Source: Gracilinanus agilis (lineage: Eukaryota). From it: DNA of 64,000 nt. The position numbers and the translations under genes were made by a program. Below the pieces are notes generated by a model. It worked only from the letters and a program-made list of their open reading frames with translations. It searched no databases and was not told where the DNA came from. Each line of letters opens with the position of its first letter. Position 1 is the stretch's first letter. The DNA lies in NCBI RefSeq assembly GCF_016433145.1, contig NC_058131.1:278001703-278065702 (forward strand), read 5' to 3'. This document shows positions 1 to 64,000 of the stretch, piece by piece.

Positions 1-1300
1 CCCCCAGAACCCCCTACTGAACCTCCACACTTTGCTTCCACACTCAGAGCACCCCCAAAACCCACTGAGTCCCCACCCCCAAAACTCTCTATTGAATTTC
101 CACAATGAGCCCCCACTCTGAGATTTCCCTACTGTACCTCTGATACTGTGCTCCCCATACTGTGCCCCCACTCCCAAAGCTCTCTACTCTGTCTCTAGAG
201 CTCGCTACTGTACTTCTTCATTGTACTCCCTACCCCCAGAACTCCTTGCTGTGCCCACTTTGGTACTGTCTCCTCCACCCCCAGAATTTTCTGCTCTCTC
301 CTGATCAATGCTTTCACCCATATAGTATTCTGTTACCCTCCCCCCCACCAGTACTTTATCCTCCACTTCCAAAACCCTACTGCCCTTTCCCTATTAGTTC
401 TCTTTAATATCTGTGCCCCCCCCCAATGCTTAAATCCTCACTTTATACTATGCCTCTCCACCCCCAGACCTCTACAGCCTCTCTCCCTGGGAGCCCCTTC
501 TATACTGTTACCCCTCCAGGGCTCTCTACTGCTACCCTATTTTGGATTTACTTTCTACACTTGTTTCTTCTGTCCCATCAGAACTGTGCCACTCCTCTTT
601 CTCTTAAAACTCTCTATTGCCTTGAATGGTCCCTCCCCCCCCCCCACCCCACAGTGCCTTTACCACCAGTTCTCCCCCCTTAGAAGGCACCCCGCCTTCC
701 ATAGTACTCCCCTCCCAGAGATTTCTCCATTCTCTGTGATTTCTTCACCTTCCTATAATGTACCACCATGTTCCACAGGTCTTAATATTCTGGGTCTTGC
801 CCCACCCCCCACCCCCCTGCTCAGACTTTTTTATATAATACTATTCCAATTCTCAATGTTTTCTGTACTTTTATATATTATCTCCAGAGTTGTGAGTCAT
901 TTCTATAATGGCCCCTGCCCTCAGTCTTTCTATAATACTACCCCCCTTACCCTAGGAATCTGCAGGCATTTTATTTCCCCCAGCCCTTAATATAATGTAT
1001 CCTTTCTCTCAGTTCTTTTTACTATCCCCTTCTCTGCCCTGCCACCCTTTCCTCAGGATCTCTAACATTTTTTTCATAATATTTCCCCTAGGTTTCTCTG
1101 ATCCCTTTGGATAACATTCCTTTTTTATAATGTCTCTACTTCAAACTCCTTATTATAAAGATAGCCCTCCCATTCCCTTTCTGTAATGTTCTTTGTCCCA
1201 AGGCCTTTTTTTCTTAGCTCTCCCCCAAAACGTACCTTTCCTCAATAAATTGCACCTGGAGCTTGACTTCCCCCAATTTCTCTGGAGTTTTGCTCTTGTA
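1..1300. repeat. C/T-rich low-complexity degenerate repeat region (SURF4 intron 1)
   Basis: Strongly G-poor + strand with recurring ccccagaa..ctctact-like units and C runs. Confidence 0.6.
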
Positions 1301-4300
1301 TTTCAACCCTACTACTGATCAAAAGCTGGGGACCCCGACTTCAGAGCAGGTAGACTGAAGGGCATGGGTTTGGGGGGAGGGATAGTACATAGGGTGACTT
1401 AGCTTTTGATTTTACTCTCCTGAGCAGGTTGACCAAATATATGAGATAGGGATTTGGTTTGGGTTCTTTCTAATCCTTTTCTACCTATTCCTTATTGTAT
1501 ATCTGGGGGCTCCATCCTCCTCCACCCCCTTCCCAGAATGGGAAAAAAATCCTTTAGTGGGTTAGGGGTGATGCTGTTAGAGAAAGGGCCTTTCCTCTAA
1601 GGGTGGGAAAACTTTATCCCAGGGTGAGCAAGATGTTCTGTACCTTATTTGCTTAGGATCCAGGTTATGTCTCTAGAAGGCTCAGGAGATTTGATCCAGA
1701 ACATATTCAATCAGATTTTAGGTTATAGGGGATCAGATTTGTACGATTAAACCAAAGTCAAAGGGAAACTAAGCTTCAACCCTGCCTTGTATCTCTTTTC
1801 AAAATATCTAACAAGTATCCATTATCCATTCTTTGCTAGATGGGTCTCTCTCTGATTATATGTGTTGGACAGATGCAGCCCTTCATCCATTTAAATAAGC
1901 AGTTGTTGTATGTACCTGCTAAAGAGTGTGCTAGGCTAGTTTTCCTTCTTTCTTTTTTTTTCCCCCTTTCTAGAAGTGTACAGGTGGCACTCTTGGGAAA
2001 ATGCTGAAACAAACAGATAATTGAGCAATTGTTAAAAGTCCTTAAAGCAAGATCTTCGAGATCAAATCCTGAAGGAGAAGGCCAACAAAATTGCCTATGT
2101 CTCCCTTTTAGCAAAATTAGCACAATAATGGCTTTTGAATGTTTGATATATTTACGAATTGAAAAGTAGTTTAATCTCTGTATAAGCATATATTGGGGCA
2201 GCCTTCTTCCCATTACTTGTACTTTCCCAAAACCTCTTAACAGGTGAAGTTTTGTCAAAGTTAAAAGTAGTAATAGGTGGATTAATCAAAATTTTTTTCT
2301 CCTTAGGAATATTTGGCCAAGTTTAGACCATAAGTGCTACTTTTCCTTGGAAGATTTTTAATTGTGGGATTAATATTAGTATCTCTGCTTTCCAGATATA
2401 ATGGCAAGAAATTTTCCATTCATTTTTCATTACTGGATTTGTGTCCTTGTTATTAATGTTGTATAATGTGTCTTCATTATATACTATCATTTTGGGGAGA
2501 AGAGTATGTAAACTATCATAAAGAATTGGTCTATGCCTAAACTGTGTGTATTTTTGCCCCATTATCTGTCAGGGGAAAAATGCCTTTTTAGTGGCACCAT
2601 TTTGTTTCCCAAGTAGCAACTTGCTAAAAGAATTGTACCTTTTAGAGCTATGAGATCTATATAACATTAACTTCTAACCTGTAGAACAACTGTTTTGCAA
2701 GTGAAATTTCATAACAGAGTCTCTCTCCTAGCTATTCCCTGGGTGAAAATGTTTCTGCTGCTACTCAAAAAACCAGAAATTTTACTTAATTTACTATTTT
2801 ACGTAACGTTCTTTTAGTCTTATTTTCCATACTTTCTAAAGAAGCCTTTAACAAAATAAAAAATTAGAAATATAGCTCGTCCTTAAGTGATTCCTTTTTT
2901 TTCCTTTTCTTCCTTTTCCTTCAGGCAGAATTTAAGAAAAAATTGTCAACTACAAATTAGGTTGAGACAGTAGCCAAATGTGTATTTGGCCATTATAAAA
3001 TGTATATTGGACAGGATTAGAATAGTAGAGTCAAGTTCTTTCTCTTTTTTAAAGAATAAATAGGAGGAGTTTTTTTATTGCCTCTGGTAAAATGGAGAAC
3101 ATTAGATATGTAAGTGAAGCCAAAATGACATCTCTTTGTGGGTGGTTTTAGTTTTCTTAAAACCTTCCATCTATAGCACTTATAACAGAACTGACAGTTC
3201 CCTGCTGACTGCCCCACCCCCCACCCCATCTCACATAGCTGAGAATGATATATTAAATGAGATTTTTAAGATGGGCTGTATAAATAACTGCCTAAAAATC
3301 TCTGATCTGATTTGAGGTGAGCAGGGAAGTAATGCTGAATTAACATTTCAGATGATATAAGGGCAAATCTATTTCCTCTGACCTTGCCTTGAGGAAACAA
3401 AGCACTGGGAAGTAAAAAGGTTTGTTTGTTAGTGATGCAGCTGGGTGTCACACCTGAGAGTTTTAGCTGCAGCCTGCAGTATCTTCCCCAGATAAATTGT
3501 ACTTATTTCTGTCAAATAAGGGATAATTGAATCAACTTAGCCTTTGATGGTTGTGCAGACTATATAGATTAACAAGGAGACCAGGATTCTTTTACTCCTA
3601 TAATTTGTTGTAAAGTTCTTGGGGTTTACTGCTTCAGGGAGAAGTCATTGGAGAATGGATTTAGGGACTTAAAGCTTTAATGCAGAAAAAACTCCCAAGT
3701 ACTTGGCACCCAGGAGGCCCATAATACATTCTTTATGATTGATGGAATAATTCAAAATGTGTCCACTTATTAAAAACCTGTTGCTTACCTTTGAAAAATG
3801 TGATTTCTAAACATTTACATGCTTATAAATAACAATATTTTCTAAGTGTAGAATGAATGAATGGACTTCAGGCTAGTTTATTATTGAGGTAAAGAACTAG
3901 CTTTATGAGCCTTTCTCAATCAAATAGATTTTCCATTTGCCGTGAGAAAATCAGTCTAGGAAGAGCATGCTCTTAGCACAAATTTTGATTATATGTATAT
4001 CAGTATGAGATGTCTTAGATAACCTTGGCAAGTAGCATGGTACCATTCACATAGTGGGTAAATACATATTCTTCCATGTAAGTGGCAAGTTTAGGTTGTA
4101 TGTTACTCTGTGTATTTTCCATTTGGTGTTGATAATATACTTTTCTTTTTTTCTTTTCCTTTCTCCCAAGTCCTTTGTAAAAAACCTCCCATGGGACTTT
4201 TATTTACTACTTTTGTAAACTAATTGGATTGTGAATATTGTTGATTTATTTATTGATCTGGGAGTAGTAACATTTTAATTTTATTTTAGTTTTCCTTGAG

Positions 4301-4655
4301 CCATTATGACCTAAACAGAGTTTGGCTTCTGTAGAAAATGAAATATCTACAATAATGCTCTCTTCTGTCATTTCTGTAGTCAGTTGTTAGGGTGTTTCAC
4401 AAATTGTCATGGTTCATTTACTAAAGAAAAAAAAACTAGACTGTTGTCTCCAACTAATGTTACTAGATCACTTCTAATTGCATTCTGTTGATCTAGCATA
4501 AACCTGCTGAGTGGTGTTCAACTGGGAGACTTCCCAGGGAAACCTTGTAGTTGTGTTGGCAAGATTTGTATGAGTCACCTGCCTGGACCAATTCTGACTG
4601 GACTTTTTTTTTTTTGCCACAGGCTTTAATTTTCTAGGCTTTGTGAATTTTTGTT

Positions 4656-4722
4656 TGTGTGTATGTGTGTGTGTGTGTGTGTTCGTGCGCGTGTGTGTGT
4701 GCGCGCGCGCACTCGCATGCGC
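4656..4722. repeat. (TG)n/(CG)n alternating purine-pyrimidine tract
   Basis: gtgtgtgt...gcgcgtgtgtgtgtgcgcgcgcgc...gcatgcgc. Confidence 0.9.
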
Positions 4723-4725
4723 TTC

Positions 4726-4957
4726 TGGTGCAGTTGATAGAGCAATGGGCTTGGAATCAGGAAGATTCATATTCATGAGTTTTAATTTTATCTCAGATAC
4801 TTACTAGCTGTGTGACCTTGGGCAAATCACTTAACCCCTGTTTCCCTCAATTACTCATATGCAAAATGAGCAGAAGAAGGAACTGGCAAATCACTCCAGG
4901 CTCTTTGCCAAGACAATCCCAAATGGGGTCAAGAAGAGTCAGACATGACTGAATAAC
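4726..4957 (+). mobile_element. MAR1/MIR-type CORE-SINE
   Basis: tRNA-like head, CORE motif ctagctgtgtgaccttgggcaaatcacttaacc, and MAR1-like tail gaaggaactggcaaatcactccag...aagagtcagacatgactgaa. Confidence 0.75.
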
Positions 4958-5191
4958 ACCCACTTTGCAGAGAGATTCCCAAACTTTAATGACCAAAAGA
5001 TAACCAACATCACATTTTTGGATGAAGATCTGATTAATACTAAAATTTAGGCTTCCTTCAATTTCATCTTTCCTTGTTACTTACTTTAAGTATAAAAATC
5101 TACCTTATCATCAGTAGTGGTTGGAGACAGTTGTCATATAGTCTTGAAAAGGGCTAAACTTCAAGTTGTTTATAATCATGACCTTCTTTAC

Positions 5192-5392
5192 TTTTTTTTT
5201 AAACCTTTACCTTCCTTTTTGGAGTCAATACTGTGCGTTGGCTCCAAGGCAGAAGAGTGGTAAGGGCTAGGCAATGGGGGTCAAGTGACTTGCCCAGGGT
5301 CACACAGCTGGGAAGTGTCTGAGGCCAGACTTGAACCTAGGACCTCCCCTCTCTAGGCCTGATTCTCAATCCACTGAGCTACCCAACTGCCC
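5192..5392 (-). mobile_element. SINE1_Mdo-like marsupial SINE
   Basis: Reverse complement of gggcagttgggtagctcagtggattgag...gaaggtaaaggtttaaaaaa. An older related copy follows at about 5608-5791. Confidence 0.85.
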
Positions 5393-8300
5393 CACCCCCC
5401 TTTACTTTTGAGGAATTTCCCCTCCAGTTTGTTATACCATTATCTCCCCCCCCAAAAAAAAACCAAACCAAACAAACAAACAAAAAAACAACACACACAC
5501 AAAGAATACCCAAGGTGACTTATGTAAACAAATCCCATTTCCCTAGCCTTTAAGAATGTGTCCCTTTCTGGGTGTATGGTAATGAGGTTCTTAGAGACTT
5601 TTTTTGAAATCCTTACTTTTTGTTTTAGAATCAATACTTAGTATCAGTTTCAAGTCTGAAGAGCTGTAAGAGCTAGGCAAAATGACTTGCCAAGGGTCAC
5701 ACAGGTAGGAAATGTCTGAGGTAAGATTATTTGAACCCAGGACCTTCCATCTACAGCTCTGGCTCTCAATCCACTGAGCTACTAGCTGCCCTTCTTTGAA
5801 ACTTTTAATGAAAATCCTGCCCTGTGACAGCTAACTAATTGTGTTATCTTTCTTCTTCCTTTCAAGATCTCATCGGTTAGTTTCAGACCTAGTGTTGCCT
5901 TCTCAGTTTTCTAATGAGTGGTTCAGTCTGAGTTTGCAGTCTTGTGCTTGCAGTGTTTATGCTGCATGTTTATGCTGGTAGTTTGGATGTTGTAATATGC
6001 TAGATACAATTTGTGGAATATGCTCATGGTAAGTTTGAGTGTCAGTAACTGGCCTTGCTCAACTTTCTTTAGCTATTAGCTTACACTGCCATCATTGAAT
6101 GATTCGATGGCTGGATCTGGGACTCCCCTTTGGCCAGTAAATTACTCTAATTTAAGATACCCTGATTGAGAAACTATTCCCAAAGCAAAGAGTGAATACT
6201 CAGTGAATTGATAATCTTGACAATGAGAATATTTCATTGGGGGGTTTGACCTGCAAATCATCCACACCTTTTCATCGCATATGATTCTTGTTCACATCCT
6301 CCCTTAAGCACAGTGCCTGGTAGGTGCTTATTAAATGTTTATTGACTGACTGACATAAATATCTAACCAATGTACTGGAGGACTTTTAAATCCTTATAGC
6401 CTTTTGATATTCTGTGGATACTGAAGTTATCTGTCTTTTGACACATGACTGGCCAATCTCCTGGGTGATAACTTTTCCCCTCTTACTTTTTACATGCAAT
6501 TCACCATTAGCAATATACTGCAACCAACTTGGGCCTACCATTGTCTTTGGGTCACCTGGGATTTTGGTTCTTTGGAGACTGAAGAGTTCCATAATTTGTA
6601 GTCAAATAGCATCATCATCATGTTTGCCATTAATGATTAATTCTTTATCCCCAGCCACCTGTAAAACAAAAGATAAAGCATAGAATTTAAAAAAAAATGG
6701 TTCCATCTTTTATAAAATAAACTTCAAATGTCTGTTCAGAACAGGAAGAGAACTTAATGGTGTGAATTTATGTGTAGCCTAACTTAAACTGTCCCTAAAT
6801 CTTAGACTTTTATCAGAATGTTAGAATTAAAAGAGTACTTAGAGATTAACTAGCTCAGCTCTGATACTGGAAGGATCTGATAAGGAAAATGGGCAGAAGT
6901 GACTTCCTCAAAATTTCACAGCCAGTTAGTATCAGAGTTGGATTTAGAATCTACTTTCTTACCCAATGTTCTTTTACCACAGCCTCTTCCCCCCCCCCCC
7001 CCCCAGCTTGTTTACTCTAGGAACTCATAGTAGCCTAGTAGCCTTTATCAGTGTTTATCTCTAAGAGTATGATCACCTTTTTGTTTATTTGGGTTTGTGA
7101 GATTTTTTTATTTTTCATTTTTCTAAGAGAAGAAAGGTTAGATTTTTTTTAATACTCCATATCTTTGCATGAAGGAAAGGGCTATGTCCAGCTTCTACCT
7201 TAATGCCCTTGACCTAAACATCCAAGTTATTATTTTGAACAAGCATTTTTTCTCTTATTGATGCATTTTTTCACATTAGTCATTTCTCAGTATCTTTCTT
7301 TGTAACAAAGCAAAACGATTCAGCAAAACTGATAAGTAACCAGGCCTGACAATGTATACAGCAGTTTGTATTTGTAATCCCTCAGACTTCTACCAAGAAA
7401 AGTGTTGAATCATCTGTTCTCCACAGCCAAAATTGGTCATTAATTAATCTGAATGTGGTTGCCTTTTTAAATTTTTTTTTATTTCCATCATTGTTAAGAG
7501 ACTCATATTGAGGCAAAGCAGAGAGAAATCAAGGAAGCCAGCCTTCCTGCCTATAAGAGTATTGGGAATTATGTTGTTTGCTGTATTAGAAGAGATTCCC
7601 TTCAGCAAGCAAAGGGCTGTCTGGATTATAAACCTTTACCCGTTTACTGAATAGGCAAACAACTCTTAAGCCCAGGTAGATGTGTAAACATGTTAGTAGT
7701 AGACAAATATAGTATGTAATCAAGTCAAAACATCTTTTATAATTATGTTTTCAAGGATTGGATAAAAGCCTCTTAACTTGTGGGTCTGAACTGTATTTTA
7801 TGCCTTTGCCCTTTAGAAATGTCAGATTTTTATTATTATTCCTAAATTATTTGTGAGCCCTCCTGTTAAGATTTTCCCAGTATATCTTTCTTTTTAAGAG
7901 AAAATAAGTTTTATTTTGTTTTACAACTTTAAGGCAACTAGCTAGCTTCATGAACCATATGCTTGTTACTTCTTAATTCAGTATAAAGGTCATTAATACT
8001 AAAAAGGGAGCTTGTAACCCCCTCCCCACCCACATGCCCAACCTGTTAAGCTGTTTATATTCTCCCTGGATTGTAGCTGATCCAGGCTGTTGCTGAGCGT
8101 TTGAAAAGTGTTTAGGGCATTAGATGGAAACTATAAAATGTGTATAGTTTCAAATGTTCTCATACCTCTTGCTCAGTCTGGTCTTAGGTTTTGTGGGGTA
8201 TTTATAAAATGAATATATTACAAAGGCAGTTTAGAATCAATAGGTTATTAGCCTCTGGTTATATTCTATGATGTCTTTTTTCCTTCTCTTTTAAAAACGG

Positions 8301-10030
8301 CATAATGTGGTTATGGAGCATATATTACAAAAACTCCTATAAGAGCTTAACTTAGTGTCTCAAACTTTTAGGTGCAGGATGTAGTAATTGGGAGGGAAGT
8401 TGACTGGCAGTGCCTCTGTTCCCTACTACTTCTACTTTCTCATCTCTCTTACCCATTTTCCTTCTACAACAGTGAGAAAGTCTCCAATGGCTTCTTTTGT
8501 GGTAGAGGGGGAAGCTTATCTGTAGTATGGATTATGAAAGAAGTTACCACTTGACTGGTTGTTAAAGCTGAATTAGATACTCATTAAGAGAGGCTCCGTT
8601 GTATTTCTGTTTGAAGCTTCCGAGAAATTTATTTAGCTTGAAATTTAGGAAGTCACATAAAAAGAGCCCCTCTTCCCATAGTTCCTACTATTTAAGCAGT
8701 GGTTTTTCTCCTGGAAAAGAATACTCAAGTTGTTTACAGGTACCCATCCTTTAGACTTAAACCACCTGGCTCATCCATTATGTTGTTTTCTAACAAAACA
8801 CTCATGTAGGTGGTTATCCCGAAAAATCTCTTTCTTCTGAATGTTTCTTGTGTTAGATGTTTCCCTCTATACCCCCATCCTCTCTTTGATTTGGACCTTG
8901 AACATGACTAGTAAGAGAAGTGTGTTTGTTGTACATAATGATAGCTTTGCATGACATTTTATAGTGTGTATGTGCCTCATCCCAAATGCTCATGTAAGCA
9001 TGGAACCAAAAGCAGTTATAACCGTATTTGGCACCTGCAATTTATTTCACTAATTTTGCATTTTGTTCTTGCTGTTAGCATCCTCCTATCCTATTTGATT
9101 TAAAAAAAAAAAAAGCTTTCTCTGATGTATGATATAGTCAGAGCAGGGTATTATATAGGTGACTTTGTTTTATTATAACATTCCTAGTTATTAAACATCA
9201 TGTATGGAGCCCTCTCCAAAGTTTCAGGTAGATGACCCAAAATTACCTACACAGTTCCTTTTAGCTTCAGATCTTTTAGAAATATCTATCCTGATTAACA
9301 GATCACAGTCTGATGATTTTTGATGCCTGGTTTTTGTCATTGTTGCACTTGAGATTTGGAAGCGAGCAAATTATTCTATCAGAATTTCTGGTAGACTCAA
9401 CCAGTGATCCTGGCTATGGCCTCAGTTCATCCCCATTCAGCTTCTTGAGAGTAAGAAACTATATTGTGCAGAGGGCAGAATAATAACAGTGACATTGGAT
9501 GCATTTCTTTGTACAAGTGAAGCTGTGCCTCTTCTTGTGTTATAGACATACAGTTGTAGTTTTTTCAGCACCACCACGACTTGAGATGGGAGGCCCTGGC
9601 TTTAAAATACTTCCTAGCTATGTGACCTTGGGCAAGACACTTAATACCAATTGCCTTGCCCTTACTGATCTTCTGCCTTGGAACCAATACACAATAATCA
9701 ATTCTAAAACAGAAGGTAAGAGTTAAAAAAAAAAAAAGACATGGGAAAGTCTTTCATCACATGGATCTTGGAGGTCTTGCTTCAGCTCTGTATTTATTGT
9801 ACAGTCATTTATTTCCATTGATATATAGATAGTTAGACTTTTACAGAAAGGCTCACTAAAATAATAACTAACTGTTGGAATGCTTTGAAAATGACAGCTA
9901 TGAAGAAACTAACAAGGAAAGCAGCAGATGAAAGCTCATCCAGGAGTTGCATGACTTTGACTGACAGTTTGGGGTTCCTAGTTTCTCTGTTACTAGTCTT
10001 TTATTGTCCTGATTTTTATTGTCTCAATAG

Positions 10031-15961
<5,931 letters not shown>

Positions 15962-18531
15962 CAGCCCCCTCCCCATGTCCCTGCCCAGTGAAGATCAGTG
16001 GCTATCAAGGACAGTGGATTCAACAAAACTGCCAGCATTTGCATACCTGACTCCCTTCCCCTGGTAAAGGCACAGATGTTTTGAGAACTTTATTTACAGT
16101 GACACAGTCTGAAATAGATGGTTAAATCTGCTTTGGAGGCATGCTCAGTCCCAAATTTTAGTTTTTTGGTGTGTTTTTTTTTTTTTTTGAAGGCTGGCCA
16201 TCCTGAACGGTTAACATATCACTCTTTAGCCAAGGGCTCTTAAAATTCATCTGCATGGGCAGCTTGGCTGAACTTGGCCTTTGTTTTTTGTTGTTTTTTT
16301 TTGTAGGGGGGAGGCAAAATGAACCTTCAAGTTGTACTGTGAGCAGATACACAACTGTATCATTCAATGTGGTGGTCTCTGTTTTTTTTTGTTTTGTTTT
16401 GTTTACATTTTTAGCTAGAAGTACTAAATGATTTGAGATGCCCTGGCCCAAACATTACATTATCTTAAAACTTCCTCTAATGTCGTTCTTCACATTTTTG
16501 TAGGAAAAATGATTTAAAGTAAGTTTAAAGGAAAAAACCAAACCCAAAGAAATACAGTATTAACACTCTACTAGAACTCTCACAGTGGGGCCCATTAAGT
16601 AGTCATATAAAGAATAGCAAGAAGACACATCAGCACTTGGGACTGGTATAAGTTTCATACAGGCAGTGTTTCCCCCACATCACTTAAAGTTGCACTGACT
16701 TAGCTTTAATGGTTTAAGATAGGGAAGGAAAGCCTGCTGAAGACTTTGTTTTAGGTACTGACTGCAATAAGGCATCGTGGCCTTTTTGAGTGTAAGAGCA
16801 GGGTAGTTATCCCCATGGGTTCAGATAGTGACTTAAGCCTTGTTCAGACATTTAACACAGTAGGCTATGGTTGCTGTTGAAGCATGGCATCCCAGGTAGG
16901 ATGAGAATGGCTTCTTCTAAAGGCTTCATCTTCGCACTATTTGGGGGTGGGGGAAAAGTTAGGCTTTCAAACCAGTGCCTCCCATTCTTTTCTCACAGAG
17001 CAAGACCCTAGCTTACTGTGAAACCCTATTTAGGGTTCTGAATGGGTTATTGCAACACTCATCATCACTTTTCCTTTTGGTAAGGGATTGTCCCCAGGCT
17101 ATGGCCAGGAACTGGGTTTTATCCCAGGGTCTACCATTTCAGAAGGAGGCTGTTGCTTCGATTTTTGATTTTTTTTTTTTGCTACACTGTACACAGCCAA
17201 ATTGAATTTTTTTTAAAAAGTGTGATGCCTTACTGATTTGATCTTCATCCTGTATTTAAAGTTCTAACATTGCCTTATGCTATGTTTCTTTGGGGGTGGG
17301 GTGGGATGTATTGGTTGTTGCAATCCTATATTTAAGCGTCCCTGTGTTTTATATTGTAATGTAAAGCTACAGAGTGATAGTTAAAACCTCTCCTGCAGTG
17401 CCTCCCTACTCCTTAGAGCCTTCCTGTGCAGCCAAATCTGTGTTACTCTGGTGGTGGCAGTGAGCTAAGTGGCTCCTTTTTGATTGGGGGGGGGGGGGAG
17501 ATAGTTAATACTGGAAATTTAGTTCTTACTTGGCATTTTCCAGGATCACATCTGGAACTTTTTTCCAATAGTAGTTCCTTTCCTTCGGCAAGCCCTTCCC
17601 TGTGATACAGATGTGTAAGGCAGGACTATCAACATAACCATCTTTGGGCAAGGAGTCCTGGGCCTACTTTGTTGTTAATGCCCTTCCCTTCTGCTTATTA
17701 ATAAGACTGTCTGAGACTTGAAAATTGCAAAGGATGAAGAATGGAATCTTTTTCTGATTACCTGTACCTAAAGGGAAGGGGTGGAATTTCTGCTTGCTAT
17801 CATTTCTCTTAGTATTATACCAAGCTCACTGAGGTTTGCCTATCCTGACACAGAACTCTCCTGTTTAGCCTCTCATTGCACACCAGGCCCACAGTAGACC
17901 TGGGAGGACTTTGCCCCTACTAGGCCAATTAGCAAACTATTGACCTCCTATTTCCTCAAGTATTTGTAAGATTAAACTAAATAAGTTCAATATTCTCTTG
18001 ATTAATTATTGAGATACTCATATTAAAGAAAGGGTGGTTTGTAAAAGTGTTTTAGCCAAAAAAAGGCTATTTTTTGGTTGCAGGTCCCATTCATTCCCCC
18101 CCTTACTAATGCCATATAGCAAACCCATCAACTGCTACTTACAAGTTAACATTTTTCTTTGTAGGCAACATCTTTGCCAAGGCAACCTGTTCTCAGCCCT
18201 GCTCTTCTGCAGGCTGGCTTTTCTTTTACTGTTTGAGAAGTGGGAGTAACTTGAGCACCTGAAACAGTGCTGACATCAGTGATCTTTTCCATGATTGAAG
18301 TGTCCCCTTTGGCTTTGCTGCTTCTCTTTTCCACCCTGTGATTTTAGTGGTCCAGTGCCTGGGGCAGGGACAGAAACTTGTATTTACCAACAATTGGCTT
18401 TGGCAAAAGTGTTTAAATATATTTTTTTTTTTGCTTCATGTGGGAAAGAATAGGTATAAATCTCATTTTATGCTGTATTTTATATCTTAGTTGTATTTGA
18501 AAATGTTTTGATTTTTGGAAACAAATATCAA

Positions 18532-18537
18532 AATAAA
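18532..18537 (+). terminator. Probable SURF4 polyadenylation signal (3' UTR about 2.6 kb)
   Basis: AATAAA at the end of a long, nearly repeat-free UTR-like stretch, followed by a GU-rich tract (ttgttgtatctagtgtg). Confidence 0.65.
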
Positions 18538-18915
18538 ATAATGGCATTTGTTGTATCTAGTGTGACCACATAGTCAATGGAATGTCCAAACTAAGATGAG
18601 GAAATAAATGTGAGGCCAAAGAGACAACAGCTGTGATGATTACCACATGGGCTGCTTGAAGACAATGGCACATTGTAGTTAATTTTCATGTGGATCCATT
18701 CATCTGTATCTCAGCCTTAGTTACAAGGCCCCTGGGAATTATCACTTACTTGGAGATTGAGGTGTAGAGGTGTAATGAGACCAGTAACCATGTGAGAACA
18801 CTAACATAACCACCACTCTACAAGTAGCTGGAAATGGGCAGAAAGAGGGCATGGATCAAAAGCTCCCCTCCCTTTTTCCATTGGCCTTCAAGATGGTACT
18901 ACTTAGTTCATCAAC

Positions 18916-18921
18916 TTTATT
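18916..18921 (-). terminator. SURF2 polyadenylation signal
   Basis: TTTATT on + (AATAAA on -) 18 nt downstream of the SURF2 stop codon. Confidence 0.7.
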
Positions 18922-18939
18922 ATTTCAACTGTACAAAAG

Positions 18940-27222
<8,283 letters not shown>

Positions 27223-27374
27223 GGCTCCTGGGGGGCGGGGGTAGGAGGGGAGGGAGTCTCAACTCCAAGGCCTTCAGGACACACCACGTGGAAACCCGGA
27301 AGAGGGTGGGGCCAGCGCTCCGCGGCGTGTTGCTTCGTCCGGAAGTGTTCCCCTCCCCTGACCCCCCGCAACCC
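27223..27374. promoter_or_regulatory. SURF2/SURF1 bidirectional TATA-less CpG-rich promoter
   Basis: 152 bp between divergent ATGs; contains CACGTG E-box (27285-27290) and ETS/GABP-type CCGGAAG(T) at 27296-27302 and 27339-27346; CpG-rich flanks. Confidence 0.85.
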
Positions 27375-30300
27375 ATGACCTCGGAAATGGTTAGAGTCGC
27401 TGTAATGGCTGCCAGAGTGATGTTAATTAGAGTGGCTGGTGTGAAGAGGCTTCTACAGCGGCGCGTTCCCGAGGCCCCGGTGAGGGCGGGACCGAGGCCA
27501 AGTTCGAGCTGGGGAGGACGAGCAGAACTAAGAGAAAGGGGAGAGGAGGAGCCCAGCGCGCTTTGGGAGAGGGAGGGCGGGGGCTTGTACCGGGATAGTG
27601 GCAGAGGCATCCAGGGTGGCCGTGGGAAATAATGAGCATTATGGAAAAAAGGTGCCTCTCCGCACATTGACCCCAATCTGATACTTAGTATGCGATAGTC
27701 AGCACCCGTAGCTTCCCCAACAACAGAGGTGTATTCCTCTGAATTTCATTTCTAGAGTCTGTTCTTTGACGTTGTCGTAGCTTTTGTTGTTCTGGATCTG
27801 CGAACGGAGCTGATCTTTTTATGACCCCTTTTGTCCCCTTTCCCCGCAGGACCTGATTAGCCCTTTCCGAAGTAGCTTCTTTGGTGCTTCTCCCCTGGGC
27901 CGATGGCTCCCAGGTGAGGAGGGAATTTGGTGCAGGGGAAAGTTTTCTCTTGGTAACCAGGAAAGCTGAGTTTCACCTCCGACTTGCCTTTATTAGTATT
28001 GCTGCCTTGGAGCTGTCACTTCCTCTCTTTGGAATTCAGTTTACTCATCTTTAAGATAAAGAGTTGGACCATGGGAGAGAGCTGAAGTTCCCTCCTGCAC
28101 CAAAATATTTTGACTCGACTTGGTTATGCTTTTTCCTTTCGTTGATCTTCAGTTTTGTACAACATGTATACTTATAAATTGCTGGTCAAATGCAGGGCAT
28201 TGTGCTAGGAAGTTGGGAATGCTTATGTTAATCTAAGGGGGTATTAGTGTTATCGTTGGTTTGCAATTAATTGTTTTTTAAAAAATCATACTTTTGAATT
28301 ATACTCCCTAAAAACCTAAAGGTATGTTCACATTCCCTGTCAATAATAATGTAAGCAGCAGTATACTTAGCATTTATTCTCTTTAAGTCTCAACTGTAAT
28401 ACAGGCTGTATGATCCTGTACAGGTCATTCAAGGCCTAAGTCACTGGAATAAAACTCAAATAGAAATAATCCTTGCAGGTCACATTATCAATATGGAAAA
28501 CCACAAAATAATGTTATTTTATCTTTTGCTTTTCTTCTAAATATTACCCACTTAAAGTTTGTTTCTGGCTGCATGAACATGCAAGCACATGCATGAGTTT
28601 GACACCTCTGGCTCTTCGAGACCATATATATTGAACAGTGCATATCAATGTTAGTAGAGGAACTTTCCTCTTTGGGGAGCTCTTTCCATGAATGAAATCT
28701 CAAGTCTAGCCATTATATACTTTCACAAGGGAGAGAATTTCCATCTCTTATGGATGGAAGAAGTGAGCTATGGAAAAATTATGTTCTGTATCTTTCATTC
28801 TTTCTAAGTAGGGATGAGTCAAGATTAGACCTCAGGCTTCCTTATGTTCAGCTTTCCTCTATTTTGCCCTTTCAGAAGTAGCTGAGTTATAGCTTATTTC
28901 CTAAATATTACAGACTCCCAAGTTGGGAAGAAGTTGAAGGTAGGGATGGTGGAAAGACTAGGTAATATAACATGACAGAAATTTAATTTGCTATAATCTG
29001 TTGATTTCTTTCAGAATCTGCATGGAATTCAAGCAGATGTAGCATCTCTACAGCAGCAACTACTGCTAAATCAGAGGAAGATGTGTTTTATAAGTGGTTC
29101 CTGCTCCTCATTCCTGTGACTGCCTTTGGTCTGGGAACATGGCAGGTAATGATCAACATAGCTTTCTTTAAAGTACTGAAGCTCTTGGCTCCACTGCTTT
29201 TGGCTCATACAGGTGTGTACACGGATTACTCATGTAGGTCCAGCGTAGAAAATGGAAGCTGAAGCTAATTGCAGAGCTGGAATCAAGAATTAAAGCTGAG
29301 CCTATTCCTCTGCCTGCAGAGTGAGTAATCAATCACCATCTCCTCCTACTCCTGGATCCTGGTTAGGCCTGCCCAGTGACTTCTATTCCTGAAGGATTGT
29401 GGCTGTGCTGAACCACAGAATTTCAGAACAAGGTTCAGTTACCTAGCTAACCATTTTATAATTAAAATATCAGCCCCAGAGGGATAAAGTAATTTGGCCA
29501 AAGTCACACAGGCAAGTTAATAGCACAGCTCAAGTCCCATCATTAGTTCTTCTGTGCTTCAGTGTTCACTGAGGTTATTAGATGGCTTAATGTTAACAAG
29601 TCACTTTTGTGTAAGAGGACCATTTATTCCTTTCTTTCCTTTCCTGAGCTTATAAGAATGAAGAATCTTCATATAAGGGGGAATGATGTCTAAAGCAATT
29701 CCTTGGAGGGCAGATTTGCCCTTAAGCCCCTCTTTATAAGCATTTTATTGCCTTCCCTGCAGACTGATGGAGCTGAAGGATTTGGAGTATAGGCCTGTGA
29801 AGGTCAGGGGGCATTTTGACCACTCCAAGGAACTCTATATCTTGCCCCGAACTATGGTGGACCCTGCACGAGAATCCTGGGATTCAGGCCAATTATCCTC
29901 CACAGTGGAAAGTGGTGCCAATGTTGTCACTCCTTTCCATTGTACTGATTTAGGGTGAGTTGAGCCAATTGGGTGCTGGCTCAAATTACAGCTGCACTTA
30001 TACTTAACATCTTCAGTCTGGTAATATTAACTCATGCATGAGCCTCCCATTTTAGGATCCCGTGATACATGGCCAGAAAGTTTATACTGATTTAACCTTG
30101 GTAGGCAGCATGCCTCTCTACCCTCTAGCACCATTATTCTGCTCTAAGCCTGAATGCAGTTTCCAAATGATCCTGACATATGTAATCCACTACTTGTAAT
30201 TCCACTCATCATTATTGAAGAACAGTTAGGAAAATAATTTCCAAAAATTACTTTGAGGCTGATTTTTCTCTAAGCTGTACTCTTATTTTTGGCTCACTTT

Positions 30301-31837
30301 TTGTTATGAAAGAAAATCAGGTAAAAAGGACTAGATGTAATTTTATACAAACACCTGTTGGAGGTACAAAGTGAAGGGAATTGCCTAAATTAGAAAGCAA
30401 TGACTGTAATCCAGGTATTTTCCAGTCAAAGCAGTCATTCTTAGATCATTTAAGCTCAGTGCTAGTATCCTGATTAGGAAAGGTAGGTGGCATATGGCAA
30501 ATGGGATACATAAGTATGACTAAAATTTATTTTATGTTCTGGAAAAAAAGCATTATTAAATGAGGACCTGAACTTCTGGATCTCATCATCATAATATAAA
30601 ACAGGATCACAGTGGAGCAGATATTTAGCTATTCACAGTCTTTCTTTTCCTCTTATAAAACTCTTAGGATTACAATCCTAGTGAATAGAGGATTTGTTCC
30701 CAGGAAAAGAATAAATCCAGACACTCGGCAAAAAGGCCAGGTAAGAAATATTAGTATGTCCTCACCAGATGAAGATTTATCTTAAAGCAGGCTGCTCACC
30801 TGTATATTTTAAACAAGGTTGAGAAAAGCATCCTTAATTAAGGAAATGATATAGACCTCACTGTATAGATATGGAAGAGGCAGCAGGTTTTTAAGCCTTA
30901 AATATTTATATATTCAATCTCTACTCTTCACTTTGAACTTGTCCTTTTTTTTAAAGTAAAGACATATATGAATGATAGCATTTTTTTAAATAGATTGAGG
31001 ATGAAATTGACCTCATTGGAATGGTGAGATTGACAGAAACTCGAAAACCCTTTGTCCCTGAAAACAAGCCAGAGAAGAACCGTTGGCATTACCGTGACCT
31101 GGAGGCGATGGCAAAAGCTGCAGGCGCTGAGCCCATATTCATTGATGCCAACTTCAGTATGTTGTGAATTGCTCTGAGAATTGGGGTAGATAGTAGTTTT
31201 TGGTTTTCATTCCACCTCTCACTTTTCCTCTTTGGACTTATCTTTCATTGCCTTCCCAAAGGGAGTTTGACATCACTAACAGATTACAATTCTCATGGGT
31301 GACAATTTGTGATAAGAGGGTTGAATGCTTCACTTTCCCAAATAACTAACAGGAAGCCTAGGAGAAAAGTCTCCGTAACTAGTTGCTTTTAGTAAAGAAT
31401 TTGCTTGTCGTTGGACTCACTTTTACCTTTCCATAAGATTAAATAGGGTCTGGGGCAGATTATCTAAGCTTTGGTCTTTGAGTTTGCTTCACCAGTTGAG
31501 GTCTTGCAGAAATACTGCTTGAATGACTAAAGATTTTATTTTTTACACTTAGGCAGTGGAAAAAATATCATGGCCATAAAGTATATAAACTTTTTTGATT
31601 ATTCTTATCCATAGAAAGCACAATCCCAGGAGGGCCCATTGGTGGCCAAACCCGAGTAACTTTGAGGAATGAACATATGCAGTACATCATTACTTGGTAA
31701 ACTGCCAGATCATTCACAGAATTTTAATGTTGTTCTCTGTAATTTCCAAAGACTAACTATTTACTTTCCTCACCAGGTATGGATTATCTGCAGCAACATC
31801 ATACATGTGGTTTAAGAAATTTGTTCGACTACCCTAG
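27375..31837 (+). CDS. SURF1: Surfeit locus protein 1 (cytochrome c oxidase assembly factor), 9 exons
   Basis: Exons 27375(or 27387/27405)-27479, 27850-27913, 29015-29145, 29238-29320, 29763-29954, 30668-30740, 30994-31156, 31615-31696, 31777-31837. They translate ...[25 protein letters not shown]...ILVNRGFVP...[38 protein letters not shown]. The start codon choice is uncertain. Confidence 0.97.
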
Positions 31838-31953
31838 TAGACAGACAGCAAATTAAGGGAGAATGTGGGCAAGTAGCCGTGGACAAAAGTGCTGAGATCA
31901 ATTTAAGTATATTGCTGCCCAGTTAATAGGATCTATCAGTTTTTAACTATTAA

Positions 31954-31959
31954 AATAAA
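31954..31959 (+). terminator. SURF1 polyadenylation signal
   Basis: AATAAA (within ATTAAAATAAAA) about 115 nt after the stop codon. Confidence 0.75.
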
Positions 31960-32397
31960 AGCACCCATCTCTAATGGAAGTTATACTTTTGTACCTCAGT
32001 TATCCAAGTTCCTTCCCAGATATCCCCCACCTCTTTACTAACATAAAACTTTAGGTCATCAATCAAGGGCCAGTTTGGATTCTCATACTCCTCCTGTATT
32101 TCCTAATCTAACCTATTCTCCACATAGTTTATGTTTTTTCTTAAGAGCAGGCCTGAGAGCAACTTATTCTCCCCACAACTCACCCACCTAAAGATCTTCA
32201 CAATCTAACTCTTCCTCTTCCCAGTACATGTAATCACTGCCTCTTCTTTAAAGTTCAGCCCATGGCCTACTCAGGCTTCTACATAGAATGCTTCATCTTG
32301 CCACCTAATTCACCTCTTCTCTCCACAGACCCAATTCATGTACAATCTTCTTTAAGAACCTTTTTTTCCCATTAGACTAAGCTCAGAACCCCAGGGA

Positions 32398-32472
32398 ATT
32401 GAGGATGAAATTGACCTCATTGGTATGGTGATAACAAACTCAAAAGCCCTTTGTCCCTGAAAACAAGTCCAG
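32398..32472 (+). pseudogene. Degenerate duplicate of the 5' part of SURF1 exon 7
   Basis: attgaggatgaaattgacctcattggtatggtg...aaaagccctttgtccctgaaaacaag closely matches 30994-31070, with a small deletion and substitutions. Confidence 0.9.
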
Positions 32473-32549
32473 TGCTTGGGACTAGTAATCTTATAGTAGC
32501 TTCAATTCTAGTATTTTATAATCACTCCCACTTCAATTTTGCTTAAATT

Positions 32550-32555
32550 TTTATT
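32550..32555 (-). terminator. RPL7A polyadenylation signal
   Basis: TTTATT on + (AATAAA on -) about 30 nt after the RPL7A stop codon. Confidence 0.8.
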
Positions 32556-32583
32556 TTTAAGTAGGGAAAAAAAATCACATAAT

Positions 32584-37312
<4,729 letters not shown>

Positions 37313-37327
37313 CTTGGCTGGCAGAAC

Positions 37328-37345
37328 GAGAAAGGAAGAGAAGAG
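37328..37345 (-). promoter_or_regulatory. RPL7A 5' terminal oligopyrimidine (TOP) tract / transcription start region
   Basis: CTCTTCTCTTCCTTTCTC on - just upstream of the ATG-only first exon, typical of ribosomal protein genes. Confidence 0.85.
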
Positions 37346-37520
37346 ACTTGTGGGTAATATGTATTATAGCTAAGCTCTCGCGAGGTTCAGCGCATGCGCG
37401 GGATTTACTACTGCCCCCTCCCTTCCTTGGAATTGTGGGAAGGGGGTGGTCCTAAAGGCCGGAGCGGAAACTTTCTTCTCCCCTCCCTCTCCTCGCATCT
37501 TTTTTAAAATAGCTCTTGCG
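37346..37520. promoter_or_regulatory. RPL7A/MED22 bidirectional CpG-island promoter
   Basis: TCTCGCGAG (37376-37384), NRF1-type GCGCATGCGC (37390-37399), GGAA ETS core near 37467; CpG-rich from about 36900 to 38050. Confidence 0.8.
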
Positions 37521-37589
37521 GTTTAGTCTCTGGCTAACCTAGCTGAGAGGGGCTAAGCGAGGCCAACCTCGGGTTTCCAGAGGACACAG
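37520..37589 (+). other. Probable non-coding exon 1 of MED22 (start approximate)
   Basis: Strong donor ACAG|GTAAGG at 37589/37590 within the CpG island, upstream of the acceptor at 39134/39135. Confidence 0.6.
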
Positions 37590-39143
37590 GTAAGGGCCCT
37601 GGATGGCCCCCGCGCGATCATTTTCGTTTTGTTTTTGCGGCGCTGCGACCTCCGGGGACTCGCCTAGACACAGCCAATTTCTCTACTTTTCCCCGCCCCA
37701 CAGTTTACCTGCCGCAGCTGTTGCCTTCTCGCGGTTCCTCCCGCTGGTAGCTTCTGCCTGGCCGGGGAGTCCTGTAGTAACCGGGGAAGTGTAAACTGCC
37801 CTGAGGGCAGGCGCCCATCTGTTTGGTTTTGTTTTCCCCTTCCATCTTTGTGTACCCGACGTCCGGAGAGGCGGCGTGTATTTGCCAGACGCTTAATTTC
37901 TAGTTGGAGTAGGCCCTTAGACTCTGGAAAGGAATCTGACCCCAGAGACCATCGAGGTCAGATCCTTGCTTTACAGAAAAAGAAGCGGAGGTGCGGATAA
38001 GGTCCCATCCACCGGCGCCCTTCAACCTCCGTGTCAGCACTGGTGACTGCAGGCCCAACACTCTTCCAGTTAGGAGAAATTGAAGGAAGTTCCCCCAACC
38101 CACCCCGTCTTCCTTCCTCCTCATTCACATTTCTGCAAGCCTTTAAGGTCTACCTACCACTTACTCTCTACAACTCTGAGAAGTTGGGGTGTCTTAACTA
38201 CTGTTCTTATCCACCCATTTTACAGATGTTGAAACTGAGGGGTGAGAGGGACAAACATTTTTTAAGCACTTACTGGCTGCAGATAGTAATAGTGATAAAA
38301 TATGATAATGCTAATAATAAAAAATACTAACATTATCTCATTTGATCTTTGAAACATCCTTGAAAGGTAGCTACTGTCACCCCATTTTATAGATAAGGAA
38401 ACAGGTTAAATGACTTGCCTAGCGTCACACAGCTAGTAAATATTCAAGGCCAAGTTTAAGCTTAGGACTTACCTTCACTCTAGGTCCTGGGGTCTTTACA
38501 CTGAACCACCTGTGTTTTATCCCCATTTTACAGATGAAGGAAGTAAGGCTCAGTTTCATCCTAAGTATCAGGGGCAAAATTCTCATAGAGGTTGCCAACA
38601 CCTATAGATTAGAATCACTGTCACAACAGTAAAGCCAGTGTTTTGATGGGATGACTACAAAGTGATAACTTCTGAATATCTATGCTCACTGGTCTTTTTG
38701 ACTACAAGTCCAATGCTCTTCCCATGATTCCATATTTCCTACCACTTCAGAACTATAGATAAGATTAGGAAAAGATCTTATTTAGAGTACACAGTATGTG
38801 TTTGAGGCTGGATTTGAACCCAGGAGTTACTGACCAAGTCCACACCTTTCACCACACCATGCTGCCTCTTCTAATGGTATATGGTTTGAAGCTAGATGAT
38901 GGTACAGTGGATAGAGTGCCAGATCTAGAGTCAAAAATGACTCATCTTCCTGAATTCAAATTTGGCCTTAGGCACTTGCTAGCTGTATGACCCTGGGCAC
39001 AACAAACTTTATAGTTTCTCTGTAAAATGAGCTAAAAAGGAAAATGGCAAATCAGTATCTTTGCCAAAAAATGGGCTCACGATGACTTGGACATGACCAA
39101 ATAATAACTAATCTCTTTACCCTTGCCTCCCTAGGATAATGCA

Positions 39144-42100
39144 ATGGCCCAACAAAGAGTCCTCCCCCAGAGCAAAGAGACCCTCCTTCAGTCCTACAAT
39201 AAGAGGCTGAAAGATGACATTAAGTCAATTATGGATAATTTCACTGAGATCATAAAGACAGCAAAGGTAAGTAGAGTTAAGAGAGCCAACTTTCCCCCCC
39301 CCCCCAATTTTAATTCATAGGAGGAGGCAGGGCAGAGGCTATCTATATCTTGTTTAAGTGTTTCAGGGGAAAAATCTTGGTCTAGAACCAAAGCCTGTAC
39401 CAGATTTTAAAGTATCTGTGCCTGTCTAGTGCATTGGGATTTGGAGCATTGAGTTGTTCTAGTCCTTTCCTTTCCTACTTTTTGTCTGAATAAGAACAGT
39501 TAGAAAGTAAGGATGTAAACTTGTTATGGTTGGAGAATGTGATGTTTTAGATTTGTAACTTTTGGGTTAAGAGATATTTAAAACATATGTTTTAGTTGGT
39601 TGTCCATTTTTAAAAGAATCAGAATATCATTAAGTAAATACTTAGTGTTAATAATAGAATGAACATAATTTGAGTCTTAAGATTGAGGATTTTCATATAT
39701 ATCAAAAGAATATTGAATCCCTGCCCAATTACTATCGACAGAGAGTAATTGAACCTCAGAACCAGTTGGTACTTCAGATATTGTCTAATCTAGCATTGGT
39801 CTAGCAGTATCTCTGACAAGAAATCATTATTCTGCCTTGACCATCCTTGAGAGAGTTTAATACTGCCCTTGGCAGCAACTTTCATTGTTGGAGAGTTATT
39901 AGGAAGTTTTTCCCTGCATTGAGCTGAAATCTGCCTCTTTGATTTCTACGTTTAGTTGCTGGTTTTGCTCTTTAGAAGCCACTGGGAAGAAATCTATTCT
40001 TTTCCCACATATTAGTTCTTTAGCTGTTGCAGCCTCCCTAAATCTCTTCTTTTGGATGAACATGGTTTTTTGTTTGTTTGTTTTTGTTTTGTCATTATTA
40101 TAGGGATAGAGACTGGACCTGTGATTGTATTGATATATGGAATTCCCAGAAGAGAAAAATACTTTTGTCAGTGTGTTATAATTAAAATAAATAAAGACTG
40201 AGATTAAAAGGAGAAGTAATATTTTAATCAAGGCCATGTTGGTAGAATAAAATCGACCACGCACCTGGCTAAGATCTATTCAGATTGCCGCCATTAGCCA
40301 TTACCTTCTCTCACCTCTCATACTTAAACCAAGAGGCAATCTCAAGCCCCACCTCCCAATTTAAGCTATGCTTTACCTTGGTACAGGGCATCACGTCAAA
40401 ACCGGAAACCCATTGAATCATGGAAAATGTAGTTTCCAAGTCCCCTAAACGTCCACAGGAAGTTTGTCATACATCCAAATATCTCAAAGCTCAAATGAAC
40501 CCCAAATACCACTCAATGGAACCCCCAAAATTCCAAATAACACAAGTGTGGGTTAGCACCTTCTCTGAAACTATAGTCTTAGAGAGATGCTGTGAAGAGT
40601 AGTGTCAAATTCAAATAGAAGAGACACTAAATCATGCATAAGGGTCCCTGTGGGTTGCATATTAATTTAGAAACCCATATTACTATTATCTTTGTTTTAT
40701 TGCCTTTCTGTGTAATCCATTTGCACTTTAATCTGGTTTGAGCCACACTCAGGAGTGCCTTTTCAGAACAATTTTTATTCAAACTGAGTTTCTCTACTCC
40801 ATTTCAGATATGCACAAAAAGAGTCTTATAATCATCATTGCTGTCATCATTATTATTAGAATAGCAACTTAGGAAATGAAATCTTACCTCCCTTCTCTTT
40901 CTGTGCTCCTCCCTTTTCCCTTTGGGGCCATACCATAGTCTTTTAGTCTCCCTGTGCTCAGCTCCTTCTTACTCCTCCTTACTGTGGGAAATGAGACTCA
41001 ATGTCCTCAGGTGGGGAGGGGAGGTAACATTAACCCAAAATTATGGGGTAGGGAGGAAGGTGGCATTGTCTTGGGGGCCATGAGTCTCCCTCTCTCTATA
41101 AGTGCCTCTTGTTTTCCCCCCACTTCTCCCTTTTCCCCTTCTTCCTCACACATGTGCTTCCTAGGCAATAGGGCCCAAACCAAATTGAAGTGGAATTTGT
41201 GGGGCCGAAGATGGGATTCAATAAATCTTTCTATAGCTGGAATGAGATAAAGGGAGGGATGGACCTGGAGGATGCACTAAAAACAATGTCGATTTTGTAT
41301 CTTAAAATAGGCATGGGGTATAGCTAGACCTTCTAGCAGTTGGCCTGAGGAATCAGAGTGAACAGATAAGAAGATGATCTGGTGGGGACTGTGTGGAGTG
41401 AAATTATGCCACAAGAGGTTTCTGGCAAACCAAGAGACATGGATTTATATTCTTGTTTCTCCTCTAGATTGAAGACGAAACTCAGGTCTCCCGGGCAACT
41501 CAGGGTGAGCAGGACAATTATGAGATGCATGTGAGAGCTGCCAATATTGTAAGTAAGCCTTGTTCTTCCTTCTCCCTCCTTCTATGCCTTGCTTTGAGGG
41601 GCAGACAGCAACAACTGACATATCCTATTTCAGTGATGGCCCTTTTAGAGATGGAGTACTGGGCCCTGCTACCCCCTTTTTACTCCACACAGAAGAGGGA
41701 GGAAGCACTCCATTAGACTTCTGGGTGGGTGAAGTGAATAAAACCCCCAGCAAGTGTAGCGAGGGAGAGGGGAGTGGTGGCTTGAGTGCTCTGCTCCCCT
41801 CTAGCTCTGCCTCCTGTGAGTTGCCCACCTCACCCTCTGTGTACTCCCATTGGGCTGCTAGGCAGAGGGGTGGAGGGGTATGAAAAAATGTGGGGGGTGG
41901 GGGTGGGAAGGGAGGGGCAGTCATGTACCCACAGAAAGTGCTCTGTGTGCCATCTTTGGCACTTGTGCTACAGGTTCACCATCATTGTCCTGTTTATTTC
42001 CTATGGGCCTTACCTAACCTTGGGTTCTGTTCTCTTTTTCATCACTCCCTACCCCCATCCAAAGGCTGAATTTGGGCCATTCTGGTCCTCAACCTTCCCA

Positions 42101-45100
42101 CTGTGTCCAAAGAAAATCCTTTTTGCTCCTTGTAATCAGTTCTGAAAAAGGCCAGTGAAAGATAGAAAGGAAACTGGATCTTGGTGCCAAGGAAGAAAAA
42201 AAAATCCCCAAATCTCATATCAGTCAATTAGATCTTTGTTGAGCACTTACCTTGTTCAGAGAGTTCTATGCTAGACACTGGAAGAGATAGAAAGATGAAT
42301 AAGACATAGCCCCCTGCCCTCAGAGCATCTAGTCTAGTCAGAGATAAAGGATTACCTATCTGTGAAAAGATAACCTCCAATACCAGTGTTTCCTATATCA
42401 TACAGAGAGTTAAGTTTTGCAGGAGTTCAGGGGAGAGACATATCTTTGGGGCTAGCACTATCAGGGCACTTTAAAAAAAAAAGCAAAATACAAAAAATTG
42501 GATTTAACAGGTCTATCCAGTCTCCTTGGTTTTGTAGATGATATGGTTTATATTTATTGACATTTGTTCAATTTGTCATAGAAAGAAAAATTTTAAAATA
42601 AAATAGGACATTAAATGGGCCAAGGGAGCTGGGAGGGACATGATAATATTGGGAAATGTGAGCTGAGGCACCTAGGTGAGGAAGCCAAAATGACAATGGT
42701 TCTAGTTGGAGCAAAAGATTCATTTTTTGGACCTTTGGGAGATGAGGTTGTAGAGGTAGATGTCTAGATTAGTTAGGGCATCAGGGATCATCAGACTAAA
42801 GAATAGCCATTATCCTATAGACAGAGAGGACTAGGAAAGCCTGTGAGAGATCTGATCAAAACAGCTTTTATTTCTCAGGACTTTTCTTGCTTCCCAGAAT
42901 CCCCACAAATGAAAACTGGCACTTATAAAGAGAGGGAGACTCATGGTCCCCAGGATGACAGTGCTACCTTTCTCCCTACCCAATAATTTTGAGTTAAACA
43001 CAAGTTATCCCTCTTTCCACCTGAGGACACGGAGCCAAATATGGCCAGTCTCTGGTACTGAGCCTCATCTCCCACAGAAAGAAGGGGCAAGAGGTGGTCG
43101 TTCTTCACTGTAAGGCATTCTTTCCTTGGGTAGCTAGTGTTAAAAACCTGTAATGCTTAGTTAGACCCTTTTTGTTCTGAAGTTTTGTGGTCAAAGATGG
43201 GCAAGATCAAGAAGGAGGGAGTGGGGTGGGGAATTTGTTCTGTGAAGTTGGGTTCAAGTAATTAAAGTTGTTATAGTTTAGAAGGTTAGCAACCAAGAAG
43301 GGATATCATTTCAGATTAAATTTATAAACTCCTGGAAGAACATTGCTTTTTTTTTTTCAGCAAGTTCTGGGTGTCAAAACTATCCTCCACTTTCCTCATG
43401 AAGGTTAAGGGGAACAGGTTTAGAACATAGCATAGAAAACATGTAGAATCCATCCTGGGTGCCTCAATATCCCTATCCAAGATAGACTGTAAGGAGGGAC
43501 ATGAGGGGCCAGACCAGTGATGGGCCAACTATTCCCCAGGGGCCAGATCCAGGCTGTAGTTTGCCCATCACTGCCTTAAGCAGTTCCTTACTCACTACAT
43601 CTGGATGTGGGGGTGTAGTGATTAGGGAATTGCTTAAGGCAGTATGGGCAAACTGTGGCATGGATCTGGCCCCCGGGGAATAGTTGGCCCATCACCGCAC
43701 TAGACACATCCATCTAAATAAATCTAAATAAATCTAAATCTAGCATTTATTAAGGACCTAGACACTGGGGATATAAAAATAAAAGTGAAAGCTTTTGTCC
43801 TGAAGTAATGTGTCCTCTAATAGGAGAACCTACAAGTATATGTGTGTGTTTGCATGCATGGATGTTCACATAACACGTGTGCATGTGTTATGGGTATATT
43901 GAAAACACAAAGTATATGCCAAGTAACCTTGGCAAGGAAGGATGCTACCAGTTGAGGGAAATTTAAAAAAGGCCTCATACAGAGGATAGTACTTAGTTTC
44001 CTCCTTCATGGAAACAATCCAGAAGCCAGTTCTCTGTCCATTCTTCAATTGATTCCTTTCCCAGTTTTTTAAAACCCATCTCCCATCTTACCCATTGACA
44101 TTTCCAAGGTCCGTGCTGGGGAATCTCTGATGAAGCTCGTGTCTGACCTCAAGCAATTTCTCATCCTCAATGACTTTCCCTCGGTGAATGAAGCCATTGA
44201 TCAGCGTAACCAGCAGCTTCGAAGCTTGCAGGATGAATGTGACAAGAAACTCATTTCTCTGCGGGATGAGATATCCATTGACTTATACGAGCTTGAGGAG
44301 GAATATTATTCGTCCAGGTACAAATAGGGCTCTGGACTTCAGAAGCTTGTGAAACTGCCTCCTCTTCTACATCCTCCTCTCCCAGAGAGCAGGCAGGATT
44401 GCTGGCCAAATCAGTGGCTTAGGAGGAGGCCTTTGGTCCCTCTTATAGCTGGACCTCCCAGGGTTACTGGCCTTCCTCACTTTTGGGTTTTTTTTTTTTC
44501 TCACCCTCATGGGATAATCTCTTACCCTTGGAGCTCTGTGAAGGCCAGTATGGATGGCAGTAGTTTCTTCATGGTCCCCTAAAAGAAAAACTCGCCTCTT
44601 CTTTGGTGACCCAGGTACTTTCTGTGGGGAAGTCAGTAATGCCAAAGTGAATGGAGACTGAGCTATGGGTGTGGGTACTCCTCTGCCCCAAAATAGCTGG
44701 ACTTAAAGATATCTAGACTCAAGCATTATACCCACTGTAGATGTGATTTATCTATTATTTTGTTTTGGTGATTTCCCACAGTAGATTCTTAAGAGTGTCA
44801 GAACCAGGAAGAACAGACCTTTAATCTCATTTAGTACAACTATTTATAGTTTGGAAAATTAAGGTCATCAAAGGAAAAGGTGACTTGACTAAGGCAAAAA
44901 AACTTGTCTCTTGAGGCCCACATTACACTAAGCTGCCTTTATAAATCAGCTTCCTGGAAAAGGTAGCCCCTGCTAATTCTATACTGTTTCAGTTGCTACT
45001 CTATTATGCATTTCTGTTGCTAGTTTTCTCTGATTACAGGCTGACTTCTCTCAGCCAACCAGCCTATGCTTGTTTCTCCCATAGAGGAGATAGATGCTTT

Positions 45101-48100
45101 GGAAGCATAGACCAATTTTAACATTAACCTGAACTAAACGGAATCAAGGAGACAGATTAGATTCAGAGTAAGTGAGGAAATGAGTGGAAAAATCTCCAAT
45201 CACACACTGCATTTCAAAACTCAATCTTAATAACTTTGGGATTATCTATTTTGGGAATTCTCTATGTTATGTAAAAATCATAGCCTATCAGAACTGGAAA
45301 GGAAGGGCCTTAAAGATCATCTAGCTCATAGATTCTTAACGTATTTCTTTTTTTTTTTTGGTCATGGATCTCATTTGACAGTCTGGTGAAGCCCATGTAC
45401 TCTTTCTGAGAATAATGTTTTCAAACAATACAAAGAAATACTAAATTGCAGTTAGAGGTTAGTGAAAATAAAGATATAAATTTTGTTTTACTCAAGCTTA
45501 TAGTCCCCCTGAAATATTTCCACAGTTCATGGACCCCAGGTAAAGAGCCCACCCCCATCCCCAAGATACCTCCCTTACTGAGGTCAAGGGAGAAAGTGAA
45601 TAGTTTTCCTGTGCCCAGTATCACAAAGTTGAAGAATCTTCAGATTTATCTCTTTATGCTTCCTTTTCCCCATTGGACCTAGCAGTGCCTTTAAAATGCT
45701 CATGATTGCACCAAAGAGGCTTATAAACCTGATTTGGAAAGGTTTGAAGCCAAATCTGCCTATGGATTTAAAATGTATAGTTGAACATCCTTATGACTTA
45801 CTTTTCTGAAGAGGTTGAGCTTCCTCTCACCTCTTATTGTCCTGAACTATTATAAATACTCAAAATGAAAAGTTAAAAAAAGTTCAGCACTTTTAGAGCC
45901 AGAGATCAGCTTGCAAAACAGCACCAGAGTTATTCATGCCAAGCCTTTTATCCTATCCCTTCCCATCTCTCCTGAGTTCTCAGGATCCTTGCCCAGTTTT
46001 AATCCTTTCACCTGATTCCCTTCAAAGAAGGGAATCTCCCATATTATGCCTCTGGCTTCATTTCTCTCTTATGCGTTCTGTTTGGGTTCTAGGCAGGTGA
46101 AATTCTGTATTGTGCTTCTGAAAGTAAAAAAGATAGGATTTTCCTCTTTGGGAAGAACTCCATGAACTAGAATAGGGGAATCAAGTGACAGTGAAGTCAC
46201 ACTCTTAGAATGTCTTGAATTGGAAGGGACCTTAGAACAAAAAATGTCCAAGCTGGGAGAGACTTCTAGAACATGGAATGTCTCCTGTAAGGAACCCTGG
46301 GGAAATCATTGTCTACGACTCTCGAATTTTACACCTGAGAATGAAAATGGCCTATGATTCATATAGTGAGTGAGTGACAATCCCAGGACTAGAACCCAAA
46401 TCTCTTAATTCCTAGATCATTGTTCTTGCTGTTACTTATCTCCCTTCCTGATTTTCCTCATATTAAGAGTTCAGTCAGATTTATTGTTCTTTCCCTCAAC
46501 ATTTTCCATACTATCTAATAAGATGACCACAGCTCAAATTTTCCGTAACCTTCCTAACCCCACCCCAAGTATGTAAATGCCTCAAAGCTGTTTTTGGCAA
46601 TCCCAGAGTGCCTTAGTGTGGTAGTGGTGAGGATGATGATGGTGGTGGTGGTGGTAAGCTTGGCATCAGTGAGATAGTCAGTCCCCTTTTGAAAATGATG
46701 GCCCCTGCATACCCACCGTGCACCTGACTACAGGGCCCTTTTCAGGAATACTAAAGTGGCAAATTGATGATGATGGTGATTTTGAAACTGTCAACTATGT
46801 CTCCATGCTGTTAAGTATTTGAATCTTATCCTTCTCTATTCCTATTCCACTCCTCCACCCAATTCCCATGTAAATAAAGTTTTCTCTGTAAGCAAACTGG
46901 GACGTTAAACACCTTTCCAAATGTTTTTCTCCATATGAGCTGCTGTTCCTGTCACCCTTGCTATCCTGTCACCCTCCCCCCCACCCCCTGCTCTCTTGCA
47001 TCCACTTTGCCATCTTTCCCTATTGTTTGCTTTTTTCCCCAACCCAACTCTCCTGCTTTTTTTCTTTGGAGTGTCCCACAGCTCCATATCTGTGATGGAC
47101 TTTTAGGATTGGGGAGCCAGATAGGGTCTAGATGAAGGGAAAGAAGCATCCTAGAGTTAAGCAGCCTTGGGAAAAGGATGATCTATTTACCTTTTCAGAA
47201 AGAGCATCTGGTTTGTCCCTCTCCCCATTTTTTTCCCCCTGCTGGTTACTGTTTAAGATTATGTCAGAAACCTGGTAGAAATTACCAGGTTTAGGGAGGT
47301 TGGAGGGCCAGATGTGAAAGACACCCAGGCTAAATTTCATGCCCAGAGACCAAAAGCTCAGGGCACTAAAACAGCCAATTAAAATAAAAATTTTCTGAGA
47401 AGTCAATGAATGACAGCCACCAATCAGTGGAGATAAACTGAGATGACTCATAAACCTGGAACCAAGAAACTTCACTTTTGGCTGACTGAGGTGAGGGGTA
47501 CAAGTACTAGGATCTGGAGCTGGAAGGAACCTTAAAATCATTTAGTCTCCTCCTACCTCCACCTTTACATATAAGGAAACCGAAGCCCAGAGAGATTATG
47601 GTTTTCTTTTTTTTACTTGCCTATGGTCAGACAGTCCTGTCCCAGGTGTTTAGTACAAATAACTTTAGATTGTCATATTTTGACTGGACTTTTTGAAGTC
47701 CTGCTGAAATCTTCCATCTGCCCATATCTAGGTTTTTGCTGCTTTAAAACTGGAACTGGAACTGTTGGCTTCTTGCAAATGGGGTTGACCCAAGGCCTTG
47801 TTTTAGCCACTTGTGGAATAGCATTTATGGGAGGTTGTACCGTGCCAAGCCTCATCTTTAAAAACAAACCCCCTACCTATATGATCCCTGCTTTCAGAGA
47901 AGTGATAGGAATGTGGATTTATAGTTGAAAAACCTTGGAAGTCTCTTCAGTCGTGAGATCTTAGATCAAGATCAGGAAGGGGCCCCAGGAGGCTAACTAG
48001 TCTACTCTTCTCCCTCCATTTACAGAAGAGGAAAGTGAAGCCTAGAAACTTTCCCTTAAGGTGAGCATACCAGTTAAGATGTGAACCTAGGACCTCTGAT

Positions 48101-48776
48101 GCTTTCCATTGTATCACGTCTTCCCACTTACAGGATCCGGATACTGATATCTAAAAATAACTGACAAACATATGCAAATCAGTGGACAAATAGATGTGAT
48201 TGATCAAATGCATTTGTATGCCTGATTTTCCAATGGAGGTCCTACTCTCAAGGCCATAGGAGACCTTACCACTTTAAAAGATCCTGTAGGAAATCTTTCT
48301 ATTCAGCAAGTAATGCTCCATTTTTGCACTGGTCCAGAATGTCTTAGGTTTGCTTAGGGTGAAGCCATTTCATGATTTCAGATTTGGGAGTTAGGGAGTG
48401 GTCAGTCAGTTTTGGGTGGGTAGGGATTTCTTTGAAGATTGGTACTGTTTTCTAAATGCTCTGCTTCTGTCTTGCTTTTTTTTTTTCTTTTATTCCCTTT
48501 TCCCCCTGCCTTCACATCTCTCCCTGCTCCTGCTGTCTTTCTTCCTGGGGTTTTTTTTTTTTTTGACTATGGAAAAGCTACAGTCTTTGCGACACAATTG
48601 ATCTACCTCTGTGTGAAGCCTACTGGAGGCAGGACCTCACTTCATTCTCCCCTGATGGTCTCTCGGCACCTCTTCTAGTGTCTCCTGCAGAGCCTGGCAC
48701 AGCCCCAGTGCAAGGGACTGCACCTGTGCTCCCTCACGTCAACGGGCCTGGTTCAGGGCCCACGGAGCATGCATGA
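39144..48776 (+). CDS. MED22: Mediator subunit 22 (SURF5); long isoform about 203 aa, short isoform ends at 44327 (140 aa)
   Basis: Exons 39144-39266, 41468-41548, 44109-44317 and 48578-48776. They translate [33 protein letters not shown]...[27 protein letters not shown]...[23 protein letters not shown]...YYSS; read-through gives RYK* and splicing gives [16 protein letters not shown]...GPTEHA*. Confidence 0.96.
40174..40544 (-). mobile_element. Solo LTR inserted into an older SINE fragment (MED22 intron 2)
   Basis: TG...CA ends (tgttat...ataacaca), 4 bp direct repeat AGTG on both sides, ATTAAA on -; the flanks rejoin into a continuous older repeat. Confidence 0.6.
43515..43697. mobile_element. 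Palindromic hAT/Charlie-like MITE (MED22 intron 3)
   Basis: Termini CAGTGATGGGCCAACT...AGTTGGCCCATCACCG; arms are near-complementary along the whole length; imperfect 8 bp flanks ggccagac/cactagac. Confidence 0.75.
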
Positions 48777-51715
48777 CCAGGATCCATTCCCGATGCTGTC
48801 AAAGGTGCTCACCGATGACTCCCGCTGCCCCAGCCAACAGTGGCCCCTTTGGGCATAGAGTGCCACTTGGAAAGTAGCACGTTAGTATTTCAGTCTGGGT
48901 TTTCTCTCACTTCATTGCCCTCTCCTTCAGGCTCAGGGATAGATTACAGATGCCCAGGTCATCCATCTATTACTGCACTTCCTTTTCCTGGGACTAACCT
49001 TTGTTGGGCAAAAGTCACCTTGTTCCTGAAATTAGAGCATTATGGGAGGGGGTTGAGGAATTTGTTAGCCTGAGCCTAAAATTAGGCAGAGCCAAACACT
49101 TTGAGTTGGGAAAACTGTAAGTTACATATTCAGTTGTTCCTAGGGACTGCTATTCATGAAGTCTTCCTCTTCCTCTCCTAGCCCATTTCTTATCAGTAGA
49201 GATAGGAGGAAGCTAGCTCTGGGTTTCATCTTATGTTCAGTATTCACTCAAAAGTGAGTGTGTGAGTGAATTAGTGAGAGAGAGTGGGTGATATAGATGT
49301 GGATGTATAAAAGAAAGATGTAGGGAGGGAGCTATAAATTCTTGGATTTGTAAGTAGGTATGAAAAGAATGTAGCATTAACTTAAGCAGCACACAGAGAG
49401 ACCACATTAAAGATTGGCATTTGGGGGAAAATATAGCTACTATAAGTGAGCAAAGCTGTGCCTGGTCCAGCTTCCAAATATACTTGACATAGAATCACTT
49501 TTTCATTGGAAGTTCTATATTAAAGGTGACTCCTCAAAATCAATTGCTTCCTGGAGTTTAGGGGGACAGAGGGAATGAATTATACTGTAATTTACTCTTC
49601 GTTTCCCACAGTGATTCTCTTTATTTTTGTAACTATACTGTTGAATAAATAAATCATGAACCTTTGGTGATTTGTTTCTCTTCTCAGTCCCCAATTATGC
49701 ATGAATTCACAGATGGAAAAGGATGCCTGCTGGTCCCCTATGAACAGGGATGCTTTTGTTGGATAGGAATGGGTAGTGAAGGTCCAGACCTTGGGAGGGC
49801 AACAGAAAAGAGGATAACTCTTTTTCACAATATCAGCTGTTGGAGAAAGAGTGGGCAACTCTTCATCATCTGTAGGGATAGAGATTATTCAATAAGTATT
49901 ATAAGTAAGTGCCTACTATGTGCCAGATACTGATAGGGACTGAGGATTCAAAGGCAGAACTGAAAAGGTCCCTGATCTCATGGAGCTTACATTCTGAATG
50001 ATCCAAGTCAGAAGGTTATTCTGAAGAATATCATTAATGAACAAAGGTTGTCATTACTGGAAGGACCTTGTTCTAATCTAGGGACTAAAATGAATCCATC
50101 CCTGTTATTTTACAAACTAGGGCCCAGAAAATTTATCTTAGGTCACAGGTTGAGTAACAGCCAGGACTAGAACTCACTTTCAAGTAGTCTTAGGAAGAGT
50201 TCCTACCAAGGAATATGATGGACAATGAAGGTTTCCCATATTCTATGAATGAGTCTTGTCTTACCAGCCAGACCCTGAAACCTTTTTAAAAAATTTACAA
50301 GTCAAATTAGGAAAATAATAAAGGAAACCAAGATAGGCAATATCCTACATATGGAGAAAATCACGTCTGTGATCTACCTCTTGGGTAATCAACAAACATT
50401 AAGTACCAAAGTGTGTCAGACACTGTTAGCATGGGGATACAAATACAAATTCAGGAAAATCAGTTACCTCAAGCTTACATTTTACTAGTCTGATGATAAA
50501 GGAGAAAGAAATCTTCCAAGTACCCACGACGGCTTGACTGAGTGGTATGTGGGCTTTTCCACTGACCCCCATCATAAATCATGAGGCTTTTCATCAATAT
50601 AGTTGCACCTATCAAACATGTTGCAAGCCATTACTCAAATCCCATCCTTTCCTAAGGCTGCACAAGTTTCCAGCCTTCCCTCTTCTGTGTCTACTTTGGG
50701 TCTTTTGATCAGTAATAATCTAATCACAATAAAGTTCCTTTAGCAGTAACTTGCTTTCCTAGCCCAAGAAAAGCTTTTTTCTGATGGGAGTTTCATGATC
50801 AAAAAGTGTGGAGACCACTGTTATAGACAACAATTAACAAATGTTTTTCACTGGTATTATTCTATTCATGGACTGATGGTATGATTTAAGATTTACAAAG
50901 TAATTTATGTGCACTCTTTATGATCTTTACACTCACCCTGTGATGTAAGTAATTACATTTTGCTTTTTTTCACTCTTCCCCTTTTACAAATAAACTATGG
51001 CATAAGAGGTCAGCTAGGTGTCTTAGTGGACTGAGAGACCCAGAGATGGGAGGTCCTAGGTTCAAATGTGCCCTCATAATTCCTAGCTGTGTGACCCAGA
51101 GCAAGTCACTTAGCCCCCGTTGCCTAGCCCTTATCATTCTTCCTTGGAACCAATACAGTATTGATTCTGAGACAAGGTTTAAAAAAAAAGATAAACGGAT
51201 ATAGTTCAATAATGTGTAAAACTTGAGTGTGGGACTCGAAATTAAGTCTCTTCTAACCCTAAGTCTAGCACTCCAGTAGAACACACAATATTAGATTTCA
51301 CTCTCCTCTTGGAGATATCCAGTTCACATTGGACTCTCTTCTATTCTGGAATCCCTTGCTTACTGTCCTACTTCTGCTTATACCTTGCTGAGTCCCAGTT
51401 CTGGATTACTCCCCCCATTAGCCTCTTCTCATACATCTGAATGACACTGGAGGAAATATGAAGTAATATGATAAAAGCAGGGAAAAAAATACCTATCTCT
51501 GGAGTTCCAAAACCTGGATTTGAATCCTGCTTTGGATTGTTTACTAATTTACTAAGGCAAGTTGCTTTATCTCCCTGGGCCACAGTCTCTAAAAAATAAG
51601 ATAAGGGGGTTGCATTTAATGGTCTCTGAGGTCCCTGACAGCTCTAAAGCTGCAGTCTTATGAAGTCACCTCTCTACAAATTTGTATAGTTGGTATCAAC
51701 TGGACAATTAAATCT

Positions 51716-53050
51716 GGATTATACATATATTATCACACAAAACATTTCCATATTATTCATTTTTGTAAGTGAATAATCTTATAAAACCAGAATCCCAAAA
51801 CATATACCCAAATAAACAAGTGATAAATCATATGCTTTCATCTGCATTTCTACTCCAGTTCTTTCTCTGAAAGTCGATAACATTCTTTTCTCATAAATCC
51901 TCAGAATTGTCCCGGATCATTGTATTGCTGTTAGTAGCAAAGACTATCACATTTATCATTGCACAATGTTACTGTGTATAATGTTCTCCTGGTTCTTCTT
52001 ATTTCACTCTGCATTAGTTTATGTAGGTCTTTTCAGCTCTTTCTGAAATCATCTGGTTCATCATTCCTTATAGCATTACAGTATTCTGTCACCATTATAT
52101 ACCACAATTTGTTCAACCATTTCCCAATTTAGGGATATCTCTTTAGTTTCCAATTATTTGCCACCACAAAAAGCACAGCTATAAGTATTTTTGTACAAAT
52201 AGGTCTTTTCCCATTTTTTAAAAATCTCTTTGGGATACCTTTTTATTTTTGTAAAGATTTTTTTTTAAACAATTACATGTAATAATAATTTTCCACACAA
52301 GTTTTCTGAAGTTATGAGATTCAAATTGCCTTCCTCACTCTTCCTGGAGATGGCAATCAATTTGATCTGGGTTATACATATATTATTATGCAAAGCATAT
52401 TTTAATATTATTATTATAAGAGAATACTCATATACAACCCAAACCCCCAAAACCCAAATAAAGTGAAAAATAGTATACTTTGATCTGCATTCCAACTACA
52501 ACAGTTCTTTCTCTGAAGTTGTATAGAATTCTGTCATAAGTCCTTCAGAATTCCCTTGAATTATTGTATTGCTGAGAATAGTTAAGTCTTTTACAGTTGG
52601 TCATTGTACAAAATTGCTGTTACTGTGGACAATGTTCTTCTGATACTGCATACTTCACTCTGCATCAGTTCATGTAGGTCTTTCCAGCACTTTCTGAAGT
52701 CATCCTGTTCATTTCTTATAGCACAATGGTATTCCATCACCATCATATGCCACAACTTGCTCAGCCATTCCCCAATCAATGGACATCCCCTTAATTTCCA
52801 ATTCTTTGCTACTATAAAAAAGAGCGGCTATATTTTTGTACAAATAGGCCCTTTCCCCCTATTTTTTATCTCTTTGAAATACCAACCCAGTAGTAGTATT
52901 ACTGAATCAAAGGGTATACACAGTTTTATTATAGCCCTTTGGGCATAGTTCCAAATTGCCTTCCAAAATGGTTAGATCAGTTCACAACTCCTCCAATATT
53001 GTACACTAGTGTCCCAATTTTGCCACATCCCGTCCAACATCACTTTACTG
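51716..53050 (-). mobile_element. Two tandem 5'-truncated L1 3' ends (ORF2 C-terminus plus 3' UTR)
   Basis: The minus-strand ORF MIGEWLSKLWHMMVMEYHCAIRNEQDDF... is the L1 ORF2 tail; about 51716-52240 and 52255-53050 are homologous. Confidence 0.85.
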
Positions 53051-54595
53051 TCATATTATGCCTCAGTTTCTAATGTATAGTTCTTGGCACATAGTAGGCC
53101 GTGGTGAGTTCTCAGAATCTGCCTCTTAAAGGGGCCCCAACTATCCATCCTTCATTCTCTGAACTTCACCACTTCTTCCACCCTTGTTGCTTTTCAGCTC
53201 CCTTTTCTGTATTGTCTTCCTTCTTTAAATATAAACTCCTTGAGGACAAGAACTATCTTTTTGGATGTGTTTATATCCCCAGAGATATAAGTATATACAG
53301 TGTCTGGAACATAATTGTTGTTTGTCTTTCATTTTTAAAGACGAATGATATCATGATGAGTGATATCTTGACTTGCACATGAATTATATTTTAAGGCAAA
53401 GTTGTGTAAATTTTTAAGTTCACTCTTCCAGAATCATAATAATAGCATAATAAATAACAAATGGAATATAATAAGGGCTTAATAAATGCTTGTTGTTGGT
53501 TTAAGTAGTTGATTGACTATCTAGTAATATATCTAGATTGCCTCTTCTTACTTATTTTTCAGTCCTTTACCATCTATCTGATTTCAGACCTTACCCTTCA
53601 GTTAAAACTGACCTTTCCAAAGTTATCAATGATCTCTTATTTGACAAAACTAATATTCCTTTTTCAATTTATCGGTCTTGACCGCAGCAGAACTTGATTC
53701 TGCTGACCACCCAGTTTAACTAAGATGCTATCTCTTCTGTGACTGAGCTCTTCACTCTCCTCTGCTTGCTGATTTCAAATTCTACCCTCTAACTTTGTGT
53801 GTAATCAAAATCTCTGTCCTGGCGTCCTTTTTTTCTTTTTTCTTAAACTCTTATGGTCACTTCATGAATTCTCATGTATGTATCACTCCTATGCAACTGA
53901 GTCCTAGATCTAGATAGCCAGCTTCAGTCTTTCCAGAGCTCCAATTCCATGTCACTACCTGGCCATTAGAAATTTCAAGTAGGTTTTTCTGTAAACATTT
54001 CAAATATAACATGTCAAAATAGAACTTAGCCCTTTTATACTGGCCTCTCATCCTAATTTTTCCTATTTCTATCAAGATTACCATCATCCTTCTAGTCACT
54101 TAGGTTCACAACCTCAGCAATTCTCAATACCTCACTCTTCCCTCATTACATATATTCAATCAATTGCCAAATTATTTCTACATCCACAACTTCCCTTGCA
54201 TCCCACCCCTGTGTTTAGTTTCATAATTACCACCCTAGATCAGACAATCTCCCTTCTTAGACTATTGCAATAAACTCTCAGTTGGTCTTCAGAAGCTCCT
54301 TAACTCCAATCCATTTTCCACTCAGCTGACAAAGTAATTTGACAAAAACATGGGTTCATATCACTCCTGTGCTCAATAAATTCCAATGGCTCCCTATCAT
54401 TTCTTGAACAACACCTACAACAAAAGCCTTTGGGTGGCATTTAAATCTGGTTCCTACCTACCTTTTCAGCTTTATTATATATTACTTCCTCTTCATACCC
54501 TCTACAGTCTTACTGTTCCATCTTTCATTGTCATTCCTTTTGCAAAGACAATCCTGGATCCTTAATGTGCACTTCAACCTCCCTTTCTCTCTCAG

Positions 54596-55283
54596 TGTTG
54601 GAAGCCATTGAGAGAAACAGGGTCTCTAATAGATATTCTTATCTGGACCCTATCAAAGTCAATATAGCTGACAGGGTCATACATTATCTTGTTTTGACCT
54701 GAAAGGATTGGGTCAAATGATGGATGGTATATCTGAGATAAAAAGCCGGATCTCTCCTGATGGCTCCTCTTTATTACTGAAAGCATATTAATTTAGTTTT
54801 TAGGACAGCCTCAAGTTCATAAAAAAGCCTGTAAGTACCGTATAGTAAACCAGTACTTAATGAGTTAATAGCCTTTTTTCCGCTTAGCAGAGGACAGTTG
54901 CAACTGTGGGTGTATATCTCTCTTACTGCTCCAGATGTCCCAAGGTCACGGAGTGGCAGGCTCAGTTAAAATTCCACTTTAGATAAAGTGAAGCTCATTT
55001 TTAACCTTGGGACTTTTTCTCATCTGGGCATGATCTTCATGAGAAAATTCTTTGTAAAACCATATACTAATCATTATGTAATTCTGTAACCTTGGTGTGT
55101 CTGTGCAGTCGCAAACTCCTTTGTGCTTTGTCAGAAACAGCTTTTTGAACAGAATGTATAAAATTTAAAAAGCTCAGAGGCTTGAGGGAGCAATCATGAG
55201 CTGACAGACGGTTCCCAGCTTCATTCTTTCTCTCCTAAACTATCACCTCCCAGACCCTTGATTGGAGTTGATAGCTTTTAACA
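54596..55283 (+). mobile_element. Solo LTR (688 bp) inserted in L2 sequence
   Basis: tgtt...aaca termini, flanks tctcag/tcttag (5 of 6 match), TATA-like tgtataaaat near 55156. Orientation is tentative. Confidence 0.6.
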
Positions 55284-55566
55284 TCTTAGAATCTCTACTT
55301 CCCTTCCAAGTTTAGCTTATTTGACAACATACATTAGGTCTTTCCTGAACACTCCCAGCTGCTAATGGCTCCTCACCAAAATGACTTTTTATTTATATTA
55401 TACATTTGAATACATATCTGCACAGGTCTCCCTTGATTGAATTTAAGTTTCTTGAAGGCAGGGACTGCTTCATTTTTATCTTTATGTCCTAAGTACCTAG
55501 CACAGTGCCTGACACATAATACTTAATAAATGCTTGCTAATTATCTTCTGTTACATTATAATTTTA

Positions 55567-55759
55567 TTTTATTTTATTTTTTTAAACCCTTGTACTTCGG
55601 TGTATTGTCTCATAGGTGGAAGATTGGTAAGGGTGGGCAATGGGGGTCAAGTGACTTGCCCAGGGTCACACAGCTGGGTAGTGGCTGAGGCCGGGTTTGA
55701 ACCTAGGACCTCCTGTCTCTAGGCCTGACTCTCACTCCACTGAGCTACCCAGCTGCCCC
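55567..55759 (-). mobile_element. Young SINE1_Mdo-like SINE with 15 bp TSD
   Basis: Direct repeat tacattataatttta at 55552-55566 and 55760-55774. Confidence 0.9.
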
Positions 55760-57229
55760 TACATTATAATTTTAAAGGCAGGCATTGTACCTGATTTATC
55801 TGTTTCCTTTGCACTGCCTACATGGACCCCAGAATAGGCACTCAACAAATGCATGTTGAACAGAGATTCTTCCTGAGGACTGTCCTAATGCTTGAGGCAG
55901 ATAAGAGTCAATCACTGCTCCCAAAGAGTTAATAGTCTGGTTAGAAAGACACCAAACAATTAAGAACACAAGATTCGGTTGTCATTAAATGCTGGCTGTA
56001 TAGACTTAAGAGGAGGTAGAATTTCAACACGGCTCTCTATCACCTGTACATTGGTAAGGAAGCAATATGTATAGTGGGAAAATGTACTAGGATTCAGGAG
56101 TTTTGAATTCTAAGTCCAGGTCTTGGACAAGTCATTCCTGTCAATCAACCAGTAATCAATAAACCCTAATAAAGTGGCAGTTCACAAAAGTGAACTAGTC
56201 TCTCCCCTAGAGGATCTTGCAATCTAGGATAGCCTATGTATAAATATTCAGATACACATTTGTTTATATACATACACATATGTGTATATAGAGTGTACCA
56301 AAAACCTTAGTGCAGTTTAAACTTAATAAAGCACTAAGATTTCTGGGACATGCTGTACCTATCTATCCCTCCTTCCCTCTCTCTGTAGATAACTATAAAT
56401 CTATAGCTATGTAAATGTGTATATGTATATACATACACAAATACACCTATATATTTGTATATATGTAAAAAGCACATATAGGCACATACAAAGTAGAAGA
56501 GTTCCTTAGTGGATAAAGAGATAGTCTTAGAAGAGTTCCTGGATTTCAAGTCCTGCCTCTGACACATACCATCTATGTGATTTTGGATAAGTCATTTAAT
56601 TTAACCTTTCTGTACCTCCAAATAAACTCTAGATCATAAATTGCAGAGCAAGTGTAGGAAGTTCCTCACCAGGAGCAAAGCTCTATATTAGTACCCTCCC
56701 CCACCCCCCAATGGATTGACAAAATAGACATAGGAAAATTTGTGGGTGAGGGGGCAGAACGCATTAGAACTGGAAGAGGAGAGGCCCAACAGAAAATTGT
56801 TTTCATGTAGAATGTGTCAGGAATTTAAGATTCCATCTATCTACTTAGCATACGTGTGTATGTATGTACACACAGAATCCCTGCCCTCCAGGTTTTTACA
56901 TTCTATTGGGAGAGAACATAAATACAAATTTATAAATATATATACACACATGTGTATACGTACCTTTAAGATAGATGTACATTTAAGAAATCTACACGAT
57001 GTATATTTCATGTGTATGTATGTGTCTAGCTATATCTATCTCTCCATCTATCTAGATTTCTTAAATGTGCATAGCTGTCTTCATGTTTTCTGCCAGTAAA
57101 AAGTAAGCTACTGAAAGTAAGAGTCTCTTTTGCCTTTCTTTGTATTTGTAGTGCCTAATTAGCACAGTGCTAAAATGTGCTAATAAAGCTCGGGGGCTGA
57201 TTGAACCCAACTTTTTTCGCTCCTTCCAG

Positions 57230-57485
57230 CGGTGACGGACGCCCAGTCTCAAATTCCTCCCACTTCCCGACCCTGCAGAATCCTCCACTAGCCCACAATC
57301 CTTTATTTAAGGTCTCGCCCCTCCCACTTTGCAGCCGGTCTACTAGACCCGGCCAATCGAACTTCGCTATTCCATGACTCGGTAGTCTTCTAGTCCTGTC
57401 TGCCCACGTGGACTCCTGGGAGAAGCGAAGAAAGCGAAGATGGGTGGGACTAAGTAGCTGATCCGGCGTGCAGTCCTCTGGCTGG
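57230..57485 (+). promoter_or_regulatory. SURF6 CpG-rich promoter and probable non-coding exon 1
   Basis: CpG cluster, CCAAT near 57352, CACGTG at 57405-57410, consensus donor TGG|GTAAGT at 57485/57486. Confidence 0.65.
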
Positions 57486-58565
57486 GTAAGTGGGATTCGC
57501 TTGCCCCTACTCCGACTCCTAGCTACGCTCCCGACCCTTCTCCTCCGCTACCTTCCTTCCCAGCTTCTTGCTGTCCTCTCACCCCACCACGTCTTCCTTC
57601 TTCCCTTCCTCGGTTTCCCCACGAAAAGTCCTCGTCTCCAGTGGGTGCTCTCGCAAATGTCTCTCTCCCTGTCTCTGCCTTTCTCTTGCCTCTCTTTCCC
57701 TTTCTCCCTCTGTCCACCTCTCTGTTTCTGTCTCTCTGTCTTTTAAACGTTATTCTGAAAAGGGTTCCATGATAGCGAAAAAAAAGTTAAGAACCCTGAT
57801 CTAGTCCAACTTCCCTCCCTCCCACCCCCCCCCCCCCCACGCTTTTCTCTCAATAAGAGGCGAACAATTCAGAAAATTTCTTTTCATTTTGCTTCATATA
57901 CTTGTAGCACTGAGTGACATAAACAGGTACAGATATATAGACGCGATTAGCTCTTTAAGAACAGGGATTCTCCTTGCCTTCCTGTGTATCCCCAGCTTAG
58001 CCCATTGCCTGGCACATATTAACAAATGATTATTGGCATGACATGCAGATGTCCAAGATTGGCAGAGACACAGTAAGCAACGAAAGGTTTTCAGTCAGTC
58101 AAGTTGAAACAGACAAATGTGCATTTAACCATATAGATCAGTAGCCATAAATGCATGTATTCACACACAACAGTGTTTGTGTAGAGGCCCCTTTCTGTGT
58201 GAAAAAATACTGCCCAAATGCAAGCCTTCCTCCTACTTAAAAAGGTTTAAAGTTTCTTCTTCAAAGTTTACCCCTCAGGTGTGGGCTAGGCTGTTATATT
58301 GGGGGATTTGTGTGTGTGTGTGGGGGGGGGAAGGGGTATGTGTGATGAGGAGGAATAGTGATATTTGGAACCTTCTCCATGAAGCATCTACCCTAGATAC
58401 AAGGATCTCCCTAAGAGGGGACAAATTGTTTTCTGTATTCTTCCCAACCAATTCTTCTTTTTCTCAATCCAGGAACAGTGGAAGAAATCTTCCAGGGACC
58501 CCCTATGCCTCTGAAGGAGTAGTTGAGATTTTCCAACAGGATTCTGTAATTCTTCCCTTTTCCCA

Positions 58566-61359
58566 ATGGCATCATTAATTGCCAAAGACTCCTACCTGCA
58601 GAATCTGGCCAAGAAAATCTGTTCTCAGCAGACTGTGGAGCCACAGAAACGAAAATGGGGTAATTTATACAATTCTTGGAATTAAAAAAAAATTATAGTG
58701 CAGTTCTCCTTTTCCATCATCAGGCACCAGCCTCATCTCTAGATCATCTTGGCTGCTATCTTAGGTTAAGAGGCATAGTGGTCTGTATGAAAGAACACTG
58801 GAGCTACAAAAGATCTAGATTTTAGGGCCAGGTCTATCATTTACTTAGTCAAACCGTTTTCTGCTTCTGAACCTCAGTGTATGTCTTGTCTTGTCTTCTT
58901 TCACAGGCCTAATGTGAAGGTCAAATGAGAAAATGCATATTAAATCTATTTGCAAATCATCTAAGGTTTTATTATGTATGTGTGGCAAAGCAGATAAGGG
59001 AATTAATTCATCTGAGAGTTCTCTATACCTGTGAAATTTTAAGTTCAAAAAAGGATGGTAAGGGAAGCTAGATGACTCATTGGATTGAGAGCCAGACCTA
59101 GAGATGGGAGGTCCTGGGTTCAAATTTGACCTCAGACACTTCCTAGCTGTGTGTGATCCTGGACAAGTCATTAAACCCCAATTGCCTATCCCTTACTGCT
59201 CTTCTGCCTTGGAACCAATACACAGAATTGATTCTAAGATGAAAGGTAAGTGTGTAAATGGAGTTTTGTGCCCCAGAACTACATTCCCCAGAATTCCTTT
59301 ACTTTTCCCAGAATCCCTTGAATTATGTTCCCTACTTTACATCCTCATGTTTTGTAAATAAATTTCTGTGAACTCAGCCCTTGCTCTCTCTTCTTCCAGA
59401 GCTCTCCTCTTTGCTCTTTCCAGTGCTCCAGTGCTCCTGGCCTGGGATCCTCCTCTTTACTAAGGCTGTCACTTTCTTTTACTTCAAGTTATTATTAATA
59501 AATTCTTATAAAAATATAATACTTGAAGTATTTAAATATTGATTTTTAAGCTTACATAAGAGTTTTAAAAAAAAGGATGTTGGTGGTAGATTATTATTGT
59601 TGTTACTTATCCACTAAGGCACAGTTATCCACCCAGTATATTCTTTTGTCATCTGAGGTCTTTTGTTTTTGGTTATCCAACAAGATCCGACAAATTAGGA
59701 AGTTATAAGAGTAATCAATCAACAGGTATTATTTATTCGGCATTTATTCTCTACCCAACTCTTTGCCCCTTAACAAGCATTTATATTATTGTGCAAAGCT
59801 GGGCATATGATTAAAAACAAAAAGGAAAACAGTCCCTGTTTTAAAGAGCTTACATTCTAGTGGGGGAGGAGAGAAACAACGCAAAAATGAGATTTAAAGA
59901 GAGAGGCAGGGAAAGAAAGTCCCTCTTAGGGTCCTTGTGCTGAAACCTGAAAAGTTAAGAAGGTAATGGAGGATGTCCAACCTGGGACCCTTCTCAAAAT
60001 GAAGGAAGACAATGATGTTCAGAAGGCTGGGATAGAGAAGGTAGATTCCATGGTAAAATGGCAGCTGAGGCATTGTATCGAACTGCTATCAGACAATAGA
60101 TCTGAAGTCAGAAAGACTTACATTCCTAAGTTCAAATTTGACCTCAGACACTTATTAGGTGTGTGATCACAAACAAGTCACTTAAGCCTGTTTGTCTCAG
60201 TTTTATCATCTATAAAGTAAGCTGGAGAAGGAATAGCAAAACCACTCCATTACCTTTGCTAAGAAAGCCCCAGATAGGGTCATGAAGAGGTGGACAAGGC
60301 TAAAAACAACCAAACAACAACTAAAATTGTGTAGTGTAAATAATATGTAGTCTAGAAATTCAAAGAAGGGGGAAAATAAGTGTGAAGGTTGGAGTTGAGA
60401 TTTGTGTACCAATTTCTTCACTCTTTTCATCTTTCCCAAAGAAGTTTGAATTGAAAGAAGAAAGATCATCTAGTTGTACCTGTAAGGATGGGTTTTTGTG
60501 CAGAGGAGAGGCAACCAAAGGGAGAAGGAGACAGTTGCTGACAGTTGCTAACAGTCGAGACCAGAGGATGCTGGGGATTTTCTCCCAGGAGGAGGGGGAA
60601 GAGAGGTCTTCAGGCTGAGGGCTGGGAGGAGTGAGGAAGAAACAACCCAGTTCTGATTCAGTCCAGTGGGCTTCCTGAGGATCTTTCTCTTGGAAATTGA
60701 AACCCTGATTCCCTGATCACAGCCATTTCATCACATCTCATCCTTCAAGACCACAACCATCAAGTCAGCTAAGATTTTGGATTCCATTGGGAGCAGTCTC
60801 TTAATCTCCCTCACCCATTACCCATCCTTGCTGAGAGACCCTTTTCAGTCAAAGCTTACAATTATAGGAAAGGATAGAAATAGAAGGGGAAGGGGGGCGT
60901 AGAAGCTTAGGAGTTGGAACCACTAGGGTTCCTACCCAAGTGATGGACTTTCATAGGAATAGCCAAGAGGGCACCCCCAAAATCCCTCTGTCCTTCACCC
61001 CTTTCCTCAATCCCTGATTTGTGAATAATAAAAGCCATTTAACAGTAAGATAGTGTTACAGTGTGCCTGAAAGACAGTAAGGGAGAGGGGAACCACAGCT
61101 TGGCCTAGCAGACTCCATCTTTGAGCCAGACCACCTGCTGTGAAAATAACCAACCTCGTGGAAGGTTTGAGTGAACCCCTTCCTCATTCAGGATCGGATT
61201 GGGGTACCACATACCTCCTCTTGTAGGGAAGCCTTGCCCCCAACTCTTGTGGAGTGGCATGACCATCCAAGTCACCCAGTTTTGGGGTGACACCCCCTTA
61301 AAGTCTTCCAGTGTATATTCAGCCCCAGGGGAGTGCTGAAGGAGAGAGTCACCACACAG

Positions 61360-61399
<40 letters not shown>

Positions 61400-63186
61400 C
61401 TTTCTATCAATATCCATTACTGGCCCCCTTTTATAGTTACAGTTTTGGCAGAGCCAGCTAGGAGACGCTTAGCAAAGGATTTCATAGATTCTACAAGATC
61501 TTCTCTATCTCTTCTTAGGTATATTAGGTTTTGATGACTGTTTAATTCTGGATCTTCATAATGCTGTGGCCAAGATATTAAGTTTGTGTTCCTATGGGTC
61601 TCCTCAATAAATTGTGCTTACTCTGCTGGTATAAATAATTCAGATAGAAGAATTTCAGTATCTGAAAATGTGGGATCAAAAAGCTTTAATGCTCTCTTAA
61701 ATTCTTTTACGGCCTTGACGGGATTAAAAAAAAGGCAGGCATTCATTTTTTTAGGGTGTCAAGATCTGCAGCAGTGAATGGCTTATGTCTTTTTATATGG
61801 AAGACTCCAGAATCTGGCTGCAAAATCACATGATCAATAATTGGTAATATTGGTACTGCTGGTGCTGTTGCCCCTTCCTCTATTGTCTTTGCTGTGTCTA
61901 TGTGCCTCAGCTGTTTGTATTGCTATTTCTATTTTGTCCCCTGCTGTGACCCCTTTTTCCCCTTTCAGTTGAGCATTCTCTTCCAGTAACTTTGCTATTT
62001 CCTTTCTTAATGTCATTATCAATACAGTGCTATCATCCTTGTGTCCTAGCAACTTGTGCACTAAATTCTTTAAGGACCAATAGAATTGGAGGAATGAGAT
62101 GATTACTGCAATTGTGGTTGGTATGAAAGCAAAAACCCTACCTATTTCTAGCTTCAACCATTGGCAGGAATCGTATATGTCTATGATTCCCATTATATAA
62201 CCTGGGATCACTACCATCCACAAATCATAAATCATAGTCCACAAGTGGTATAATAATGCAAGGATTCCCATCATGGTAAAAATTATTTTCCCCATTGATG
62301 CATCCATTCTACCAGTTTGAATATAAAATTTCTATGGTACTGTGCCTTTACATTTTGATAGGAGAAAAATGGCTGCCATCAGAGGCTTTTGATTTTTTTT
62401 TTTAATTTTTTTTAACCACAGGAGTTATGTAGGCACTTTGCCTATGCTGGCTCTGCCAGGGGTGAAGGACAGGGATTTTGGGGGTGCCCTCTTCGCTATT
62501 CCTATGGGGTCCATCATGATGAAATGGCTGTGCCCAGGGAATCAGGGTTTCAATTTCCAAGAGAAAGATCCTCAGGAAGCCCACTGGACTGAATCAGAAC
62601 TGGGTTGTCTCCTCCTCACTCCTCCCAGCCCTCAGCCTGAAGACCTCTCTTCCCCCTCCTCCTGGGAGAAAATCCCCAGCATCTTCTGCTGGTCTCGACT
62701 GTTAGCAACTGTCAGCAACTGTCTCCTTCTCCCTTTGGTTCCCTCTCCTCTGCACAAAAACCCATCCTTACATACCTCAAAGAGGAGAAATACTCTGCCC
62801 AGGGTCTTCAATAATGAAATGGTAATTCAGGCCTGAGTCCTCTAACTCTTAAGCCCAGAGCCCTTACTACTATATTGTCCTTCCTCTACTACTATTCCCC
62901 AATGGCCCAAAGGTATTAGGTTTTCTGCTGTGTCAGGGACTAGAATGACCTTTCTCCCTTTTCTTTGTTTTAGCTCCCAAATCTGGTCATCTCGAAACCA
63001 CTGGACCCCCGAAGAAGAAGAAGAAGAAGAAGAAGGAGCAGAAAAATAAATCTCAGAAGCAGGATGAAAAAGCCAAGGGGATCCAGAATAAGCCCACTGA
63101 CAGCAGACAATCCAAAACTCCTGGGGCCAAAATACCTGCAGTCACAGAGATGAAGGCACTTTCCAGCACCACTGAAGATTCCACAG
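58566..63186 (+). CDS. SURF6: Surfeit locus protein 6 (nucleolar, RRP14-like), first two coding exons; gene continues past the window end
   Basis: 58566-58659 MASLIAKDSYLQNLAKKICSQQTVEPQKRKW(G|GT) and 62974-63186 (A)PKSGHLETTGPPKKKKKKKKEQKNKSQ...; the phase-1 junction is consistent and the N-terminus matches SURF6. Confidence 0.93.
59060..59575 (+). mobile_element. SINE1_Mdo-like SINE interrupted by a solo LTR (59251-59556)
   Basis: The SINE tail gaaaggtaag|...|agttttaaaaaa is split by a TG...CA element flanked by TAAG/TAAG. Confidence 0.75.
60481..61464 (+). mobile_element. ERV LTR (60481-61441) followed by a tRNA-Arg-like primer binding site (61446-61464)
   Basis: tgtaagg...agttaca, AATAAA near 61027, internal (CT)n; tggcagagccagctaggag resembles TGGCGAGCCAGCCAGGAG, the complement of the tRNA-Arg(ACG) 3' end. 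Confidence 0.75.
61465..62307 (-). pseudogene. Decayed ERV1/gamma-like gag fragment (157 aa ORF plus frameshifted capsid N-terminal domain)
   Basis: Across frameshifts the minus strand reads PILPIIDHVILQPDSGVFHIKRHKPFTAADLDTLK..ECLPFFNPVKAVKEFKRALKLFDPTFSDTEILLSELFIPAE*AQF, which resembles Gag p30 capsid (MLV YWPFSSSDLYNWK...HQPTWDDCQQLLGTLL). Confidence 0.7.
62441..62772 (-). mobile_element. Internally deleted second copy of the same LTR plus PBS, inverted
   Basis: 62517-62772 is the reverse complement of 60481-60733 (about 95% by eye); 62459-62516 matches 60941-61001; PBS tggcagagccagcatagg at 62458-62441. Confidence 0.85.
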
Positions 63187-63869
63187 GTGAGAGCTCCTAA
63201 TGTGATGGTAGGCAAGGAAGACTTAAACAGAAGCGAAAACATTTTCCTGTCCTCATATCAAGCATGTACCATATATTAGAGGCATGACAGAATATTCTAC
63301 TGGGAGGTAGAAGAGTCAGGTTCTAGTTCCTCAGCAGACACATATCAAGACCCTTTTAAGCTTAATGGAGAACCTGCTAAAGTTTCTTCTCCCTTGTAAT
63401 AGTCTTTAAGAACCTGATATCCTACCATGGTAAAGATTGGAATTTAGTAGATGTAGAGCTAAAAGAGACCTTAAAGGCCTTACAGTCCAGCTCCCAAAGA
63501 TAAGACAGCTGAGGATTTAGAGAAGGGAAGTAATCCAGATAAGGAGTAAGTATTAGTGGTGAGATTTGAACCTAGGGCCTCTGACTCCAGAATCACTATT
63601 CTTTTTGTTTCAGCTTTCTGCTATATCAAGCATCCACAGTGGCATTGCAGGAGGATTTTAGGGTCTAGCTCTTAGTCTAAAATTGAAAGCATGTCTTCAC
63701 TAAGAACACTAAGGGGCAGCTGGATGAAAGTGAATAGAGCCAGGCCTAGTGACAGGAGGTCTTGGGTTTAAATCTGGCCATAGACACTTTTTAGCTGTGT
63801 TACCCTGGGCAAGTCACTTAACCTCAGTTGCCTAGCTCTTATCATTCTTCTGCCTTGGAAGGTTTAAAA

Positions 63870-64000
63870 AAGAACATCCCCACCATTCTGGAGGGCAGTT
63901 TGGAACTATGCCCAAAAGGCTTTAAAAGAATGCCTACCCTTTGATCCAGCCATACCACTGCTGGGTTTGTACACCAAAGAGATAATAGGGAAAAATGCTT
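63870..64000 (+). mobile_element. L1 ORF2 fragment
   Basis: ctggagggcagtttggaactatgcccaaaagg...tttgatccagccataccactgctggg is typical L1 ORF2 3' sequence. Confidence 0.75.

Follow-up and report, generated by a model that had tools for sequence, protein, structure and literature searches.

Proviruses are defined by LTRs in direct orientation, and LTR-finding programs seek direct repeats, so that elements whose LTRs are inverted and whose outer ends are both U3 would, as a class, be fragmented and missed. TIR/foldback DNA transposons and MITEs carry long terminal inverted repeats within a duplicated target. For retroviruses, Pulsinelli and Temin are said to have described in 1991 deleted spleen necrosis virus vector proviruses with a break at the primer-binding-site (PBS) border, reportedly ascribed to mis-transfer of plus-strand strong-stop DNA; by the same account, these products kept direct LTRs and lost downstream sequence. 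For aberrant HIV-1 and ASLV proviruses, the consulted portion of PMC5041404 describes a viral 3′ end that can be extended on either viral DNA strand, appending inverted viral sequence, and a second end that is host-made and often truncated, with long duplications or deletions. Two mutually inverted LTRs are reported for guppy PrERV-1 in the consulted text of PMC5210030, and opposite copies sharing one target site, with matching outer repeats, are described for double-insertion dimers of transposable elements in the consulted part of bioRxiv 10.1101/158386.

The unit described here lies in intron 1 of Gracilinanus agilis SURF6. It resembles opossum class I (ERV1) ERVs, whose Gag-like proteins include XP_007499152.1 and XP_056674145.1 of Monodelphis domestica, in its hydrophobic Gag N-terminus and p30-type capsid (34–44% identity), TG...CA LTR, tRNA PBS and 4-base repeat, and differs from them in having inverted LTRs, two outward U3 ends, two PBSs and no match to C-terminal Gag. 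The likeness to TIR elements claimed in the original prediction is one of shape, with terminal inverted repeats lying within a target duplication; it goes no further, as retroviral LTRs form the arms and gag the core, and the three frames scanned gave no Pfam match. No transposase is present. Unlike the spleen necrosis virus vector products, as they are reportedly described, the unit continues in antisense, has two U3 ends and is fixed in the germ line. Unlike one-ended HIV-1/ASLV integrants, as portrayed in the consulted portion of PMC5041404, it has two precise ends and a 4-base repeat. The guppy element shares the mutually inverted LTRs, but it is described as a full ERV with a flipped 5′ LTR and so lacks two outward U3 ends, and the consulted text gives neither a second PBS nor a mechanism (PMC5210030). 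Intact double-insertion dimers keep a target repeat at the junction, according to the consulted part of the preprint; the unit has none, and one may have been lost to a later deletion. No ERV combining two U3 ends with a single target repeat was found in the literature searched, which was mostly open-access, with little older virology and main texts only.

Architecture of the unit and its target repeat

The unit reads TACC-[whole LTR, PBS]><[5′ half of gag, leader, PBS, deleted LTR]-TACC. It occurs once in the window, the whole 64-kb stretch of DNA that was analysed, and its parts are as follows.

60477–60480, + strand: left TACC, left copy of the 4-base direct repeat, likely a target-site duplication
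60481–61441, + strand: left LTR, complete (961 bases, TGTAA...TTACA), its U3 end facing out and its orientation sense to SURF6; without fixed borders between U3, R and U5
61446–61464, + strand: left PBS, tRNA-Arg(ACG)-like, 17/18 with one inserted base
61464–61465, no strand: central joint between the final PBS base and the end of antisense gag, placed to within a few bases
61465–62295, − strand: 5′ half of gag, class I (gamma-like), running from its ATG through the capsid N-terminal domain, with stops, in three pieces and two frames
62296–62445, − strand: leader, 150 bases, between PBS and gag ATG
62446–62458, − strand: right PBS, sharing 13 identical bases with the left PBS, with drift beyond them
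62458–62516, − strand: right LTR inner block, matching 60941–61002, abutting the PBS
62517–62772, − strand: right LTR outer block, matching 60481–60733, U3 end outward
62773–62776, + strand: right TACC, right copy of the 4-base direct repeat

The LTRs are mutually inverted, and a U3 end faces outward on both sides of the unit. TGTAAGGATGGG directly follows the left TACC, from 60481 on the + strand; the same LTR end is read on the − strand from 62772 and is followed by TACC at 62773–62776, and both termini start at the same precise TG. When flanks were compared for k = 1–11, only k = 4 gave a match, making the direct repeat exactly 4 bases long. The probability of a 4-mer flank match by chance is 0.53% from 4-mer frequencies, and 351 of 60946 positions (0.58%) have one at the same spacing. 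Four bases is the length given for gammaretroviruses/MLV in the consulted parts of PMC5210030 and PMC12789967. A separate target repeat was not found at the inner end of either half, and neither TACC nor GGTA occurs around the central joint (61455–61475). The coordinates and the flank test thus bear out the original prediction of same-type LTR ends inverted inside a single 4-base repeat, and two further points that it had raised were settled in its favor: LTR polarity holds, with the left PBS after the far LTR end and the right PBS, leader and gag ATG in order, and a repeat belonging to each half, which would have spoken for independent insertions, is absent from the inner ends. The architecture, inverted, with two U3 ends and one 4-base repeat, is confirmed.

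This is not the layout of a canonical provirus, which has a direct LTR pair with one U3 and one U5 outer end and one PBS rather than two. No purine run of 11 or more bases that could serve as a polypurine tract adjoins either LTR start from within the unit, and there is no pol sequence, nor room for pol or env.

The polarity of the left LTR was read from the PBS downstream of it. The arms (60481–60733 and 62772–62517) are 96.5% identical over 256 columns (E = 7e-119), close to the approximately 255 bp and 95% first estimated, and a second block (60941–61002 and 62516–62458) is 90% identical over 62. Overall, the arms differ at 9 of 312 aligned bases (2.9%) and by three small indels. The right LTR has undergone two deletions, one of 207 bases between its outer and inner blocks and one of 443 bases that joins the inner block to the PBS, where it reaches the 5′ start and shows 1 base of microhomology. 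A hairpin as the cause of the 207-base deletion was rejected, since the region's folding was no more stable than that of shuffled sequence (z = 0.85, 79/100), and splicing was rejected as the source of either deletion, since the removed pieces lack GT-AG ends.

The PBSs were compared with the complement of mouse tRNA-Arg(ACG) as printed in PMC7757669, a reference from which the opossum's own tRNA may differ. A tRNA-Arg-like PBS had been predicted for each half. The left one stands, as the best match in the window (score 14); the right one does not stand by itself, as its score of 10 is no better than those of three unrelated places in the window, and it is tied to the left PBS by the 13 bases they share. 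In end-to-end alignments the left and right copies score 14 and 8, respectively, the 3′ part of the left copy being nearer to the mouse tRNA. Both have the same extra A at position 5, plus a T where the mouse tRNA gives C. No tRNA genes were found at positions 1–59000 of the window.

The gag half and the central joint

In tblastn comparisons, gag in the window matches two relatives, P0001 (E = 1.6e-39) and P0003 (E = 1.4e-16), and its middle piece (61850–61713) has an E value of 4e-13. P0003 passes the Pfam Gag_p30 cut-off (31.9 bits; cut-off, 27.4), while P0001 falls just under it (25.8 bits) and matches MLV capsid structures (E = 1.6e-7). The window's own gag pieces have no Pfam or PDB match, and it is through these relatives that Gag on the − strand is confirmed and assigned a p30-type capsid. 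The features of a class I ERV are present: a TG...CA LTR followed by a tRNA PBS, and the 4-base repeat TACC on both sides.

Homology of gag to P0001 stops at 61465, the base next to the PBS. Pro, which comes next in 3 of 3 relatives examined, is absent at the joint, and no match to C-terminal Gag was found in the unit. The left half terminates exactly at the PBS 3′ end and antisense gag runs from the next base, with the proviso that the joint may lie as many as about 6 bases within the PBS should gag have resembled it at that point.

Searches for a second copy of the family were negative. The gag N-terminal frame gave 108 pattern matches in metagenome contigs and a search based on P0001 gave 4 in viral contigs, none confirmed in either case; the 28-base LTR start had no match in metagenome contigs, a word-index protein search with the 165-residue frame yielded 0 of 378 candidates, and Rfam gave no match on 60400–62900. 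A word-based comparison listed 7 sequencing runs from 2 studies, one with 0.63 of the words, which may be the assembly source, and six with less than 0.1, with no RNA run among those listed; none of these runs enters the evidence here.

Origin of the unit

Strong-stop DNA ends at the 18-base PBS copy, and the left half consists of U3-R-U5-PBS only, the extent of plus-strand strong-stop DNA. The joints lie at the last PBS base on the left and the first on the right, and both are free DNA ends at plus-strand transfer, which points to an error at that transfer itself. We view the unit as an aberrant provirus of a new variant, in which the newly seen feature is that both internal joints fall on PBS borders. 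A rough post hoc estimate, computed after seeing the breaks and allowing four landmarks for each, puts the chance of both falling on landmarks at 8e-5 to 4e-4.

The explanation that we favor, with some reserve, is that plus-strand transfer failed and yielded a cDNA carrying a U3 end at each side, whose integration in a single concerted step left the 4-base repeat. In its favor count the same precise TG at both termini, the single 4-base repeat, the two breaks at PBS borders and the closer fit of the left PBS 3′ part to the tRNA. Strong-stop DNA would have failed to pair with the minus-strand PBS and would have become linked to viral plus-sense sequence within gag; it may have primed on RNA or on another cDNA, or an elongating plus strand may have jumped to its free 3′ end. 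Copy-back through the leader, PBS and LTR template could then produce linear DNA ending in U3 on both sides, and integrase may have taken these two ends as a pair. One molecule folding back or two co-packaged molecules would give the same product; studies cited in the consulted part of PMC12789967 found second transfer to be always intramolecular, which counts against the two-molecule route. A single integration by two U3 ends was part of the original prediction and, with polarity holding, is the reading favored here. The prediction overlooked an alternative with ordinary U3/U5 integration, and the later trimming by deletion that it proposed fails to account for a left half that stops at the last PBS base and a right half broken at the first. 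The extra A common to both PBS copies speaks against a failed plus-strand transfer: a left PBS copied straight from tRNA should lack it, and heteroduplex repair or a primer variant must be invoked.

The overlooked alternative, which we consider possible though unlikely, begins with a normal − strand provirus and its TACC repeat. A later template switch at the left terminus, through the TGTAA inverted repeat, would have copied the 5′ LTR and PBS in inverted form and returned into gag; pol, env and the 3′ LTR would have been lost, and the right LTR would have shed two pieces as the inverted repeat decayed. The single repeat would then come from ordinary U3/U5 integration, the five bases of terminal microhomology are present at the LTR ends (TGTAAG versus TGTAAC), and the non-tRNA bases common to both PBS copies fit later copying at the DNA level. 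A guppy ERV with an inverted 5′ LTR offers a parallel, for which recombination is suggested but left unclear in the consulted text of PMC5210030. Against this, the return switch must hit the final PBS base and a separate, independent deletion must run to the first one, neither of which is special for host polymerases. The first switch must also occur within 5 bases of the terminus, leaving no trace of the old U5 end, and within a stretch of 7 bases the PBS copies show one indel and two base differences, compared with 2.9% in the arms.

An origin from two complete elements, whether by double insertion, as chance 4-mer neighbors or as two cDNAs co-integrated by their U3 ends, with the halves later fused by a large deletion, is distinctly improbable. 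MLV-like viruses are not known to have a fixed target sequence, the central joint holds neither TACC nor GGTA, neither half has a separate repeat, a chance 4-mer match is expected in only about 0.5% of cases, and the position of the joint at the PBS end is left to chance. Double insertion at one site is known for P elements, jockey and hobo, junction deletions are common, and a long inverted dimer would be prone to deletion; the P-element mechanism, however, depends on target-site preference (bioRxiv 10.1101/158386, consulted part). The 2.9% arm divergence and the common PBS variants would be allowed as family features. Inverted repeats are a known artefact class, but an assembly or fold-back read artefact is very improbable here, as mismatches at 9 of 312 bases, together with two large deletions and three small indels, set the arms apart, which is unlike copies of one molecule, the flanks are colinear with SURF6 exons 1 and 2 in order (102/102 residues), and a 4-base direct repeat at both termini is not expected from an artefact.

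If the unit did originate in reverse transcription, through a failed plus-strand transfer, the locus would document, in a living germ line, an aberrant transfer and a concerted integration by two like ends, would supply a searchable signature (inverted LTRs, one short target repeat and a half that stops at the final PBS base) and would show how long inverted repeats can arise in introns in one step. If later rearrangement is the true account, it is an ordinary decayed ERV of unusual shape. It is one copy, and no function is claimed for it. The unit is probably the rare relic of an error in replication, rather than a new mobile element, and is predicted to be a dead end: it lacks pol, an outward U5 end and a polypurine tract ahead of the right LTR, and has neither a transposase nor a way to retrotranspose. 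A broader proposal is that the locus is germ-line proof of integrase recurrently taking U3/U3 cDNA from derailed transfers, and that the opossum ERV family with the tRNA-misfit PBS gave rise to further units of this inverted-LTR kind, which would have supplied host introns with dsRNA stems of 250 bp to 1 kb; we consider this speculative and improbable.

Host intron and predicted RNA stem

The unit is flanked by two exons of SURF6.

58566–58659, + strand: SURF6 coding exon 1, E = 1.3e-6 to human SURF6 in 8fkp
62974–63186, + strand: SURF6 exon 2, 100% to the Gracilinanus agilis protein named SURF6

A PDB search with exon 2 alone gave no match. Spliced in frame, the two exons encode 102 of 102 residues of the named SURF6 protein, and exon 2 starts 198 bases past the last base of the right TACC. 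An insertion in SURF6 roughly 200 bp before an exon acceptor, as first proposed from the DNA, is confirmed on both counts. The accompanying suggestion of a dsRNA stem of about 250 bp agrees with the predicted fold, in which the 250-bp stem has an energy of −520 kcal/mol versus a control mean of −87; such a stem would end about 200 bases before the acceptor.

Structure of the unit and its outer ends

The original prediction of an ERV at 60477–62776 with two same-type LTR ends in inverted orientation inside one 4-bp target-site duplication was borne out: the same TG-type end faces outward on both sides, a single direct TACC repeat encloses the unit, and the inverted arms are 96.5% identical over 256 columns (60481–60733 versus 62772–62517).

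Features of the unit (coordinates, strand, description)
60477–60480, +, left TACC, followed by TGTAAGGATGGG on the + strand
60481–61441, +, left LTR, TGTAA...TTACA
61446–61464, +, left PBS, starting four bases past the LTR; 17 of 18 bases complementary to mouse tRNA-Arg(ACG), one base inserted
150 bases after the right PBS, up to the ATG at 62295, −, leader
62458–62446, −, right PBS, a 13-base copy of the left PBS
62773–62776, +, right TACC, adjoining the − strand LTR end that starts at 62772, the same end as TGTAAGGATGGG

When lengths of 1 to 11 were compared, the flanks matched as a direct repeat at length 4 only. A 4-base match is expected by chance in 0.53% of cases from 4-mer frequencies, and occurs at the unit's spacing at 351 of 60946 window positions. 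An inner block (60941–61002 versus 62516–62458) aligns at 90% over 62 columns, and together the two blocks differ at 9 of 312 bases, a corrected distance of 0.029 ± 0.009, giving an age of roughly 5–10 million years for an assumed neutral rate of 1.5–3e-9 per site per year and arms assumed identical at the start. No further copies of the LTR were found within the 64-kb window.

The tRNA reference, as printed in PMC7757669, is from mouse and not from the opossum host. The left PBS is the window's best match to it; the right PBS, scored alone, does no better than three unrelated places in the window, and is called from where it lies and from being identical to the left copy. Both copies carry the same extra A and a T, neither present in the mouse tRNA. 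An LTR followed by a PBS on the left, and a PBS, leader and gag in that order on the right, show that both outer ends are U3 ends.

The left LTR contains CTTACA at 60855–60860, which matches the start of the LTR in inverted sense over 6 bases; a run at 60882–60897 that resembles a polypurine tract; and a second GTTACA at 61055–61060. It may have been assembled from older LTR pieces, a composite common to both arms. Where the right LTR has lost 207 bases, two 5-base inverted repeats now abut to form a perfect 10-base palindrome (62512–62521), and the junction shows no direct microhomology.

Gag content and the breaks at the PBS borders

The gag of the unit is broken by stops into three pieces in two frames, none with a Pfam or PDB match of its own. 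A protein search returned 9 proteins at E <= 0.001 among 1.84 billion representatives. The best relative, the Monodelphis protein P0001, has a zinc knuckle, matches MLV capsid structures, and has a Gag_p30 match just below cut-off; in a second relative, P0003, that match is above it. By tblastn, P0001 residues 4–279 map to 62283–61465 (E 1.6e-39) and residues 151–196, in a different frame, to 61850–61713 (E 4e-13), while residues beyond 279 have no match in 59900–64000. In gags of this family (61837–62331, −; P0001, P0002, P0004, P0006, P0007), the N-terminus consists of a long hydrophobic region and a coiled-coil-like stretch, where Pfam sees no matrix domain. The Monodelphis gene model P0005 (XP_056677042.1), which bears the name tyrosine phosphatase epsilon-like, opens with ~80 residues of this ERV's capsid, also has a stretch matching repeats at six window places, and is likely chimeric.

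Gag homology stops at 61465, where the N-terminal domain of the capsid ends, and the Pro that comes next in all three relatives examined (P0001, P0003, P0008) is absent. The adjoining base is the last of the left PBS, so the left half is exactly U3-R-U5-PBS, with the central joint placed to within a few bases. This is the extent of plus-strand strong-stop DNA. On the right, the 443-base deletion of the LTR stops at the first PBS base, with one base of microhomology; there the minus strand reaches the end of its template, ahead of second transfer. The two breaks are the two 3′ ends that are free at plus-strand transfer. As a rough figure, computed post hoc with a tolerance of 1–3 bases and four landmarks each, both would coincide with landmarks of this kind by chance with a probability of 8e-5 to 4e-4.

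Candidate origins

The positions of the breaks sharpen the original interpretation, a single integration through two U3 ends, which is supported in part, and we lean towards failed plus-strand transfer as the origin. From the observed architecture and break positions we infer each step of the following route. Strong-stop DNA would have been joined to plus-sense gag sequence, by priming on RNA or a second cDNA or by an elongating plus strand jumping onto the free end of that DNA. Synthesis across the leader, the PBS and an LTR template would then yield a linear molecule with a U3 end on either side, which integrase would insert in one step, leaving a 4-base repeat. The unit resembles a provirus that, reportedly (Pulsinelli and Temin, 1991), arose from a strong-stop transfer error. 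Four bases is the duplication length given for gammaretroviruses and MLV in PMC5210030 and PMC12789967.

The main objection to failed transfer is the shared extra A and T, since a left PBS copied purely from the tRNA should lack them; speculatively, a PBS fitting its tRNA poorly may have caused the failure, and heteroduplex repair may have left a mosaic. A second is work, cited in PMC12789967, in which second transfer was always intramolecular. A normal provirus rearranged later, by template switching in the host at the five-base inverted repeat that terminates the LTR, accounts for the target repeat and the shared PBS bases, but it leaves both PBS-border breaks to chance, and we consider it distinctly less probable. 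Two complete elements, from double insertion (a route in bioRxiv 10.1101/158386), chance or co-integration, followed by deletion, are unlikely, as no target repeat lies at the junction or around either half. Routes that we have not thought of hold a small share of the probability. Mis-assembly is very unlikely, given arms that are diverged and differently deleted and exons that are colinear.

The unit is neither a canonical provirus nor a TIR transposon, and it is not one of the one-ended aberrant integrants described in PMC5041404. PMC5210030 records a guppy ERV whose 5′ LTR is inverted, with no mechanism in the portion available. An ERV with two U3 ends in one target repeat was not found in literature covering few subscription journals or older virology papers and no supplements, which is weak evidence of novelty. 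The unit is a real, unusual structure with a testable signature, but a single dead copy of still hypothetical origin. With no pol, no polypurine tract ahead of the right LTR and no U5 end facing outward, it is predicted from sequence to be immobile and would not move again.

Placement in SURF6 and predicted RNA structure

Exon 1 matches human SURF6 (E 1.3e-6), and exon 2 matches a Gracilinanus agilis protein named SURF6 at 100% identity over 70 residues and that of Monodelphis at 87%. The exons (58566–58659 and 62974–63186) have GT-AG ends, splice without a stop, and give 102/102 residues of the Gracilinanus agilis protein; the unit thus lies within SURF6 intron 1 of an opossum, with colinear flanks. 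In SURF6 pre-mRNA, pairing between the outer arms is predicted at -520 kcal/mol (20 random pairs: mean -87, best -131 kcal/mol). The predicted stem ends ~200 bases before the acceptor and so would leave the pyrimidine tract free.

On the SURF6 sense strand, AATAAA occurs inside the unit at 61027 and 61606; the former, in the sense-oriented LTR, might serve either as a TATA-like box or as a poly(A) signal, the latter risking a premature end of the host transcript. An assembly gap (319 N, 24515–24833) is far from the unit. Repeats near the locus, which we take to be SINE-like, lie at 59088–59214, 60100–60209, 63545–63581 and 63736–63860. One inverted pair (59108–59144 and 63545–63581, 76%) encloses both the unit and SURF6 exon 2.
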